Source: Syntrophorhabdaceae bacterium
Lineage (GTDB): Bacteria; Desulfobacterota; Syntrophorhabdia; Syntrophorhabdales; Syntrophorhabdaceae
Direction: 5' to 3'
Length of the DNA: 64,000 bases
Assembly (NCBI GenBank): GCA_963665295.1
Contig: OY762209.1
Coordinates: 2,976,001 to 3,040,000, forward strand
The notes beneath the pieces were generated by a model. The model had not been told where the DNA came from. It saw only the letters and a list, made by a program, of their open reading frames with translations, and did not search any database. Shown here piece by piece: positions 1-64,000 of this stretch (the stretch's first letter is position 1; each line of letters starts with the position of its first letter). A program made the translations under genes and the position numbers.

Positions 1-520
1 AAGCGGCTTCTTTTTCCGGGCTCAGAAGGTTGCGGCTGAGATCTATGATCTCGGGGTAGGTGAAGGACGGCTTCGTCCACAGTTCCTGAAACAGGACCTT
101 TCCCTCTTCCCATGAGAGTTGTTTCTCCATGTCGAGGAAGAGATTCCGCCTCGTCTTCCGGTCATAGAAGTTGTCCACGCCCCGTCTCTCCATGCGGCTG
201 TCTACATAAAGACTCCAGAGCTGATTGTACCGGGCCGTCACCTCGGGTTCTTTATCTTCCTGGGGTGCTATCTTCGGGTTGTAATGAAAGTCAGGGTCGA
301 GTACGTCGTATATGTAGAGAAAAAGCCGGAACACCCTTCCGAAAAGAAAAGCGTCATCGTTCCAGACGATGATCTTCACATCAAGATGACCGCCCTTCCT
401 TTTTATGAGAGCTTTTTCATTCCACGGGGAGTCTGTTTCCTCGACATACACGCTCCGTATGGAGCGTGCTATACCGAGAGATTCTATTGCAGTCTCTGCA
501 ATGCTTTTTATTCGGGGCAA
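1..520 (-). CDS. Hypothetical protein, partial (runs off the left edge)
   Basis: Not in the ORF track because it has no stop in the window. Manual translation from TTG at 520 (2 nt after the upstream stop) stays open to base 1: MPRIKSIAETAIESLG...YIYDVLDPDFHYNP...RYNQLWSLYVDSRMERR... Confidence 0.7.
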   Translation of the reverse strand, partial: MPRIKSIAETAIESLGIARSIRSVYVEETDSPWNEKALIKRKGGHLDVKIIVWNDDAFLFGRVFRLFLYIYDVLDPDFHYNPKIAPQEDKEPEVTARYNQLWSLYVDSRMERRGVDNFYDRKTRRNLFLDMEKQLSWEEGKVLFQELWTKPSFTYPEIIDLSRNLLSPEKEAA

Positions 521-522
521 CC

Positions 523-1143
523 TTAGAATTCGCCTTCCAGGTTATAGAGCCCCAGAAGGAGTCTTTTGGATTTCATCCACAAGGAATCCTGCTTGATGGA
601 AAAAGGCGCTGTTTCGAGCACTTCCAGGAGGTATTTTCTCGCCTTCTCCGAATCCCCTCGCTTTGCATAGGCATAGCCCAGGTCATAGGCGGATACTTCC
701 TTGAGATTCGTATACTTGGGCACGAGCTGCGCCATTCTCTTCAGCTTTATGATGATATTTTCTTTTTCGCCCTGGGGCACTGCAGGGTCGTTCGCGACCT
801 TCTCATACTGACCCTGGAAAAATTTCACCGTCTTCAGGACGTCTTCCGAATAATCGTGGATTCTGAGGAGGGTGGGGATGGCGTTATCAATTTCCCCTTT
901 TCTAAGTTGTTCCTGTGCCTTTTTGAAGTAGTCGATTACGGTGGCGTCATTTATGGCGCCTTCTTTCTGAACGGATGCCTTCCGGACCTTCTTTTCGGCG
1001 GCAGACGATGTCCCCGCGAAAAAGAAGGCGCATATAAGGACAAGTATAAAGAGGAAAGGGGCTGTCGCTCCTTTCCTCCGGATATGCTTTATTCGATCTC
1101 TTCCTTCAGTTTGTTCCCTGGTTTGAATTTTGGGACCTTGCAT
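523..1143 (-). CDS. Exported TPR-like helical protein (start uncertain)
   Basis: Signal-peptide-like RRKGATAPFLFILVLICAFFFAGTSSAA; TPR-like segments such as AYDLGYAYAKRGDSEKARKYL. Confidence 0.65.
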   Translation of the reverse strand: MQGPKIQTREQTEGRDRIKHIRRKGATAPFLFILVLICAFFFAGTSSAAEKKVRKASVQKEGAINDATVIDYFKKAQEQLRKGEIDNAIPTLLRIHDYSEDVLKTVKFFQGQYEKVANDPAVPQGEKENIIIKLKRMAQLVPKYTNLKEVSAYDLGYAYAKRGDSEKARKYLLEVLETAPFSIKQDSLWMKSKRLLLGLYNLEGEF

Positions 1144-1364
1144 GCGGGTATTTTGATCTCCTTTCCCGTCCTTGGGTTTCTTCCGATTCTTGCTGCTCTC
1201 TCGACAACGGAGAAAGTGCCGAAACCGGTGAGCGTGATCTTCCCTTCCTTTTCCTTGAGGGCTTCTGTAATGTTATCGAGTAATGCGTTCAGTACCTTTT
1301 CTGCCACAGACTTCTTAATTCCTGAACTGGTTGCTACGTTTGCGACAAGCTCGGCCTTAGTCAT
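1089..1364 (-). CDS. hup: DNA-binding protein HU
   Basis: MTKAELV...LTGFGTFSV..RAARIGRNPRTGKEIKIPA..VPKFKPG signature; GGAGG upstream of ATG at 1364. Confidence 0.95.
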   Translation of the reverse strand: MTKAELVANVATSSGIKKSVAEKVLNALLDNITEALKEKEGKITLTGFGTFSVVERAARIGRNPRTGKEIKIPACKVPKFKPGNKLKEEIE

Positions 1365-1393
1365 CTCTTGCACCTCCCTTCAAGGTTTAAAAA

Positions 1394-1467
1394 TGGCGGT
1401 GCAGGGAATTGAACCCCGGACACTGCGGATATGAGCCGCATGCTCTAACCATCTGAGCTACACCGCC
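1394..1467 (-). tRNA. tRNA-Met (CAT), elongator type; CCA not encoded
   Basis: Minus strand GGCGGTGTAGCTCAGATGGTTAGAGCATGCGGCTCATATCCGCAGTGTCCGGGGTTCAATTCCCTGCACCGCCA: 7-bp acceptor stem, D and T loops, CAT anticodon, G1-C72 pair. Confidence 0.93.
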
Positions 1468-1606
1468 GCTGATTTGATATATGATATAAACGCCTGTATT
1501 GTCAATACCAAAGTTATTGGGGACCTTTTAGGGGGCGCTTTTTTTGTGTTCCGGAGCCGTTATCCGTGATATATAACGATATGATGACATATCTGGAGGG
1601 ACGTGG

Positions 1607-2578
1607 ATGAAAGTGCTCGTGACGGGTGGTTGTGGGTTTATAGGTTCCCATATAGTCGATTGCCTGGTTTCGGAAGGTCATGAGGTGGTGGTGGTAGACG
1701 ACCTCTCTTCCGGGAAGGTCGAGAATATGAACGGGAAGGCAAAACTTTACGTAGTCGATATCCTGAGTGACGGGATCGAGGACGTGTTCCGTAACGAGAA
1801 GCCTGAAGTGGTAGCTCACCATGCAGCCCAGATTTCGGTGCCCCTCTCTGTGAAGGAGCCCCTTTTCGACGCAAGGGTCAACATCGAGGGGACCATAAAC
1901 GTTCTGGACCTGGCGCAGAGTAACGGAGCGAGGAAATTCATTTTTGCCTCGAGCGGGGGCGCGATCTACGGGGAAGCGGACTGCGTCCCCACCAATGAAG
2001 AATACGTGCCGGAGCCGGTTTCTCCTTACGCAATTGCAAAGTTTGCGGCTGAGAAATATATCAGGTTTTTTTTCCGCCGGGACGGACTGAAATACGCGAT
2101 ACTGAGGTACGGCAATGTTTACGGCCCGAGGCAGGTGCCCCATGGAGAGGCGGGCGTGGTCGCCATATTCACCGATATGCTCCTTGCGGGGAAGCACCCC
2201 GTGGTCAACCACTTTCCCGAGGAAAGGCGGGGCATGGTGAGGGATTATTGTTATGTCAAGGATGTCGCTCGGGCGGCCGTACTCGCGGCAGGGTCCGACG
2301 TGACCGGCATATTTAACGTAGGAACGGGAGCGGGCACGTATACCCTCGATCTTTACGGTCATATCGTCGGCCTTCTGAGAGAAAGAGGAGCGACCGTTCC
2401 CGGGGCGTTTGACGAACCCCTGAGGGACGAGGCGCGGCCCGGGGACATAAGGACGAACATCCTCGATGTAAAGAAAGCAAAAGAAGTGCTCGGCTTCACT
2501 GCCGCCTATGATATAAGGGCCGGACTGGCCGGCACCATAGACTGGCGCCTTGCCGGAGGTAAACCTCAGGAGGGATAG
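1607..2578 (+). CDS. NAD-dependent epimerase/dehydratase (UDP-glucose 4-epimerase-like)
   Basis: TGGCGFIG Rossmann motif, YAIAK catalytic motif, RYGNVYGPRQ. Confidence 0.9.
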   Translation: MKVLVTGGCGFIGSHIVDCLVSEGHEVVVVDDLSSGKVENMNGKAKLYVVDILSDGIEDVFRNEKPEVVAHHAAQISVPLSVKEPLFDARVNIEGTINVLDLAQSNGARKFIFASSGGAIYGEADCVPTNEEYVPEPVSPYAIAKFAAEKYIRFFFRRDGLKYAILRYGNVYGPRQVPHGEAGVVAIFTDMLLAGKHPVVNHFPEERRGMVRDYCYVKDVARAAVLAAGSDVTGIFNVGTGAGTYTLDLYGHIVGLLRERGATVPGAFDEPLRDEARPGDIRTNILDVKKAKEVLGFTAAYDIRAGLAGTIDWRLAGGKPQEG

Positions 2579-2580
2579 GG

Positions 2581-3303
2581 ATGAGACTTAAAGTCCTCGG
2601 CACGGGAACATGCATTCCCTCCCTGAAGAGGGGTTCTTCCGCCTACGTGGTGACCGCAGGAAACCGGACCGTCCTGGTGGACGCGGGCCCGGCTACGGTA
2701 AGAAGGCTCCTTGAATTCGGCTACACCGTGGATGACGTCGATATTGTCATCATCACTCATTTTCATGTGGACCACACAGCCGACCTGTCCACTTTCCTCT
2801 TTGTCTGCAACTATGGCCTTGTCCGGCGTGAAAAGCCGCTCCTCCTTATCGGGGGAAGGGGGATGCGCAGGTTTTACAAGGGCCTTCTCGCCGTATACCC
2901 GTGGCTCAAGCCGAAGTCTTATCGTCTTCTCGTAAAGAGCATGTCCGCAGGGGTCCTGGAAGACGAAGGGCTTGTGATCCGGACGAAGGGGGTGAACCAT
3001 AACCCCGAGAGTATCGGGGTGAGAATCAGCGATGGGGCGAGCATTACCTTCACCGGTGATACCGACTATTCGAGGAGTCTTGTCGCTCTGGCCCACCACA
3101 CGGACCTTTTGGTCTCGGAGTGTGCCTTTCCTGAAAGAAAGGCGAAGGGTCACATGAACCTCGCGGTCGTGGAAAAGGTGGTCCGCGACGCGGAGCCCGG
3201 GAGAGTGCTCCTTACGCACCTCTACCCGGAATGGGATGACTTTCAGGGCTTGCTCCATGCCCCCTACCTTCTGGGCGAGGACGGTCTTGAAATAGACGTG
3301 TAG
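2581..3303 (+). CDS. MBL-fold metallohydrolase, RNase Z-like
   Basis: LGTG start, THFHVDH metal motif, TGDT, GHM, THLYP. Confidence 0.8.
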   Translation: MRLKVLGTGTCIPSLKRGSSAYVVTAGNRTVLVDAGPATVRRLLEFGYTVDDVDIVIITHFHVDHTADLSTFLFVCNYGLVRREKPLLLIGGRGMRRFYKGLLAVYPWLKPKSYRLLVKSMSAGVLEDEGLVIRTKGVNHNPESIGVRISDGASITFTGDTDYSRSLVALAHHTDLLVSECAFPERKAKGHMNLAVVEKVVRDAEPGRVLLTHLYPEWDDFQGLLHAPYLLGEDGLEIDV

Positions 3304-5196
3304 TTATATCTTTTTCTTGAGGACGCAAATCCCTTCGGCGGATTCCAACTCGTACCGCTTCGATTTCTTCAGTTCCGGCACCAGTTGCCCTATAGCTTGG
3401 GTTGAAATGATCACGAGCTTTCCCTCCTGTTTGAGGTAGGACATGCCTCTCTTGACGAAGGCTTTTGTCGCTTCGGCGAGAGGTAATTCCTCCTCCCACG
3501 AGTAGTTGAGGGAAGGCTGGACAAAGATGAAGTCGAAGGCGTTGCCCAGAAGGAAGGGGAACTCAATTTCCAGATGGAAGAACCCGTTTCTCTTGGCGAT
3601 GTCCTTCGATTCGGCGAACCATCCCTGGCTTCTTATCGAGGTCCATGCGGCGTCGTTGCCGTCAAGGGCAAAGAGCATCTCCTGGATGCGCTTGTTCTCC
3701 ACGGTCTTGGTGAAATAGGTTGCCGTCATCACATCCAGAAGGTCCCTGATCCGCTCCGTGTAGACCAGGAGTTTGATCTCCGTGGCACTTCTGAGTTCGA
3801 GGTCCTCTTTGATCTTGTCGGAGAGAGAGTAAAAGAGGGTATAAAGTTCCTTGAATTCCTGGATCACGTCTTTGGGGTGCTTGTTGAAGAGGGCCATCTG
3901 ATTGGTGGAATCGATTGCATTGACGATACTCTTGAGAGGCATCCCTATGAGGGGGTTGCCCAACCGGTAGTTTCTTCCGGAGAGGCCGAACCGGCTCTTC
4001 ATGGTGTTCTGTAGAATGTCGAAGGAGATGTGGGACCTCTCTATCCCGTAAAGGATGGTGTCGATAATGCACTTCTTCAGGGCCGATTCCTCTTCCCATT
4101 CAGCTCTGAAGGTATTCTTTTCCCTGTAGGGCAGTACGAAAGACAGGTACGCGAGGGCGTCTACCAACCGGGTGCTGAGGGCGCCGAAACCGGGGGTTAC
4201 GTCGAGTATTCTGAGGGCGAAAATATCCTCTTTCGTGTATCTCCTGCTCTTTTCTCCGAGGATTATTTCCTCGAGGTGAGGATTGACCTGGCTTCCTTTC
4301 TTGCTGAAAAGGTAGGAAAGTATGTCGGTATGGTCGTAACTGTTGATCAGACCCGATCCTTCAGAATCCTTCTCCCGGACCGTAATATTCTTTTCCTTCA
4401 GATAAGACTCGGTGGAGGGAAGGGGCCATGCGGAGAAAAATTGCCGGTATGCCCGTATGATCGTGGGGTAATAGTCGACTTTCTTCTTCTGGTCGCTCAA
4501 CTGTTTATCAAGGGAGACCCGCTTTTCCGTCAAGTCTTTGAGCAGTCTTTTCCGTTCCTCTTCGAGCATGTCGGGCAGGAGCTTTTTCAAACCCGTGCTC
4601 GAAAATATCTGGCAGAAAAGGTGGAGCGCCTGTTCATCGCCTTCGAAGACAGCTCCTTCCACATCGATCTCAATCATTCTTATTTCGAACTGGACAGGTC
4701 TCCGTATGAGGATCCAGTGCTTTCCGTTGGTCAGAATCCCCCAGGGAGTTCTGGACTTCTTCAGGAGGTAGAGGATCTGGTAAATGGGCATTTTGTTCTC
4801 GAATTCGAGATAGAAACCGCTTATGCCCTCATGGAGGTTCCTTCCGTATCTTTTCAGCAACACGATGCCCAGGGTGTTGGTGTAGTATTCCTGGGTGCCC
4901 CAGAGGTGTGAGTTGTTTACCCTTTCCTCTTCGGAGACGAAGAGGGCGACGTCGGGATTCTTGATGTGTTCTTCAAAGAACTTGGGTTTTGACTCGTACG
5001 TATGGCCGAGGCTCTTCAGCACGGGTTTTACGAGGTGGATCTCCGTGTGGATCTCGCTCGCGAATTTCTTAATCTCCTGAAACTTGGTCAACAGATCAAA
5101 GAGGGACGCGCCCAGGTCGGTATTTTCGGGGAGAGAGAGGAGCGCCTCGATACTTTCCAGGGAGAAAAGCGTATTTCTTAGAATATAGGATGACAT
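3304..5196 (-). CDS. Degenerate type IIG (Eco57I-like) restriction-modification-like protein, predicted catalytically inactive
   Basis: Family scaffold motifs in order (KPVLKSLG, PDVALF, WGILTNG, RILD...G.G, LYGIE, GNPLIG, FFHLEIEFP...FD), but E-x-K, DPACGSG and NPPY are replaced. Confidence 0.7.
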   Translation of the reverse strand: MSSYILRNTLFSLESIEALLSLPENTDLGASLFDLLTKFQEIKKFASEIHTEIHLVKPVLKSLGHTYESKPKFFEEHIKNPDVALFVSEEERVNNSHLWGTQEYYTNTLGIVLLKRYGRNLHEGISGFYLEFENKMPIYQILYLLKKSRTPWGILTNGKHWILIRRPVQFEIRMIEIDVEGAVFEGDEQALHLFCQIFSSTGLKKLLPDMLEEERKRLLKDLTEKRVSLDKQLSDQKKKVDYYPTIIRAYRQFFSAWPLPSTESYLKEKNITVREKDSEGSGLINSYDHTDILSYLFSKKGSQVNPHLEEIILGEKSRRYTKEDIFALRILDVTPGFGALSTRLVDALAYLSFVLPYREKNTFRAEWEEESALKKCIIDTILYGIERSHISFDILQNTMKSRFGLSGRNYRLGNPLIGMPLKSIVNAIDSTNQMALFNKHPKDVIQEFKELYTLFYSLSDKIKEDLELRSATEIKLLVYTERIRDLLDVMTATYFTKTVENKRIQEMLFALDGNDAAWTSIRSQGWFAESKDIAKRNGFFHLEIEFPFLLGNAFDFIFVQPSLNYSWEEELPLAEATKAFVKRGMSYLKQEGKLVIISTQAIGQLVPELKKSKRYELESAEGICVLKKKI

Positions 5197-5205
5197 TGCT
5201 TTGAA

Positions 5206-5234
5206 ATAATAGACGTTTGAAGGCGTTTAGTCAA
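5206..5234 (-). promoter_or_regulatory. sigma70-type promoter of the RM-like gene
   Basis: TTGACT (5234-5229), 17-nt spacer, TATTAT (5211-5206), 9 nt before ATG at 5196. Confidence 0.6.
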
Positions 5235-5472
5235 GGAGGGGCGCATCTTTTTCTTCCTTGTCCACACTCATTCTTTGGGTTCTCTCGATTTCCTTCAGTT
5301 TCATCCTTATTATCGTCACGAGACCGGCGATGCCTATCCAGAAGATCATAAGGGTCTGGAATATAATGAACCGGGCATACGGCGCGGTGGGCCTCACGTC
5401 TATTCTGTCTTCGGCCCAGAGAGCGCCCGCGGCGAGCAACATGGAAAAGGACAAGAGTATTATTCTTTTCAT
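5227..5472 (-). CDS. Small (81 aa) membrane protein at the end of the sdh-Rieske-cyt b operon
   Basis: GGAGG then ATG at 5472, 8 nt after the cyt b stop; signal-like N-terminus plus one TM helix (FIIFQTLMIFWIGIAGLVTII); no CxxCH. Confidence 0.7.
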   Translation of the reverse strand: MKRIILLSFSMLLAAGALWAEDRIDVRPTAPYARFIIFQTLMIFWIGIAGLVTIIRMKLKEIERTQRMSVDKEEKDAPLLD

Positions 5473-5480
5473 CCAGCCTC

Positions 5481-6545
5481 CTAGCTTAGAAAACCGATAA
5501 CCGTCATAACCACGAAGTAGGCGGTGTAGGCCAACCCGATCCACGTAAACAAGGGACTTCTCTGTCCGAGGCCTGATTTGCGGTCGAAGAGGGGGATGAG
5601 GAAGAAGAAGAGCATGCCTGACGTGATGAGAAGGATTGCCAGGGTCTCGCCGTTCATCCCCATGATCTCTCCGGGGAATAACTTGAGGGTCTGGAAGAGG
5701 AACAGGAAGTACCATTCGGGCTTGATGTTTTCCGGGGCAGGGGCAAGAGGGTCGGCCCTTTTCCCCAGTTCCGGCGGCAGAAGCGTCGCAAGGGTGACCA
5801 CGATCCCCAGCATGACAAGCCATACCATGAGGTCCTTATAAAAGAGATTCGGGAAAAAGCGGATCTCCCGGCGCGGTTCCTTTTGGAGCGATAGGGGCAC
5901 GCTCATCCCGTGGTACTGCACGAGGAGTACGTGGATGCCTATCAGGGCAAGGGTCACAAAAGGAAGAATTGAGACGTGAAAGGCGTAAAAGCGGGTGAGG
6001 GTCTCGCCCGTCACGTCTATGCCGCCCCTGAGGAAGGCCTTGATGAAACCCCCGACAAGGGGGAGATTCCCCGCGCCGCCCGTGGAGACCCTTACTGCGG
6101 CAAATGCCCGCTCGTCCCAAAGGAGAAGGTAACCACTGAGGCCGAAAAATATGGATATGGCCAGAAGAAGGAAACCTGAGAACCAGAGAAGCTCTCTCGG
6201 TTTCCTGTAGGATTTGAGGAGGAGGGTGCTGAACACATGGATAAAAAGGACCACAATGGCGATCTGAGCGCCCCAGTGATGGAGGGAGCGGAAAAACCAT
6301 CCCATATTCAGTTTCGTGACGATGTCGATTATGCTTTTGTATGCATATTCGAAGTGGGGCACATAGTAGAGCGCAAGGACCATACCTGTGATAAACTGGA
6401 GCACAAAGAGAAAGAGTGCGATCCCGCCCGTGTAATACCATATGTCGTATCTGTGGGAAGGCACGAATTTAGACGAGGCGAGCCGCTGGATCCCGGTTAA
6501 ATCGTACCGTTCCTCAAACCAGGTTCTAAGCCTTTGACGCTTCAA
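5481..6545 (-). CDS. Cytochrome b subunit of a Rieske/cyt b complex (unsplit)
   Basis: Four heme His in helices B and D, GYLLLWD, Qo motif PEWY; likely TTG start at 6545. Confidence 0.92.
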   Translation of the reverse strand: MKRQRLRTWFEERYDLTGIQRLASSKFVPSHRYDIWYYTGGIALFLFVLQFITGMVLALYYVPHFEYAYKSIIDIVTKLNMGWFFRSLHHWGAQIAIVVLFIHVFSTLLLKSYRKPRELLWFSGFLLLAISIFFGLSGYLLLWDERAFAAVRVSTGGAGNLPLVGGFIKAFLRGGIDVTGETLTRFYAFHVSILPFVTLALIGIHVLLVQYHGMSVPLSLQKEPRREIRFFPNLFYKDLMVWLVMLGIVVTLATLLPPELGKRADPLAPAPENIKPEWYFLFLFQTLKLFPGEIMGMNGETLAILLITSGMLFFFLIPLFDRKSGLGQRSPLFTWIGLAYTAYFVVMTVIGFLS

Positions 6546-6996
6546 CGTGTATCCCCTTCCTGGCAACGATCAGTTTTTTCCCTTCTACCTTCATTTCGAA
6601 AAATTCGAGCGGCTTCGGGGGAGGGCCCCCGATATTCCGGCCTGTCTCGTCAAACCACCCTTTGTGACATGGACAATAGAACTTCCTGTCTTCCGGTTTG
6701 TAGGTCACATTGCACTCCATGTGGGTGCAGACCCCTTTTAGGGCGAAGGTTTTGCCTTCCGCGTTCTTAAAGACTAACCCGAGTTTCCCTCCCCATGGGA
6801 AGGGCTTCACCGAATTGTCGGGAATATCGAGGAAGTCAGCGGCATTGAGCACCACAAAATCGGGTTCCTTGCCAAGGGTGGGGAAGGCGAACCTCGCGAG
6901 GGCATAAAGACTTCCCGACGAAAAAGCGACAAGCCACCCCCCGAACAAGGTATTGAGGAAGGTTCTCCGGGTTACGAGGGAATAATCAAGTTTCAT
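6526..6996 (-). CDS. Rieske [2Fe-2S] protein
   Basis: Tat-like RRTFL plus TM helix; box I CTHMEC, box II CPCHKG; GPPPKPL. Confidence 0.92.
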   Translation of the reverse strand: MKLDYSLVTRRTFLNTLFGGWLVAFSSGSLYALARFAFPTLGKEPDFVVLNAADFLDIPDNSVKPFPWGGKLGLVFKNAEGKTFALKGVCTHMECNVTYKPEDRKFYCPCHKGWFDETGRNIGGPPPKPLEFFEMKVEGKKLIVARKGIHVEASKA

Positions 6997-7726
6997 CCTT
7001 CCTCCTCCCCCGGAACCGGTATTTGAGAAGGCTTTTTCTGAGGCCCACTATGGAGTCCGTGGGTCTCACATCCTTCGGGCACGCGTCGATACACCTGAGC
7101 ATGGTATCACACCCCCATACTCCCTGCTCGCTGTCGATCTCTTCGAGGAGACGTTCCGGCCTTTCGTCTCTGGAATCGAGGATGAACCTTTCGAGTTTGG
7201 CAAGGCTGGCAGGGCCCATATAATCGGGGTTACGCGAAAGCACGGGGCAGGAACCATAACACGACGCGCAGAGGATGCAGTTCACGAACTGGTCTGTGCG
7301 CCTTTTCTCTTCCTCGCTCTGGGGTAGCTCCTTTTCGGGGTCACTCTGTTTCCTTATGAGCCATGGCCTCACTTTCTCGTACATATTCCAGAAAGGCGTC
7401 AGGTCCACCACCAGGTCTTTGATAATCCCGAAATTCGGCAAGGGTTCCAGTATGATCGTGTTCTTGCCGAAGGAGGCTACCTGGGTTCTGCACGCGAGGT
7501 CTATCCTGCCGTTTATCACCATCGCACAGGACCCGCAGACCGCCGACCTGCACGAAGACCTGAACGAAAGGGTTCCGTCGATCTCGTCCCTTATCCTTAT
7601 GAGTACGGCGAGTACCGTGAGACCCGGGATCACTTTTATCCGATAGGCGGCGAACCGGGGTTCCCGGTCCGGTTCCCGTGCATCAAATCTCAGGATCTTG
7701 AAAGTGTAAGTATCTTCCGTGATCAA
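6986..7726 (-). CDS. sdhB: Succinate dehydrogenase/fumarate reductase Fe-S subunit
   Basis: SCRSAVCGSC...LAC, CILCASCYGSCP, CDTMLRCIDACP. Confidence 0.93.
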   Translation of the reverse strand: MITEDTYTFKILRFDAREPDREPRFAAYRIKVIPGLTVLAVLIRIRDEIDGTLSFRSSCRSAVCGSCAMVINGRIDLACRTQVASFGKNTIILEPLPNFGIIKDLVVDLTPFWNMYEKVRPWLIRKQSDPEKELPQSEEEKRRTDQFVNCILCASCYGSCPVLSRNPDYMGPASLAKLERFILDSRDERPERLLEEIDSEQGVWGCDTMLRCIDACPKDVRPTDSIVGLRKSLLKYRFRGRRKDET

Positions 7727-9426
7727 TATTTCCTCTCCATGGGAGCATAGTTCGTTATCACTACGTCCTTAAAGGAGATGGACGGCGTTCCGTCATCACC
7801 TATTTTCGCAATGGTGTGCTTGAGCCAATTCGCATCGTCCCGTTGAGGGAAATCTCTGCGGAAATGGGCGCCCCTGCTTTCTTCCCGCAGGAGGGCCCCG
7901 AGGGCTATGGTGTGGGCGACCTCCAGCATGTATTCGAGTTCCAGCGCGTTCATAAGCTCGTAATTCATGTGCAGGGAGGGGGACGAAACATGGACGAGCT
8001 TATATCTCTCCTTGATCCCGGAGATATCTGCAAGGGCCTTTTCGATCTCCTCTTTCTTTCTGAAGATCCCTACGCAGGCGCTCATGGTTCTGCTGAGGTC
8101 AAGCTGTATCTTGAAGGGCCGCTCATTACCTTCGGTGAAAAGCCGCCGGACCTTCTCTTCTATGTCCGCCTTTCGCCGCATGAGAAGGCCTTCGTCGGGT
8201 CGAGGGGGGTCTTCCTGGAGGTACCGCGCTATGGAGAAGGATGCCAGCTTGCCGAAGACAATGGTATCGAGCAACGAATTGCCGCCGAGCCTGTTCGCGC
8301 CGTGAACGCTCACGCACGCGCACTCTCCTGCCGCGTAAAACCCCCTGATTCCGGTCTCGCACCTCTCGTTGGTATCGATGCCTCCCATGGAGTAATGCTG
8401 GCACGGCATTATGGGGATCGGCTCGCGCACGGGGTCGATGCCGATGAAATCGATGCATATCTTTCTGATGCCGGGGAGTTTCTCCTGGATCTTCTTCTCT
8501 CCCAGATGCCTGAGGTCGAGTTTTATGTACTTGCCTAAAGGATGCTCGAATCCCCTTCCTTCGTCGATCTCCGTCTGTATGCACCTCGACACGATATCCC
8601 TGGGTGCGAGTTCCATAGCGGCGGGGACATATCTCTGCATGAACCTTTCATCGAGGTTGTTTACGAGGTAGCCGCCTTCACCCCTGCACGCCTCTGTCAT
8701 AAGGATATTTGTGCCTATGAGGGCGGTGGGGTGAAACTGGACGAATTCCATATCCTTTATGGGTGCGCCCGCCTTGTAGGCGGCGCCTATGCCGCTTCCC
8801 GTATTGATAAGGGCGTTCGTGGAATAGTAATATACCCTCCCGTATCCGCCCGTGGCGAAGAGGGTTGTCTTCGCCAGGATGGGCACGATCTCGCCCTTGA
8901 GAAGATCGAAGGCTATGACCCCGTGGCATTGCCCGTCCCGGGCGACGAGGTCCACGACGAACCATTCGGGATAGACCCTGACGCCCTTTGACACCGCCCT
9001 CTCGTAGAGGGTGTTGAGGAGCACATGTCCCGTGATGTCGGCGGAATAACAGGTCCTCGGATATCCTGCCCCTCCGAAGGGCCTCTGGGCGATGGACCTG
9101 TCGGGAAACCGGCTGAAAGGACAGCCCCAGTGCTCCATTTCATAGACGATCTTCGGCGCTTCCCTGCACATCAGTTCCACGGCGTCCTGGTCGGAGAGGT
9201 AGTCGCTCCCCTTCACCGTATCGAAAGCGTGCTTCTCCCATGTGTCGTCCTTCCCGTCCGGGTTGTTTGCGAGGGCCGCATTGATACCACCCTGGGCCGC
9301 GATCGAATGGGACCTGATGGGATGGACCTTGGACAGGATTGCAACATCGTAGGTTTCGCACAAGCCCACTGCTGCCCGGAGCCCTGCGAGGCCTCCGCCG
9401 ACGATGAGAATGTCATGACGAAGCAT
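7723..9426 (-). CDS. sdhA: Succinate dehydrogenase/fumarate reductase flavoprotein
   Basis: GGGLAG, RSHSIAAQGG (covalent FAD His), QFHPT, EACRGEGG, ELAPRD, HYSMGG, HGANRLGGNSL. Confidence 0.95.
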   Translation of the reverse strand: MLRHDILIVGGGLAGLRAAVGLCETYDVAILSKVHPIRSHSIAAQGGINAALANNPDGKDDTWEKHAFDTVKGSDYLSDQDAVELMCREAPKIVYEMEHWGCPFSRFPDRSIAQRPFGGAGYPRTCYSADITGHVLLNTLYERAVSKGVRVYPEWFVVDLVARDGQCHGVIAFDLLKGEIVPILAKTTLFATGGYGRVYYYSTNALINTGSGIGAAYKAGAPIKDMEFVQFHPTALIGTNILMTEACRGEGGYLVNNLDERFMQRYVPAAMELAPRDIVSRCIQTEIDEGRGFEHPLGKYIKLDLRHLGEKKIQEKLPGIRKICIDFIGIDPVREPIPIMPCQHYSMGGIDTNERCETGIRGFYAAGECACVSVHGANRLGGNSLLDTIVFGKLASFSIARYLQEDPPRPDEGLLMRRKADIEEKVRRLFTEGNERPFKIQLDLSRTMSACVGIFRKKEEIEKALADISGIKERYKLVHVSSPSLHMNYELMNALELEYMLEVAHTIALGALLREESRGAHFRRDFPQRDDANWLKHTIAKIGDDGTPSISFKDVVITNYAPMERKY

Positions 9427-9429
9427 GGG

Positions 9430-9735
9430 TTATGTCATCTTGAAATAGATGATCAGCAAGGCCGCGGAGATGATCGATGCGGTTACCTGGGACAGCCAGA
9501 ACAACCTCTTTTCCTTTCTGTACCCAAGGTCTATGGCTATGGTTCTGAGGCCATAGATGCTGTGGAAGGTGAAGAGGACCATGAGCAGCACATCGAGGGT
9601 GGGCTGCCGGTGCAGGCTTAAGGCCCAGTCGGGTTTCGTCTCCTTCGTGAAGAGAAAGAAGCCGGAAAACACCTTTATTCCCACGAGGGCTATGAGAAAG
9701 ACCCCACTGATCCTGTGAAAAAGCCATATGAACAT
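9430..9735 (-). CDS. sdhC: Succinate dehydrogenase membrane anchor (single 3-TM subunit)
   Basis: HRISG and FHSIYGLRTIAID motifs, three hydrophobic segments, 3 nt before sdhA. Confidence 0.8.
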   Translation of the reverse strand: MFIWLFHRISGVFLIALVGIKVFSGFFLFTKETKPDWALSLHRQPTLDVLLMVLFTFHSIYGLRTIAIDLGYRKEKRLFWLSQVTASIISAALLIIYFKMT

Positions 9736-9837
9736 GATAGTTGTTATCTAGCAACAATCCATTTCTTTGTCAAGGGCAATTATGGACGGAGATTTGGCTT
9801 GACAAATACGCGCGCAATGGTCTATTAGATACGTTCA

Positions 9838-9981
9838 TGGCTCGATGTAGCTGTGCCCGCAGGCCGGATAGTGAAATCAATCCCATTTTTAGTTCCGCCG
9901 AATTACCGCGCAAGATGACGGGGACTTTAGACTACGGGAAAGACCGGGAATCGCCGGTATGCCGGTCGGGAGCTATAACCA
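9838..9981 (+). ncRNA. Candidate structured RNA (rod with central bubble, 6S-like architecture) or structured leader
   Basis: Manual pairing of ends: TGTAGCT/AGCTATA, CCCG/CGGG, GCCGG/CCGGT, ATA/TAT; inner TCCC/GGGA and AGTTCC/GGGACT; TTGACA at 9799-9804 upstream. Confidence 0.3.
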
Positions 9982-10008
9982 CAATAATTCCGGGAGGTGC
10001 GAGGAAGC

Positions 10009-10512
10009 ATGGCGGACTATGACGATGAAAGGCCGGATTGGCGCGAGATCGATAGAAAGAGAGATCGAAGCGGTCACGGAGGCGGGGGAGGAAAAGAAGA
10101 GAAGAAAGACCGTCCCCCGGACAGATGGGCGGCCGGGAGGAGAAAAGAGGCGTTAGACAGGCTCTTTATGGGCGAGAAAGGCACCATCGAGCACGATAAA
10201 GCCTACCGCAAACTGCACAACGCATACGGGTCCGAGAGATTTGCCGCCACCGCGAAGAAATATTTCGAGAAGTACGGCCCCCCTGATGATACGCCCACTC
10301 TCATACTCGTTCTCGATACAAAAGACGAAGATATCATACTCAAGGTCTTTGAGAAGTTTACTGCCACATATTCGCAACTTTCAACCCGCCACAAAGAGGA
10401 CATACTGAGAAAGCTGTCGATCATGGCGCTTACCGACAAGTCCAGGGAGATGCGGGCACAGGCGCAGAAATTGATGGAGGAACTGAACAACAGGGCGCAA
10501 GAGGCGGGATAA
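10009..10512 (+). CDS. Hypothetical helical protein
   Basis: GAGGA then ATG at 10009; charged N-terminus WREIDRKRDRS followed by a helical domain. Confidence 0.7.
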   Translation: MADYDDERPDWREIDRKRDRSGHGGGGGKEEKKDRPPDRWAAGRRKEALDRLFMGEKGTIEHDKAYRKLHNAYGSERFAATAKKYFEKYGPPDDTPTLILVLDTKDEDIILKVFEKFTATYSQLSTRHKEDILRKLSIMALTDKSREMRAQAQKLMEELNNRAQEAG

Positions 10513-10520
10513 TCCGCATA

Positions 10521-12869
10521 TCAGCCCTTTGAGTCCAGTATATCCCTTATCTTGGCCGCGAGGTCGTCAGGCATGATCGGTTTTGTGAGGAAGTGTATAT
10601 CCTCCTCGTAAATACCCCGCCTGTGGATAATATCCGCCGTGTAACCACTTATAAACAGGGCCTTTACCTCCGGTCTGATCTCTTTGATCCTTTCGTACAC
10701 GATCCGGCCGTTCTTTTTCGGCATAATCACGTCAAGAATAACGAGGCTGACGAGGTCCACCCCATTTATGAATTTCTCGATGGCATCGTCTCCGTCGATG
10801 GCTTCCACCACGGTGTATCCGAACTTTTCGAGTACTTCTCTGATGAGCGCCCGTGAATGGGCGTCGTCTTCCGCAAGGAGGAGGGTCTCCGACCCCCCCA
10901 CGATTCTTCTCGGCTTCTGGGCTGTTTCTTCCTCCTCCAGAGGCCGTATGAGAGGCAGATATATTTCGAAACCGGTACCCAGGCCCGGCTCGCTTCGGGC
11001 GTTGATATACCCGTTGTGCTGTTTGACAATGCCGTACACGATGGACAACCCGAGTCCCGTCCCCCTGCCCACCTCCTTTGTGGTAAAAAAGGGTTCAAAA
11101 ATATGTTCCATTGTCTCTTTGTCCATGCCCTTGCCCGAGTCGGACACGGTGATGCAGGCATACATTCCGGGTTTTCCGAAACCGAGGGCCTCGCACGCGA
11201 TGCTGTCCAGTGTTACCTGTTCCGTGGCGATTGAAAAGGAGCCGCCGTCGGCCATGGAATCCCGCGCATTGGTGGCGAGATTCATGAGTATCTGCTCTAT
11301 CTGGCCGGGGTCCGCAAATACGGTGACATTTCTTGTGTCATAACTCGTCTTGAGTTCAATGTCTTCGCCCATAAGCCTTACGAGAAGACGCTCCACCTTC
11401 CTTATCGCGTCGTTGAGGTCCACGGCCTTGGGCGCCATCACCTGTTTCCTGCTGAATGCGAGAAGCCCCTGGGTGAGATGGGTTGCTCTCTCCGCTGAGG
11501 CGAGGATGGGGTCGATGTATGCCTTTGTGGGATGGTCGTCGCCCATTTTCATGCGGAGCAGGCTTGCGTATCCGATAATCGCGGTGAGGATATTGTTGAA
11601 ATCATGGGCAACGCCCCCCGCGAGCTGCCCTATGGCCTCTATCTTCTGGGACTGGCGGAGTTGCGCTTCAAGGCGTTTGAGTTCGGTAAGATCGAGAAAA
11701 GAGGCGACCGTCAAGGTCGAGCCCGGCACAACGGCGGCGCTTACATAAACGTCGTGTGTCATCTTGTCCCGGTCCATGAAACGGGCCTCGTAGCCCTTAG
11801 GGGCGACATCGGGGCTGCTCTTCCTCAGTTCGCGGTAATGGGTTACCTCCTCGAGCATATCCGCGGGACAGAACTCCATCCATGTCATTATGCCCTCGAT
11901 TTCCCCCCTCTTATATCCGGAGAGATGCTCAAAAGCCGTGTTTACCATGGCTATCATGCCATTCTCGTCCAGTATCAGGTTTGCGTTGCCGGTAGTCTCG
12001 AAGATGGTGCGGTACCTGTACTCCGATTCGACAAGGGCGTTTTCCGCGCGGAGACGCTCGGCCAATTCCTTCTGAAGCTGCGTGTTTGTGGTGGTCAACT
12101 GGGCCGTCCGTTCATATACAAGTTCTTCGAGGTTCTTCCGGTACGAACGAAGCTCCGCGTCACGGGTCTCAATGTTGGTCACCATCTGGTTGAACCCCTC
12201 GGCGAGGAGGCCGATCTCATCCTTGCCATGGATTCGCGCTCTCACCGAGTAGTCCTTGTCCCTGGAAATCGTGCGCATCAGCGCCGCCAGTTCAAAGATA
12301 GGCCTCGTGACCGCCGCCTGAAGTTTCGTGAGCAGGAGATAGCTCATGAGGAGAGAAACGCCCATGACCGCGAAAAAGATCAGGGCGTACCGGGCCATTC
12401 TCGAATAGAAATGGGTCATGTCCGACCTGATGTACAGGGTCCCCACGGTTTCGCCGTCGAATTGGATCTGGCGGTAGAGATCGAGGTGTCTCATGCCGAA
12501 GTGGTACATATGGTTCCTGGGAAGGACGGCATGATGGGAAAAGGTGATACTGTTCCGCCAGTAGGTGGTGAATATGGCCCCGTTGCCGTCGTAGAGCACG
12601 GCACACTGGATTGAGGGTATGGCTTTGAGGGTGTCGAGGACTTCCCGGGCGCTCTTATTGTCCCTGAAGATAAGAGCTGATTTGACGTTTGAGCCCAAAG
12701 TCTCGGCCACTCCGGTGAGATCGTTGACCATGGACCGCCGCATGGATACGAGTTCCGTCGTGATGAATACAGCGCTCGCGAGAACAAGAGCCAGGGCGGT
12801 GGTGAAGGTGCACAGCAGCACCAGTTTATCCTTAATCGGAAGATCGTTAAAGGCCTTGAATGTTTTCAT
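10521..12869 (-). CDS. Membrane hybrid histidine kinase (periplasmic sensor-HAMP-PAS-HisKA-HATPase-REC)
   Basis: Two TMs, HAMP (DEIGLLAEGFNQM), AHDFNNIL, FEPFFTTK..GRGTGLGL, receiver LLAEDD...LDVIMP...KP. Confidence 0.93.
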   Translation of the reverse strand: MKTFKAFNDLPIKDKLVLLCTFTTALALVLASAVFITTELVSMRRSMVNDLTGVAETLGSNVKSALIFRDNKSAREVLDTLKAIPSIQCAVLYDGNGAIFTTYWRNSITFSHHAVLPRNHMYHFGMRHLDLYRQIQFDGETVGTLYIRSDMTHFYSRMARYALIFFAVMGVSLLMSYLLLTKLQAAVTRPIFELAALMRTISRDKDYSVRARIHGKDEIGLLAEGFNQMVTNIETRDAELRSYRKNLEELVYERTAQLTTTNTQLQKELAERLRAENALVESEYRYRTIFETTGNANLILDENGMIAMVNTAFEHLSGYKRGEIEGIMTWMEFCPADMLEEVTHYRELRKSSPDVAPKGYEARFMDRDKMTHDVYVSAAVVPGSTLTVASFLDLTELKRLEAQLRQSQKIEAIGQLAGGVAHDFNNILTAIIGYASLLRMKMGDDHPTKAYIDPILASAERATHLTQGLLAFSRKQVMAPKAVDLNDAIRKVERLLVRLMGEDIELKTSYDTRNVTVFADPGQIEQILMNLATNARDSMADGGSFSIATEQVTLDSIACEALGFGKPGMYACITVSDSGKGMDKETMEHIFEPFFTTKEVGRGTGLGLSIVYGIVKQHNGYINARSEPGLGTGFEIYLPLIRPLEEEETAQKPRRIVGGSETLLLAEDDAHSRALIREVLEKFGYTVVEAIDGDDAIEKFINGVDLVSLVILDVIMPKKNGRIVYERIKEIRPEVKALFISGYTADIIHRRGIYEEDIHFLTKPIMPDDLAAKIRDILDSKG

Positions 12870-13007
12870 AGTACCCTCACTGTTCGGCGCGCACAATTCT
12901 CGCGAGTTTCAGCAACTGGGAGCTTATGGTCAATTTCGCACGTCTCGCACTGTCCTGGTTGATCTGGAATCTGACCCTATTCCGCTCCATGTGGAAATTT
13001 ATAATTA

Positions 13008-14682
13008 GTCTCCATCCGGAAACCCCCATTTTCGAGCAAGCCCCCGGTCTATTGCCAGGGTGGGCGCTCAGCCGTCCGGTGATTCCGTCATCCCTTTTCG
13101 GATTTCACTCCATCGGGCCCGTTTTCCCCAGAGTCAGGGCGTAGCTCACCCTTGTCCCCTTGAGAAAATAGTCTTCTCTCATCATGAGGCCATCCTGATG
13201 CGGGCGATGACGAGAAGATTGTAGGAGACGATACTGGAGAGCACGTACCGGGCAAACCCTTCCCATCCTGTCCACGTCGCCCGGTCAAGGCCGAAGGACC
13301 GTTTCAATGTGGAGATGCCTGCTTCAATGCCCGCCCGGAAGTTCCTGAGCTTCTTGTAGACCCAGGTGCTCTTTGCCATGTCGAGGATGGAGAGCCCCCT
13401 CTTTCTGGCGAAGACGGCATCCTTGATATGGTTCTCCTTCGCATAGGCGAGGTTCTCTTTTGAGGCAAAGCCCCCGTCGGCCGTCACTTGGCGAGGCATC
13501 TTCCCGTACCACTCCTTATGCTGCTCAAGGAGGGATTGATACTGGTCGGTATCAGCGGGGTTGCCCGGGACGATGAGACACCCGATGATCATGGTGGAGC
13601 GTCCTCCTGTAAGGAACACCTTATGGCCGTACTCGGTATCCCTCCTCCCCTTCACGATGATGTCCGTGTGGTCCTCGAAGAAAGAGACGATCTTCTCGGA
13701 GGCGGGGACCTTCTCGTTCTTGAAGACTCTCCGGTCGGTCTGGTCGATGACCTTCCCGAGTATGCCCACGGCGCGTTCAAGTCTCCGGGCAAGCTCGCGG
13801 GCAGCGAAGGTGTCCATGAGATTATCGCCCTCGTAGGGGATGAGTTCGGTGATCGCCTCTTCGGCATATCCCTTCACGAGATTCGCATAGTGGAGGAGGT
13901 CCTTGTAGGCGCTCTTCCGTGTTCTGTCGTTCTTTGCATTGAGGATCGTCATGAGCTTCTTCTTGGCTACTCTCCTATGGTCACTGTAGGCATACCGGGG
14001 CACGGGAGCAAGCTCCTTCCCTTCGGTGAGTAACCGGGTAATGACGCGGATGCCGTCCACGATGAGCGATGAGTCGGTGGGGTGGTGGATGTTGGTCTCC
14101 ACCGTGGTGGAGTCTACTCTTACCACGCGGCCGGATTCTATCTTCTCCTTTACCGCGTAGCGGTTTACTTCCTGAATGATCGCCTCCCAGGTTTCTTCCC
14201 GTATCGCCTTTATGTTCTCCTGAAGGACCGATTTGGAGGGGTACTGTCCCATCTCCAATCTCGCGAAACTGCGGAGTGCGTCGGAGTCTTCCATGTGGAA
14301 GGCAAGCTCTTCATACGTCAGTTGGCGGTACTGCTTGAGTATGGCGATCCGGAGCACCTGTTCCGCGGTGAGCCCCTCTCTTCCCGTGTCGGTGCGACAG
14401 AAGGAGGTCATATCCCCGAAGACCAGATCCAGAAGGCGGGGATTGGCGTCTATGACCTTTGACATCTCCTGAAGCTCCTTTACGATAGAATGGCGCATCA
14501 TGGGGGAGAAGAGGCCTGTCTGGGGGTTGAATTTCTGGCGCATTCCGGAATCCTTTCTGAAGGCGTTAGGTAATGATATTGCCTTGTTACAACCATATTG
14601 TACCTCAGATGAGGGGCGAAACTCCAGGGGAATGTGGGGATTTGGGCAAATATTTCATGGGGTTAGGTTTCCGGATGGAGAC
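13008..14682 (-). mobile_element. Insertion sequence, 1675 bp (ISNCY/IS5-like DDE)
   Basis: Perfect 17-bp terminal inverted repeats GTCTCCATCCGGAAACC (13008-13024, 14666-14682); direct repeat TAATTA at 13002-13007 and 14683-14688. Confidence 0.95.
13182..14543 (-). CDS. DDE transposase (ISNCY-like)
   Basis: RVDSTTVETNIHHPTDS, TADGGF, RNFRAGIEAGISTLKRSFGL; intact 453 aa. Confidence 0.93.
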   Translation of the reverse strand: MRQKFNPQTGLFSPMMRHSIVKELQEMSKVIDANPRLLDLVFGDMTSFCRTDTGREGLTAEQVLRIAILKQYRQLTYEELAFHMEDSDALRSFARLEMGQYPSKSVLQENIKAIREETWEAIIQEVNRYAVKEKIESGRVVRVDSTTVETNIHHPTDSSLIVDGIRVITRLLTEGKELAPVPRYAYSDHRRVAKKKLMTILNAKNDRTRKSAYKDLLHYANLVKGYAEEAITELIPYEGDNLMDTFAARELARRLERAVGILGKVIDQTDRRVFKNEKVPASEKIVSFFEDHTDIIVKGRRDTEYGHKVFLTGGRSTMIIGCLIVPGNPADTDQYQSLLEQHKEWYGKMPRQVTADGGFASKENLAYAKENHIKDAVFARKRGLSILDMAKSTWVYKKLRNFRAGIEAGISTLKRSFGLDRATWTGWEGFARYVLSSIVSYNLLVIARIRMAS

Positions 14683-15126
14683 TAATTACGCCCTGTTCCG
14701 CATATCCTCCCGTATCGCCTATGGTCAGCACCGCCGAGTCCCTCAGGGCTTCCATAATGCGGGGAAGGCGTTCCTTCTCCGACCCGCTGATAAAGAGTAT
14801 GTGACAATCTCTTGCTTCCTTCAGAGAGGAAGTGTGTCTCAATTCTATGATTCTTCCCTTCACGGTCTTGCCTTCTATCAGGTCGAGGGCCCTGCCGAAG
14901 GGGTCGGCTCCGAGGACACAGAAGGTGATGCTGTTTTTCGAGTCAGGCAGATGCCTGTCCGGCCATTCCACGAATTTGGCTATATTATAAATGAAACCGG
15001 CCTTCACTTCATACTCGGTAAAACGCGCTTCATCCGCACGGCAGGGAAAGGGGTTCGACCACATGAGGGCCAGGAGCGTGCAGAGCAGTAATCTTGTAAG
15101 GATAGATTGCGCCTTCAACGTCTCCC

Positions 15127-17191
15127 TCAAAACCTGTAGGTGAGCTTGAGCCTGAAATGCCGCCCATCCTGCAGGATCATGGACTCACGATTTTCGTTTG
15201 AAACCGGGTCCCCATATTTCTTGTCGAAAAGGTTATATACACTTGCGGAGATGTCGGCGTCCTTTATCAGTTCCTGGCTGAGAAGGGTGAGATTGGCCAC
15301 GACAAAGCCGCCCGCGGAGCCCCCCCTGGACGGTCCTCCGCCAGCTTGTGTATTGAAGCTCGAAGCCCGTGGAGAGTTTTTTCTGAATAAGGGGCGTATA
15401 GAGGTTCAGCTTCGCGAGGTGTCTGGGCGAATTCGCGAGCATACTCCCCGTTTCCATGTCGGTGCTTTGCTGGAGAGCGTAGCTTGCCTTCCCTTCCATG
15501 CCGTTCGACCATTTGGCCTCGGCGCCGAGCTCCACACCCTTGGCTTCGGTTTTTCCTGCGTTCCTGAACACGAGGAGTCCGTCGGAGGGATCGGTCTGAA
15601 GGGTTATAAGGTCGCGGATCTTGTAATAGTAACTTGATGCGCTGAATCTGTAGTTCTTTACATATTGTTCGAGGACAACCTCATAAGTAGTTATCGTTTC
15701 CGGTTTCAGGTCGGGGTTTGCCTTCTGGCTTGTCCCTCCGTCGCTGTAGTAAAGCTCATATACGTTCGGGGCCCGGAAAGCCTGGCCGTAAAGGAGTTTT
15801 ACCGTGGTCTTCTCGAAAGGATTGTAGATGAGGCCTATCCGCGGGCTTGTAGTGCTTCCGAAGGTCTTGTAGTAATCGTACCGGACGCCGGCATTGAGGA
15901 GCAGGTTGTCCGCTATGGTAAACTGATCCTGCACGTGGGCGGCCCAGATGTACGAACTCCCTGTATTGATCAGGTACTGGGCATAGGGATACTGGTCGTA
16001 GTTGCGTTGCTTCTGGAGGTAGTTGTCCTGATATTCCATGCCCGCGATCACTTTATGTCTATCGAAGAGCGTCCGGGTGAGTTGAAGGTCGGTTCCCCAC
16101 CACTTGCCTGTGGCATCGTCCTTGTTGATGGTAAGGGGTGGATAGTTGAAAAGGTAGTTTCCACTGAAGTGATAATAATCGTAGAAAACCCTTGCCTTCA
16201 CATTGGTGAGTTTCCCAATGTCCCTGTTGTATTTCAGGTCGAGATAACCCCTCACATCAGTATCCCTGGTATGGCTGTCATTGAAGACCGTTCCATAACT
16301 CCCTGTAGGGACCCCCTTCTCCCTTGATACATAAGCCCCTTCAAGGGTGAAGTCGGCAAGTTTGAAATTTCCGAAAAGACTGCCGGACTTTTCATGGTCG
16401 CAGGAGTCGGCCCTGCCGTTGTTGGTGGCGGGCGAGTTATACTCCTGGAAGTAGAGACTCTGGCCCTTACTCGTATAATTGGTGCCGGAGAGAAGCATCT
16501 CGAAGCCGTGGGCAAACTTTTTGCCGAAGGTAGCCCGTTGTTTATAAGTATCAAAGCTTGCCGCTTCTCCCGAAACCTCGAAGCCGTTATACTGTCCTGG
16601 TTTTTTTGTGTAAACGTTGATTACGCCGAAAAAGGCGTTGTTGCCGTAAAGGGAGGAGCCCGGCCCCCTTATGACCTCAACGCGGTCTATGAGATCCACA
16701 TCAAGGATGAATTCATTTCCGATTGACGCCGTGTCATAGATATTGTCATTGATGCGGTGACCGTCCACGAGGAGAAGCACCCGCGTGTTGTAGTCGCCTG
16801 GCCTGGAAAAGCCCCGGGTACCTATGTACGCGTATGCGCGGTCATAGAATGTGAAGAACCCCCGCACGCTTCGCAAGATATCGGCGAGGTTCCTGTAACC
16901 GTACCTCTTGATGTCGAGTTCACTTACAATGCTTACGGACGCGGGAGCCTCAGTCACCTTTTGCGTGAACTTGGAAGCCCCGTACACGGTGGCGACTTCA
17001 ACCTCCATAAGTTGCTCGATACTGAGGTCGGTAACGGAGGGATGACCGTTCCCTTCCGCCCCATGGGCTATACGGCCGTGTCCCGCTATTGTGCCGCACA
17101 TGAATACAAGGAGAAGGAACGAGACAAAAGGGCACCCTTTTCTTGTTATGGGGGAAGGGAAGAGTGAAGCAAGGAAGTCCTTCATATTCAT
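15127..17191 (-). pseudogene. TonB-dependent receptor with a +1 frameshift in a G7 tract
   Basis: Plug motifs LLVDG and IDRVEVIRGPGSSLYG; removing one G at 15320-15326 gives ...SVYNLFDKKY...DGRHFRLKLTYRF* (C-terminal Phe), 687 aa. Confidence 0.88.
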
Positions 17192-17301
17192 GCCTTAACT
17201 GTGGGATGCCGCCTGTATCTACCTAAATCGACCGTGGAGGAGAGATAGGTAAGGAACGGGCCGGAACGTCCTTACGGATGAATCGGGTGGCGTTCGGAAG
17301 G

Positions 17302-17493
17302 TCAGGAATGTTCCGCTATGAAGCGGCGAAACGACCTGTCATATGTCTTTTCCCCTTCCCTGGAAAAAAAGCACCCGGGCAGTTGATCCTTCTTCCTGTG
17401 ATAGGCTACGCACTCGCAGCACTTGGCCTTCCTGCTACAGCCTTCATACGAACAGGTGCAGAAAACCATATTCTTTTCTATTGTGCAGTCCAT
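17302..17493 (-). CDS. Small Cys-rich protein (DUF6485-like)
   Basis: CTCSY..CSRKAKCCECVAYH...LPGCFF...TYDRS; GGGAG upstream. Confidence 0.75.
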   Translation of the reverse strand: MDCTIEKNMVFCTCSYEGCSRKAKCCECVAYHRKKDQLPGCFFSREGEKTYDRSFRRFIAEHS

Positions 17494-17511
17494 TGGCAGT
17501 ATTCTTCTCCC

Positions 17512-17551
17512 GGATCGATGCCCCCGCTCCTATGGGCGAGGGCATCGATCC
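17512..17551. other. Strong intergenic hairpin downstream of eno
   Basis: 12-bp perfect stem GGATCGATGCCC/GGGCATCGATCC plus an inner stem; no U-tract. Confidence 0.6.
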
Positions 17552-17576
17552 TTCCTTAAGGCAGTGCCCCTTTTTG

Positions 17577-19043
<1,467 letters not shown>

Positions 19044-19045
19044 CT

Positions 19046-19660
19046 ATGAAGAGGGTATGTCTGATCGTTTTGTTCGCTCTCTGGAGCGTTGTGTTTGCGG
19101 CCCAGGGCTTTAGCCAGGAGACCGGGAAGGCTGGGGCCGGACCCGCCAAGGAGGACCCGGCGAAGGTCCGGAAGGCCGCAAAAGTGAAGGCGAGAGGCGG
19201 TTCGAGCTTTATAGGGGTAGTGGTCGGCGTGGACGAGACAACGAAGACTATCTCGTTGAAGGGGAGAGGAAGGATTATCACCTTCGATGCGTCGAGCCCC
19301 ACGTTCAGGGGGTTCAGAGGGCTTGAAGATGTGAGGGTCGGGAGTTACGCAGCGGTTTCCTATACCAAGGTCGGCACGAGGATTTCGAAGGCCACCAAAG
19401 GGGAGGCGGTCATGGGGCCGGAGAGGACCGACGAACGGCCCACGGCTGCAAGGAAGGAATCCAAAAAAAGGATAGCGAGGGTTCAGGAGAAAGGGATCGG
19501 TTTTTCCGACGTGGATGAAAACAAGGATGGGAAGATTACGCCCGTAGAGTTGAGCGTGGTGGTGTCGGACCTTACCATGGAACGGTTCAAAGAGTATGAC
19601 AAGAACGGGGACGGATGCCTCAGCCAATCCGAATACGGACTTGTAAAGGCAAGCAGATAG
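19046..19660 (+). CDS. Exported protein with two EF-hand-like loops
   Basis: Signal peptide; DENKDGKITPVE and DKNGDGCLSQSE. Confidence 0.7.
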   Translation: MKRVCLIVLFALWSVVFAAQGFSQETGKAGAGPAKEDPAKVRKAAKVKARGGSSFIGVVVGVDETTKTISLKGRGRIITFDASSPTFRGFRGLEDVRVGSYAAVSYTKVGTRISKATKGEAVMGPERTDERPTAARKESKKRIARVQEKGIGFSDVDENKDGKITPVELSVVVSDLTMERFKEYDKNGDGCLSQSEYGLVKASR

Positions 19661-19698
19661 CGTTTAGAACGGCACGGCCTCCTCTTTTCCGTGGATGG

Positions 19699-20544
19699 TC
19701 ATGACGACCGGCGCCGGGAGACTCTGCCGGTTTTCTTCTTGAGCGCCTTGGCGTAGGCCAGGACGGCATCCACGTAATTATCACAGTGGTTGTAGGACCA
19801 TATGGCCTTTCTCTCTTTTTCGGTATCCCCCGTCTCCCACCCGTGTTCCTTCAGGTAGTTCGCCACGCTCGCCATGGCATCGGCAAACCGGAAGAGGTCT
19901 ACGATCCCATCGTCGTTCCCGTCCGCCCCATAATTAAGGTAGGAACTGGGCACAAACTGGCAGAGACCGAATGCGCCGGCCCACGACCCCTTTACGGACA
20001 GGGGGTCGGTTTTGTTGGACCTCGTGAGAACGAGAAGGCTCACCAATTCTTTCTCCGCCCACCCGGACCGCCTGTTCTCCATGAGGGTCATGGTGAGGAG
20101 GCTGTTGAATACGGGGTAATGGCCCACGTAGTGACCAAAGTTGGTTTCGACCCGGTAAACAGAGACGAGGACCTCGGGTTCGACATTGTACCGCCCCAGG
20201 ATGGCTTTGAAAAGGGCGTTGTTTTCCTTGAGGATTTTCCGGCCCCGCTCCACGGACTTCCTGGTGAGGAGGCCGAATTTCCGGTTGAAATAGTTGAGTC
20301 CCTTGCCCTTTTTCTCCAGTATCCCGGGATAGAGCACGATACGTTCGTCGGAAAAGATGACCCGAATGTCCTCAACCGTGAACCCTTGGTCCTGAAGCAT
20401 TGTGCAGAGAGATTCTCTGCGGACGCAGATGTCCTCGCCCGTATTGTCCGCAGCGCAGGGAGGGGCGGAAAAAAGGAGGATCATCATAAAGGCGGAGAAT
20501 AACAGAGCGCCCTTTGCGAGTATCGTTACCCTGTTAGTTCCCAC
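19699..20544 (-). CDS. Lytic murein transglycosylase (MltB/SLT_2 family)
   Basis: VETNFG catalytic Glu, GSWAGAFGLCQFVPSSY, DGNDDG..DL, SVANYL, YNH. Confidence 0.9.
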   Translation of the reverse strand: MGTNRVTILAKGALLFSAFMMILLFSAPPCAADNTGEDICVRRESLCTMLQDQGFTVEDIRVIFSDERIVLYPGILEKKGKGLNYFNRKFGLLTRKSVERGRKILKENNALFKAILGRYNVEPEVLVSVYRVETNFGHYVGHYPVFNSLLTMTLMENRRSGWAEKELVSLLVLTRSNKTDPLSVKGSWAGAFGLCQFVPSSYLNYGADGNDDGIVDLFRFADAMASVANYLKEHGWETGDTEKERKAIWSYNHCDNYVDAVLAYAKALKKKTGRVSRRRSS

Positions 20545-20547
20545 CCT

Positions 20548-21618
20548 TTACCTTATACCTCGCGCGATCTTGGTGGCAAATATGCTTATGAGACCGCCCA
20601 TCATAAAATAGCCCAGAAAGACCTCCAATCCCGTGAGGAAGAGTGCCACCGGGGTACGGGGGATGATGTCACCAAATCCGAGTGTAGAAAAGGTCACCAC
20701 GCTGAAATAGAGCATCGATCCCAGTTTGAAGGGGAGGGTGGAGAGTTGGAAGCCTGGAGTTCCCAGGTGGAAGTATGTCAGACCGAAGAGAAAAATGATA
20801 AGGCATGACCAGACGCCCCAGCGGATAAAAGACCTTCCGCAGTCGGCAAGGACCCACCACGCCGTGCAAATGAGCCTTCCCTTCCGGGTTTCCATCAGTT
20901 CTTCGAGAAAATCCTGCCCCTTGAGAAAGTTTGTGAACCGCTGGCTTCCATAACAGGCGGCATGCACGCCCTTACAGCGGATCGTAGTGTTGAGGAGAAA
21001 ATCGTATCTTCGCCGCCACATTTCCGCGGGATTCATCCTCGTGCCCTTAAAGAGGCTCCAGAGAATGTTGCGGTCGAATTTGACGCCGGAGACGTTGGCC
21101 TTCTCCAGGTTGACCGCGGTAAAGTTCACGCCGGACAGGTCCGACTCCACGAGATCGGCGTTCGCGCAATCCGAGAAGGCGAGCATGACCTGCTCCATGT
21201 GCGTATGGGCCAAGTTCGCGTGACGCAGGTTTACGTCCTCCATGGAAGACCTTTTTAAAGACGCGCCCCGGAGGTCCGCTCTCCTCAGGGTGGCGAAGAG
21301 GAGCACCGCATCCTCGATATGGGCGAAGGCGAGGTTGGCTCTGTCGAGAGATGCGTGGGCCAGGTTTGCATGGCTGAGATTTGCATGAGTAAGGTTGGCT
21401 CTTCTGAGTCGGGCGGACGCGAGGTTGGTCTTCTTGAGGCTTGCCCCTGAAAGGTTGGCGCCATCAAGGACGGCATGGGAGAGATCAAACCCGTCAAGAT
21501 CGGCTTTCTGAAGGTCCGCTTCGCTGAGATCGACTGTTTTCTTCTTGTTCTTCCCTCTCCACCCGTTCCAGGCGTCCACGCCTTGCCGGAGAATGGAGAG
21601 TTGTTCTTCGTTCGGCAT
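20548..21618 (-). CDS. Pentapeptide-repeat protein with a C-terminal K+-channel pore domain
   Basis: Long A(D/N)Lxx repeats, then TM-pore-TM with YFSVVTFSTLGFGDIIP. Confidence 0.85.
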   Translation of the reverse strand: MPNEEQLSILRQGVDAWNGWRGKNKKKTVDLSEADLQKADLDGFDLSHAVLDGANLSGASLKKTNLASARLRRANLTHANLSHANLAHASLDRANLAFAHIEDAVLLFATLRRADLRGASLKRSSMEDVNLRHANLAHTHMEQVMLAFSDCANADLVESDLSGVNFTAVNLEKANVSGVKFDRNILWSLFKGTRMNPAEMWRRRYDFLLNTTIRCKGVHAACYGSQRFTNFLKGQDFLEELMETRKGRLICTAWWVLADCGRSFIRWGVWSCLIIFLFGLTYFHLGTPGFQLSTLPFKLGSMLYFSVVTFSTLGFGDIIPRTPVALFLTGLEVFLGYFMMGGLISIFATKIARGIR

Positions 21619-21872
21619 AATCGTCTCTCAGCCCCAATAGATTAGATTTGTACTCTAATTATGTATCCTTACTGCGGCGGAAAATCAATATGAATTTAGT
21701 GGTTCCTCCCGATACCCGTCAGGGAACATATTGAACGACTCTCCAGGGAGGATGCGGTTCCTCCCGGAACACCGTACGGCCGGTTTTCAGGTCAAAGGAG
21801 GGCAATCGGAGGGATGATCGATGGGAATGATGGAATGCGGCAGGAGGTGATACGATCAGGCCTTGCCGGTTC

Positions 21873-22235
21873 CTAAGGCTTGAGGTCCTGCCAGACACCC
21901 TTGATGGGTTTTTCATCCGTATAGTGATCGAACTGACCCACGTATCTGGAGGCGGTGAATCGCCACGGCGCCTCCACCATGGCCCTTGCGACAGGTTCTC
22001 CCAGACCCATGAGATAGGTAAGGGGTGATATAAGCAGGTATGCTGCCGTGGAAACCGCTGAACCGATCACGCAGACCGGTCTTACAAGCACTACATCGAG
22101 GATTTGCAGCCCCAGGGGTGGTTCTTGCTGCCTCGCCTGCCCACCGGACCGGGGACCCGTCTCAGCCGTGACCGGGCAGGTAAAGACGAATATTGACATG
22201 ATGATCAAGACGGAGAACAATAGCCTCTTTATCAA
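21873..22235 (-). CDS. Hypothetical exported/membrane protein
   Basis: Signal peptide; DVVLVRP...MVEAPWRFTASRYVG; GGGGAGG before TTG. Confidence 0.65.
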   Translation of the reverse strand: MIKRLLFSVLIIMSIFVFTCPVTAETGPRSGGQARQQEPPLGLQILDVVLVRPVCVIGSAVSTAAYLLISPLTYLMGLGEPVARAMVEAPWRFTASRYVGQFDHYTDEKPIKGVWQDLKP

Positions 22236-22516
22236 GAACCTTCCTCCCCATTTCTCTTAATAAATCAAAGCATTGTTTTCCCGTGGGTCAATAGGTTGAA
22301 CTGCATTTTTGGAATAAATACCACAAAAGACAGTCAACTGCTCATATCAAGTCCATGATTGGAGGAAAGGCCTGGCCGGAGACGGGAAGGTTTTCTCTGT
22401 GCGCGGGCCTTACGCTATGGGAGGGCCGGGTCATTGCAACGCCTGTCGTGCAGGTGAAGGAACCAACCGGCCTCCCCTTCGGGTATGGGCATCCGCCGTT
22501 TACGCAGCCGGGACAA

Positions 22517-23848
22517 CTATCGGGTCCTTCGTCTCTCCGCGGAGGGGGACGCGGCCATTCCCGGTTTGGCCGTGGGCCGGGCTGGACCGTGGGCCGGGCG
22601 CGGCCTGGACGGCCGGGTTACGGCCGCGGGGCGTAGGCCGGTCTGTTCCGGTTTCGGCTGCCGGGGTCCTCGATGCTGAGGCTCACGCGGGGGGCGCGCA
22701 AATTCATTATTCCTTGCAGGCGCCGGTTCCCTGTAGTTGAAGTCAGGCAGCACACGGCGCTCGATCTTTTCCCCGAGCACCCGCTCGATGCTCTTGACCA
22801 GGGATTCATCCTCGCCGCTCACGAAGGTGAAGGCATCGCCGGTCTTTGCGGCGCGTCCGGTCCTGCCTATGCGGTGAGTGTAAGCGTCGGTGGTATCCGG
22901 CATGTCATAGTTGATGACGTGGGATATAGTCGAGACATCGATACCGCGGGCAGCGATGTCGGTAGCCACCAATATCTGGTACGACCCGTTGCGGAAGCCG
23001 TCGAGGGCATCCTGGCGTCTGTTCTGTGACAGGTTTCCCTGGAGTGAGGCGGCCCTGTACCCGGCTTTTTCGAGTTGCTGACCTATCCGTTTGGCCCGAT
23101 GCTTGGTGCGGGTGAAGATAAGGATCGATTCCGTGCTGGTGTGTTTCAGAAGTTCCATGAGGAGGCCGGTCTTGAGGTGCTGCTCAACAGGGTAGATGGC
23201 GTGGGACACGGTGTTCGGCGGGGCCGAGTGGCCGACTTTTACCGTGACCGGATTATGCAGGACTTCGTCCGTCAGCTTTCGGATGCTGTCGGCCATGGTG
23301 GCGGAGAACATCAGGGTCTGGCGTTTTGGCGGCAATTGTTTGATGATGCGCCGGATATCAGGAAGGAAGCCCATGTCGAACATGCGGTCCGCTTCGTCAA
23401 GGACAAGGACTTCGAGATTCGAAAGGCTGATTGTCTTCTGGTTGAGGTGATCGAGTAACCGGCCGGGACAGGCGACGACGATATCGACACCGGCGCGGAG
23501 TTTCTGGACCTGGGGGTTCACGCCTACACCGCCGTATATGGTGCAGCTTTTCAGGTGTGTGTCGCGTCCCAGTTCTCCGATCGATACATGGATCTGTTCC
23601 GCGAGTTCGCGGGTGGGGGCGATGATCAGGGTGCGGACCTTGCCGCGCGGGCCTGGAAACAGCCGGTCCAGAATGGGCAGTACAAAGGCCGCCGTTTTCC
23701 CGGTTCCGGTCTGGGCGAGGCCCATAACGTCTTTGCCCGCGAGGACCGGCGGGATGGCTTGCATCTGGATCGGAGTGGGAATTTCGTAGCCGAGTGCTTT
23801 GACACCGGCCGTTATTTTCGGATGAAGCTTGAATGAACTAAAACCCAT
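22517..23848 (-). CDS. DEAD-box RNA helicase (RhlE-like)
   Basis: Q motif, AQTGTGKT, PTRELA, DEAD, SAT, ARGID, HRIGRTGR. Confidence 0.96.
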   Translation of the reverse strand: MGFSSFKLHPKITAGVKALGYEIPTPIQMQAIPPVLAGKDVMGLAQTGTGKTAAFVLPILDRLFPGPRGKVRTLIIAPTRELAEQIHVSIGELGRDTHLKSCTIYGGVGVNPQVQKLRAGVDIVVACPGRLLDHLNQKTISLSNLEVLVLDEADRMFDMGFLPDIRRIIKQLPPKRQTLMFSATMADSIRKLTDEVLHNPVTVKVGHSAPPNTVSHAIYPVEQHLKTGLLMELLKHTSTESILIFTRTKHRAKRIGQQLEKAGYRAASLQGNLSQNRRQDALDGFRNGSYQILVATDIAARGIDVSTISHVINYDMPDTTDAYTHRIGRTGRAAKTGDAFTFVSGEDESLVKSIERVLGEKIERRVLPDFNYREPAPARNNEFARPPREPQHRGPRQPKPEQTGLRPAAVTRPSRPRPAHGPARPTAKPGMAASPSAERRRTR

Positions 23849-24127
23849 GGCACCTTCTTTATTAAGAGTATTTAGTAGCTGAGCGGAATATGACCGAAGG
23901 TTATCGTGTTACGAAACGTTTTGGACGACCTGTTGAATGACCTTCTCGTGCAATCTCTGGCCATTACCTCATTACTTGTTAATAATATAAGCTTATTCAC
24001 GGGCCCCGTCAATCGATTTCCGACAATCGTCGGTCCCGGGGCCTTCATGGGCGCCAAAACCGTCGGTATCTGTTGATTTTTTTTGATTCATTTATTACAA
24101 TGCTAAAAATCTCAAAAAGGAGACGAT

Positions 24128-24460
24128 ATGGAGATAAGCGCGACTGAAAAAAACAATGCCGTCATCCTCTCGGTTAAGGGACGGATGGATGCGGTGACTT
24201 CCCCACAGTTTGATAAAGCGTTCTCTGAACTCGTTGCGAAGGGCAATCGTTCTTTTCTCCTCAACATGGATAACCTGGAGTACATAAGCAGCGCAGGTCT
24301 CCGGAGCATTCTTGCCGCCGCAAAGCAGTTGAAGGAGAAGCAGGGAACCATACTCTTCGCCGGATTGCACGGCCCGGTCGAGGAAGTGTTCAAGATATCG
24401 GGCTTCTATTCCATATTCCAGGTTTTTGAGTCTGAGGGGGATGCCCTTCAACACATATAA
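24128..24460 (+). CDS. STAS anti-anti-sigma factor (RsbV/SpoIIAA-like)
   Basis: GRMDA, LEYISSAGLR phospho-Ser motif, VFKISGF. Confidence 0.92.
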   Translation: MEISATEKNNAVILSVKGRMDAVTSPQFDKAFSELVAKGNRSFLLNMDNLEYISSAGLRSILAAAKQLKEKQGTILFAGLHGPVEEVFKISGFYSIFQVFESEGDALQHI

Positions 24461-24466
24461 CAGGCT

Positions 24467-24901
24467 ATGACGGAAGCCTCGTTACATGTAGTGATGCCGG
24501 CGAGACTGGAGAATCTCGAGGCTCTGGTGGCACATGTTGCGGAATGTGCGAGGGGAGCGGGATTTGACCCCAAGAAGATCTCGGAGGTTGAAATTGCTGC
24601 GGAAGAAGCCCTGGTAAATGTAGTCAACTATGCGTACCAGGGAGAGGCGGGTAATGTGCGTGTCGGGTGCAGTCTTGAGGAGGGTGACCGATTTGTCATA
24701 GAGATAAAGGACTCGGGAATTCCCTTCGATCCACTGTCTCAGGCTGATCCCGACATCTCTTCCGACGTGTTGCACCGCAAGATAGGCGGACTGGGGATTT
24801 TCCTCATCAGAAAACTGATGGACGATGTGAGCTATCGATACGATAAGGGGGAAAACGTCCTGACCCTCGAAATACGCAAGGGAAGAGGTCCATCAAAATA
24901 A
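24467..24901 (+). CDS. Anti-sigma factor Ser kinase (RsbW-like)
   Basis: EEALVNVVNYAY, DSGIPFDP, GGLGIFLIRKLMD. Confidence 0.9.
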   Translation: MTEASLHVVMPARLENLEALVAHVAECARGAGFDPKKISEVEIAAEEALVNVVNYAYQGEAGNVRVGCSLEEGDRFVIEIKDSGIPFDPLSQADPDISSDVLHRKIGGLGIFLIRKLMDDVSYRYDKGENVLTLEIRKGRGPSK

Positions 24902-24951
24902 CGGGGCCCGGCGATGGGGCGTAATGCCGGTGCTTCCGGGAAGGCACAATC

Positions 24952-26466
24952 ATGAACACATTCAATGAAAAATCAAACCTGACCGTACCTAACGACCTCA
25001 GCTATCTTCCGGCCATTCAGGCTTACGCGAAAGAGATAGCGGGCAAACTGGGTTTCAACGAGTCTGATAAGGCCAAGATACTCCTGGCCCTTGAGGAGGC
25101 GGTGGTCAATGTCGTACAGCACGCCTTCGAAGCAGGGGAAAGAGAGTCCTATGAGATAATATTCGAGCCCGTTACCGAAGGGATAAAGGTTGTGATCAAG
25201 GACAAGGGCATACCTTTTGACCCCGGCATGGTCCCCGAATACTCGGCGCCCGTTGATGTGGGCGAGGTCCCTGCGGGCCTCGGCTCTTACCTGATGAAAA
25301 CGAGCGTTGACCGGTTCGAGTTTCATAACCTCGGGAGAGAGGGTAAGGAAATCCATCTCATCAAGTATCTGCCCTATAAGAGTATTGTCGATCTCCACGA
25401 CGCCTCAGAGTTGGAGCGCTATGAGGCGCCCACCGAAGCCAAACCCGCTCCGGCGAAAAAAGACTATGAAATAAGGCCGATGAAACTGTCCGAAGCCCTG
25501 GAGGTATCGAGACTCTTTTACAGGGCATATGGGTACTCCTATGGGATCGAGTCCATATACTATCCGGACCGGTTCACCAAGCTCCATGAGGACGGCGCCA
25601 TCACCTCCGTGGTGACGGCGGCGGACAACGAGGTTGTGGGCCATGTCGCCCTGGTAAAGGAGCACAAAGAGAGTATGATCGCCGAGGCCGCAATGGCGGT
25701 GGTGAGGCCCGATTTCAGGGGTCAGGGATGTCAGAACGAGATGATACAGACACTGCTTCAAACGGCCCGGGAGATAGGGCTCGCCGCCATTTTCAGCAAA
25801 GCCGTGACGAACCATCCCTATGCCCAGAAGGCCGGGCAGAAGGCGGGATTCAAAAGGTGCGCCCTTGTGCTTGGCCTGATACCCGCGGACCGGTCGTTCA
25901 AGGGCATACACGCGACTCTTGCGCAGCGCGAAACCGTGATATACGGCTTCCTGCCCCTTCAGAACCCGTCAGGGATCACCGTATATCCCCCTCCCCACCA
26001 CCGGGAGTTTATAGAGTTCATCTACGGCCACCTTGGCCTTGACCGGAATATCGAAGCGCCCGGTGCCGCGGTTGTGGGACAGTCCGCGCCCCAGGACGAG
26101 ACGTCCGCCATCACCACTTCCGTGATCTCCACCTATAACAGGGCGATAATAATCGTCCAACGGTATGGAAAGTATATCGTGAACGAGGTGAAAGGCATTC
26201 TGAAAGATCTTTGCCTCAAGAAGACCGACCAGATTACCTTCTACCTGCCCCTTCAGGACCCTTCCACCGGATTGCTCTGCGAGGAGTTCGAGAAACTCGG
26301 TTTCTTCATTGCGGGCATTCTGCCTTTCTATGACCTGGGAGATGTTCTCATCCTTCAATACCTCAATAATGTGTCCATCGATTACGCGAGTATCCAGGTG
26401 GCCTCCGAGGCTGCCCTGAAGATCGTCTCTTACATAAAGGAACGCGACCCGAACGTCACCACGTGA
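24952..26466 (+). CDS. RsbW-like HATPase fused to a GNAT acetyltransferase
   Basis: EEAVVNVVQHAF, DKGIPFDP, GLGSYLM; then VVRPDFRGQG acetyl-CoA motif and KAGF. Confidence 0.8.
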   Translation: MNTFNEKSNLTVPNDLSYLPAIQAYAKEIAGKLGFNESDKAKILLALEEAVVNVVQHAFEAGERESYEIIFEPVTEGIKVVIKDKGIPFDPGMVPEYSAPVDVGEVPAGLGSYLMKTSVDRFEFHNLGREGKEIHLIKYLPYKSIVDLHDASELERYEAPTEAKPAPAKKDYEIRPMKLSEALEVSRLFYRAYGYSYGIESIYYPDRFTKLHEDGAITSVVTAADNEVVGHVALVKEHKESMIAEAAMAVVRPDFRGQGCQNEMIQTLLQTAREIGLAAIFSKAVTNHPYAQKAGQKAGFKRCALVLGLIPADRSFKGIHATLAQRETVIYGFLPLQNPSGITVYPPPHHREFIEFIYGHLGLDRNIEAPGAAVVGQSAPQDETSAITTSVISTYNRAIIIVQRYGKYIVNEVKGILKDLCLKKTDQITFYLPLQDPSTGLLCEEFEKLGFFIAGILPFYDLGDVLILQYLNNVSIDYASIQVASEAALKIVSYIKERDPNVTT

Positions 26467-26500
26467 CGACCAGGGGTCGAATCTATCGGAATCCGGCGCG

Positions 26501-26536
26501 ACCTCGCCCTCGATTGAGGGCGAGGTTCTCTTTTTT
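26501..26536 (+). terminator. Rho-independent terminator
   Basis: ACCTCGCCCTC-gatt-GAGGGCGAGGT followed by TCTCTTTTTT. Confidence 0.8.
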
Positions 26537-26542
26537 GGTTTT

Positions 26543-27973
26543 TTATATCTTCTTTTGCTGTTTCACCAGCAGGGAACAGACTAGGGCGACGGCGCAAACC
26601 AGACCGCCAAGGACATAGGCATTACGAAATCCCCCGAGGAGAAGCCCCGGAGGTACCGAGCTTAAGGATTTGGCCGCTGCTTTTCCAGGCAAGCCGGCAG
26701 AAAAGACCGTCTCGAAGAGGGCTACGCCGATCACCATGCCGAGGTTCATGACAGTGTTGAAAACCCCGGACGCGCTGCCCTGTTTCCCCGCCACTGCGAA
26801 CATCATGACCTGCTTGTTGTTGGGGGAGAAGAAAAGGACGTATGAAAATCCCAGCCAGATAAGGAAGAGGAAGGCGGGCCAGAGGCCGCCGCATCCGAGA
26901 GTGAAAGCGAAGGTAAGGGAACAGAGCGCTCCGGACGACATGGCGATGCAACAGAGGGTCCTTGGGGAGACTCTGTCGGCCAGCCTGCCTGCGGAGGACG
27001 AGAAGAACACGTAGATGAGGGAGTACGTGAGGAGGACCATGCCGGTCTGCTTGGTGTCCAACCCCTTTACGAACTCAAGGTAAAAGGGGAGGAGGAAGGC
27101 GTTGCCGGTGATCAGTATATAGGCCATGAAGGTCGCTATTATGGTAAGGGTAAACCGGAGGTTGGTGAAAAATTTGAGGTCGAGGAGGGGGTCCTTGCAG
27201 GTTTTTTCCCGCCGGATAAAGAGCCCGAGCAGCACCGCCGCGACCAGGAACGTGAGACCCACCCTGGGCGATATCCAACCAAGTTCCTCCCCTGTATTCA
27301 AGGCGAAGAGAAGGATGAGAAGGCCCAGGAAACTGAGCGTCGCTCCGGGTATGTCGAAGCTTTTCTTTCCGTTTTCGCCCGTCACTTCCCGGGGTCCGTC
27401 CTCCGGGATCATCTTCGCGGCCACGATTATGGCGGCGATACCTACCGGAACATTTATGTAGAATATCCAGTGCCAGGAGAGGTATGCGGTTATGATGCCC
27501 CCAAGAGGCGCTCCCGTGGCTACTCCCAGGGCCGAACTTGTGGACGTGATGCCGAAAGCCCATCCCGTGATATCCTGGGGGAGAAACTTGGAGATGATCG
27601 CGTAACCCGAGGCGAGGAGCATGGCGCTTCCTATCGCCTGGAGGCACCGGAAGCCTACGAGGACGTGGATGTTGCCCGATATGCCGCACAGCATGGACCC
27701 GAAGACGAAAAGGGCATATCCGGATATGAAAACCCTCTTTAAGCCGATCTTGTCCGCAAGCCTGCCGAAGAGAAGGAGGGTGCTCGTAATGATCAGGAGG
27801 TACACCACTACCACCCGTGATACTTCGTTCGTTCCTATACCGAAATTTTCCGCGATGGTGGGGAGGGAAATGTTGATGATATAGTTGTTGAGTCTCGACA
27901 TAAAGGAACAGAAGGCCACACTTATTACTATCCAGAGTTGAGTTGATTTATCGGTGACGAGACGGTCTTCCAT
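26543..27973 (-). CDS. MFS efflux transporter (DHA2/EmrB-like)
   Basis: GRLADKIGLK motif A, WHWIFYINVPVG, about 14 TMs. Confidence 0.9.
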   Translation of the reverse strand: MEDRLVTDKSTQLWIVISVAFCSFMSRLNNYIINISLPTIAENFGIGTNEVSRVVVVYLLIITSTLLLFGRLADKIGLKRVFISGYALFVFGSMLCGISGNIHVLVGFRCLQAIGSAMLLASGYAIISKFLPQDITGWAFGITSTSSALGVATGAPLGGIITAYLSWHWIFYINVPVGIAAIIVAAKMIPEDGPREVTGENGKKSFDIPGATLSFLGLLILLFALNTGEELGWISPRVGLTFLVAAVLLGLFIRREKTCKDPLLDLKFFTNLRFTLTIIATFMAYILITGNAFLLPFYLEFVKGLDTKQTGMVLLTYSLIYVFFSSSAGRLADRVSPRTLCCIAMSSGALCSLTFAFTLGCGGLWPAFLFLIWLGFSYVLFFSPNNKQVMMFAVAGKQGSASGVFNTVMNLGMVIGVALFETVFSAGLPGKAAAKSLSSVPPGLLLGGFRNAYVLGGLVCAVALVCSLLVKQQKKI

Positions 27974-28086
27974 ATCTTTCCGTGTGGTATAGGTTGTAGA
28001 ATATCAGCCATGCTTTTTCAAGCCTTTTTTCCGGCTTGCCCTTTTGGGCCCTTTATAATACGGGCACTATTTGTTATGATTCCCCT

Positions 28087-28983
28087 ATGAAGCGGATAGG
28101 GGTGGACCTTGGAGGCACCAAGATAGAGGTGGTCGCCTTGGGGGAGGGCGGAGAAGAGCTTGTACGCCGGCGCGTGCCGACGCCCGCAGGCGACTACGGG
28201 GCGATCCTCCAGGCGGTGGCCGACCTCGTACGGACGGCCGAAGAGGAGCTCGGAGAGAAAGGGACCATAGGAATAGGCACGCCGGGGGCCATATCGAGGA
28301 GTACGGGTTTTCTCAAGAACTCCAATTCCACCTGCCTTAACGGCCGCCCGTTTCAGGCCGACCTTACGGCTCTTCTCGGGCGGCCGGTGCGCATAAGCAA
28401 TGACGCGAACTGCTTTGCCCTCTCGGAGGCCACCTACGGCTCTGCCCGCGGAGCTGAAACGGTTTTCGGCGTGATCGTGGGAACAGGAACAGGGGGAGGC
28501 GTCGTAATCAGGGGTCACGTGCTGACCGGAGTAAACGGCATTGCCGGAGAATGGGGCCACAATCCCCTGCCGTGGCCGAGGGATGGCGAGACCCCCGGAC
28601 CTTTGTGTTACTGCGGCAAGGGGGGATGTATAGAAACGTTCCTCTCCGGACCGGGAATGTCGAAAGACCACCTGCGGACATTCGGGGAGAGACTCGAACC
28701 TCCGGTCATAGCCGCCCGTGCAGGGAAGGGGGATGTCCGTTGCGAGGAGACCCTCAGGCGCTACGAAGACCGGATGGCCCGTTCCCTTGCGGGGGTCATC
28801 AACATACTTGACCCCGATGTGATTGTTCTTGGGGGAGGTATGTCCAAGATTGCCCGCTTGTACGAAAACGTTCCCCTCCTCTGGACTCAATATGTGTTCT
28901 CCGACAGGGTCGATACATTGCTCGTTGCGCCGGAACATGGAGATTCGAGCGGCGTGAGGGGGGCGGCGCTGCTCTGGGAATGA
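28087..28983 (+). CDS. ROK-family sugar kinase (fructokinase Mak-like)
   Basis: DLGGTK, NDANCFALSE, GTGTGGG, GEWGH, CYCGKGGCIE. Confidence 0.9.
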   Translation: MKRIGVDLGGTKIEVVALGEGGEELVRRRVPTPAGDYGAILQAVADLVRTAEEELGEKGTIGIGTPGAISRSTGFLKNSNSTCLNGRPFQADLTALLGRPVRISNDANCFALSEATYGSARGAETVFGVIVGTGTGGGVVIRGHVLTGVNGIAGEWGHNPLPWPRDGETPGPLCYCGKGGCIETFLSGPGMSKDHLRTFGERLEPPVIAARAGKGDVRCEETLRRYEDRMARSLAGVINILDPDVIVLGGGMSKIARLYENVPLLWTQYVFSDRVDTLLVAPEHGDSSGVRGAALLWE

Positions 28984-29093
28984 GTGATGTTTTACCACCC
29001 CGTCATACCATTCTTGCGGGTAAGGTTGTATAATATACGGATTGCAGCGATCTTATGAGGATAAAAGGAGCGAGCGTGGAATCTGAGGGCAAG

Positions 29094-29675
29094 ATGAAGA
29101 TAATCGTTGATATTGACAATACTCTCTGGTACTTTGCGCCGGTACTCTATGAGTACCTGTTGAAGGTGAACCCCCGTATCCTGCCTACGGACCAGTGGGG
29201 CGCATGGAAGTTCTGGGAAAGGGATATGGACACAAAGGTGTTTTACGAGGTGCTGAAGAAGGTCCATATGGACCAGGAGCAGTTTGTCCCTTACGGAGAT
29301 GCGAAGCAGTTTTTGATTTCCCTGAAGGAAAGAGGATTCCGTATCCTCATCGCAAGTCACCGCGAAAAGGAAACCTACGATCCGACCTTGAGGTGGCTTG
29401 AGAAGAACGAACTGACCTTTGACGAACTTCATGTTTTGAATGACAAATCCATATTGTTCAAAGACGCCTTCGGGGTGGTGGACGACAGCCCCGTAACACT
29501 CGAAAAGGCGAAAAAGGCGGGGATCGTCACGACGGGCCTCTCATTCCCCTGGAATGAGGGCCTTGGTTATACCCTGTTCGGGAGTCTCACGGAGGTGCTT
29601 GCCTATATAGACTCCATACTCGAACAATCCTGTGGCGGAACACGCGGAGACGTACCCTGCACAAGCCGGTCGTAA
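29094..29675 (+). CDS. HAD-like nucleotidase-family protein
   Basis: IIVDIDNTL motif I, ASHR, VVDDSP. Confidence 0.75.
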   Translation: MKIIVDIDNTLWYFAPVLYEYLLKVNPRILPTDQWGAWKFWERDMDTKVFYEVLKKVHMDQEQFVPYGDAKQFLISLKERGFRILIASHREKETYDPTLRWLEKNELTFDELHVLNDKSILFKDAFGVVDDSPVTLEKAKKAGIVTTGLSFPWNEGLGYTLFGSLTEVLAYIDSILEQSCGGTRGDVPCTSRS

Positions 29676-29726
29676 GCGAACCCCTGTGGATCTGATGGGA
29701 AAATCACCTCGAAGGATGGGAGATAA

Positions 29727-30224
29727 ATGGCGGATATAAGCACCGGAGGCGGCAGTCCTGCGGCCGGGAGCGGCATGGGGCCCGCGTACCGGCGTAAGCA
29801 GACGGGCTCTTTAATGACGGTCATCGTCATGGCGGGGCTTGCATGCATCTTCATTCTCATGAAACAAAAGGGCATCCAGAGGATACTGGTCTTTTACCTT
29901 ATCGTCCTCGGGTTTGCGGCCCTCATCTTTTCCAGCATGATGATCGTGGTGGAAGGCAGCCTCCTGACGATCAAGTTCGGACTCGGGATAGTATGGAAAA
30001 GGATCAACCTTCTCGAAGTCGAGTCGTGCAGGATCGTGAAGAACCCGTGGTACTACGGATGGGGGATCCGTCGTATCCCCGGGGGCTGGTATTTCGGCGT
30101 CTCCGGTCTTTCGGCCGTCGAGCTGACAATGAGATCGGGCAAACGGTTCCGGGTCGGCACCGACGTCCCCGAAGAACTGGAAGCGGTGATCCTGGCGAAG
30201 GGGAGTGACATCAGACAAGAGTGA
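29727..30224 (+). CDS. Hypothetical membrane protein (2 TM plus PH-like domain)
   Basis: Two TMs, then WYYGWGIR...VSGLSAVEL...VGTD.PEEL. Confidence 0.65.
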   Translation: MADISTGGGSPAAGSGMGPAYRRKQTGSLMTVIVMAGLACIFILMKQKGIQRILVFYLIVLGFAALIFSSMMIVVEGSLLTIKFGLGIVWKRINLLEVESCRIVKNPWYYGWGIRRIPGGWYFGVSGLSAVELTMRSGKRFRVGTDVPEELEAVILAKGSDIRQE

Positions 30225-30353
30225 GCGGGCCTGCCTCCTTATGTGTCCCGCTTGTAGAGCCTGTTGCGCCATTCCATCGTCCCGGTAGGTTCGGGAGTCA
30301 TTGAAGGGTTTCGGTCTTCAGGAGGTCGGCGCAACAGGTCTCAAGATCATAGG

Positions 30354-31664
30354 TTAATTTCCTGCTCCCATAAACAGGTTAGGCAGCCATGTGGCTATCT
30401 GCGGGAAGATGAAGAGAAGCAGGGCCGCGGCCGTGAGGCTCAGGAGAAACGGAAGCACACCCTTGTAGATCGTATTAAAGGGTACCCCGGTAATGTTTCT
30501 CACGATAAAAACGCATATGGCCACGGGCGGGATGATGACGCCGATCATAATGGTAATGCCCACCATGACGCCGAACCAGACAGGGTCGTATCCGAGTTTG
30601 ATAACCGCCGGATAGAATATGGGAGTAGCGAGTATCATGAAGGCGAGATCATCGATAAATGACCCTCCGATGAGATAGACCAGGATTATGAGGACCATGA
30701 TGAGAAATCGGGGGATAGGCAGACCGGTAACCCAGTCGGCGGTGATCATGGGGATCTCGGTAATGGCGAGAAAATGGCCGAGAACGGAGGAACCGGCGAT
30801 GAGCATGAGGGTCATAACCGCGGTCCTGAGTGATTCATCCCATGATTTCACGAGCATCTTGAAGTTCACTTCCTTCCGGACGGCGGCAAGTACCATGACT
30901 GCCACGGTTCCGATGCTGCCTGCCTCGGTGGGACTGAAGACTCCCATCATGAGTCCGCCGATGACCACCAGAAAAATCAGAAAAACTACCACGAATTCCG
31001 GCAATACCCGGACCCGCTCCGCCCATGACGCCTTCGGAGTCCTCGGCGCAATGGCCGGATTAATGGATACCCAACCATAGATCACGCACATGAAGAGGAA
31101 CGAGATGAGTATGCCGGGGATGATTCCCGCGAGGAAAAGCCTCCCGATCGACTGTTCGACCACTATCCCGTAGATAATGAGCACCAGGCTGGGAGGAATG
31201 AGCATCCCGATGGTACCCACGGAGGCGACAACGCCGGTGGACAGTTCTTTCTTATATCCGAAGCGGTCCATCTCGGGAATTGCGATGCCTGAAAAGGTGG
31301 CGACTGTCGCGAGGGTGGAGCCGCACATGGCCTTGAAGATTGTTGCGCCCGCCACGGTCGTCATGGCGAGCCCTCCCGGCACATGACCGACCCACTTATG
31401 AGACGCACTGTAGAGCCTTTTTGCAATGCTTGAATTGGACGCGATCTGGCCCATCAATACGAACAGAGGTATGACGGTGAAGCCGTACGTGGTGAAGGTG
31501 TCGAAGAAATCCTTGACGAGGAGGTTACATGCAGAGGAGAAGGAGACGAGGTACAGGAAACCTACGAATCCCACGATGGTCATGCAGAAAGCCAGCTCGA
31601 TCCCCGTCAGAAAAAGGACCAGAAGAATCAGGAGGGCGACTATACCTACGGCGACTTCACTCAT
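30354..31664 (-). CDS. dctM: TRAP transporter large permease
   Basis: IPLFVLMG, GTIGMLIPPS, FSPTEAG; ATG at 31664 overlaps the dctQ stop. Confidence 0.93.
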   Translation of the reverse strand: MSEVAVGIVALLILLVLFLTGIELAFCMTIVGFVGFLYLVSFSSACNLLVKDFFDTFTTYGFTVIPLFVLMGQIASNSSIAKRLYSASHKWVGHVPGGLAMTTVAGATIFKAMCGSTLATVATFSGIAIPEMDRFGYKKELSTGVVASVGTIGMLIPPSLVLIIYGIVVEQSIGRLFLAGIIPGILISFLFMCVIYGWVSINPAIAPRTPKASWAERVRVLPEFVVVFLIFLVVIGGLMMGVFSPTEAGSIGTVAVMVLAAVRKEVNFKMLVKSWDESLRTAVMTLMLIAGSSVLGHFLAITEIPMITADWVTGLPIPRFLIMVLIILVYLIGGSFIDDLAFMILATPIFYPAVIKLGYDPVWFGVMVGITIMIGVIIPPVAICVFIVRNITGVPFNTIYKGVLPFLLSLTAAALLLFIFPQIATWLPNLFMGAGN

Positions 31665-32155
31665 TTGGTTTCTCCTTTGATCGTTCTTATGAGATCGCAC
31701 AGCAGGGTGATACTTTCCAGGAAACAACTCAAGGCGAGACCATACGCTATAGGGTAATAGGGGAGCCGGAAGCTCGCGCTTACTTCCCCCGTGCGCCTGA
31801 GATCCAGGGCGTACAATACAAAATTGTATCCGATGAACACGAACAGGGAGATGCCCATGCACCGCGTCACGGCCTGCATGACCTTTTTGTGGAAGACGCT
31901 CAGCTTATCCACCAGCATGTCAACGTATACGTGGGCTTTCTTCCAGGAGGTGTAAGGGATCGCAAATCCTATCACTACGGAGCCGCAGAACGAAACGATC
32001 TCCATGGAACCGACTATGGGATGACCGATATTCCTCATGAACACGTCGAGGAGGGTTACGATCATCATAAACGCGAGGACCGATCCTGCTATGATGTGAA
32101 ATATCATATCTGTCTTGGCGACAACTGCCACAAAACGGTTCATATCTTCCTCCAT
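31661..32155 (-). CDS. dctQ: TRAP transporter small permease
   Basis: Four TMs, DVFMR, HVYVD; lies between dctP and dctM. Confidence 0.9.
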   Translation of the reverse strand: MEEDMNRFVAVVAKTDMIFHIIAGSVLAFMMIVTLLDVFMRNIGHPIVGSMEIVSFCGSVVIGFAIPYTSWKKAHVYVDMLVDKLSVFHKKVMQAVTRCMGISLFVFIGYNFVLYALDLRRTGEVSASFRLPYYPIAYGLALSCFLESITLLCDLIRTIKGETK

Positions 32156-32194
32156 CTATCTTTTTGCCTCGGAATCCCGCAGCAACAATAAAAC

Positions 32195-32220
32195 AATGAG
32201 GGGCGTCTCCGCCCCTCATT
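32195..32220 (-). terminator. Hairpin after dctP (partial terminator or mRNA stabiliser)
   Basis: AATGAGGGGCG/CGCCCCTCATT 11-bp stem followed on the minus strand by GTTTTATTG. Confidence 0.65.
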
Positions 32221-32230
32221 ACACGGAAGA

Positions 32231-33256
32231 CTACGGATGAGTCTTGATATAGTCGAGGCAGAACTTGAGTGCCTCGTCGGCGGGCAGTCCTTTTGCCTTT
32301 ATCGCTTTCACATATTTTTCCTGTATGGGTTTCATCTTCGCCGCCGTACTCGCCTCCTCTTCCTTGGAAACCTTTACGAACTTCACGCCCTTTTGGATGG
32401 CATATTCCTTGGCCTCCTTGTCGAGCTGGTTCCAGAGATGCCCCTGCTTTTCGATCCATTCCTCATTGATCTTCTCGATGGCGGCCTGATCTTCCTTCTT
32501 AAGTGCGTTCCACTTGTTCTTGTTCATGATGACATACATGGACGTCATGTAGGAGACCGCATAGTTTTCGAGACTGGTCTTCACGACTTCCGCGAACCTC
32601 CAGCCCTTGAGAGATTCGACGGGGAGAAGAATACCCTCCAGGAGTCCCTTCTGAAGGCCGTCATAGGTCTCCGTAATAGGCATTGTGACAGGGGCCCCTC
32701 CGAGAGCGGTCACGATGTCCGCATTCTCCGCATTTGCTTTTATCCTGAGACCTTTGACGCCCTCGGTGGACGATATGGGTTTCTTGGTGTGGAAGATGCC
32801 GGGTGCGGCCCCGTGAAGGTACATTACTTTCACATCATCAAATTCTTTCGGTTTAAACTTTCTGTAGTACTCGTTTGCGAGTCTTGTCGCCTGGAGGCCG
32901 CTCGTGTAGCCGAGGGGCTGCTGGAGGACTTCACTTAAGGGCAGTCTGCCGGGCGCATAGGCGAGAAGGGCCTGTCCGATATCGGCTATACCTTTCACCG
33001 TGCTGTCGTATGTCTGCATGGGAGGAGTAAGGGTGTTGCCCGGAAAATAGGTGATTTTTACCCGTCCATTGGTCCTTTTCTCGACCTCCTTGCACCACTC
33101 TTCCGACAGTTTGCTGATCGGATGCGCAGGGGGGAAGAAATTTGAATATCTGAGTTTTACCGTTTTCTCCTGGGCGTGGAGAGGGAACGATACACAGAGG
33201 AATGCAGCCGATATTATACCTACGACAATCCATGTAAAGCCGAAACCCTTCTTCAT
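32231..33256 (-). CDS. dctP: TRAP substrate-binding protein
   Basis: Signal peptide, EKRTNGRVKI, KGLRIK, LGGAPV.MP..ETYDGLQKG. Confidence 0.92.
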   Translation of the reverse strand: MKKGFGFTWIVVGIISAAFLCVSFPLHAQEKTVKLRYSNFFPPAHPISKLSEEWCKEVEKRTNGRVKITYFPGNTLTPPMQTYDSTVKGIADIGQALLAYAPGRLPLSEVLQQPLGYTSGLQATRLANEYYRKFKPKEFDDVKVMYLHGAAPGIFHTKKPISSTEGVKGLRIKANAENADIVTALGGAPVTMPITETYDGLQKGLLEGILLPVESLKGWRFAEVVKTSLENYAVSYMTSMYVIMNKNKWNALKKEDQAAIEKINEEWIEKQGHLWNQLDKEAKEYAIQKGVKFVKVSKEEEASTAAKMKPIQEKYVKAIKAKGLPADEALKFCLDYIKTHP

Positions 33257-33350
33257 AATCAACCTCCCATTGTATGATTGTGCTTCTTACTGCCTTTTCA
33301 CCTGTCCAAAAGATGCGACATCTTCAATGGTAGCACACACAATTTACGTG

Positions 33351-34859
33351 TCAACCCGCCTTGCCTTCAAGATACCGTCTCTTCAACTCGCGTTTTAATA
33401 CCTTGCCCGCAGGACTCTTCGGGAATTCGGCCACTGCGATATACTCCTTGGGGACCTTGAAGGGCGCAAGCCTGGCCTTGAGAAAAATCTTCAGGTCCTC
33501 GCCCACGATGTCCCGCCCCTGTCTGGGTATGATAAAGGCGATGACACGCTCGCCCCATTCCTTGTCGGGCACACCCACGACTGCGCATTCCTGGACCTCC
33601 GGGTTCGTGTAAAGGGTCTCTTCCACTTCACGGGGATATACATTCTCACCGCCCGTTATGATGAGTTCCTTGACGCGGTCGACGATGTAGAGATAACCGT
33701 TCGGATCGAACCGCCCGATATCGCCGGTGCGAAGCCATTGCCGGCCCCAGAATGCAGCCCTTGTTCCCTCCGGGTTATTGAGATATCCCTTCATGACGAT
33801 GCGTCCGCGGACGCAGATCTCGCCGTCCTCCCCGCGGGCCGACATCTTGCCCGAAAGGTCCCTGATCTGGACTTCGATACCGCTCGGGGGGCAGCCCACA
33901 GAACCCACGACATGCCGCTCCGGATAGTAATGGTTGTAGGTGATGGGCATAGCCTCGGTCTGTCCGTAAGATTCGGATATGGTAATTCCCGTCACTTCCT
34001 TCCATTGTCGTACGATTTCCGCTGCCATGGCTGCTCCTGCCGAGAAACAATAGCGAACGTTTCCCAGTTTTTTCTTCAGATCCTGAACGGCCAGGAGACG
34101 GATGTAGACCGTGGGGACGGAAAAGAACTTGGTTATCCGGCCGCTCGACGTGATGGCGACGATGCGGTCCAGGTCGAAAGAGGGGAGTAATTCAAGACAT
34201 CCCGCGCTGTAAATTGTTGAATTCATGATATGTATCTGTCCGAAAACATGGTTGAAAGGCATGAAGCACAGGCATGTGTCGTTCTCCGTGGACCGTTCGA
34301 AGTAGGCGATGATATGGCTGGAGAAGCCGATACCGTCATGAGTGAGCATCACCCCTTTAGGGACGCCCGTGGTGCCGCCCGTATAGAGGATAGCGGCAGT
34401 ATCTTTTGGCGTCCGCTCGACGGCCTTGAAGACGCCCGAACCCGTCCGGAGGAGATAAGGAAGGTCGAAGTCGCCTTTGGAACAGATTACTCCTTCAATC
34501 CGACCGGGGCCGCGCAGATCCCTGAGGTCGTCAACCCTTGAATCGTCGGTGAGGAGGAAACGCGGCTTTGCATGATTGAGGAGGAGTGCAAGTTCTTCTT
34601 TACTTAGTTGGGAGGAAAGGGTCACGGCTACCGCACCCGCCTTAAGTACCCCATAATAAAATATGATCCAGTCGGTTGAGTTTGGGGCGCAAAGACCCAT
34701 GTGTTCGCCCTGTTTTACCCCTCTCTTGAGGAGGGCCGTGGCGACCCGGTTTGCCCGCTCGTTCAATTCAGCATAATTTATCTCCATACCGGCCTCTCGG
34801 ACGGATGGACGGTCAGGGAAGAAATCTGCTGATCTTTCAAGGATTTGAGCAATATTCAT
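33351..34859 (-). CDS. Acyl-CoA ligase (AMP-binding)
   Basis: YTGGTTGVPKG, SYGQTE, RTGDIG, DRVKELI..GGENVYP, PKSPAGK. Confidence 0.93.
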   Translation of the reverse strand: MNIAQILERSADFFPDRPSVREAGMEINYAELNERANRVATALLKRGVKQGEHMGLCAPNSTDWIIFYYGVLKAGAVAVTLSSQLSKEELALLLNHAKPRFLLTDDSRVDDLRDLRGPGRIEGVICSKGDFDLPYLLRTGSGVFKAVERTPKDTAAILYTGGTTGVPKGVMLTHDGIGFSSHIIAYFERSTENDTCLCFMPFNHVFGQIHIMNSTIYSAGCLELLPSFDLDRIVAITSSGRITKFFSVPTVYIRLLAVQDLKKKLGNVRYCFSAGAAMAAEIVRQWKEVTGITISESYGQTEAMPITYNHYYPERHVVGSVGCPPSGIEVQIRDLSGKMSARGEDGEICVRGRIVMKGYLNNPEGTRAAFWGRQWLRTGDIGRFDPNGYLYIVDRVKELIITGGENVYPREVEETLYTNPEVQECAVVGVPDKEWGERVIAFIIPRQGRDIVGEDLKIFLKARLAPFKVPKEYIAVAEFPKSPAGKVLKRELKRRYLEGKAG

Positions 34860-34914
34860 GAAGTAGCTCCTCAAGAAAGTATTTTTGGTGTCGCGTACCC
34901 AGCAAACTGTCTTA

Positions 34915-34932
34915 TGGTCTAATGTTATACCA
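34915..34932. promoter_or_regulatory. Putative GntR/FadR-type operator
   Basis: TGGTCTAATGTTATACCA (TGGT...ACCA) between the divergent ligase and regulator genes. Confidence 0.45.
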
Positions 34933-35019
34933 GTATTTTATTAGATGTCAAGAAATTTCTTGCCAGCTAAAGCATTGCAAAAAAGTTCTTTTTATACTAA
35001 CTTTATGCAGGAGAAATAA

Positions 35020-35799
35020 ATGACCAGATTCAAGCCCATCCGGCAGTCACGGGTATCAGACAAAGTGGCGGAAGAATTGAAGCGCTCCATTATCGTAGGT
35101 CAGTTTAAGACGGGCGACAAGCTGCCCTCGGAGCGAGAACTCGCCGAGGAATTTCAGGTTAGCCGCGTCGCGGTTCATGAGGCCCTCCGATCTCTCGAAA
35201 TATCAGGATTTATTGTCACGCGCCAGGGACCCGCAGGCGGGGCCTATGCAACCGATCTCACCTTTGAACGCTCGGTGAACGCATTTCAGGACCTTTTTAT
35301 TGCGGAGAAGATTTCCATCGAGGAAGTGCATCAGGTGAGGAGCGTGGTAGAAGCGGAAATAGCACGCCTTGCGGCGCTGAATGTGACCGAGGAATTCGCC
35401 CGGAGGTTAAGCGACTCTCTCGCAATCGAAGAACTGCCGGTGGTAAGTCTGTCGGAGGATATAGCCCGAAAGATGGCCGTCCATTTTATCTTTGCCGAGA
35501 TGTGCGGCAATCGTTTCCTTGAAGCCCTTGAGAGGTCTCTGATGGGCCTTATACGGATCGCGGTGGAGACCATGGATAGCGAGGCGGGAGGGACGTTCGA
35601 CTTTCTGCACCTCCATCCGCAGGGTATGCACCGTCCCATTGTCGAAGCAGTCATTGCGGGAGATTCCGTTGCCTCCGCCTACGCCGCTAAGGAGCATGCA
35701 GTCAAGTACGGCGAGAATCTGAAGCAGGCAGAGAGGGCTTACCGGGAGAGAAAGTTCAAGGCCTCCGGTAGTCCGCTCAAACAAGGCCCTCGGGAATAG
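35020..35799 (+). CDS. GntR/FadR-family regulator
   Basis: GDKLPSERELAEEFQVSRVAVHEAL wHTH plus an FCD-like domain. Confidence 0.92.
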   Translation: MTRFKPIRQSRVSDKVAEELKRSIIVGQFKTGDKLPSERELAEEFQVSRVAVHEALRSLEISGFIVTRQGPAGGAYATDLTFERSVNAFQDLFIAEKISIEEVHQVRSVVEAEIARLAALNVTEEFARRLSDSLAIEELPVVSLSEDIARKMAVHFIFAEMCGNRFLEALERSLMGLIRIAVETMDSEAGGTFDFLHLHPQGMHRPIVEAVIAGDSVASAYAAKEHAVKYGENLKQAERAYRERKFKASGSPLKQGPRE

Positions 35800-36023
35800 A
35801 CATCTTTAAGAGGCGAAACTCCGGCGGATTCTCGATATCTATCTCTAATCAACAATCCCACCTTACGGTAAGTTGAAGCACGCGGGGTGCATCCGGGCCG
35901 GCGGGAAACGAAAGCCTGTTCTTTGTCGGCGGCGGCGCCCCTCCCACACACCTTTTCTGGTGAAGAGGATTGAATTGGGGTATACTATCTTACTATATTA
36001 CAGTGTGACATGATGAGGGAACA

Positions 36024-36833
36024 ATGAACCGTAACAAGGACTACTACGAGGTCTTGGGGGTTGGTGAAGACACGCCCGCCGACAAGATTAAAGAGGCGTA
36101 CAGGAAGCTTGCGTTTCAGTACCACCCGGACAAGAACCCTGGAGACGCCGGGGCAGTAGAGAGGATGAAAGAGATAAACGAGGCCTATGCCGTTCTCTCT
36201 GAACCCGAGAAGAGACAGAGTTATGACCGGGTGAGACGGCAATACGGATCTTCCTCTGCCCATGATCAGTTCAGACAGGCTTATTCGGAAGAAGATATCT
36301 TCAGGGGTTCCGATATTAACCAGATTTTTGAGGAGATGGCCCGGTCCTTCGGCGTCAGGGGTTTCGAGGAGATTTTCCGGGGAGTCTATGGCCAGGGTTA
36401 CCGGACATTCGAATTTCACAGGCCCGGTGTTTTTGGGAAATTCATTATCTTCGGAGCGCCCGGCCGGGCACGCCCCCGACCTCAGGCAAGCGTCCCCGGC
36501 CCTCAGGGAGGTATCCTGGGGAAAGTAGCCGGGTACCTGCTCAAGAAGGCCCTGGGCCTCGGCGACCCGGTCCGCGCAGGCAAGGACGTACACAATGTCA
36601 TTGCCCTTGATCCCGATCAGGCATCGCGGGGCGGGAAGATGATGTACAAGGACCCAAGGCGCGGGAAGGAGATTGTCATTACCATGCCCCCCGGTTTACG
36701 GGAAGGGCAGAAGGTAAGGCTGAAAGGGATGGGCGCTCCCGCAAGAAACGGGGGCCCTCCTGGAGACCTTTATCTGAACGTGGTGCTGAAAAAACCCATG
36801 CTGGCGAGGTTCAGAAAGTTTCTCAAGATTTAA
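36024..36833 (+). CDS. DnaJ-domain protein (CbpA-like, no Zn finger)
   Basis: [15 protein letters not shown]-terminal RLKGMG...PGDLYL. Confidence 0.88.
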
Positions 36834-36927
36834 CTGTAACGATTGATATATATTAAGATAAACCATATGTGTGGGAGCGGATTGCTTGTGGTTCCCGGAC
36901 ATACCTTATCCCTATTGGAGGAGGAGC

Positions 36928-37938
36928 ATGAGACCCAGGGTTCTGATGTCGAGCATTGTCCCATCGCCCGCCCACGACCTTGTGGGCCAATATTGCGAGG
37001 TGGAATTATACCAGGGGGATGCGCTATCGACGGGAGAGGAGATTATATCACGTATCGGCGAAAAGGACGGACTTCTCTGCCTCGTGGCTGACAGGATAGG
37101 GAAGGACGTGATGGAAGCGGGCCGGAGCCTTAAGGTGATCAGTACCGCGAGCGTCGGTTTCGAGCATATCGATGTGGCGGAAGCGACGAAAAAGGGCATT
37201 TATGTGGGCTTCACCCCGGGCGTTCTTACAGAAGCCACCGCCGACCTTGCCTTTGCCCTTCTTCTGAGCGCTGCCCGCAGGATTGCCGAAGCGGACAGGT
37301 TCGTCAGGGCCGGGGAATGGAAAACGGCATGGTCGCCCACCGCGTTTCTGGGGGCATCCGTGTGGGGAAGCACCATCGGGATCATAGGGCTCGGACGGAT
37401 AGGCAGGGCCATGGCAAAGAGGGCGAAAGGTTTTGACATGAGGGTCCTCTACACGGACGAGGCACGGCTCTCTCCCGGGGAGGAGAAGGAACTGGGGGTC
37501 GAGTTCGGTTCCCTTGAGGAGGTATTGAGCATGTCCGACTTTGTATCCCTCCACGTGCCGTCTACGGAGAAGACCCGTCACCTGATAAACGGGACGCGGC
37601 TGGGCCTGATGAAAAAGGAAGCCATTCTCGTGAATACGTCAAGGGGGCCCATGGTGGACGAGGCCGCGCTCTTCGAGGCCCTCAGGGAGAAGAGGTTAGG
37701 AGGGGCAGCCCTCGATGTGTTCCAAAAAGAGCCCATCGGCATGGATAACCCTTTGCTCGGCCTCGACAATGTGACTGTAGTGCCCCACATAGGCAGCGCT
37801 ACCCGTGAATCCCGGAGGAGAATGGGAGAGATGGCTGCCATAAACCTCCTGAATGTCCTCAAGGGGATCGCCCCCCGGTATTGGCTTAACCCCGACGCGG
37901 CAAAGGTGAGGCCCCTTGAGGAGGTCCGGGTCATCTGA
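36928..37938 (+). CDS. D-2-hydroxyacid dehydrogenase (glyoxylate/hydroxypyruvate reductase-like)
   Basis: GIIGLGRIG, NTSRG, LDVFQKEP, PHIGSAT. Confidence 0.9.
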   Translation: MRPRVLMSSIVPSPAHDLVGQYCEVELYQGDALSTGEEIISRIGEKDGLLCLVADRIGKDVMEAGRSLKVISTASVGFEHIDVAEATKKGIYVGFTPGVLTEATADLAFALLLSAARRIAEADRFVRAGEWKTAWSPTAFLGASVWGSTIGIIGLGRIGRAMAKRAKGFDMRVLYTDEARLSPGEEKELGVEFGSLEEVLSMSDFVSLHVPSTEKTRHLINGTRLGLMKKEAILVNTSRGPMVDEAALFEALREKRLGGAALDVFQKEPIGMDNPLLGLDNVTVVPHIGSATRESRRRMGEMAAINLLNVLKGIAPRYWLNPDAAKVRPLEEVRVI

Positions 37939-38152
37939 TGCCGGATATCCTATCGCGGTGCCTTATATCCATTCGTTGGTTACTATACATTTAAGATAAG
38001 TATATTGATAACTTATGTCACTACTATTCAAAAAGTACTTTAACTCGTAACCACCCCTTGTTTCCGCGAAGGAGGCTGCGCTCCATCCCCGGCGTCCCGA
38101 GAACGGGGTATCTGATAAGGCCGATTTGTCCAGAATGAATGCGGTCTCCGGG

Positions 38153-39166
38153 TCAGCATATCCTCGGGAGAGGGGCCCCGGTGAGCATGTTGAGCCGTCG
38201 CGTGCCGCCGATAACCGTGGTGAGGCAGACATCACCCTTTCCGGGTCGGATACTTCCGATCAGGGCCGCATCGCCCGAGCCCATGTCCTCCTTCAGACAG
38301 TGCACAATGGCGGGGGCCTCCGACGCATCCGCCACGATGAGGAATTTACCCTCATTGGCGAGATAGAGGGGGTCGAGGCCAAGCAGCTCCGTAACACCCC
38401 TCACGCTCTCGTCAACGGGAATGGACGTCTCATCGAGAAGGATATCCACGCCTGAAGCGAGGGCCGTCTCCTTTGCGTTTGTGGCGAGTCCCCCCCTGGT
38501 GAGGTCCCGCATGAACCTGATGCCTTTGAACCGGGCAAGAAGCCGCTCGGTCACGGGGTTGAGAGGGGCGCAGTCGCTTTCCACCTTCACACCGAACTTG
38601 AAGGCTTCCCGTTCGATGAGGATGGTGAGGCCATGGTTGCCGAGGGGACCGTTCACTATTACGAGATCACCCGGCCGGATCGAATGGTAGCCCAGGTCGG
38701 CGCCGGGGAGAATGTAGCCGATCCCTGTTGTGTTGATGAATATTTTGTCGGCCTGACCTTTGCCGACCACCTTTGTGTCGCCCGCGACAATGGAGACGCC
38801 TGCCGACCCGCAGGCCCGGGCCATGGAACCGATAATCCTCTCAAGGTCCGCCATGGGCAGGCCTTCTTCGATGATAAAGGAGGCGGTGAGGAACATGGGC
38901 TTGGCTCCGCTCACTGCGAGGTCGTTGACCGTACCGCAGACCGCGAGTTTCCCTATGTCGCCGCCGGGGAAGAAGATGGGGTCAACCACGAATGAATCGG
39001 TGGTGAGGGCCATTCGTCCCTGTTCCACGGGAAATGTGGCGGCGTCGGTAAGGCCCGACAGTATGGTGTTGTCGAAGGAAGGGAGGAAATGCTTCTCCAG
39101 AAGCCGGTGGGTAAGGAGTCCCCCGTCTCCGTGGGATAAGAGGATTACATCATCGTTCCTGTCCAT
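38153..39166 (-). CDS. hypE: Hydrogenase maturation protein HypE
   Basis: SHGDGG, TDSFVVDP, GDTKVV, RDLTRGG, ANEGK, C-terminal PRIC. Confidence 0.95.
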   Translation of the reverse strand: MDRNDDVILLSHGDGGLLTHRLLEKHFLPSFDNTILSGLTDAATFPVEQGRMALTTDSFVVDPIFFPGGDIGKLAVCGTVNDLAVSGAKPMFLTASFIIEEGLPMADLERIIGSMARACGSAGVSIVAGDTKVVGKGQADKIFINTTGIGYILPGADLGYHSIRPGDLVIVNGPLGNHGLTILIEREAFKFGVKVESDCAPLNPVTERLLARFKGIRFMRDLTRGGLATNAKETALASGVDILLDETSIPVDESVRGVTELLGLDPLYLANEGKFLIVADASEAPAIVHCLKEDMGSGDAALIGSIRPGKGDVCLTTVIGGTRRLNMLTGAPLPRIC

Positions 39167-39227
39167 AGGTATGTCTCCTCGTCACGGGAATTTTGGTCGC
39201 CTGCCTCATTTCTTCTCCTTATTGTTC

Positions 39228-40313
39228 TCATTCGTACTGGTAACAGGCGGCGCATGCCCCTTCGGACGACACCATACATGGGCCCACGGGGTCGAAGGGG
39301 GTGCACAGGGTTCCGAAGAGAGGGCATTCCGAGGGCTTCAACCTGCCCTTCAGCACCTCGCCGCAACCGCAGCCTTCAGGGGGGCACGAGTCGGGCACGT
39401 CTATGACGAACCTTTTCGTTGCATCATAATCCTTGTACCCTTCTTTGAATGTAAGACCGCTTTCCGGGATAACACCGAAACCGCGCCAGGGAACATGGGC
39501 AGGCTCAAGGCATTCGCTCACTATTTCGCGGGCCCTGGGGTTCCCGTCCTCCTTGACGAGGCGCGTATAGGCGTTGACGGTTTGCGTCCGGGAGCGCATG
39601 ATCCGGTCGAGGAGAAGATAGAGCGCTCCCAGCACGTCGGCGGCCTCGAATCCGGCGACAACCGCGGGGAGATTATACTCCGACGAGATAAACTCGAATG
39701 CCTTCCGGCCTATGATGGCAGACACATGGCCCGGCAGAATGAACCCGTCAATCTTGAAGGACCCGTCGTCGAGAAGGGCCCGCAAGGCGGGGGGTACGAC
39801 TTTGTGCACGGAAAGAACGGAGAAATTGTCGAGCTGCCTCTTCTTTGCCTCCACCACGGTTGCCGCAATAGCCGGCGTAGTTGTTTCGAACCCGACCCCG
39901 AGAAAGACAATCTGCTGCGCCGGGTGGTCGTGGGCATAGGCGAGGGCGTCCATGGGCGAATAGAAGACTTCCACTTTGGCGCCTCCGGCCCGTTCCCGTT
40001 CAAGGGAGGAGACCGTTCCCGGCACCCTCACCATATCGCCGAATGTGGCGATTACTACGTCGGGGCGGCACGAAAGGGCGATGACCCGGTCTACGTCGGA
40101 CTGGTCGGTTACGCATACAGGGCATCCCGGACCGCTTCTCAGGTCCACCCAATCCGAAAGCAGGCTCTTGATGCCGTTCTTCGCGATCACGGTGGTATGG
40201 GTCCCGCAAACCTCCATGAGGATGGCGGCCCTTCCTAGTTTTGCCGCCACGTCTCCTGCAAGAGACGTGAGCCTTTCGAAAAGCCGTTTGCCTTCCCCGT
40301 CTTTAATGTTCAT
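39228..40313 (-). CDS. hypD: Hydrogenase maturation protein HypD
   Basis: MEVCGTH, GPGCPVC, GFETT, PGHVS, GPCMVSSEGAC. Confidence 0.96.
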   Translation of the reverse strand: MNIKDGEGKRLFERLTSLAGDVAAKLGRAAILMEVCGTHTTVIAKNGIKSLLSDWVDLRSGPGCPVCVTDQSDVDRVIALSCRPDVVIATFGDMVRVPGTVSSLERERAGGAKVEVFYSPMDALAYAHDHPAQQIVFLGVGFETTTPAIAATVVEAKKRQLDNFSVLSVHKVVPPALRALLDDGSFKIDGFILPGHVSAIIGRKAFEFISSEYNLPAVVAGFEAADVLGALYLLLDRIMRSRTQTVNAYTRLVKEDGNPRAREIVSECLEPAHVPWRGFGVIPESGLTFKEGYKDYDATKRFVIDVPDSCPPEGCGCGEVLKGRLKPSECPLFGTLCTPFDPVGPCMVSSEGACAACYQYE

Positions 40314-40337
40314 GAGGTCCCACCTGCCCTTTCCTCT

Positions 40338-40592
40338 TCACTGATGCTCTCTGTCCTTACCGAATTCGTCACCCCGGGCGATCTCCTCGAAGAGCGTGAG
40401 GGTTTCATGGGCTTCGCCCGGGTCCATCTTTCCTATGGCATAGCCTGCGTGGACCATCACATAGTCGCCTGCGGCGATGTCCTGATCGACAAGGCGTATA
40501 TACACCTTATTTCGGACCCCGAAGGTTTCGACAATAGCCCATTGCCGCGACGACTCCACTTCGACAATCTTACCCGGTACGCCTAAACACAT
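40338..40592 (-). CDS. hypC: Hydrogenase chaperone HypC
   Basis: MCLGVPGKI...GDYVMVHAGYA. Confidence 0.95.
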   Translation of the reverse strand: MCLGVPGKIVEVESSRQWAIVETFGVRNKVYIRLVDQDIAAGDYVMVHAGYAIGKMDPGEAHETLTLFEEIARGDEFGKDREHQ

Positions 40593-40597
40593 CTGTT

Positions 40598-42934
40598 TCA
40601 ACCTCCATTCCTGAGTTTCCAATGGGCTATCATGGCTTGCCCGAGGGCGATGCCCCCGTCATTGGCCGGAACCTCCCGGTGGTAAAGCACCTCGAACCCC
40701 AGTTCGCGCAGAGCGCTGACGGCCCGACGGAAAAGAAACGGGTTCTGCCAGGTGCCGCCGCTCAGCGCTACCTTTGTGATGCCCGTGTCTTCCCTCAGTC
40801 TTACCGATCCATTCTTCACTATTTCCACCATGGCGAGATGAAAGCGGGTGGATATGACGGGGAGGGGCGCGCCGGACAACCGGTCCTCGGCGATGGCCTT
40901 GATAAGCCGGCTTGGAATGATTAAATCGTTAGCAATATCAAATTGATACGGTTCTAAGTTAAAGTTTTGGCTCCGCCCGGCATATGTGTATTCTCCCAAC
41001 TCGATGGCTGCCTGTCCCTCGTAGCTGTTGCAGGTGCAGATGCCGAGGATAGCGGATACCGCGTCGAAAAGCCTCCCCGCGCCTGAAGCGAGGGGGCTCA
41101 TAAACCCCGTTGAGATCATCCGGTCCATGGTCCTCAAGTCCCTGTCGCCGAAGAGCGCCTCTCCATGCCGCCTGCCCTCGTCCCCGAGAAAGGTCGCAAG
41201 AAAGCTGTACCCTGTCCGCCACGGCTCCTTAATGGCAGCCTCTCCCCCGGGAAGGGGCACGTACGCGAGATGGAGCCGGCGGGTGAAACCTGTATAATTG
41301 CCCGTGAGGAATTCGAACCCCCAGAGGTGGCCGTCCGTGCCGTAACCGGTACCGTCGAGTATAATGCCGATCACATCCTCGTTGCCGGTCATGTTTTCCG
41401 CCATGCAGCTTGCGAGATGGGCGTGATGGTGCTGAACGGGCACGTGGGCAGCCGCAGGGACCCTCGAAGCCGCCTCGGCCGACGCATAGCCGGGGTGCAT
41501 GTCGAAGGCGACAACCTCCGGGTTCAGCCCGATAAGCCTCTCGAAGTTGTGCAGGCTGTCGAGGAGGTTATTCTCACCCTCGACATGTTCGATTTCGCCG
41601 ATATACTGGCTCATGAATGCCTGACTGTCCTTGAGGAGACAGAAGTTGTTCTTCATTTCCCCGCCGATCCCCAGGACCACGGGCAACTCCGTTCCCGCCC
41701 GGGGGACCGGGATGGGATCAGGGACATAGCCCCTCGACCTCCTGACGAACTGGGCTTGGCCGTCGACGACCTGGATCAATGAATCATCGCAGCGATTGAC
41801 GATCTCCCTGTCATGGAGGAGGAAGTAATCCGCAATTCCGCCCAACCGGGTCAAGGCCTCCTCGTTATCCTTCGCGAGGGGGAAACTACTGTAATTACCG
41901 CTTGTCATTACGAGCGCCCGAAACGGACCGTTAAACAGAAGTATATGAAATGGGCTGTAAGGTATCATAACTCCTAAGGTATTAAGACCGGGAGCGAGGC
42001 TTTCGGGAAGGTTGAAGTCCCCCTTTCGCCGCAATATCACTATGGGGGCACGGGGTGAGGCAATAAGCTCCCTCTCTTCCGGTCCCATGAGACAGTACTC
42101 TTCGATGGTCTTGAGGTCACGGCACATGACAGCGAGCGGTTTTGCGCCTCTGCCCTTCCGTATGCGGAGGGTCTCGACAGCCTGCCTGTTATGGGCGTCA
42201 CAGGCGAGATGAAAACCTCCTATGCCCTTGAGGGCGAGGATCCTGCCTTCCCCTAAGATGTCCCAGCATGCCTCCATCCAGTTGTCCTCGACACCGTGCC
42301 TTCGGCCGTCCCGGTCCGTGAGGTAAACATGGGGGCCGCATTCAGGACAGGCTACCGGCTGGGCGTGAAATCGCCTGTCCAAGGGGTTGTGGTATTCTTT
42401 GGCGCATGCGTCGCACATGACGAATTCCGCCATCGATGTCTTGAGGCGGTCGTAGGGGATTTCCTTCGTAATTGTAAAGCGGGGGCCGCAATTTGTGCAA
42501 TTGGTGAAAGGATACCGGTAGTGGCGGTCCCGGAGGCTCAGAATGTCTTCCCTGCAGGCGCTGCAGGTAGCCACGTCCGGGGGTACAAGGCACGTGTTTT
42601 CGCCGGCGGAAGCGCTTTTGAGTATCTCGAAACTCGTGTAGCCCACGACGGGCACGCGGTTGACCGTGCAGTCCGCAATACGCGAAAGCCGGGGCGGACG
42701 GAGGGTGAGTTCCTCGACAAAGAGTCTGAGATCGGGTTCGTTTCCCTCTACATCGATAATCACTCCTCTTGCCGAGTTAAAGACCGTGCCTTTAAGCGAG
42801 TGGGCGGCGGCGAGGCCATAGACAAAGGGGCGGAACCCTACGCCCTGGACTGTCCCTGTTACGGTAACGAGGAACCTCGCCTTTTCGGTCGCGCCCGGAG
42901 GGGCGTCGGATATGATTGCATGTCTCCGATGCAT
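40598..42934 (-). CDS. hypF: Carbamoyltransferase HypF
   Basis: VQGVGFRPF, two Zn fingers, KGIGGFHL, QHHHAH, NDGGIALGQ. Confidence 0.96.
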   Translation of the reverse strand: MHRRHAIISDAPPGATEKARFLVTVTGTVQGVGFRPFVYGLAAAHSLKGTVFNSARGVIIDVEGNEPDLRLFVEELTLRPPRLSRIADCTVNRVPVVGYTSFEILKSASAGENTCLVPPDVATCSACREDILSLRDRHYRYPFTNCTNCGPRFTITKEIPYDRLKTSMAEFVMCDACAKEYHNPLDRRFHAQPVACPECGPHVYLTDRDGRRHGVEDNWMEACWDILGEGRILALKGIGGFHLACDAHNRQAVETLRIRKGRGAKPLAVMCRDLKTIEEYCLMGPEERELIASPRAPIVILRRKGDFNLPESLAPGLNTLGVMIPYSPFHILLFNGPFRALVMTSGNYSSFPLAKDNEEALTRLGGIADYFLLHDREIVNRCDDSLIQVVDGQAQFVRRSRGYVPDPIPVPRAGTELPVVLGIGGEMKNNFCLLKDSQAFMSQYIGEIEHVEGENNLLDSLHNFERLIGLNPEVVAFDMHPGYASAEAASRVPAAAHVPVQHHHAHLASCMAENMTGNEDVIGIILDGTGYGTDGHLWGFEFLTGNYTGFTRRLHLAYVPLPGGEAAIKEPWRTGYSFLATFLGDEGRRHGEALFGDRDLRTMDRMISTGFMSPLASGAGRLFDAVSAILGICTCNSYEGQAAIELGEYTYAGRSQNFNLEPYQFDIANDLIIPSRLIKAIAEDRLSGAPLPVISTRFHLAMVEIVKNGSVRLREDTGITKVALSGGTWQNPFLFRRAVSALRELGFEVLYHREVPANDGGIALGQAMIAHWKLRNGG

Positions 42935-42942
42935 GTTTATAT

Positions 42943-42971
42943 ATTATAATGGCTGTCAAGTATAAAGTAAA
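42943..42971 (-). promoter_or_regulatory. sigma70-type promoter of hypFCDE
   Basis: TTTACT, 17-nt spacer, TATAAT, 8 nt before ATG at 42934. Confidence 0.6.
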
Positions 42972-42988
42972 CGTGGGGCGCCGCAATA

Positions 42989-44394
42989 CTACAGGTAGAG
43001 GTCGCGTTCTCCTTGTTCGAGTCTCTTGAGTCTTTCCTCTGTTTCCTTCCGCACCAGTGGATCGGGAATTGCTTTCAGGTGTTCCTCTATGGTCTTTTCT
43101 CCAAGCTTCTTAAGCTCGTCCGAGCCATAGTCAATGAGGTATTCCTTGAAAGTGAGGATCGCATTGGGCTGGCATACGTTTTGAATCTCCCCGCTCTTGG
43201 CCAGCGGCATGAACCTGTCGCCTGTGCGTCCTTTCCGGTAACAGGCGGTGCAGAAGCTCGGGATATAGCCCGCCTCACAGATACTCGCGAGCACCTCTTC
43301 CGGTGTACGGTGGTCCTCCACCTGGAATTGGCCGGGTGAAGGTTTCTTTATGTCCTCGTGGTAGCCGCCGACGCCCGTGCAGGAACCGGCGCTTATCTGG
43401 GAGATCCCCAGGGCGATGGCTTCGTCTCTGAACGCCGCCCGTTCCCTCGTGGAAAGGAGCATGCCTGTATAGGGGACGGCAAGGCGTATTATGGCAATGA
43501 CCTTGCGGAATTCGTCGTCCCTCACCAGGTGAGGAAAATTCCCCATATGGATCCCGGTGGCCGGGCGCAACCGGGGCACGGAAATGGTATGGCACCCCAC
43601 ACCGAAAAGCTCTTCCAGGTGGAGGGAATGGAAGAGAAGTCCCAGGACCTCGAACTTGTAATCGTACAGGCCGAAGAGGACTCCAAGGCCCACGTCGTCT
43701 ATGCCCGCCTCCATGGCCCTGTCCATAGCCGTGGCGTGCCAATCGTAATCCTTTTTCGGACCGCCGGGATGCATCTTCCTGTAAGTCTCCCGATGATAGG
43801 TTTCCTGAAAAAGAACATAGGTTCCGATACCCACTTCCTTCAGCTTCCGGTAGTCTTCAACGGTGGTTGCCGCTATGTTGACGTTGACCCGCCTTATGCT
43901 GCCCATCCGTTCCTTGACTTTATAAATGGTGCGTATAACCTCCAGTATATAGTCGATGGGGCAATTCCTGGGGTCTTCACCTGCTTCCAGGGCCAACCGC
44001 TTGTGACCCATGGCTTCCAGGACCACGACCTCCTCCTCGATCTCCGCCATGGTAAGCTTTCGATGGTCAAGCCTGTTGTCCCGGCGATACCCGCAATAGA
44101 CACAGTTGTTTATGCAGTAGCTGCTCACGTAAAGAGGAGCGAAAAGGACGACCCTTTTCCGTATATCTTCAGTTTGACCTCGCGGGCCGCCTCAAACATG
44201 AGGTGTACCAGTTCCGGGTCTTCGGTTTCGAGGAGAACGGCCGTCTCGTACGGCGTAAGGCCTTTAGATTCCCGAGCCTTCGATATGATATCCCGTACCG
44301 ATCGGGGGTCCACCCCTTTTGCTTTTGTGAGGAGGTAGTTGATCTCTTCCTCGTCGATGAAATCAGCTTTGAGACTTGCCTTTCCCGCAGCCAT
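42989..44394 (-). pseudogene. hydG: [FeFe]-hydrogenase maturase HydG split by a 1-nt frameshift
   Basis: Adding one A at 44155-44158 gives IYGKRVVLFAPLYVSSYCINNCVYC and 468 aa; GCHTISVPR and C-terminal CTAC-x22-C are intact. Confidence 0.9.
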
Positions 44395-44414
44395 GAGGTC
44401 CTCCTGTTCGCGTG

Positions 44415-45647
44415 TTAATCCCCGAAGACCTCCCTGGCCTCGGGAAAGGGCATGAGCGCCCGTTTAAGGATACCGTGGACATAGGCGATGAGCACCCCGT
44501 AATTGACCATGGGTACCCCCGCTTCCTCGGTGGCCATGAGCCGGTGGAGCATTTCTTTCCGGTTGATCATGCATGCGCCGCAGTGGACGATCAATTTGTA
44601 ATCCTTTACATCATCAGGCAGTTCAAGACCGCTTACCCAATGAAAATCCAGGGCGCCGCCCACGATCTGCCTGAGCCAACGGGGAATCTTTACCGTGCCG
44701 ATATCGTCTTCCACCCTGTGATGGGTGCAGGCTTCGGCAATGAGCACCTTATCGCCCGGCTGAAGGTCTTCAATGGCTTTCGCTCCTTCCGCAAGAGCCC
44801 GGAGGTCCCCTTTGTAACGGGCAAAGAGGATAGAAAAAGAGGTCATCATTACGTCTTTCGGTGTATCCGCCGCCACCTTCAGGAAGGCCTGGGAATCGGT
44901 CACCACGAGACGGGGTTTTTCTTTCAGGTTGCCCAGGGCGGCCTTCAGTTCCCGCTCTTTTGCGATCACCGTGATGGCATCGTTGTCGAGAATATCCCTG
45001 ATTGTCTGGACCTGGGGAAGTATGAGGCGGCCTTTCGGGGCGGCGAGGTCAATGGGCACCACGAGCACCACTGTATCTCCCGGAGAGATGAGGTCCCCGA
45101 GGATGGTGGGCGACACCCAGTCTTTCGGCGCCGACCGGATCATGGTCATCTTCAGTTCATGGATACCCTCTTTCGTGATGGCGCTCACCGCCACCACGGG
45201 AAGGTCGAGTTTCACCCTTATCGCCTCGATGGAAAGGGAAGGGTGGAGGTCTTTCTTGTTTACCACCGCAATGACCGGCACGTGGTTTTCCTTCGCCCTG
45301 ACGATCACTTCCTCTTCATATTTACCGGCCTCGTTCGACGGGTCGATTACCAGAAGAAGGAGGTCTGTCTTGGCGAGCACGGACAGGGCCTTCCGGATAC
45401 GGAGGGCTCCCAGTTCGCCCACATCGTCGATGCCTGCCGTGTCTATGAGCACGACCGGCCCGATGGGCAATATTTCCATGGATTTATACACGGGGTCGGT
45501 GGTGGTGCCGGGCACATCGGAGACGATGGCAATGTTCTGGTTGGTGAGGGCATTTATCAGGCTTGATTTCCCTGCATTACGCCTGCCGAAAATCGCGATA
45601 TGCAATCTGCTTCCACGGGGAGTCTCATTGAGGGTTGTATCTACCAT
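44415..45647 (-). CDS. hydF: [FeFe]-hydrogenase maturation GTPase HydF
   Basis: GRRNAGKS, DTAG, NKKD, APKGRLILPQVQ, EACTHH, HCGACM. Confidence 0.96.
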   Translation of the reverse strand: MVDTTLNETPRGSRLHIAIFGRRNAGKSSLINALTNQNIAIVSDVPGTTTDPVYKSMEILPIGPVVLIDTAGIDDVGELGALRIRKALSVLAKTDLLLLVIDPSNEAGKYEEEVIVRAKENHVPVIAVVNKKDLHPSLSIEAIRVKLDLPVVAVSAITKEGIHELKMTMIRSAPKDWVSPTILGDLISPGDTVVLVVPIDLAAPKGRLILPQVQTIRDILDNDAITVIAKERELKAALGNLKEKPRLVVTDSQAFLKVAADTPKDVMMTSFSILFARYKGDLRALAEGAKAIEDLQPGDKVLIAEACTHHRVEDDIGTVKIPRWLRQIVGGALDFHWVSGLELPDDVKDYKLIVHCGACMINRKEMLHRLMATEEAGVPMVNYGVLIAYVHGILKRALMPFPEAREVFGD

Positions 45648-47077
45648 AGGTCTTTTTCCGCCTTTTTCGGTTTCAGTTTGCGCGATCCGGCGATGCCGGG
45701 CCGCGTGAGTTCGGGTGTTCTAAAGATAGCGTCTAATTCCTCAGCCTTCAAAATACCGCTTTCCAGGGCCGCTTCCCTGACGGATTTCCCTTCCGCAGCG
45801 GCTTTACCCGCGAGACGGGCCGCTTCTTCATAGCCGATATAGGGGACGAGGGCGGTCACGAGGCAGAGGCTTTCCTCGAGCCATTTCCTGCAGTTCTCTT
45901 CATTTGCGACGATATCTTCTATACACCGGGTCCTGAGAGCGACTGCTGCGTTAGTGAGGAGTCTCAGCGAGGAAAGAAGGTTGTACGTGATGAGGGGGAG
46001 GCAGGGGTTAAGCTCCAACTGTCCCGCAGCCGCTGCCATGGCTATGCCCTGGTCGTAGCACATGACTTGAAAGGCAACCTGGATCACCATTTCGGGTATC
46101 ACGGGGTTTACCTTGGCAGGCATGATGGAAGAACCCGCCTGAAGCCGGGGTAGTGCGATCTCCGCTATGCCGCCGCGGGGCCCGGAGGAGAGCAGTTTCA
46201 GGTCCCCCGATATTTTCGCGAAATTTGCCGCCGCAGCCTTCAGGAGGCCCGAAACCTCCACAAAGACGTCTGCATTCTGGGTAAGGTCCACCATGTTTTC
46301 GGCCCTCGCAATCCCGAGACCCGTGATGTCCTGCAACTCCTCTATGGTTGCATAAATATACTCGCGCCGCGCATTGAGTCCTGTGCCCACGGCGGTGCCT
46401 CCGAGGTTTACCTGCCTCAGCCGCTCCTCAACTTTGAAAAGTCGCCAGCGGTCGCGGGCAACAGTCTCCGCGAAGGCTCCGAATTCCTGCCCGAGGGTTA
46501 TGGGAAGGGCGTCCTGCATTTCGGTCCTGCCAAGTTTAAGAATATGGGCAAAGGCCGCTTCCTTCTCCTGGAACGCCCCTTGCAGTCGGGCGATCACCTC
46601 GCTCAAAGCGAGGACCATCTTGATGGCCGCAACCTTCAGGGCCGTGGGATACACGTCGTTTGTCGATTGGGAGAGGTTCACGTGGTCCAGGGGGTCTACG
46701 AGGCCGTAGTCACCCTTCCTGCCGCCCCGCAGTTCGATGGCCCGGTTTGCGAGGACCTCGTTCATGTTCATATTTGTGGAGGTTCCGGCTCCGCCCTGGA
46801 AGGCATCGGTAATGAACTGGTCCCGGAGTTTGCCTTCGACTACTTCCGCGGCGGCACGCACAATGGCATTGCCTGTCTCCGGATCGAGCAGACCGGTGCG
46901 CATATTCGCCTTTGCGCAGGCCATCTTTACCTGGGCCAGGGCCTCAATCATCTCTTCCGGCACCCGGAGTCCCGAGACAGGAAAATTGGTCACTGCCCTT
47001 ACCGTGTGGATTCCGTAATATGCGTCCGAGGGGACCTCGACAATCCCCAGAAAATCCTTCTCTGTTCTCGATCCCAT
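45641..47077 (-). CDS. aspA: Aspartate ammonia-lyase
   Basis: QGGAGTSTNMNMNEV, SQSTND, GRTEMQDA, GSSIMPAKVNP; stop overlaps the hydF start. Confidence 0.9.
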   Translation of the reverse strand: MGSRTEKDFLGIVEVPSDAYYGIHTVRAVTNFPVSGLRVPEEMIEALAQVKMACAKANMRTGLLDPETGNAIVRAAAEVVEGKLRDQFITDAFQGGAGTSTNMNMNEVLANRAIELRGGRKGDYGLVDPLDHVNLSQSTNDVYPTALKVAAIKMVLALSEVIARLQGAFQEKEAAFAHILKLGRTEMQDALPITLGQEFGAFAETVARDRWRLFKVEERLRQVNLGGTAVGTGLNARREYIYATIEELQDITGLGIARAENMVDLTQNADVFVEVSGLLKAAAANFAKISGDLKLLSSGPRGGIAEIALPRLQAGSSIMPAKVNPVIPEMVIQVAFQVMCYDQGIAMAAAAGQLELNPCLPLITYNLLSSLRLLTNAAVALRTRCIEDIVANEENCRKWLEESLCLVTALVPYIGYEEAARLAGKAAAEGKSVREAALESGILKAEELDAIFRTPELTRPGIAGSRKLKPKKAEKDLW

Positions 47078-47170
47078 AGGCTTGTCCGGTAAGAGTCTAT
47101 ACCTTATTCCCTTTACTTTCAAGGTGGAAGGCTGTGGTATTTCGCCCGGTGCCCCGACAGGGCCCCCGTA

Positions 47171-48406
47171 TTACGCGGTGGTGTCTCTCTCCTGGTTCGC
47201 GGCGGGATTGTAGTTGTCGATGAACTTGCCTTCCCATCGTGCGATGACCACGGTAGCGAGGCAATTGCCGATCACATTCAAGGAGGTTCGCGCCATATCC
47301 ATGATCGTGTCCACTCCGAGAATGAGGGCAACGGCCTTGACGGGCAGTCCGAAGGAGGCAAGGGTGCCTGCGAGAACGACAAGGGATGCCCTGGGCACTC
47401 CTGCCGCTCCCTTGCTTGCGAATATGAGGGAAAAACCCATGATCAACTGCTGACCCCAACTCAGTTCGATTCCCGCTAACTGCGCGGCAAAGACGGAGGC
47501 AAGGGAGAGGTAGAGCGTCGTGCCGTCAAGGTTGAAGCTATAGCCCGTAGGTATGACGAAGGCCACGATATTCCGGGGTACTCCGAGAGACTCCATGGCA
47601 AGCATGGCCTTGGGCAGGGCGGCCTCGGAACTTGTAGTGGAAAAAGCGATGATCGCCGGTTCCTTGACCGCTGAAACAAACCTTCTCAGCGGCACTTTGA
47701 ATATAAGGGCGACAGGCAGGAGGACCAGGAACAGGAAGGCGATAACGCCCGCATAGAGTGCCCCGATGAGAAGGCAGAGGTGGAGCAGGACGGATATCCC
47801 TTTGCCCGCAAGAACAGCTGCTATGGCCCCGCCCACCCCCACGGGGGCATAGCGCATGATGATGGACGTATACTTAAACATAGTCTCGGAGAGGGCCTCG
47901 CAGAAGTCGATGATGGGCTGCTTCTTTTCCTTGATGAGGCTGAGGGCGATGGCGAAGATAATGGTAAATATTACCACCTGGAGCACATCTCCCCGTGAAG
48001 CGGCATCGAAGAAGTTCTCCGGGAATATGTTGATGACCGCATCCTTGAGACTGTGCTGCTTCGCGGTGACCTCGAACCCGGTCGACGCGATGCTGTGGGC
48101 AAGGTTGCAGCCGGGCCTTACCACATTCGCGACAACAAGCCCGAGGAGCAGGGCGAAGGTGGTGATAACCTCAAAATAGATGAGTGATTTCACGCCCATC
48201 CTGCCCACGGACCTCAGGTCTGCATGTCCCGCTATTCCCACCACGAGGGTGGAGAAGATAATAGGTACTATGATGGTTTTTACGAGGCGGATAAATATAA
48301 TGCCGAGGGGTTCGAGCCTTATGCCGATGCCGGGAAAGAGCCATCCCACGGCAAGGCCTGCAACCATCCCGAGAAAGATCAACTGGGTCTGGGACAGTCT
48401 CTTCAT
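47171..48406 (-). CDS. Dicarboxylate/amino acid:cation symporter (GltP-like)
   Basis: AFSTTSSEAALP, PTGYSFNLDG, KGAAGVP, DMARTSLNVIGN. Confidence 0.92.
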   Translation of the reverse strand: MKRLSQTQLIFLGMVAGLAVGWLFPGIGIRLEPLGIIFIRLVKTIIVPIIFSTLVVGIAGHADLRSVGRMGVKSLIYFEVITTFALLLGLVVANVVRPGCNLAHSIASTGFEVTAKQHSLKDAVINIFPENFFDAASRGDVLQVVIFTIIFAIALSLIKEKKQPIIDFCEALSETMFKYTSIIMRYAPVGVGGAIAAVLAGKGISVLLHLCLLIGALYAGVIAFLFLVLLPVALIFKVPLRRFVSAVKEPAIIAFSTTSSEAALPKAMLAMESLGVPRNIVAFVIPTGYSFNLDGTTLYLSLASVFAAQLAGIELSWGQQLIMGFSLIFASKGAAGVPRASLVVLAGTLASFGLPVKAVALILGVDTIMDMARTSLNVIGNCLATVVIARWEGKFIDNYNPAANQERDTTA

Positions 48407-48541
48407 GGCAACCGGGGCCTCCCTTCTTTCCGTAGTCTATGACAGCAGGTAAAGAATAAACCCTATTTTTTGGACAAAGGCAACAGCAATCGATGGCCGG
48501 CGCGGCGAAAATTGTCCTGCAAACCGGGGTGAAAGTTTTCC

Positions 48542-48570
48542 TTGACAGGATATTTATTTATCGATATAAT
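48542..48570 (+). promoter_or_regulatory. Consensus sigma70 promoter of the rex-hyd operon
   Basis: TTGACA (48542-47), 17-nt spacer, TATAAT (48565-70). Confidence 0.85.
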
Positions 48571-48604
48571 TTTATCGATAAGAAGATATCAATAAAGAAA
48601 TATC
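48549..48604. repeat. Four abutting 14-bp palindromic units GATA-N6-TATC (putative Rex operators)
   Basis: GATATTTATTTATC, GATATAATTTTATC, GATAAGAAGATATC, AATAAAGAAATATC. Confidence 0.75.
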
Positions 48605-48629
48605 TATAAGACGACGCGGAGGTGGCAGG

Positions 48630-49301
48630 ATGGCAGAGAATGGAGAGAGAAAGGGGGAGGTTATAAAAGCCATACCGGAACCGACGTTGCGGCGGCTTCC
48701 CATTTACTACCAGTACCTGAAAAGGATGCACGATGAAAAGCAGTTCGAATATATCTCATGTACCCGGATAGGTAACGATCTCAACGTGCTGCCCATCCAG
48801 GTAAGAAAGGACCTGCAGGTGGCCGACGCGGTGGGAAAGCCGAAACTGGGTTACGGAGTGACGGAGCTTATCCACACCATCGAGGACTTTCTCGGTTGGA
48901 ACAATACGACGGAAGCGTACCTTGTGGGCGTGGGAAACCTTGGCTCCGCCCTGTTGGGATACCAGGGTTTCAGGGAATACGGCCTCAATATCGTGGCTGC
49001 CTTTGACGTGGATGAGAAGAAGGTCGGCACGGAGGTGAGCGGCAAGAAGGTCCTCCATGCGGCAAAACTGCCCGAAATGATCAGGAGGATGAGTATAAAG
49101 ATAGGCATCCTTACGGTGCCCGCAAGTTCCGCGCAGCAACAGGCTGATGCCATGGTGAAGGCGGGTATCCATGCGATCTGGAATTTTTCCCCTGTGAAGA
49201 TCAATGTCCCGCCGGGCATTATCGTGCAGCATGAGAATCTGGCTTCATCACTCGTAGTACTGTCAAAAAAACTGGCCCTTTCGCTCAACGCGAAGGCCTG
49301 A
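48630..49301 (+). CDS. rex: Redox-sensing repressor Rex
   Basis: IPEPTLRRLPIY, QVRKDL, GY.V, VGVGNLGSAL, IWNFSP. Confidence 0.95.
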   Translation: MAENGERKGEVIKAIPEPTLRRLPIYYQYLKRMHDEKQFEYISCTRIGNDLNVLPIQVRKDLQVADAVGKPKLGYGVTELIHTIEDFLGWNNTTEAYLVGVGNLGSALLGYQGFREYGLNIVAAFDVDEKKVGTEVSGKKVLHAAKLPEMIRRMSIKIGILTVPASSAQQQADAMVKAGIHAIWNFSPVKINVPPGIIVQHENLASSLVVLSKKLALSLNAKA

Positions 49302-49317
49302 GAGAGAGGCAAGAACG

Positions 49318-49824
49318 ATGGAAACAGTGCGCAAATTTGAAAGAGTCCTGGAAATCGTGGATCAGAACGGGAGGAATTCGGCCCGCCTCATCCCCATACT
49401 TCAGGCAGTCCAGGCGGAATACCGTTATCTGCCGGAAGAGATCCTCACCTTTGTGGCGACATCCCTCGGTATTTCACCGGCGAGGGTCTTCGGCGTCGCC
49501 ACCTTTTACTCCCTTTTCACGTTGAAACCAAAGGGAAAATACCTGATACGGGTGTGCGATGGCACAGCGTGCCATGTGAAGCAGTCATTGGACCTTTACG
49601 ACGCGATAAGCAAGAGGCTTAAGCTGGACGGAGAGATGGAGACCACCTCCGACATGCTTTTCACCCTTGAAACCGTCAACTGTCTCGGTGCGTGCGGTCT
49701 TGCACCGGCGATGGTGATCAACGAAGAGGTCTACGGGCAACTTACCCCGGAGAGGGCATCAGAGATAATCGACGATATTATCCTGAAGGAGGCGTGCAGT
49801 GAATCTAACGACCATGGTGCTTAA
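49318..49824 (+). CDS. hydC: [FeFe]-hydrogenase NuoE-like subunit
   Basis: GVATFY, CDGTAC, CLGACGLAP. Confidence 0.92.
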   Translation: METVRKFERVLEIVDQNGRNSARLIPILQAVQAEYRYLPEEILTFVATSLGISPARVFGVATFYSLFTLKPKGKYLIRVCDGTACHVKQSLDLYDAISKRLKLDGEMETTSDMLFTLETVNCLGACGLAPAMVINEEVYGQLTPERASEIIDDIILKEACSESNDHGA

Positions 49825-51697
49825 TAAGATAAAGAACGATTATCAGGCGTGGCAATCCGGTGTGTCCCACAGAATCGTCGTGTGCGCCGGCACGGGCTGC
49901 CTGGTGAACGGTTCTTTAAAAGTCTATGACGAATTTCTCAATAGTATCAGAAAATCCGGGCTTCACGCAGTAGTGGAGTTGGAGAAGGAAGAGGGGGGGC
50001 TCTTCGTATCGAAGAGCGGATGCCAGGGGTTTTGCCAGATAGGACCCCTTGTGACGATATTGCCGGACAACATACTTTATAAAAAGGTAAAGCCCGGGGA
50101 TGTAAAGGAAATCGTGGAGACGACCCTGAAGAAGGGAGAATTGGTCCACCGGCTCCTCTATATGGAGCCTGCCACAAAGAAGGTCTGCCGGGGCATGGAC
50201 GACATACCGTTTTACCGGAACCAGAACCGGTTTGTCCTCAAGAACTGCGGGGTAATAGACCCGGAGAATATCAATGAATACATTGCGTCGGGAGGATACC
50301 AGGCGGCTACCGAAGTGTGCGGTGAAATGACTCCCGAGGCTGTGTGCGATATGATGGAGGCCTCGGGACTACGGGGCCGGGGAGGCGGAGGTTTCCCGAC
50401 AGGCAAGAAATGGCACGCAGCCCGGCTTGAAAAGAGCGCGAAGAAATACGTGATCTGTAATGGCGACGAGGGCGACCCCGGCGCTTTCATGGATATGGGC
50501 ATCATGGAGGGAAACCCTCATAGCGTGATCGAAGGGATGATTATCGCGTCCAGGGCGATTCAGGCGGACGAGGGTTATGTGTATGTGAGGGCGGAATATC
50601 CCCTTGCGGTAAAACGGGTACGGAAAGCCATAGCGGATGCCTACAAACTCGGGGCCCTTGGGAAACGCGTCCTTGGAACGGACCACACCTTCAACCTGCA
50701 GGTAATGGAAGGGGCCGGCGCCTTTGTATGCGGCGAAGAAACGGCGCTTATCGCCTCGATCGAAGGTAAAAGGGGCATGCCCCTGCCCAAGCCTCCCTTT
50801 CCTTCCAAGAGCGGCCTCTGGGGGAAACCGACGATAATCAACAACGTCGAAACCCTTTCGACAGTGCCCCTTATCGTGTCGTCCGGCATCGATTCCTTTC
50901 GGAAGATAGGGACCTCCTTTTCTCCAGGCACCAAGACTTTTGCGGTAACAGGGCATGTGGTAAACACGGGACTGATCGAGATGCCCCTGGGTTCGACACT
51001 CCGCGAGATCGTATACGGCGTGGCAGGAGGCATTACCGCGGACGACGGGAGCCCTGCGAGCGACGGGTTCAAGGCCGTCCAGATCGGAGGGCCGTCAGGC
51101 GGATGCCTCACAAGGGACCACCTGGACCTGCCCATCGATTTCGATTCCCTGAGAAAAGTGGGCGCCATGGTCGGCTCCGGAGGGCTCGTGGTCATGAACA
51201 GGCACACGTGCATGGTCGGCGTTGCCCGCTTCTTCATGCAGTTTGCCCAGAGCGAGTCGTGCGGGAAATGCGTGCTCTGCCGCGAGGGGACCAAGCAGAT
51301 GCTCGCCTTGCTCGACGATATAATGGAAGGGAGGGCCACGGAAGAGACCCTCGTGATCCTGGAGGACCTCGCGTTGACGGTACAAAAGGGTTCGCTCTGC
51401 GGGCTCGGGAAAACCGCCCCCAATCCGGTCCTCTCCACGCTCAGCCAGTTTCGCGACGAGTATCTGGCCCACGTGCGGGACAGGTATTGTCCCACGGGGA
51501 AATGCAAGGGGCTGGTGCGACTTCGGATTGACCCGGACATTTGCACCGGCTGCACGCTCTGCGCAAAGAAATGCCCCGTAGGGGCCGTATCGGGAGAGAA
51601 GCTGAAACCGCACCACATCGACCAGGCAATCTGTACAAAGTGCAGGGTCTGCCTGAAAAGCTGCAAGGTCCACGCAATAAAGGGAGACAGGCCATGA
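49799..51697 (+). CDS. hydB: [FeFe]-hydrogenase NuoF-like FMN/NADH subunit, bifurcating type
   Basis: N-terminal [2Fe-2S], GRGGGGF, DEGDPGAFMD, GAGAFVCGEE, GGPSGG, ESCGKC..CREG, two C-terminal [4Fe-4S] motifs. Confidence 0.92.
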   Translation: MNLTTMVLNKIKNDYQAWQSGVSHRIVVCAGTGCLVNGSLKVYDEFLNSIRKSGLHAVVELEKEEGGLFVSKSGCQGFCQIGPLVTILPDNILYKKVKPGDVKEIVETTLKKGELVHRLLYMEPATKKVCRGMDDIPFYRNQNRFVLKNCGVIDPENINEYIASGGYQAATEVCGEMTPEAVCDMMEASGLRGRGGGGFPTGKKWHAARLEKSAKKYVICNGDEGDPGAFMDMGIMEGNPHSVIEGMIIASRAIQADEGYVYVRAEYPLAVKRVRKAIADAYKLGALGKRVLGTDHTFNLQVMEGAGAFVCGEETALIASIEGKRGMPLPKPPFPSKSGLWGKPTIINNVETLSTVPLIVSSGIDSFRKIGTSFSPGTKTFAVTGHVVNTGLIEMPLGSTLREIVYGVAGGITADDGSPASDGFKAVQIGGPSGGCLTRDHLDLPIDFDSLRKVGAMVGSGGLVVMNRHTCMVGVARFFMQFAQSESCGKCVLCREGTKQMLALLDDIMEGRATEETLVILEDLALTVQKGSLCGLGKTAPNPVLSTLSQFRDEYLAHVRDRYCPTGKCKGLVRLRIDPDICTGCTLCAKKCPVGAVSGEKLKPHHIDQAICTKCRVCLKSCKVHAIKGDRP

Positions 51698-53742
51698 ACG
51701 ACAACAATTTTGCAATAATCGACAAGAAAGAGGTGCCCATCGAAAACGAGCAGAACCTTCTCGAATTGATACGGAAGGCGGGTGTTGACCTGCCCACCTT
51801 TTGTTACCACTCTGAGTTGAGCGTTTACGGCGCTTGCCGGCTCTGTATGGTCCAGGTGGAGAGCCTGGGTCTCGTGCCCGCGTGTTCGACCCCTCCTTTC
51901 GCGGGCATGAAGGTGAGCACCAATACGGAAGAAACCAGGAAGATGAGACGGATCATCGTGGAGCTTCTCCTCGCAAACCATAGCAGGAATTGTCCCACAT
52001 GCCAGAAAAGCACCACATGCCAGCTCCAGGCCCTGGCCCGCCGCCTCGGCATTACGAAGATACGGTTCAAGAGCCAGAGCAGGGACCTGCCTTGTGATGA
52101 CTCGTCACCCTCCCTCGTGAGGGACCCCAACAAATGCATCCTCTGCGGCGACTGCGTGCGCATCTGTGAGGAAGTGCAGTCTGTGGGCGCTATCGACTTT
52201 TCTTACAGAGGTTCTCAGACTGTAGTTATCCCATCTTTCGGGAAGGACCTCGACAAAGTGGAGTGTGTGAACTGCGGCCAGTGCGCCAGGGTATGTCCCA
52301 CCGGCGCGCTTACGCCGAAATCAGAGGTGGACGAGGTCTGGGAAGCCCTTCACGATCCGGAAAAAACCGTGATTGCCCAGGTAGCCCCTGCGGTCCGGGT
52401 CGCCGTGGGGGAAATGTTCGGCCTTGAGCCGGGCGTGACGACCACGGGGCAAATTGCCGCCGCCCTGCGCGCCATGGGTTTTGACAGGGTCTTCGATACC
52501 TCTTTTACCGCTGACCTCACGGTCATAGAAGAGAGCAACGAGTTTATCGGTCGTATGGGAGAAAGTGAACGGATACCACAGTTCACGTCATGCTGTCCCG
52601 CGTGGGTGAAGTTCGTGGAGCAGTATTACCCGGAGTTTGTGAGCCATCTCTCCACGTGTCGCTCGCCGCAGCAGATGTTCGGCGCCCTTGCGAAAGAGGC
52701 CCTTCCACAACAATTGGGTGTTGCGAGGAAGGACCTGGTGGTGGTTTCCATTATGCCCTGTACGGCCAAGAAGTTCGAGGCAAAAAGGGCTGAGTTCAAA
52801 AGTGACGGCGCCCCCGATGTGGACCATGTCCTCACCACCCAGGAGTTAGGCCGGATGATCGAGGAAGCGGGTCTTCGCTTCAAAGACCTGGAACCGGAAT
52901 CCTTCCATCTCCCTTTCGGCTTTAAAACAGGGGCAGGGGTGATATTCGGCAACTCGGGCGGGGTCTCCGAGGCGGTTCTCCGATATGTGACGGAAAGACT
53001 GACAGGTGAGAAACGGGACAATTGCGAGTTTGTCAGTGTGAGAGGCGAGGACGGGATCCGCGAGGCATCCCTTAAGATCAAAGACAGGGAATATTCCCTG
53101 GCTGTGGTGAGCGGGCTCAAGAATGCCCGTAAACTCTTGGAAAACGTAAAATCGGGGAATACGCGGTACGACCTCGTTGAGGTAATGGCATGTCCTGGAG
53201 GGTGCGTCGGGGGAGCGGGCCAGCCTGTATCCATGAGCGCCGGAGCCCGACAGAAACGGACAAAAGGCATCTACGAAAACGACAGGATGCTCGAACTCCA
53301 CAAGTCCCAGGAAAACCCTTATGTCAAAGATATTTACGCGAGCCTCCTCGGTGAAGTGGGAGGCCATATGGCGCATAAATTGCTCCATACGGGCTATAAA
53401 AACAGAAAGAGAATCTCCGATGAATGCATGACCGTCAGTGGTCCGGACACGGACCAGGCGCTTCAGGTGAACGTCTGCTTCGGGACCGGTTGCTTCCTGA
53501 AAGGGTCTCAGAGACTCCTCCACGAAATTCTGGAGCATATACGGGTAAATGGGCTTGAGGATCGGGTGAGCGTGAGCGCATCATTCTGCTTCGAAAAGTG
53601 CGACAGGGGACCCACCGTGCGGATTGGTGATATAATTATCGAGGGGTGTACTATCGAAGCGGCGGCGGAGACCATAGAAGGGAGGCTGCACAGCCCGGCC
53701 CTGATAAGACTTCCGCTCCATAGCGACGTGCCGGGGGCTTAG
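51694..53742 (+). CDS. hydA: [FeFe]-hydrogenase catalytic subunit with a C-terminal [2Fe-2S] domain (group A3-like)
   Basis: H-cluster motifs TSCCPAW, MPCTAKKFE, EVMACPGGCVGG; NuoG-like N-terminus; C-terminal CFGTGC...CFEKC. Confidence 0.95.
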   Translation: MNDNNFAIIDKKEVPIENEQNLLELIRKAGVDLPTFCYHSELSVYGACRLCMVQVESLGLVPACSTPPFAGMKVSTNTEETRKMRRIIVELLLANHSRNCPTCQKSTTCQLQALARRLGITKIRFKSQSRDLPCDDSSPSLVRDPNKCILCGDCVRICEEVQSVGAIDFSYRGSQTVVIPSFGKDLDKVECVNCGQCARVCPTGALTPKSEVDEVWEALHDPEKTVIAQVAPAVRVAVGEMFGLEPGVTTTGQIAAALRAMGFDRVFDTSFTADLTVIEESNEFIGRMGESERIPQFTSCCPAWVKFVEQYYPEFVSHLSTCRSPQQMFGALAKEALPQQLGVARKDLVVVSIMPCTAKKFEAKRAEFKSDGAPDVDHVLTTQELGRMIEEAGLRFKDLEPESFHLPFGFKTGAGVIFGNSGGVSEAVLRYVTERLTGEKRDNCEFVSVRGEDGIREASLKIKDREYSLAVVSGLKNARKLLENVKSGNTRYDLVEVMACPGGCVGGAGQPVSMSAGARQKRTKGIYENDRMLELHKSQENPYVKDIYASLLGEVGGHMAHKLLHTGYKNRKRISDECMTVSGPDTDQALQVNVCFGTGCFLKGSQRLLHEILEHIRVNGLEDRVSVSASFCFEKCDRGPTVRIGDIIIEGCTIEAAAETIEGRLHSPALIRLPLHSDVPGA

Positions 53743-53817
53743 CAGGGAGATGGGGGCGAAGAAAAGGCCTGACCCGATGAATGGGAGAAAGAAATCCGGA
53801 AAAAGGGGTGAAAGGAA

Positions 53818-55551
53818 ATGCCTGATAAGGGGATAGAACAGATCGTATTTACCCTCACGGCGAGATGCCGGGACTGCTACCGCTGTCTTAGGAGTTGTCC
53901 CGTCAAGGCCATCCGCATGGAAAAGGGACAGGCTTATGTTGACGGAAAGCGGTGCATTGCGTGCGGCACCTGCATTAAGGAGTGTCCTCAGCAGGCAAAG
54001 ACCTTTCGCTACGATATCGATGTGGCGCAGCGCCTGATCGAAGGCGGAGACTTTGTGGCCGCGAGTATCGCCCCTTCCTTCGCGGCGGTCTTCAGCGGTT
54101 GGCAAAGGACGAGGCTTCCATCGGCGCTACGGGCCCTGGGTTTCCGGTTTGTGGGGCAGACCTCTCACGGCGCTTATCAGATATCCGCCCATGCGCGGAG
54201 GCTCGCGAGGGAAGGAGACAAAAGCGCCTTGATCGGCACCGCGTGTCCGGCCCTGGTGAGCTACATCGAGAAGTACCATCGGGACCTTACGGGCAACCTG
54301 CTGCCCCTTGTCTCCCCCATGGCGGCCCATGCGCGCCTGCTCAAGGAGAGACTTGGAAAAGAGGCGAAGGTGGTCTTTATCGGACCTTGTGTGGCCAAGA
54401 AATCGGAACTGTTCCGGCCCGAGGTAAAGGGTGTTGTCGACTGTGTCCTCACGTTCCGCGAGCTGATGACATGGCTGGCCCAGAAGAGCATCGACCTTTC
54501 CACCTGCGAGGAGAGCAACTTCGACGAGCGGCCGGTACCGTCGGCTCAGTTGTACCCTCTGCCGGGGGGCATGATCAAGACGGCGGGCCTTGAGGACGAC
54601 GGGCTCAACATGAAACTCCTGAAGGTCGACGGGATAGCCAATGTGCGGGAACTTCTGAACGATGTTCCCAATGATTCCGCGTACACCCTTATAGAGCCCC
54701 TATTCTGCAGCCAGGGGTGTATCAACGGGCCCGGGATCGAGACGGAGAAGAACCTTTTTGAGCGGAGGAAGGAAATCATCGAATACGACCGGGAGATAGA
54801 TTGTCCTGAAGCAGTCCCGGACGCGGTGGCGGAAGGCGATCCTTTCAAAGCGGCCTTCCAGAGCGAGGCGAGTCCGGCACCGGCAGTGAGCGAAGAGCAG
54901 ATACAGCAGGTGTTCGAACGTACGGGAAAATCGGACCCCCAGCAGCAGCTTAATTGCGGGGCCTGCGGCTATGACAGTTGCCGTGAGAAGGCTATTGCCG
55001 TGGTCCTGGGCATGGCGGAACCCGAAATGTGCATCCCCTATATGAGGCGGCTCGCGGAAAGACGGACGGACCAGATCGTTACCACCACACCCAACGGGGT
55101 GCTTATGCTTGATGAGGAGTTGAACATTCTCAGCATAAACCCGGCTTTCAAGAAGTTTTTTCTCTGCACCGATGCGGTGTTGGGCCGGCACGTATCGTAC
55201 CTCATGGACCCCGCGCCTTTCGAGAAGCTCGTATCCGGGGTGGTAGACTCCCTCGATATCACCGTAACGCACCGTCATTATAACCTCCACTGCCGTGAAC
55301 TTTTCTACATCCTGAAGGAGGAAAGGCAGATCGTGGGGATCTTTATGAATATCACGAGCCAGCAGGAGCACGAGGAAAAACTGAACGAGATCCGTTCTCA
55401 GACAATAGAACAGGCGAATGAACTCCTGGAACACCAAATCAAGATGGCGGAGAATATTGCCCAGTTCATCGGCGAAAGCACGGCAAAAGGGGAGGAGCTT
55501 GTGCGGAAATTATTGGCCCTGAGTGAGAGAGATGACGCCAAATCTGAGTGA
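53818..55551 (+). CDS. hydS: Sensory (group C) [FeFe]-hydrogenase with a PAS domain
   Basis: 2x[4Fe-4S]; variant motifs TACPA, GPCVAKKSE, CSQGCINGPG; NCGACGYDSC; PAS-like C-terminus. Confidence 0.88.
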   Translation: MPDKGIEQIVFTLTARCRDCYRCLRSCPVKAIRMEKGQAYVDGKRCIACGTCIKECPQQAKTFRYDIDVAQRLIEGGDFVAASIAPSFAAVFSGWQRTRLPSALRALGFRFVGQTSHGAYQISAHARRLAREGDKSALIGTACPALVSYIEKYHRDLTGNLLPLVSPMAAHARLLKERLGKEAKVVFIGPCVAKKSELFRPEVKGVVDCVLTFRELMTWLAQKSIDLSTCEESNFDERPVPSAQLYPLPGGMIKTAGLEDDGLNMKLLKVDGIANVRELLNDVPNDSAYTLIEPLFCSQGCINGPGIETEKNLFERRKEIIEYDREIDCPEAVPDAVAEGDPFKAAFQSEASPAPAVSEEQIQQVFERTGKSDPQQQLNCGACGYDSCREKAIAVVLGMAEPEMCIPYMRRLAERRTDQIVTTTPNGVLMLDEELNILSINPAFKKFFLCTDAVLGRHVSYLMDPAPFEKLVSGVVDSLDITVTHRHYNLHCRELFYILKEERQIVGIFMNITSQQEHEEKLNEIRSQTIEQANELLEHQIKMAENIAQFIGESTAKGEELVRKLLALSERDDAKSE

Positions 55552-56701
55552 GTCCAGGAAATACATAGAGGCGGTGCTTGCCCAGAGCGCCAAGAAGGCA
55601 GGGCGGGTATGCGGCGATTATGTGGTCATCGACAGGACGCCGGAAGCGACCACGGCGGTTGTGGCCGACGGGATCGGCACCGGGATCAAGGCACGCGTTG
55701 CGGCGGTAATGTATACAGCCCGGTTGATGGAGTTGATCCGCCTGGGTTTCACGCTCAGGGAGGCATGCAGAAAACTCGTCGATACCATGCATGAGGCAAG
55801 AACCAGGGACATCCCCTTCTCCGCCTTCAGCGTGTGCCGCATTCTGAACAGCGGCCATGCCACCATCGTATCTTACGAGATTCCCGCACCCATATTGATC
55901 AACAATTACCTTGCCGCGTACCAGCCGAAACAACGCTCCTTTACCATGGGACTTGAAATGATCGCCGAAGTGAACTGTATGCTCGATTACGGAGACGGAA
56001 TCGTCATGGTGAGCGACGGGGTGAGCCAGGCGGGCCTCGGACACCAGTACCGCATGGGATGGGGGACCCAGGGGGCCTGCGACTTCATCAACGGCTGTCT
56101 CGTAAGGAAGGTGGACCTCAAAGCCGTACCCGGGGAGATCCTTGGAAAGGTTAAGGAGATTTCGGGCTCCACCTACGGCGATGACACCACCTGTCTTCTC
56201 CTTGTCTGCCGTGAGGCCCATTCACTCAATATACTTACCGGTCCGCCGGCAAACAGGGGAAAGGACAGGGAGGCGGTACTGCGGTTTCTCGACATGAAAG
56301 GGACAAAGGTCGTATGCGGCTCCACCACAGCGGAAGTGACGGCGCGCATACTGGAGGTCAAGGTAAAGATCAAGGACATTTCCGACGCCTTCCACAAACC
56401 GCCTTCCTATGAGATAAAAGGCATCGACTACGCCACGGAAGGGGCCGTCACTCTGAACCAGGTATATAATATCCTGGAAGAAAAGGCCGAGAGTCTGGAC
56501 CACAATTCCTCCGTATCCACCCTCTATGAGCTTCTTCACACTGCCGATACCATCAACTTCGTCGTGGGGACCGCGACAAACCCCGGTCACGAGAATATCG
56601 TCTTCCGGCAGATGGGTATGTTCCCGAGGGAGGTGATTGTCCAGTTCCTCGCGGATAGACTGAGGAAGATGGGGAAACTGGTGAACGTGGAGTACATCTG
56701 A
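55532..56701 (+). CDS. SpoIIE-like Ser/Thr phosphatase (HfsC-like)
   Basis: VCGDY, ADGIGTG, SDGV, DDTT; overlaps the hydS end. Confidence 0.85.
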   Translation: MTPNLSESRKYIEAVLAQSAKKAGRVCGDYVVIDRTPEATTAVVADGIGTGIKARVAAVMYTARLMELIRLGFTLREACRKLVDTMHEARTRDIPFSAFSVCRILNSGHATIVSYEIPAPILINNYLAAYQPKQRSFTMGLEMIAEVNCMLDYGDGIVMVSDGVSQAGLGHQYRMGWGTQGACDFINGCLVRKVDLKAVPGEILGKVKEISGSTYGDDTTCLLLVCREAHSLNILTGPPANRGKDREAVLRFLDMKGTKVVCGSTTAEVTARILEVKVKIKDISDAFHKPPSYEIKGIDYATEGAVTLNQVYNILEEKAESLDHNSSVSTLYELLHTADTINFVVGTATNPGHENIVFRQMGMFPREVIVQFLADRLRKMGKLVNVEYI

Positions 56702-56792
56702 ACCCGTGCCTCCGCCCGGATCGACCTTGACACCTCTTTTGTTATTTTTTACACTTTTTGTTGGCGGACTTTGTCAATTGAAAGGAGACGAC

Positions 56793-57722
56793 ATGAAGAA
56801 ACTATCTCGAAAAGCGGCATGTATTCTCGGTTTTATGTGTGTCATGATGGCAGTGGCCCTTGTTTCGGCCCGGGTCTCTTTTGCGGAAAAGGGCCTCACC
56901 AGGATTGCGGACAATGTTTATTCCTATGTGGATGTGAAGAACGGGTCGCCGTCCAACAGTTTCGGCGCCAACGCGGGGATAATCATCGGCAAGGACGGTA
57001 TCGTAGTAGTGGACACCTTGATGACGGCGAAAGAGGCGAAGCGATTTATAGGGGACATAAGGGCCGTATCCGACAAGCCTATCAAATATGTCGTCGATAC
57101 CCACTACCACCTGGACCACGCCTGGGGAAACGCGGAGTTTGCCAAACTCGGGGCCCTTGTGGTAGCCCACAGGAATGACAGGGAGAACCTGCTCGCGAAG
57201 GGCGGAGAGACGCTCAAGGGCTATAAGGGGTACGGTATTTCGAAGGAAGACATAGAGGGGACGGAGATCTCCCTCCCTGTACTCACCTTTGATTCGCGCA
57301 TGGATATCTTCCTGGGGGACCGGACGGTCATATTGACGCACCCGGGGCCGGCCCACACGAACGGGGATACCCTCGTCTATCTTCCCGACAAGAAGATCCT
57401 CTTTACGGGGGACATCGTCTTTACGAATTTTCACCCTTATCTCGCCGAGGGCGATCTCACTTCCTGGGCCGGGGTGCTCGACACAATCCTCGCCATGGAC
57501 GTGGAACGCATAATTCCCGGTCACGGCCCCCTTTCGACGAAGAAGGACGTGAGGGATATGAAGACATACCTCGTCATTTTCGATGCGAAGGCAAAGGAAC
57601 TCTGCTCCAAATCGAAGGACCCGAAGTATATTTACGGGGAGATGCTGAGGGCTTTGCCTCCAAAGGAGGGCGGTGCTTTCATCATTGACGGAAACATCGA
57701 GATGCGGTATCTGAAAAAGTAA
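56793..57722 (+). CDS. Exported MBL-fold metallohydrolase
   Basis: Signal peptide, THYHLDH, AHTNGD, TGD, PGHG; AAGGAG upstream. Confidence 0.85.
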   Translation: MKKLSRKAACILGFMCVMMAVALVSARVSFAEKGLTRIADNVYSYVDVKNGSPSNSFGANAGIIIGKDGIVVVDTLMTAKEAKRFIGDIRAVSDKPIKYVVDTHYHLDHAWGNAEFAKLGALVVAHRNDRENLLAKGGETLKGYKGYGISKEDIEGTEISLPVLTFDSRMDIFLGDRTVILTHPGPAHTNGDTLVYLPDKKILFTGDIVFTNFHPYLAEGDLTSWAGVLDTILAMDVERIIPGHGPLSTKKDVRDMKTYLVIFDAKAKELCSKSKDPKYIYGEMLRALPPKEGGAFIIDGNIEMRYLKK

Positions 57723-57766
57723 GAACGCCCTGAGTTCCGGGCGCGCGACCTGCCCCGCCCATACAG

Positions 57767-57806
57767 AAAAAGCCCCGGCTTCCCATGAGAGGAAAGCCGG
57801 GGCTTC
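57767..57806 (-). terminator. Rho-independent terminator of the fdh operon
   Basis: AAGCCCCGGCTT/AAGCCGGGGCTT stem with a U-tract on the minus strand. Confidence 0.75.
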
Positions 57807-57827
57807 AGTTACCGTGCAATTCAACGC

Positions 57828-58655
57828 TTATGTAGGAGACACGGTAGACATCTCCTTCTTGAAGGAATAGAAATAGACTGCCCCTATAAACAGGAAGCCT
57901 CCCACTATATTGCCGATGGTCACCGGGATCAGGTTCCACTGAATGAACTGTCCCCATGTAACCTTCGCGCCCAGCATAATCCCTGCCGGTATAAAATACA
58001 TGTTTGCCACGCTGTGCTCAAATCCCGACGCCACGAAAGCCATGATGGGGAACCATATGCCGAAGAACTTTCCCACCATGTTCTTGGATGAAATCGCGAG
58101 GAGTATGGCCACATTGACCAGGAGGTTACACGCGATTCCTTTCATGAAAGCCGACCAGTACCCTATGGAGCCCGCGGCTATATAGGGTAGGACCTTCCCT
58201 TCCGCTATGGCTATCGCATTTTTTCCGAATACGGTCAGATCCGGGCCGCCGCCCTTGCTGAAGGGCCCCACAACCATCAGGTAGGCCCAGAAAAGAGACC
58301 CAATGAAGTTGCCTATGTAGACCCAGAACCATGCGTTATAGACTTTGCCCCACGTGCTCTTCCCCTGAAACACGGCCATGGGTATAAGCATCGTATCGCC
58401 GGTGAAGAGCGACATTCCCGTGAGCACGATCGCGATGAGGCCTACGGGGAAGACCGCCCCTGCGACGAGAGCCCTGAAGCCCGGTCCCATGCTGGTTTCC
58501 AGCCCGGTTGAGCACACCGTGCAAAGGGCGCCGCCGACTGCAATAAAAAGACCTGCCATGAAGCTCCTTATGAGGAAGTTGGGAGCCCCAAGATTGGCCT
58601 TGTACCTTCCTGCATCCCCTGCCAACTGCACAATCTCTAAAGGTTTGTTCGCCAT
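57828..58655 (-). CDS. fdhC: Formate channel (FNT family)
   Basis: VFPVGL, LFTGD, GIACNLLV, FVASGFEHSVANM, GNIVGG. Confidence 0.93.
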   Translation of the reverse strand: MANKPLEIVQLAGDAGRYKANLGAPNFLIRSFMAGLFIAVGGALCTVCSTGLETSMGPGFRALVAGAVFPVGLIAIVLTGMSLFTGDTMLIPMAVFQGKSTWGKVYNAWFWVYIGNFIGSLFWAYLMVVGPFSKGGGPDLTVFGKNAIAIAEGKVLPYIAAGSIGYWSAFMKGIACNLLVNVAILLAISSKNMVGKFFGIWFPIMAFVASGFEHSVANMYFIPAGIMLGAKVTWGQFIQWNLIPVTIGNIVGGFLFIGAVYFYSFKKEMSTVSPT

Positions 58656-58721
58656 AGTATCCCCTCTCTTAGTAGTAGTAGTTTATAGGCCGTGGCCCTG
58701 CCACGGCCGGCCGTGCCGATC

Positions 58722-61427
58722 TCAATTATAGATCTTCTCGATTCTGGTAGAGCAAACCTTGTACTCGGGTATTTTGCACCCGGGGTCAAGGCGATCCGTG
58801 GTCAATCTGTTTGCACAGGATTCATAGAAATGGAAAGGAATAAAGACAACATTCGGTTTCAGCCTCTCCGCAATTTTGGCCCTGATCCTGATACTGCCCC
58901 GTCTTGTCGACATGGACACCATCTCTCCATCTTCTATGTTGAGGTTGATGGCGTCGTTCGGGTTGACCTCGACAAAACCCTCGGGTACCAGTTCGTTGAG
59001 GATCTTCGAGTTCCGGGTCATTGTCCCTGAGTGAAAATGTTCGAGGAGGCGTCCCGTCGTTAGTGTCAGCGGATATTCCCTGTCAACCTCTTCCGCAGGG
59101 GGCGTGTATTCGATGGCGGTGAACAGGCCGAGACCCCTTGAAAAGGTATTCTTGTGAAGATATTGGGTGCCCGGGTGGTCCGTCGTAGGACAGGGCCACT
59201 GGATCAGTTCCTTTTCGATTCTTTCGTATGTGATGCCCGCGTACGAGGGAGTGACCTTCCTTATTTCGTCGAAGATGTCCGCGGCCTTTTCATAATTCCA
59301 GCCCGCACCCATCCTGTTGGCGATTTGACTGGTGATCCACCAGTCGTACCTCGCATTTCCCCACACCGGAAGCACGCGGTGCATGGGCTGAACCCTGCGT
59401 TCCGTGTTCGTGACGGTCCCTTCCTTTTCGAGAAACGCCGAGGAGGGGAGCACCACGTCGGCATAAGCCGCGGTTTCCGTGAGAAATATATCCTGGACCA
59501 CCAGAAAGTCGAGGTGCTCCAGGGCTTCGATGACGTGCGCCTGATTGGGATCGGAAAGCACAGGGTTTTCACCCATTATATACATGGCCTTCACGTTTCC
59601 CCCGTGAGCAGCGTTCATCATCTCCATAAGGGTAAGCCCGGGTGCTGTGGGCAGGTCCGTGGCTCCCCAGGCAGCCTCGAATTTAGCCTTGTTCTGCTCC
59701 GAAAGGACAGGTTGGTATGCCGGATAGGTGGCCGGCAGACAACCCATGTCACAGGCGCCCTGAACGTTATTCTGGCCCCTCAAGGGGTTCACGCCGCCAC
59801 CGGGTACGCCCATGTTGCCGAGCAGCATCTGGAGGTTTGCCGTGGATTTAACCCCGCTCACCCCTGAAATGAACTGGGTGATGCCCATGGAGTAATAAAG
59901 AGCCATGGGCTTGATGCCCGCCATAAGGCGCGCTGCCTTTGCAATGTCTCCAGGGTTGTCCAGCCCGCATATTTCCGCCACATATTCGGGCGTGTACTTC
60001 TCGAGGGTCTTCGCCATCTCGTCAAAGTTTTCGCACCGGGATTCGACGAAGGTTTTATTGTAGAGGCCCTCTTTTATGAGAACGTGCATGAATCCGTTGA
60101 GGATTGCGATGTTGGTCCCCGGTTTTATCTGAAAGTAATAGTCCGCGTATTTTCCAAGCTCGATCTTCCTCGGGTCCACGACGATCAGTTTCTTGTGGTT
60201 GTTGCGGACCGCATTTTTGATCATGGAGCCTATTACAGGATGATTGTCTGTTGTGTTGGATCCGATGACAAGGAACCCTTCGCTTACCGGCACTTCCCGG
60301 ATCGAGTTTGTCATTGCTCCGGAGCCGAATACAGCCGCCAGACCGGCGACCGTGGAGCTATGTCAGAGACGGGCGCAGTGGTCTATGTTGTTCGAGCCCA
60401 CCACCGCCCTCATGAACTTTTGCATGAGATAATTCTCTTCATTGGTGCATTTTGCTGAGGAGAGGGCCGCGATCGAGTCCGGTCCGTACTCCTTCTTCGT
60501 CTCCGTGAGCCGCCGGGCAACGAGGTCGAGGGCCTCGTCCCATTCCGTTTCAACGAAGGCGCCGTCTTTCTTCACGAGCGGCTTGGACAACCTCCTTGGA
60601 CTCTGGACAAAGTCGAAACCAAACCTGCCTTTCACGCAAAGATGACCCCTGTTGGGACCGTCGTCATTGCCCATGGCCTTCGTGAGCAAGCCTTTTTTGT
60701 CCGTGTAGAAGTCGATTTTGCATCCTACGCCGCAATAGATACATATGCTCGATTCCTTCTTGAGTTCCCAGTTCACACCCTTGCCAAGGACCGTCTGGTA
60801 GCTCAAAGCCCCAGTGGGACACAGTTGAACACAGGTCCCGCACTTCGTACAAGTTTCCGACTCTCCCCAGAGTTTGTTGTCGTCTACGGTAAGGTGCGTC
60901 TGGGAGCCTCTTTCCGCAAAACCCCACACATTCGATACCTGGACCTCTTTACATGCTCTCACGCAGCGTCCGCAGAGTATGCACCTGTTCTCATTTCTCT
61001 TGAGGGCCTTGCTCGACGTATAATCCATGGTGCGCGACCTTCTTATGGTGTCCGCATATGGCTGAGGCTCGACGCCGTATTTCTGTACGAGGACCTGCAA
61101 ATCACATGCGCCGTTCGCGTCGCAGTACAGGCAGTTGTGGTCGCCTTCGGAAAGAAGCAATTCCAGTACCCATTTCCTGTATTCCGCGATGGCGTCGTCC
61201 TCGGTAACGATGTTCATGCCGTCCGCCGCCGGTTCGGAGCAGGACGCCTTGAACATCTTGCCGTTTACCCGGACAAGACATACCCGGCACGCGCCGCTCT
61301 TGCTCAACTTGGGATGGTAGCAAAGATAAGGGATATCGATGCCGTTCTCCAGGGCCACCTCGAGAATGGTCTGCCCCGTCTTTCCTGCCACTTCTTTGCC
61401 ATCAATGGTGAGCTTGATCTCTTCCAT
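58722..61427 (-). CDS. fdhA: Selenocysteine formate dehydrogenase alpha subunit (901 aa)
   Basis: Two track ORFs are in frame across TGA at 60363-60365, in the context DHCARL-U-HSSTVAGL; NuoG-like Fe-S N-terminus, CIYCGVGC, PLRGQNNVQG. Confidence 0.95.
60331..60353 (-). promoter_or_regulatory. Bacterial SECIS element
   Basis: Minus strand ACGGTCGCC-GGTCT-GGCGGCTGT stem-loop starting 10 nt after the UGA; GGUCU apical loop as in fdhF-type SECIS. Confidence 0.85.
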
Positions 61428-61478
61428 TAACTATCTCCTTTTACGGCAATGTAATACCCGTGTCCGATGGAATGGAGC

Positions 61479-61517
61479 GTGGCGCATGGCGAACACGATT
61501 CCGGTCCCATGCGCCAC
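61479..61517. other. Intergenic hairpin between hydA and fdhA
   Basis: 11-bp perfect stem GTGGCGCATGG/CCATGCGCCAC; no U-tract. Confidence 0.55.
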
Positions 61518-61539
61518 AATATCGTCTGTTAAACCGATC

Positions 61540-63261
61540 TTATTGCACGCCTCTTTTTTTGTATTTTGTATGAAGCAGCCGGTGCGATTTCTCACCAAGA
61601 GGCTCCTTCAGGTATTCTTCATAAATGCGTGTCACTGACGGATTTTCGTGGGACTTTCTGCGGGGCAGGCCCTTGTCCTCGGCGTAGAGCGCCTCGGCCC
61701 TCAGCCGTCGCACCTTGTTGTCCACGGGAATGGGCTGACCGCCGCCTCCCACGCAACCGCCGGGACATGCCATGATCTCGATGAAATGATAGTCCGCGGT
61801 GCCGTTCTGTAATTTTTCCATTACCTTGCGCGCATTGCCGAGGCCATGGGCTACCGCGACTTTCACGTCTCCCACACCCTCCACAGGCACGGTCGCTTCC
61901 TTGACCCCTTCAAGACCTCTCACGGCGACAAAGTCCAGGTTCTCCAGGGTCTTGCCGGTGATTACTTCGTAAGCGGTCCTGAGCGCTGCTTCCATAACGC
62001 CGCCTGTGGCGCCGAAGATGGTGCCTGCGCCCGTATACTCACCCATGGGTGCGTCATATTCGCCATCTTCAAGCTCCCTGAACTCTATGCCCGCCTGTCT
62101 GATCATCCGCGCAAGCTCCCGCGTGGTGAGCACGTAGTCCACGTCCTTATAACCACTATCCGTCATCTCGGGCCGCTCGCACTCGAACTTCTTCGCGGTG
62201 CAGGGCATAACGGACACAACTATGATATCCTTGGGGTTGAGGCCCTCTTTCTCGGCGAAATAGGTTTTCGCCAAAGCGCCGAGCATCTGCTGCGGGGACT
62301 TGCACGTGGAAAGGTGAGGCAGCATGTCAGGGTAAAAGTGCTCGATGAACTTGATCCATCCCGGGCTGCAGCTCGTGATTAGGGGGAGGACCCCGCCTTC
62401 CTTTATGCGTTTGATCAGCTCGTTGCCTTCCTCGATGATGGTAAGGTCGGCGGTGAAGTTCGTGTCGAACACACGGTCAAATCCGAGCTTCCTTACAGCG
62501 GACAGCATCTTTCCCGTCACAAGTGTTCCGGGAGGATATCCGAATTCCTCTCCCAGGGCTGCCCGTACCGCGGGGGCGTCCTGGACGACGACAAATTTGG
62601 TGGGGTCCGAAAGGGCATCCCACACGGCATCTATGCTTGACTTTTCAGTGATGGCTCCCACTGGACACACGAGGGAGCATTGGCCGCAATTGGTGCACGC
62701 CACGTCGTTGATACTTTCATCGAATGCGGGTGCGACCTTTGATTCAAAGCCCCTGCCCTGGGCAAAAAGGGCGGTCACGCTCTGGACTTCCTTGCAGACA
62801 GTCACGCAACGGCGGCAAAGAATGCATTTGCTCTGGTCTCTTCTCAGAGAGGGTGAGCCGCTGTCTATACCGCCCGCGCTTCTGGCGCCGGGGAACCTTA
62901 CTTCTCGCACCCCAAGCTCTTCCGCAATTTTCTGAAGCTCGCACTTGAGGTTCCGTGGACAGGTGAGGCAGTCCATGGGGTGGTTGGAAAGAAGCATCTC
63001 AACGGAGAATTTTCTCGCCTTCCTCACCCGTTCGGTGCTTGTGTGCACCACAAGTCCTTCAGATACAGGGAAGACACATGCCGCCTGGAGGGCGCGGTTG
63101 CCCTCGACCTCCACAAGACATACCCTGCACGCCCCTATGGCCTGCACCTCAGGGAGATAGCAGAGCGTAGGGATGTGAACCTTTGCCTCTTTCGCGGCCT
63201 GCAGGATCGTGCTTCCCTGCTCAACTGCAACTTTCTGACCGTCTATGGTTAAGTTTATCAT
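61540..63261 (-). CDS. hydA: [FeFe]-hydrogenase catalytic subunit (group A)
   Basis: TSCSPGW, MPCTAKKFE, EIMACPGGCVGGGG; NuoG-like N-terminal clusters. Confidence 0.95.
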   Translation of the reverse strand: MINLTIDGQKVAVEQGSTILQAAKEAKVHIPTLCYLPEVQAIGACRVCLVEVEGNRALQAACVFPVSEGLVVHTSTERVRKARKFSVEMLLSNHPMDCLTCPRNLKCELQKIAEELGVREVRFPGARSAGGIDSGSPSLRRDQSKCILCRRCVTVCKEVQSVTALFAQGRGFESKVAPAFDESINDVACTNCGQCSLVCPVGAITEKSSIDAVWDALSDPTKFVVVQDAPAVRAALGEEFGYPPGTLVTGKMLSAVRKLGFDRVFDTNFTADLTIIEEGNELIKRIKEGGVLPLITSCSPGWIKFIEHFYPDMLPHLSTCKSPQQMLGALAKTYFAEKEGLNPKDIIVVSVMPCTAKKFECERPEMTDSGYKDVDYVLTTRELARMIRQAGIEFRELEDGEYDAPMGEYTGAGTIFGATGGVMEAALRTAYEVITGKTLENLDFVAVRGLEGVKEATVPVEGVGDVKVAVAHGLGNARKVMEKLQNGTADYHFIEIMACPGGCVGGGGQPIPVDNKVRRLRAEALYAEDKGLPRRKSHENPSVTRIYEEYLKEPLGEKSHRLLHTKYKKRGVQ

Positions 63262-63283
63262 ACCTGATCACTCTCCTTGCACC

Positions 63284-64000
63284 TTAGTTTGTAGGCTGAT
63301 CTTCTTGTCTCAGGTAGCAGTGGAGGCATCTTTTGGCCTCTTCAACCGCCGATTTCGACGGGTAGGGGAGCACTACTTCCTTGAAGTTCCTATACCTTTC
63401 GGAAAGAGGCATAGTCGGCGCATCGGCCCGCTTTCTCTCTTTCTGGTATTCCTCCTCGTTGTAGGAAACAACCAGGTTCACGAGTCTTTCGCGGAAGGTG
63501 TCCTTCAGGATGCCGTCTCCTCCGAGGTACCTGTCGATTGCCATGGCCGCTTTCTTGCCGTCTCCTATTGCCTCCACTACGGTGGCAGGGCCTCGTACTG
63601 CGTCCCCTGCAGCGAAGACCCCCTCTCGCGTGGTCTCAAGGTTTTTGAGATCGGCTACCGCGATGGTCCCATTGCTGCTCAGGGATATTCCGTCGCCATT
63701 CACATAGGAGAGGTCGGGGACCTGTCCGATGGCGGCGATTATCGTATCGACATCGAGAAGGAACTCGGAGCCGGGTATGGCCTCGGGTTTCCGGCGGCCG
63801 CTGTTGTCGAACCGGCCGAGCGACATGCGGACACATTCAATCTTCGTGACCTTGCCGTTCTCGATAACCAGACTCTTCGGGGCTACCAGCGTATGAATCT
63901 TGACCCCTTCACTCTCGGCTTCCTCGATCTCCTCTTCGTAAGCAGGCATATCTTCCTTGTCCCTGCGATAGAGCACGGACACGCCTTTTGCTCCGAGACG
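63284..64000 (-). CDS. GltD-like FAD/NAD(P) oxidoreductase C-terminal part (partial; possibly a NuoF-GltD fusion)
   Basis: Frame open to the window edge; RLGAKGVSVLYRR..EDMPA, FAAGDAVRGPATVVEAIGDG, EAKRCLHC. Confidence 0.85.
   Translation of the reverse strand, partial: RLGAKGVSVLYRRDKEDMPAYEEEIEEAESEGVKIHTLVAPKSLVIENGKVTKIECVRMSLGRFDNSGRRKPEAIPGSEFLLDVDTIIAAIGQVPDLSYVNGDGISLSSNGTIAVADLKNLETTREGVFAAGDAVRGPATVVEAIGDGKKAAMAIDRYLGGDGILKDTFRERLVNLVVSYNEEEYQKERKRADAPTMPLSERYRNFKEVVLPYPSKSAVEEAKRCLHCYLRQEDQPTN

Follow-up and report, generated by a model that had tools for sequence, protein, structure and literature searches.

The window analysed here is a stretch of 64,000 nucleotides from a Syntrophorhabdaceae bacterium. 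On its minus strand lies an uninterrupted ORF for a 630-aa protein, as had been claimed in an earlier note on this DNA (Table 1). The gene is preceded by its own promoter, which had been read as TTGACT-17-TATTAT and is present. A single site of this form is not above chance (2 found against 1.4 expected from shuffles). The pattern TTGAC(T/A)-N16-18-TAnnnT is conserved upstream of 58 of 62 orthologues, also where the small ORF that normally lies upstream is missing. A Shine-Dalgarno site is absent ahead of the gene, and a word resembling one was found ahead of 1 of the 62 orthologues. From the position of the promoter and the absent Shine-Dalgarno site, the mRNA is predicted to be near-leaderless. 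In most loci of family f1, the -35 box (window 5227-5234) overlaps the Leu-Asp-stop codons of the small ORF. At two loci of family f3 without the gene, no promoter pattern of this type was found.

Table 1. Features of the type IIG-derived gene and its immediate surroundings, in window coordinates
Feature	Position	Strand	Basis or remark
Type IIG-derived 630-aa protein, single-copy core gene of Syntrophorhabdia	3304..5196	-	ORF, homologue and genome searches
Sigma-70-type promoter	5206..5234	-	TTGACT 5234-5229, TATTAT 5211-5206; 9 nt before ATG
Small membrane-type ORF upstream, outside the protein	5227..5472	-	Last codons Leu-Asp-stop carry the -35 box; no Pfam family
PD-(D/E)xK nuclease-like core, residues 39-180	4657..5082	-	42 of 142 columns at least 97% conserved; best-conserved part
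P81-D82 of the nuclease motif, kept	4951..4956	-	D in 76/76
L113-L114-K115, in place of E-A-K	4852..4860	-	Position 113 never acidic
Helical connector, shortened, residues 181-284	4345..4656	-	Least conserved part
Class I (gamma-type) methyltransferase fold, residues 285-630	3307..4344	-	Ends after the last strand; no target-recognition domain
Motif X, likely degenerate, residues 282-289	4330..4353	-	HMM alignment and structural matches; in one subclade a second clamp-like pentapeptide from 289
Motif I, DVTPGFG (332-338), SAM-binding loop	4183..4203	-	Largely kept
Motif II, YGIERS	4033..4050	-	Acidic E386 kept
Motif III, GNPL	3949..3960	-	Kept
QMALF (433-437), predicted beta-clamp-binding motif	3886..3900	-	Low-confidence loop, pLDDT 65
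QPSL (560-563), in place of catalytic motif IV NPPY/W	3508..3519	-	

The neighbours are of the housekeeping type, as the earlier note had it, both here and in other loci. Upstream, window 5227-9735 holds succinate-dehydrogenase-like genes, then a Rieske protein, cytochrome b and the small membrane-type ORF. No cytochrome c1 was recognised in this cluster, which is conserved in most loci, including those of f3. Downstream, in convergent orientation, lie a metallo-beta-lactamase-fold gene and an epimerase gene. Across 70 loci, cytochrome b and the small ORF are found in 55, the beta-lactamase-fold gene in 31 and recO in 26, and in family f4 the gene sits beside other housekeeping neighbours. The repair gene recO is convergent and directly downstream in these 26 loci (L072/L074-type), probably through rearrangement. 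No restriction-modification (RM) or defence gene was recognised by eye among the 45 commonest neighbour clusters, and no partner gene was found to travel with the IIG-derived gene across families. In two f3 genomes, the empty site is clean, the small ORF directly abutting the beta-lactamase-fold gene. Elsewhere in the window, a 453-aa ORF at 13182-14543 looks transposase-like from its sequence.

Searches of Pfam and NCBIfam with the 630-aa protein gave no match, and a sequence search of the PDB returned nothing for the protein and only noise for its profile. The family profile was made from the best 120 of 272 homologues found (identity 50-74%). Outside the class, it gave only weak partial matches, in 13 of 386 genomes of the phylum. 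Nine of these loci were fetched, one of them truncated by a contig end, and they carry E-[AG]-K (9/9), DPAMGSG (eight) and NPP[YW] (eight). With six longer proteins, they form an alignment of 15 intact-motif relatives, to which the family was matched by hhalign at 99.95% (E 1.4e-38, 583 columns). Using the AlphaFold model of the protein (pLDDT 88.9), the top ten Foldseek rows are PglX/BrxX, DrdV and BpuSI with low TM-scores, PglX/BrxX being the best match (E 2.9e-5). The VIA structural search recovered DrdV (Z 13.8, rmsd 13.9, 390 residues, over residues 25-630) and LlaBIII (Z 14.1, rmsd 4.1, 257 residues). On the core alone, comparable scores are reached by unrelated class I methyltransferases (TrmR, Z 14.4). 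In the Atlas search, two unnamed clusters come first, followed by N6_Mtase/Eco57I/MmeI clusters, and residues 1-235 by themselves retrieve HSDR_N/MmeI_N clusters.

Profile and structure thus both match the type IIG family, and the structural motifs WGILTNG, GNPLIG and FFHLEIEFP, said earlier to persist, are all present. As in type IIG enzymes, a PD-(D/E)xK domain and a gamma methyltransferase are united in one chain, and the protein descends from a type IIG restriction-modification enzyme of the single-chain kind. The nearest such enzymes are of the Eco57I/BpuSI/DrdV kind (L125-L133 and P0121-P0126; about 1100-1500 aa; Pfam Eco57I/N6_Mtase; three loci cut by contig ends). Common to both are the order of nuclease, helical connector and gamma methyltransferase with helical insert, and also PD, K, Q, WGILTNG, motifs I-III and FFH-E-EFP. 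Unlike these enzymes, the protein has no catalytic Glu and no NPPY, its connector is shortened, and the last-strand loop and target-recognition domain are gone. It is also core and vertically inherited, whereas the relatives outside the class are patchy. With three defining features missing from its sequence, the protein itself is not a type IIG enzyme.

In the methyltransferase fold, the losses appear confined to the catalytic and DNA-contacting motifs, and the SAM pocket seems to be preserved. The earlier reading of motif I as DVTPGFG stands, but the catalytic loss that had been placed there does not, the motif being largely intact. Motifs I-III of type IIG enzymes can be followed in the sequence: D332 is kept in 75/77 orthologues, G338, E386 and G413 each in 77/77, and the G413-N414 pair is kept. 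Variation occurs at G336, which is Asn in 19/77, and at E386, which is lost in 4 of the 83 proteins of a second set found from an f4 clade. KKGSQVNP, previously taken for motif X, is a variable loop. Motif X is more likely INSYDH (284-289), where the HMM alignment places it and where the structural matches to methyltransferases start (283-290). Hhalign disagrees and sets KKGSQ against motif X; the motif is degenerate under either placement. Motif IV does read QPSL, as had been claimed, and is mostly QP[AS]L across the orthologues (position 560 is Q in 71, R in four, C in one and K in one; position 563 is Leu in 63/77). A restored NPP(Y/F/W) was found in none of 203 proteins scanned, and methyl transfer to DNA by this protein is very unlikely. 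There is also no room for a target-recognition domain, in line with the earlier note: 70 residues follow motif IV here, against 363-630 in complete active relatives, both the entire domain and the loop leading into the last strand having been deleted. No type IIG specificity module was recognised, either within the chain or as a subunit encoded by a neighbouring gene.

A kept SAM pocket in a fold that has lost its catalytic motif could point to a scaffold or regulator outside repair, that is, a pseudo-enzyme with a part in replication control or nucleoid organisation, acting as a protein binder or SAM sensor and perhaps sitting on the clamp. The lowest regional dN/dS (0.084, residues 321-420) falls in this fold, motifs I-III are kept, SAM is an allosteric activator of type IIG enzymes (PMC4081073, in the text available), and the new invariant surface loops described below could form a protein interface. 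Against this, the old catalytic pocket of the nuclease is among the invariant residues, positions 336 and 386 vary as given above, and no partner gene co-travels across families. Moreover, the class-wide repair gap would be left unexplained. This explanation is the best placed of the alternatives, and it is still rather unlikely.

The nuclease-like domain was described in the earlier note as having PD and reading LLK in place of E-x-K, and P81-D82 and L113-L114-K115 are indeed seen. In overlapping sets of 120, 77 and 83 proteins, position 113 is never acidic; its equivalent in the 15 active relatives is Glu in 14 and Asp in one. The complete nuclease catalytic set of type IIG enzymes (E, PD, E-x-K) is thus missing, and canonical cleavage by the protein is unlikely. 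E48, E52, D82, K115, R116 and Q140 are invariant (76/76), and position 70 is Lys in 76/76 orthologues and in 79/83 of the second set, where all 15 actives have Gln or Glu. These invariant residues and the fixed K70 indicate that the nuclease pocket is still under selection. In addition, E68 and E133 are new invariant acids, and two new conserved, aromatic-rich loops, YESKPKFF and GFYLEFEN, have appeared. The earlier wording "doubly catalytically dead" follows from motifs only.

An active but atypical nuclease, tethered to the clamp in an EndoMS-like role and built from E48, E52 and D82 with K70 and K115 after the beta-3 Glu was dropped, has to be weighed here. The catalytic residues of BpuSI are E21, D60, E76 and K78 (PMC3185434, available part), and three of the four have kept counterparts in E48, D82 and K115. 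It has also been described that catalytic residues can migrate within the PD-(D/E)xK fold (PMC3424549, available part). The Glu migrations of the Cfr10I and EcoO109I types, as described in the available part of that paper, were not seen: position 80 varies, and the relevant site in the second core helix holds Gln (Q140 in 77/77). E52 is present in 10 of the 15 actives and is hence ancestral, not compensatory. Together with the absence of any acid at position 113, this makes an atypical nuclease improbable, a shade more so than the scaffold or regulator.

The gene was found in 92 of 96 Syntrophorhabdia genomes: 67/68 of f1 plus genome G000, 2/2 of f2, 22/22 of f4 and 0/3 of f3. Syntrophorhabdus aromaticivorans UI has an orthologue (L095). 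As controls, rpoB was found in 93 of the same genomes, dnaN in 94 and Methylase_S in 53, the last being patchy (f2 0/2, f4 6/22). A gene tree of 23 genomes reproduces the rpoB groupings. For the 34 unsaturated pairs among 62 complete coding sequences, dN/dS has a median of 0.127 (range 0.09-0.28); 10 non-overlapping pairs give 0.129, and residues 1-200 have 0.09. The length of the orthologues is constant across 42-73% identity. The gene is inherited vertically, class-wide and under purifying selection, and orthologues are thus neither absent nor decaying. For f3, the gene may have been lost, or f3 may have split off before the gain (tree support 47). In viral contigs, 63 pattern matches yielded no confirmed relative, and no RNA holder was listed; plasmids gave 37 weak records, of which the ten listed are haloarchaeal methylase genes at 23-25%. 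The domesticated pseudo-enzyme proposed earlier is supported by these data, none of its three computable refutations having succeeded, and the gene is almost certainly domesticated.

The same data bear on three further explanations. A decoy that absorbs anti-restriction proteins of phages, or a sensor for them, was an option of the earlier note, and the fold is related to BrxX/PglX, which has been solved in complex with Ocr; PADLOC also gave two marginal matches (E about 3e-4). The option loses ground on the universal single copy, vertical descent, slow evolution and housekeeping neighbours, set against the scattered occurrence of RM parts in these genomes, and on the absence from viral contigs. 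No effector gene was recognised nearby, and the DNA-recognition surfaces that DNA mimics engage are largely deleted here. A role of this kind is thus quite improbable. Less probable again is an inactive subunit of a heteromeric RM-type methyltransferase with its catalytic or specificity partner encoded elsewhere. In type IIG systems the specificity module may be a subunit of its own (PMC4081073, available text), and this genome encodes type I M and S subunits besides a separate gamma-type methyltransferase, but no partner is linked, and the IIG-derived gene is present in all of f2 and f4, where Methylase_S is scarce or absent. Recent inactivation with decay still to come can be dismissed: the gene is in pieces in a few assemblies (e.g. 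G028, G050, G077, G078, G086 and G091), but five of these six also break rpoB or dnaN, which indicates sequencing errors, and low dN/dS in all 34 pairs and constant length argue against it.

The methyltransferase fold also carries a clamp-type motif. Q433, L436 and F437 are invariant in the best 120 of the 272 homologues found (QxxLF in 120/120) with variable flanks, and the loop also occurs as QLSLF, QLDLF and QLGLF. Among genome-derived orthologues, QxxLF is found in 65/77 and the strict form in 48/76; for Q[LMIV]xLF, the chance level in this genome is 0.021 per 630 aa. Clamp-binding motifs follow the consensus Q-aliphatic-x-[L/M]-[F/L], and examples within internal loops have been described (PMC11139829, available part). 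Sequence and model place such a consensus motif in an exposed loop, as in clamp clients. The loop motif is missing from 12/77 orthologues, and 11 of those belong to one f4 clade with Q-x-D-[LIV]-[FL] at 289. In the second set of 83 proteins, the loop motif is present in 47, missing in 34 and unscored in two, and 34 of the 36 motif-missing or unscored proteins carry the 289 word; in three sequences, the loop is deleted. The 289 word is a weak candidate for a rescue of the lost motif, being confined to a single clade and lying in a predicted helix. Since three of seven scored active relatives have the loop motif, it is probably ancestral and inherited. In the intact-motif type IIG enzymes L125, L132 and L133, the equivalent loop reads QLGLF, QLTIF and QIGVF, respectively. 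Searches of the open-access literature, without supplements, found no account of clamp motifs or docking in type IIG enzymes. The QMALF loop probably docks the protein on the beta sliding clamp, and the earlier option of a replisome-associated factor gains support from this motif.

A second class-wide feature concerns mismatch repair. In the 96 class genomes, MutS_I, MutL over the cut-off and NucS_N were each found 0 times, and control genomes behaved as expected. MutS_I is present in 369/386 genomes of the phylum outside the class (369/401 overall; 0/15 of the class). For MutL, 84 weak matches in the class stay within roughly the first 90 positions of the model. NucS_C matches occur in 62/96 class genomes (35 over the cut-off, none in G000) and are not counted as NucS because NucS_N matched none. 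G000 has one MutS_V gene (764 aa) without MutS_I, which was read as MutS2. The class-wide absence of MutS1, MutL and NucS is notable whatever the IIG-derived gene does. Family f3, which has no copy of the gene, is also without MutS1 and NucS_N, and the two genomes of f5 have no IIG-derived gene, no MutS1 and no NucS_C match. Loss of MutS therefore does not require the gene. The f5 genomes, G096 and G141, are 98%-complete, 1.9 Mb in size, without a match to the IIG profiles, and show an ordinary transition ratio at rpoB.

The transition/transversion ratio at fourfold sites was considered as evidence for repair and rejected. It is 0.68-2.25 in ten close pairs with the gene, which are not separable from the f5 pair without it (1.79); MutS-bearing g44 pairs give 2.4-3.6, and f3 pairs are saturated. 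The spectrum of an endoMS-null strain, with 526 of 530 mutations being transitions (PMC6159521, available text), is far from that of the gene-bearing pairs. EndoMS/NucS is a clamp-dependent mismatch endonuclease of MutS-less lineages and can replace MutS/MutL (PMC6159521, PMC5290159 and PMC6159515, in the parts available), and further mismatch-repair pathways "cannot be discarded" (PMC5290159, likewise).

Taken together, the protein may be a clamp-tethered, replication-coupled genome-maintenance factor derived from a type IIG enzyme, to which a probability of roughly 0.45 is given. In the descent from a type IIG enzyme, the E of E-x-K, NPPY, the target-recognition domain and the loop preceding the last strand were lost. 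The methyltransferase fold would now serve as a scaffold for the clamp-binding loop and might still hold SAM. Docking of the QMALF loop on the beta sliding clamp would bring the nuclease-like domain to DNA behind the fork, where the remodelled pocket (E48, E52, D82, K70, K115, R116, Q140) and the YESKPKFF and GFYLEFEN loops could grip DNA without canonical cutting. The nuclease-like domain would then bind and check newly replicated DNA. Clamp binding, SAM binding, the scaffold role and the DNA grip are all inferred. A counterpoint to the DNA-checking role is that the DNA-binding surface is small once the target-recognition domain is lost, and that residues 1-200 carry more acidic than basic side chains (26 against 21). 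More speculatively, mismatched or otherwise distorted DNA could be the substrate, in which case the protein would substitute for the absent mismatch repair, and the cut would come from a partner or from atypical chemistry. Mismatch repair of a third kind, in which a disarmed type IIG enzyme was recruited after MutS/MutL loss as a clamp-loaded mismatch sensor or nicking factor, is unlikely as matters stand; the link to mismatch repair rests on one lineage.

Several known systems resemble the proposed genome-maintenance factor in part. EndoMS/NucS has a restriction-like nuclease fold. It is clamp-dependent and belongs to lineages without MutS/MutL (PMC6159521, PMC5290159, available parts), and the class here likewise lacks both, the protein carrying a clamp motif by sequence. 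Unlike EndoMS/NucS, the protein has no NucS_N or NucS_C domain in Pfam, its nuclease motif is incomplete, and it is fused to a pseudo-methyltransferase. DnmA of Bacillus subtilis is another RM relic, of the MmeI kind, which gives no phage defence and localises near the replisome (PMC9973331, available text). Unlike the protein here, DnmA is an active sequence-specific methyltransferase, and the clamp is unmentioned in the available text of PMC9973331. The protein also differs from BREX PglX/BrxX, as it has no NCBIfam BREX match, no recognised brx cluster and no catalytic motif. In METTL14, a catalytically degenerate fold is retained as a scaffold. The same holds for RecC, an inactive PD-(D/E)xK homologue (PMC3424549, available part). 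Both RecC and METTL14 act inside known complexes, whereas the protein here is without a known partner.

No description of this protein family was found in the open-access literature, supplements and subscription papers aside. It is a real, strongly conserved and uncharacterised protein, unannotated in Pfam and NCBIfam. How bacteria without MutS/MutL or NucS control their mutation rate is an open question. As a class lacking all three carries one lineage-specific, restriction-derived core protein with a clamp motif, the question becomes testable with purified proteins. Even without a role in repair, the gene clearly exemplifies the conversion of a defence enzyme into a housekeeping gene, and the clamp-type motif in some active relatives suggests a route by which such enzymes might reach freshly replicated DNA.

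Other clamp-like words were met in the same survey. An ORF with QITLF, considered as DnaE, was rejected, as it encodes an RHS-repeat protein, and a 571-aa ORF with QMSLF has 12 copies elsewhere in the genome. At L231:1684-4731 (G000:C1, about 3.50 Mb), a TIGR00375-like PHP protein (below the cut-off), which we take to be EndoQ-like, lies next to a UvrD/PcrA-type helicase; the two end in QMVLL and QMKLF, respectively, and form a candidate clamp-linked repair pair.

Follow-up and report, generated by a model that had tools for sequence, protein, structure and literature searches.

A conserved gene cluster for succinate dehydrogenase and a Rieske/cytochrome b core: a candidate hybrid membrane complex

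The window, a 64,000-nucleotide stretch of DNA from a relative of the syntroph Syntrophorhabdus, carries a six-gene cluster on its minus strand (5227-9735): sdhC, sdhA and sdhB, then genes for a Rieske protein, a cytochrome b and an 81-aa protein (Table 1). Does this cluster encode one enzyme or two? We propose, giving the idea somewhat less than an even chance, that SdhCAB, the Rieske/cytochrome b core and the small protein form one complex in which Sdh replaces cytochrome c as the redox partner. Such a complex would be an apparently undescribed membrane enzyme tying succinate/fumarate chemistry to the proton gradient; our literature searches found no description of a joined Sdh and Rieske/cytochrome b enzyme.

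Table 1. Genes of the cluster, in order of transcription
Gene	Position	Strand	Product	Family
sdhC	9430-9735	minus	101 aa, three predicted helices; sole membrane anchor gene	PF01127
sdhA	7723-9426	minus	567 aa, flavoprotein subunit, succinate dehydrogenase/fumarate reductase	TIGR01812, PF00890 + PF02910
sdhB	6986-7726	minus	246 aa, iron-sulfur subunit	NF004616, PF13085
Rieske [2Fe-2S] protein	6526-6996	minus	156 aa, twin-arginine motif, N-terminal anchor helix	PF00355
cytochrome b	5481-6545	minus	354 aa, fused b6 + subunit-IV type, seven predicted helices	PF00033 + PF00032
81-aa protein	5227-5472	minus	one helix; predicted small subunit of the unit	no family

The six genes and their products

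The spacings from sdhC to the 81-aa gene, calculated from the ORF coordinates, are +3, -4, -11, -20 and +8 nt, exactly as an earlier note on this DNA had given them; sdhB shares 4 nt with sdhA and 11 nt with the Rieske gene. The TTG start of cytochrome b at 6545 is preceded by GGAAGGGG (start and ribosome-binding site). Read from a TTG at 6566, the longest cytochrome b ORF gives 361 aa and a Rieske-cytochrome b spacing of -41 nt.

SdhA scored 772.4 bits against TIGR01812 (cut-off 567.3). SdhB scored 271.7 bits against NF004616 (cut-off 228) and 111.6 bits against PF13085; no other protein of the genome matches Fer2_3 over its full length. SdhC, with three hydrophobic segments, is the genome's single PF01127 match (34.1 bits; cut-off 25.8). 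We found no SdhD anywhere in the genome, only this one three-helix anchor gene. The SdhA translation contains RSHS, HPT, TEACRGEGG, PRD, HYSMGG and GANRLGG, which we take to be the dicarboxylate and FAD motifs as in E. coli SdhA, in agreement with the earlier note.

We located conserved columns in alignments of 61-71 relatives. In SdhC (71 sequences), W4, R8, S10, H58, G62, R64, D69 and G71 were invariant, and H7, K21 and H42 were at least 90% conserved. The best solved relatives of SdhB are the mitochondrial-type and M. smegmatis Sdh2 SdhB subunits (best match E = 4e-49). The best solved match of SdhC, 6lum_C, is weak (E = 0.1); a conserved Lys of SdhC aligns with the position of what is presumably the distal-haem His of M. 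smegmatis Sdh2.

The Rieske protein (PF00355, 48.5 bits) and the cytochrome b (PF00033, 150.2 bits; PF00032, 37.6 bits) are each the single match of their kind in the genome. Invariant Rieske columns (68 sequences) were R10, R11, C90, H92, C95, C108, C110 and H111. Cytochrome b has seven hydrophobic segments, and among its relatives the four His (H89, H103, H190 and H205 in the 354-aa numbering) and P276 and W278 of PEWY were invariant, with E277 and Y279 at least 90% conserved. The four haem His and PEWY are kept, as had been read from the single sequence. The 81-aa protein has a signal-peptide-like N-terminus, followed by a helix in which an FW pair is conserved and by a charged tail that is conserved as well; past the signal it contains neither Cys nor His, and it has no Pfam or NCBIfam match. 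Its gene directly follows cytochrome b in 29/29 orthologous loci and in 78/80 further loci, and we predict that it encodes a small subunit of the unit.

Judged from these sequences, both modules are complete: SdhA, SdhB and a three-helix SdhC in one, and a quinol-oxidising Rieske/cytochrome b in the other. The standard look and completeness of their parts would fit an alternative that we consider rather unlikely, namely that the cluster encodes two ordinary, separate complexes, co-transcribed for joint production, with the Rieske protein reducing a periplasmic c-type cytochrome encoded elsewhere. The invariant Arg that SdhC retains, presumably a proximal quinone-site residue, is another point in its favor. 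There is a parallel in green sulfur bacteria, in which a petCB operon has no cytochrome c gene and the Rieske protein passes electrons to a periplasmic c-type cytochrome.

Conservation, joint inheritance and a fused relative

We found that the arrangement is conserved. The five core genes stood in the same order in 28/29 orthologous loci from four families of the order and in 70/80 further loci (named MAGs and S. aromaticivorans UI); nine of the ten exceptions were cut by contig ends. Smithella and Smithellaceae MAGs are among the sources of these loci. In 78/89 loci, sdhB and the Rieske gene overlap. The same order, again with no CxxCH, occurs in a second clade (six loci, three families), at 41-47% identity in cytochrome b and 57-62% in SdhA. 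There, a 105-124-aa protein has the layout and place of the 81-aa protein, and TCA-cycle genes (fumarase beta subunit, sucC) adjoin the cluster in three of the six loci. The conservation in relatives that the earlier note had asked about is thus found, and chance proximity does not explain the arrangement.

The two modules were inherited together. Among 41 genomes of the order, orthologous SdhB accompanied the cytochrome b in 33/34 cases and was present in 0/7 genomes without it. This pattern indicates that both were lost together at least five times, twice within the window's own genus; the cluster is gained and lost as a whole. When it breaks, the Sdh parts remain with the Rieske gene. In one genome with a split cluster (G015), sdhCAB-Rieske is found on a different contig from the cytochrome b and 81-aa genes, which have stayed together; at another locus (L121), sdhB-Rieske-cytochrome b comes after an unrelated gene. 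These results argue against two separate complexes: co-regulation rarely keeps order, overlaps and joint loss across clades whose cytochromes b are 41-47% identical, and on splitting the Rieske gene goes with sdhCAB and not with cytochrome b. Two observations count against a single complex. The cluster is missing from some genomes of the same genus, and in the cytochrome b tree the two Sdh-linked clades are joined weakly (83/53).

The predicted topology also counts against a single complex, with the Rieske cluster facing the periplasm and Sdh the cytoplasm. A caveat to this effect had been raised earlier and was correct: the twin-arginine motif of the Rieske protein is invariant, and neither SdhA nor SdhB carries a signal peptide. 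However, in a paralogous family a single chain of 418 aa combines SdhB-like and Rieske domains with an internal Tat motif and a membrane helix, and PF13085 and PF00355 are both present in all of the at least 120 matches listed. The existence of this chain means that opposite membrane sides are no obstacle to one complex, and it is a further argument against separate complexes. Passages on 'class V' Tat substrates in PMC13673990 offer a precedent for such a topology.

The fusion family (L155, at least 120 protein clusters) resembles the window in having a flavoprotein, one SdhC, an SdhB-like protein, a Rieske protein and a cytochrome b in one cluster. It tethers its cytoplasmic and periplasmic iron-sulfur proteins via one membrane helix in a single chain, whereas in the window sdhB and the Rieske gene are separate. 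Its cytochrome b includes a monohaem cytochrome c domain, a point in favor of separate complexes, and branches elsewhere in the tree than the window's. The fusion family is a parallel system and not an orthologue of the window's unit.

The flavoprotein of this family raises the question of substrate. It scores 450 bits, below the SdhA/FrdA cut-off of 567, a Glu occupies the position of the catalytic Thr, and its gene adjoins a sulfolactate-type gene; the window's flavoprotein might likewise act on another dicarboxylate or a sulfonate instead of succinate/fumarate. We regard this as very improbable. The window's SdhA passes TIGR01812 and has the Thr-Glu, Arg and His motifs and the FAD-linking His, the SdhA proteins of the second clade (787 bits) and of a stand-alone clade (747 bits) also pass, and fumarase beta subunit and sucC genes flank the second clade.

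In the stand-alone clade, four sdhCAB loci have no Rieske or cytochrome b gene nearby. Their only SdhC is of the same three-helix type and retains H42 and H58, so this 'half anchor' by itself needs no cytochrome b, a point in favor of separate complexes. Nevertheless, the conserved order, the joint presence and absence, the Rieske gene staying with sdhCAB and the SdhB-like::Rieske fusion together make a physical hybrid of complex II and the Rieske/cytochrome b core likely.

Electron acceptors and a possible route of coupling

The earlier note had seen no CxxCH protein in the unit. The lack of a cytochrome c partner holds for the cluster, as none of the six proteins contains CxxCH or C(2-4 residues)CH, but not for the genome. 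There, 14 ORFs have at least two CxxCH sites, and small proteins with three or four haems are among them. The genome also encodes an alternative complex III together with a cbb3 oxidase, and it has two maturation genes of the CcsA type. CcsA-type cytochrome c maturation genes were present in 41/41 genomes of the order. A conventional periplasmic acceptor is therefore possible, as two separate complexes would require. This c-type cytochrome capacity, the alternative complex III/cbb3 and the stand-alone sdhCAB loci count against a self-contained machine.

In contrast, no candidate cytochrome c was linked to the cluster in more than 110 loci, and 20 of the 34 cluster-bearing genomes had no haem-copper oxidase match. 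Oxygen respiration via cytochrome c is thus not the general partner of the unit. Separate complexes are further disfavored by the lack of covariation with haem-copper oxidases and by the difficulty of naming a high-potential acceptor in obligate syntrophs. That the nearest outside relatives of the cytochrome b have a nine-CxxCH gene and no sdh supports the single complex.

How might electrons move through a single complex? The unit would couple succinate/fumarate and (methyl)menaquinone/menaquinol conversions to the proton-motive force via Q-cycle chemistry. Its physical assembly, electron path, stoichiometry and working direction are inferred, and it would be reversible. It is predicted to drive uphill succinate oxidation at ordinary membrane potential or, when fumarate is plentiful, to serve as an energy-conserving fumarate reductase; the earlier note had offered both readings, and its interpretation is supported in part. 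To reach the cytoplasmic Sdh from the periplasmic Rieske cluster, electrons would need a wire across the membrane, for which haems bound by the conserved H42 and H58 of an SdhC dimer are a possibility. With Lys replacing the distal-haem His, a point against the single complex, a two-haem wire through SdhC is no more than a candidate.

The fumarate/succinate couple lies at +33 mV, and methylmenaquinone is reportedly present in Syntrophus. For methylmenaquinone, the relevant part of a preprint gives an E0' of -156 mV (10.64898/2026.08.18.745454). Calculated with this quinone, succinate oxidation would need a proton-motive force of ~189 mV through a two-charge classical reverse redox loop, and ~95 mV through a four-charge route (Sdh, transmembrane wire, reverse Q cycle). 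The lower demand speaks for the single complex. A Q-cycle-boosted fumarate reductase would be thermodynamically tight with menaquinone and feasible with methylmenaquinone. A metabolic need for succinate oxidation is at most putative, a point against the proposed unit: the methylmalonyl-CoA mutase family does not covary with the cluster (missing in five cluster-bearing genomes, present in 6/7 without it).

Alternatively, one supercomplex might couple on the cytoplasmic side, with Sdh electrons passing to the Qi quinone or haem bH and the Rieske electron going to an acceptor outside the complex in the periplasm. Of the two reductions of menaquinone, haem bH would carry out the first, difficult one and Sdh the second, easier one, so that succinate oxidation would lose its uphill step. 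Geometry is a point in favor, as the iron-sulfur chain of Sdh reaches the membrane at its cytoplasmic face, on the same side as haem bH and Qi. So are the N-side residues kept in SdhC (R8, S10 and H58 invariant, H7 at least 90%), its lack of a canonical distal His, and the cytochrome c exit retained in the fusion family. There is also a precedent, as the part of PMC5600118 on Mitchell's 1975 Q-cycle scheme has succinate dehydrogenase as a second donor to centre N. However, proton-motive force would require an acceptor ~150-200 mV above fumarate/succinate, the hosts are strict anaerobes, most of whose cluster-bearing genomes lack an oxidase match as above, and no gene for an acceptor accompanies the cluster. 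We consider this arrangement distinctly unlikely.

Comparison with known systems

Compared with classical complex II (E. coli SdhCDAB; M. smegmatis Sdh2, PDB 6LUM), the window's SdhA and SdhB are ordinary, past the family cut-offs, and SdhC is a PF01127 member in which the proximal haem His is retained. The window differs in having one anchor, no SdhD, and an operon that runs on into the Rieske, cytochrome b and small-subunit genes.

The nearest cytochrome b relatives (43-50% identity; sister group, 98/98) are those of Desulfobacterota Rieske/cytochrome b complexes with a nine-CxxCH cytochrome. They share with the window a fused seven-helix cytochrome b, PEWY, four His and a Tat-type Rieske protein. 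Their clusters have a haem c gene and no sdh, whereas the window has no haem c, a one-helix protein and sdhCAB upstream.

The actinobacterial III2IV2 and Tetrahymena I-II-III2-IV2 supercomplexes are precedents for direct contact replacing a diffusible carrier. Among obligate supercomplexes, we know of no described case that genetically joins complex II to a Rieske/cytochrome b complex, and of none without cytochrome c. M. smegmatis Sdh1 (class F, PDB 7D6V) is described in the relevant part of PMC8054011 as a complex II with a Rieske-type [2Fe-2S] centre. Unlike in the window, this cluster is membrane-embedded within a single six-helix anchor, and Sdh1 has no cytochrome b or Qo site. The window's SdhB is distant from 7d6v_B (E = 2.6e-22, against 4e-49 for its best match).

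Syntrophs need a membrane-potential-coupled link from succinate/fumarate to a low-potential quinone, as set out in the part of PMC10308238 that bears on this. The reverse redox loop of sulfate reducers and propionate syntrophs, together with the dihaem type-B enzymes (Bacillus subtilis SQR, Wolinella succinogenes QFR), which couple succinate:menaquinone chemistry to the proton-motive force, is the working analogue of the proposed unit. Unlike in these enzymes, the window's anchor is not a five-helix dihaem FrdC/SdhC, and coupling would proceed via a Rieske/cytochrome b Q-cycle core, presumably moving as much as twice the charge for each electron pair.

Genes, products and genomic setting

We found that the six-gene unit that an earlier note had placed at 5227-9735 lies on the minus strand and was supported both by open reading frames and by family scans (see table). 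The gene spacings of +3, -4, -11, -20 and +8 nt were reproduced, and the six proteins contained no CxxCH site (0 in all six), as the note had stated.

Genes of the unit and neighbouring features of the window
Feature	Coordinates	Strand	Product or match
sdhC	9430-9735	-	101 aa; PF01127 protein
sdhA	7723-9426	-	567 aa; TIGR01812, 772.4 bits (cut-off 567.3)
sdhB	6986-7726	-	246 aa; NF004616, 271.7 bits (cut-off 228)
Rieske protein	6526-6996	-	156 aa; PF00355, 48.5 bits
cytochrome b	5481-6545	-	354 aa; PF00033 and PF00032
81-aa gene	5227-5472	-	no match in family scans
630-aa gene	3304-5196	-	no Pfam or NCBIfam match; 30 nt downstream of the 81-aa gene
promoter-like site of the 630-aa gene	5234-5206		TTGACT, 17 nt, TATTAT
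hybrid sensor histidine kinase	10521-12896	-	CHASE8, HAMP, PAS, HisKA, HATPase, receiver; ~0.8 kb upstream of sdhC, same strand
DDE transposase	13182-14543	-	beyond the sensor kinase

The proteins of the complex II module retain the expected motifs. The SdhA translation passes its family cut-off and shows the His to which FAD is linked as well as the catalytic motifs (His, Thr-Glu, Arg); the catalytic residues are presumably equivalent to those of E. coli SdhA. SdhB has PF13085 (2Fe-2S) and Fer4 domains, with two Cys-rich cluster motifs, and matched solved SdhB chains at 4e-49. Hydropathy predicted three helices in SdhC, seven in cytochrome b, and one in the 81-aa protein, behind a signal-like N-terminus.

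The Rieske and cytochrome b proteins are similarly well preserved. In 68 Rieske sequences, C90, H92, C95, C108, C110, H111 and R10-R11 were invariant, accounting for both cluster boxes, the disulfide Cys pair and a Tat-type anchor. The cluster-binding CPCH box is followed by Gly and Phe, at positions that we take to be Ser and Tyr in high-potential Rieske proteins; Gly and Phe would suit a menaquinol-type, lower-potential cluster. Among 61 cytochrome b sequences, H89, H103, H190, H205, P276 and W278 were invariant and E277 and Y279 were at least 90% conserved, so that the four haem His and the PEWY motif noted earlier, like the dicarboxylate-site motifs of SdhA, were seen again. For cytochrome b the start codon is TTG, at 6545, with GGAAGGGG just before it; the longest open reading frame begins at 6566. 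The best NCBIfam model was cytochrome b6 (NF002990, 200 bits), under its cut-off of 325. The stretch WYYTGG has Tyr/Phe at the position, presumably before the first helix, where the haem ci-binding Cys of cytochrome b6 is expected, and this conserved Cys is thus missing. Judged by these motifs, both modules look catalytically whole: the complex II part has its dicarboxylate site, the three clusters of SdhB and the proximal His and Arg of SdhC, and the other part has a Tat-type Rieske protein with its disulfide and a cytochrome b with PEWY and all four haem His.

The genome is complete (5.5 Mb, single contig), and the unit holds its only cytochrome b, only Rieske protein, only full-length SdhB and only SdhC/SdhD-family protein. 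The flanking genes are unrelated to the unit and encode an epimerase, a metallo-beta-lactamase-fold protein, the hybrid sensor kinase, the transposase and a TonB receptor. The 630-aa gene lies behind the unit in most Syntrophorhabdaceae loci (45-69% identity), and a language-model look-up placed its product near Eco57I/MmeI-type N6-adenine DNA methyltransferases (score 0.93). Between 3000 and 10600, we counted 14 terminator-like sites (7.9 +/- 2.9 expected), a modest excess, and 7 promoter-like sites (4.6 +/- 2.4 expected), an excess that was not significant. A TTGACA...TAGATA pair just upstream of sdhC, picked by eye, failed the promoter scan.

Conservation, joint loss and breakage of the unit

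We found that the gene order is conserved. The order sdhC-sdhA-sdhB-Rieske-cytochrome b-small gene, on one strand, was kept in 28/29 orthologous loci from four families of the same taxonomic order. The five core genes were colinear in 70 of 80 further loci from public records, and nine of the 80 were cut by a contig end in an upstream gene. The synteny search proposed in the earlier note, for sdhCAB directly followed by Rieske and cytochrome b genes, thus found the arrangement in relatives. The sdhB and Rieske genes overlapped in 78/89 loci; the overlap was 4 nt in 51 of them and 11 nt in the other 27. The window's cytochrome b is ~80% identical to those of several "Syntrophorhabdus sp." MAGs, 74% identical to that of the cultured strain S. 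aromaticivorans UI, which carries the operon (L067), and 68-69% identical to those of the Smithella- and Smithellaceae-titled MAGs in the 80-locus set.

Several loci departed from this pattern. In the one remaining locus of the 80, a Smithellaceae MAG contig (L121, 1-570), the end of a flavodoxin-like gene replaces sdhA before sdhB-Rieske-cytochrome b-small gene, so that either the genes were rearranged or the contig is chimeric. The sdhB match of L038 (G034:C19:321004-321718) spans two frames with an internal TGA, and sdhA of L034 (genome G010) aligns as two pieces; these breaks may be frameshifts or assembly errors. One relative has, at L052 (G040:C3:692033-702088), an additional and remote cytochrome b that is 33% identical and lies in a 623-aa frame. 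A Rieske gene lies downstream of it, and the contig also carries a haem-copper oxidase close by; this is a different, conventional-looking quinol oxidation cluster.

A phylum sample of 401 genomes, with chosen contexts examined, revealed a second clade with the same gene order and no CxxCH, in six loci from three families. Here cytochrome b is 41-47% and SdhA 57-62% identical to the window's proteins. A 105-124-aa protein with a layout like that of the 81-aa protein is encoded behind cytochrome b, and a fumarase beta-subunit gene or sucC adjoins the cluster in 3/6 loci. The nearest cytochromes b outside both clades (43-50% identity) belong to loci that lack sdh and in which the Rieske and cytochrome b genes are accompanied by one for a nine-CxxCH cytochrome. 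In the cytochrome b tree this group was sister to the two Sdh-linked clades (98/98), which were themselves joined weakly (83/53). No haem c gene was found within the cluster in the related loci examined, a statement about the operon, as the genome has other cytochromes c. If the two modules form one complex, Sdh would hold the place that a multihaem cytochrome takes in the sister clade.

Presence and absence of the genes coincided. Cytochrome b was present in 34 of the 41 genomes profiled from the order, and 33 of these 34 had an SdhB orthologue as well. The one that did not is a genome of 90% completeness whose cytochrome b is a fragment at a contig end. None of the seven genomes without cytochrome b had an orthologous SdhB (five had no match and two had just 38%-identical paralogues). 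These are counts without a statistic, and relatives are non-independent samples. The seven genomes span five genera, and therefore the unit was lost whole at least five times. Two of them belong to the same genus as the window, and some close relatives can therefore do without the unit. In one genome the cluster is split. G015 has sdhC-sdhA-sdhB-Rieske on one contig (L165, G015:C22), followed by an unrelated thiamine-phosphate-synthase-like open reading frame. The genes for cytochrome b, the small protein and the 630-aa protein are on another contig (L050, G015:C21).

A fusion family (L155), with a cytochrome b 36% identical to the window's, bears on how the two modules could be joined. Its 418-aa chain joins an SdhB-like domain to a Rieske domain and also has a helix and an internal twin-arginine motif; the adjoining cytochrome b has a fused monohaem cytochrome c domain. 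Both PF13085 and PF00355 were present in 120/120 of the best database matches listed for the chain. A paper on "class V" Tat substrates (PMC13673990) describes a precedent for this topology. Such a chain shows that a single physical unit spanning the membrane can combine an Sdh-type module with a Rieske/cytochrome b core. The window differs in two respects. Its SdhB and Rieske protein are separate polypeptides, whose genes share 11 nt but are read in different frames, and its SdhA passes the SdhA/FrdA cut-off, whereas the flavoprotein of the fusion family does not (450 bits against 567; best model TfrA-like). That flavoprotein has Glu at the catalytic Thr position, and a sulfolactate-type gene is nearby. 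By these sequence features, the fusion family is a parallel system and not an orthologue of the window's unit.

Because the genes stay tightly packed, are lost together, split in the way described and have a counterpart in the parallel fusion family, we suggest that the products of the six genes likely form one complex.

Redox partner, electron path and energetics

The same genes could instead encode two separate complexes, with the Rieske/cytochrome b part served by a distant cytochrome c, and genome content offers candidates. A genome-wide search for cytochrome c partners, as the earlier note had advised, found none in the unit and 14 open reading frames with at least two CxxCH sites elsewhere; such cytochromes c may be partners of Rieske/cytochrome b. 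The genome also encodes a cytochrome bd oxidase and, at L164 (G000:C1:4616000-4628500), an alternative complex III (molybdopterin/FeS, NrfD-type and ActD subunits with a multihaem c), directly beside which are a cbb3-type cytochrome c oxidase (CcoN and a FixO/CcoP-like protein) and a copper ATPase. Oxidases and an alternative complex III thus occur in a relative of an obligate syntroph. Given the conserved packing and joint loss, we regard two separate complexes as a main rival, somewhat less likely than one complex.

Covariation across the order did not point to a partner. Haem-copper oxidase (PF00115) does not track the cluster and was rejected as a covarying partner: it was absent from 20/34 cluster-bearing genomes and present in 2/7 cluster-less ones. 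Because those 20 genomes have no match, oxygen respiration cannot be the general purpose of the unit. CcsA-type cytochrome c maturation (PF01578) was found in 41/41 genomes, which makes its profile uninformative. A study of Syntrophorhabdia MAGs (PMC13248872) proposes propionate oxidation via methylmalonyl-CoA. In the genomes of the order, the methylmalonyl-CoA mutase family (PF01642) does not mirror the distribution of the cluster, so a link between cluster and propionate oxidation is unsupported by the profile.

SdhC is a single anchor subunit. At E <= 0.1 nothing else in the complete genome matched PF01127, and there is no extra open reading frame between the genes of the unit. In dihaem (class A) complex II, such as M. 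smegmatis Sdh2, each anchor subunit supplies a proximal and a distal His as haem ligands. In the unit's SdhC the proximal-type His, H58, is invariant, and a further His, H42, where helix 2 ends on the periplasmic side, is conserved to at least 90%. A conserved Lys, K21, aligns with the helix-1 His of 6lum_C, which we take to be the distal-haem ligand of M. smegmatis Sdh2 SdhC. An SdhC profile gave 24 strong matches in the phylum sample, 22 of them within ~4 kb of a cytochrome b match. Four weaker matches were stand-alone sdhC(98-102 aa)-sdhA-sdhB operons (L166-L169, in G426, G278, G160 and G127) that keep K21, H42 and H58 and have neither Rieske nor cytochrome b genes nearby; their SdhB has a longer hydrophobic C-terminal tail. 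Complex II anchored by a lone three-helix subunit appears to form a separate family. The idea that cytochrome b completes the one-subunit anchor lost weight because these four loci share the SdhC type. Among longer proteins, we found no fusion of SdhC to cytochrome b or Rieske (one 209-aa protein had PF01127 only), which is weak evidence.

Energetic considerations give a reason for the unit to be one complex. The fumarate/succinate couple lies at +33 mV. A preprint (10.64898/2026.08.18.745454) gives methylmenaquinone, E0' = -156 mV, as the quinone of Syntrophus. We calculated a gap of 189 mV between the two. A classical two-charge reverse redox loop would need a proton-motive force of ~189 mV to oxidise succinate, and a four-charge route per electron pair would need ~95 mV. 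In such a four-charge route, electrons would cross from Sdh to the Rieske side and then enter a reverse Q cycle. In the other direction, a two-charge Q cycle could conserve energy from fumarate reduction.

Taken to its limit, one complex would be a self-contained complex II/III hybrid without cytochrome c. The high-potential branch of its Q cycle would end in, or start from, Sdh through a haem wire of homodimeric SdhC, making a succinate:(methyl)menaquinone machine that could run fully in either direction, with four charges moved for each electron pair. We think this closed form possible but less likely than not. The universal CcsA-type maturation genes, together with the multi-CxxCH open reading frames, cytochrome bd, alternative complex III and cbb3-type oxidase of the window's own genome, argue against it. 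So do the four stand-alone operons, which show that one-subunit SdhC is not peculiar to the hybrid, and the conserved Lys at the presumed distal-haem position. The other main rival is a supercomplex whose two modules couple on the Qi side, as in the Q-cycle scheme first put forward by Mitchell (described in PMC5600118); it would also join Sdh to Rieske/cytochrome b, and we consider it improbable. The interpretation in the earlier note was partly supported: the unit is conserved, is lost whole and lacks haem c, and the wiring of its Rieske/cytochrome b core to the fumarate/succinate couple is a proposal, as is the direction in which it would run.

A complex II hard-wired to Rieske/cytochrome b without cytochrome c, in strict anaerobes, would be a new coupling of succinate/fumarate to membrane potential. 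The closed hybrid, if real, would allow syntrophs whose quinone has a very low potential to oxidise succinate at the limit set by thermodynamics or, alternatively, to conserve extra energy from fumarate. The question bears on how syntrophs meet the cost of oxidising succinate when their quinone has a potential as low as that of methylmenaquinone, and on the role of Rieske/cytochrome b complexes where no obvious high-potential acceptor exists. It is directly testable because cultured S. aromaticivorans UI has the operon. If two separate complexes are the correct reading, the conserved six-gene module, which is lost or gained as one piece and at present annotated gene by gene, would still be a useful marker.

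Comparison with known complexes

To our knowledge, complex II is almost never found in supercomplexes, unlike other respiratory complexes. Rieske/cytochrome b complexes are defined by electron hand-over to a high-potential periplasmic carrier. The literature searched, which did not take in the S. aromaticivorans genome paper (Nobu et al. 2015), yielded no account of an sdh operon linked to Rieske/cytochrome b; that paper may mention the cluster.

The window's SdhA and SdhB have the features of the complex II flavoprotein and iron-sulfur subunits, and its Rieske and cytochrome b proteins have the motifs of the cytochrome bc1/b6f type. Each half of the unit lacks one defining feature of its family. 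A classical complex II anchor consists of SdhC and SdhD with three helices each, or of one five- or six-helix subunit, whereas the unit has one three-helix SdhC. Cytochrome bc1/b6f-type complexes encode a haem c subunit (c1, f, or a di- or multihaem c), whereas the unit does not. Set against both families, the unit is likely a new variant of respiratory enzyme built from known modules.
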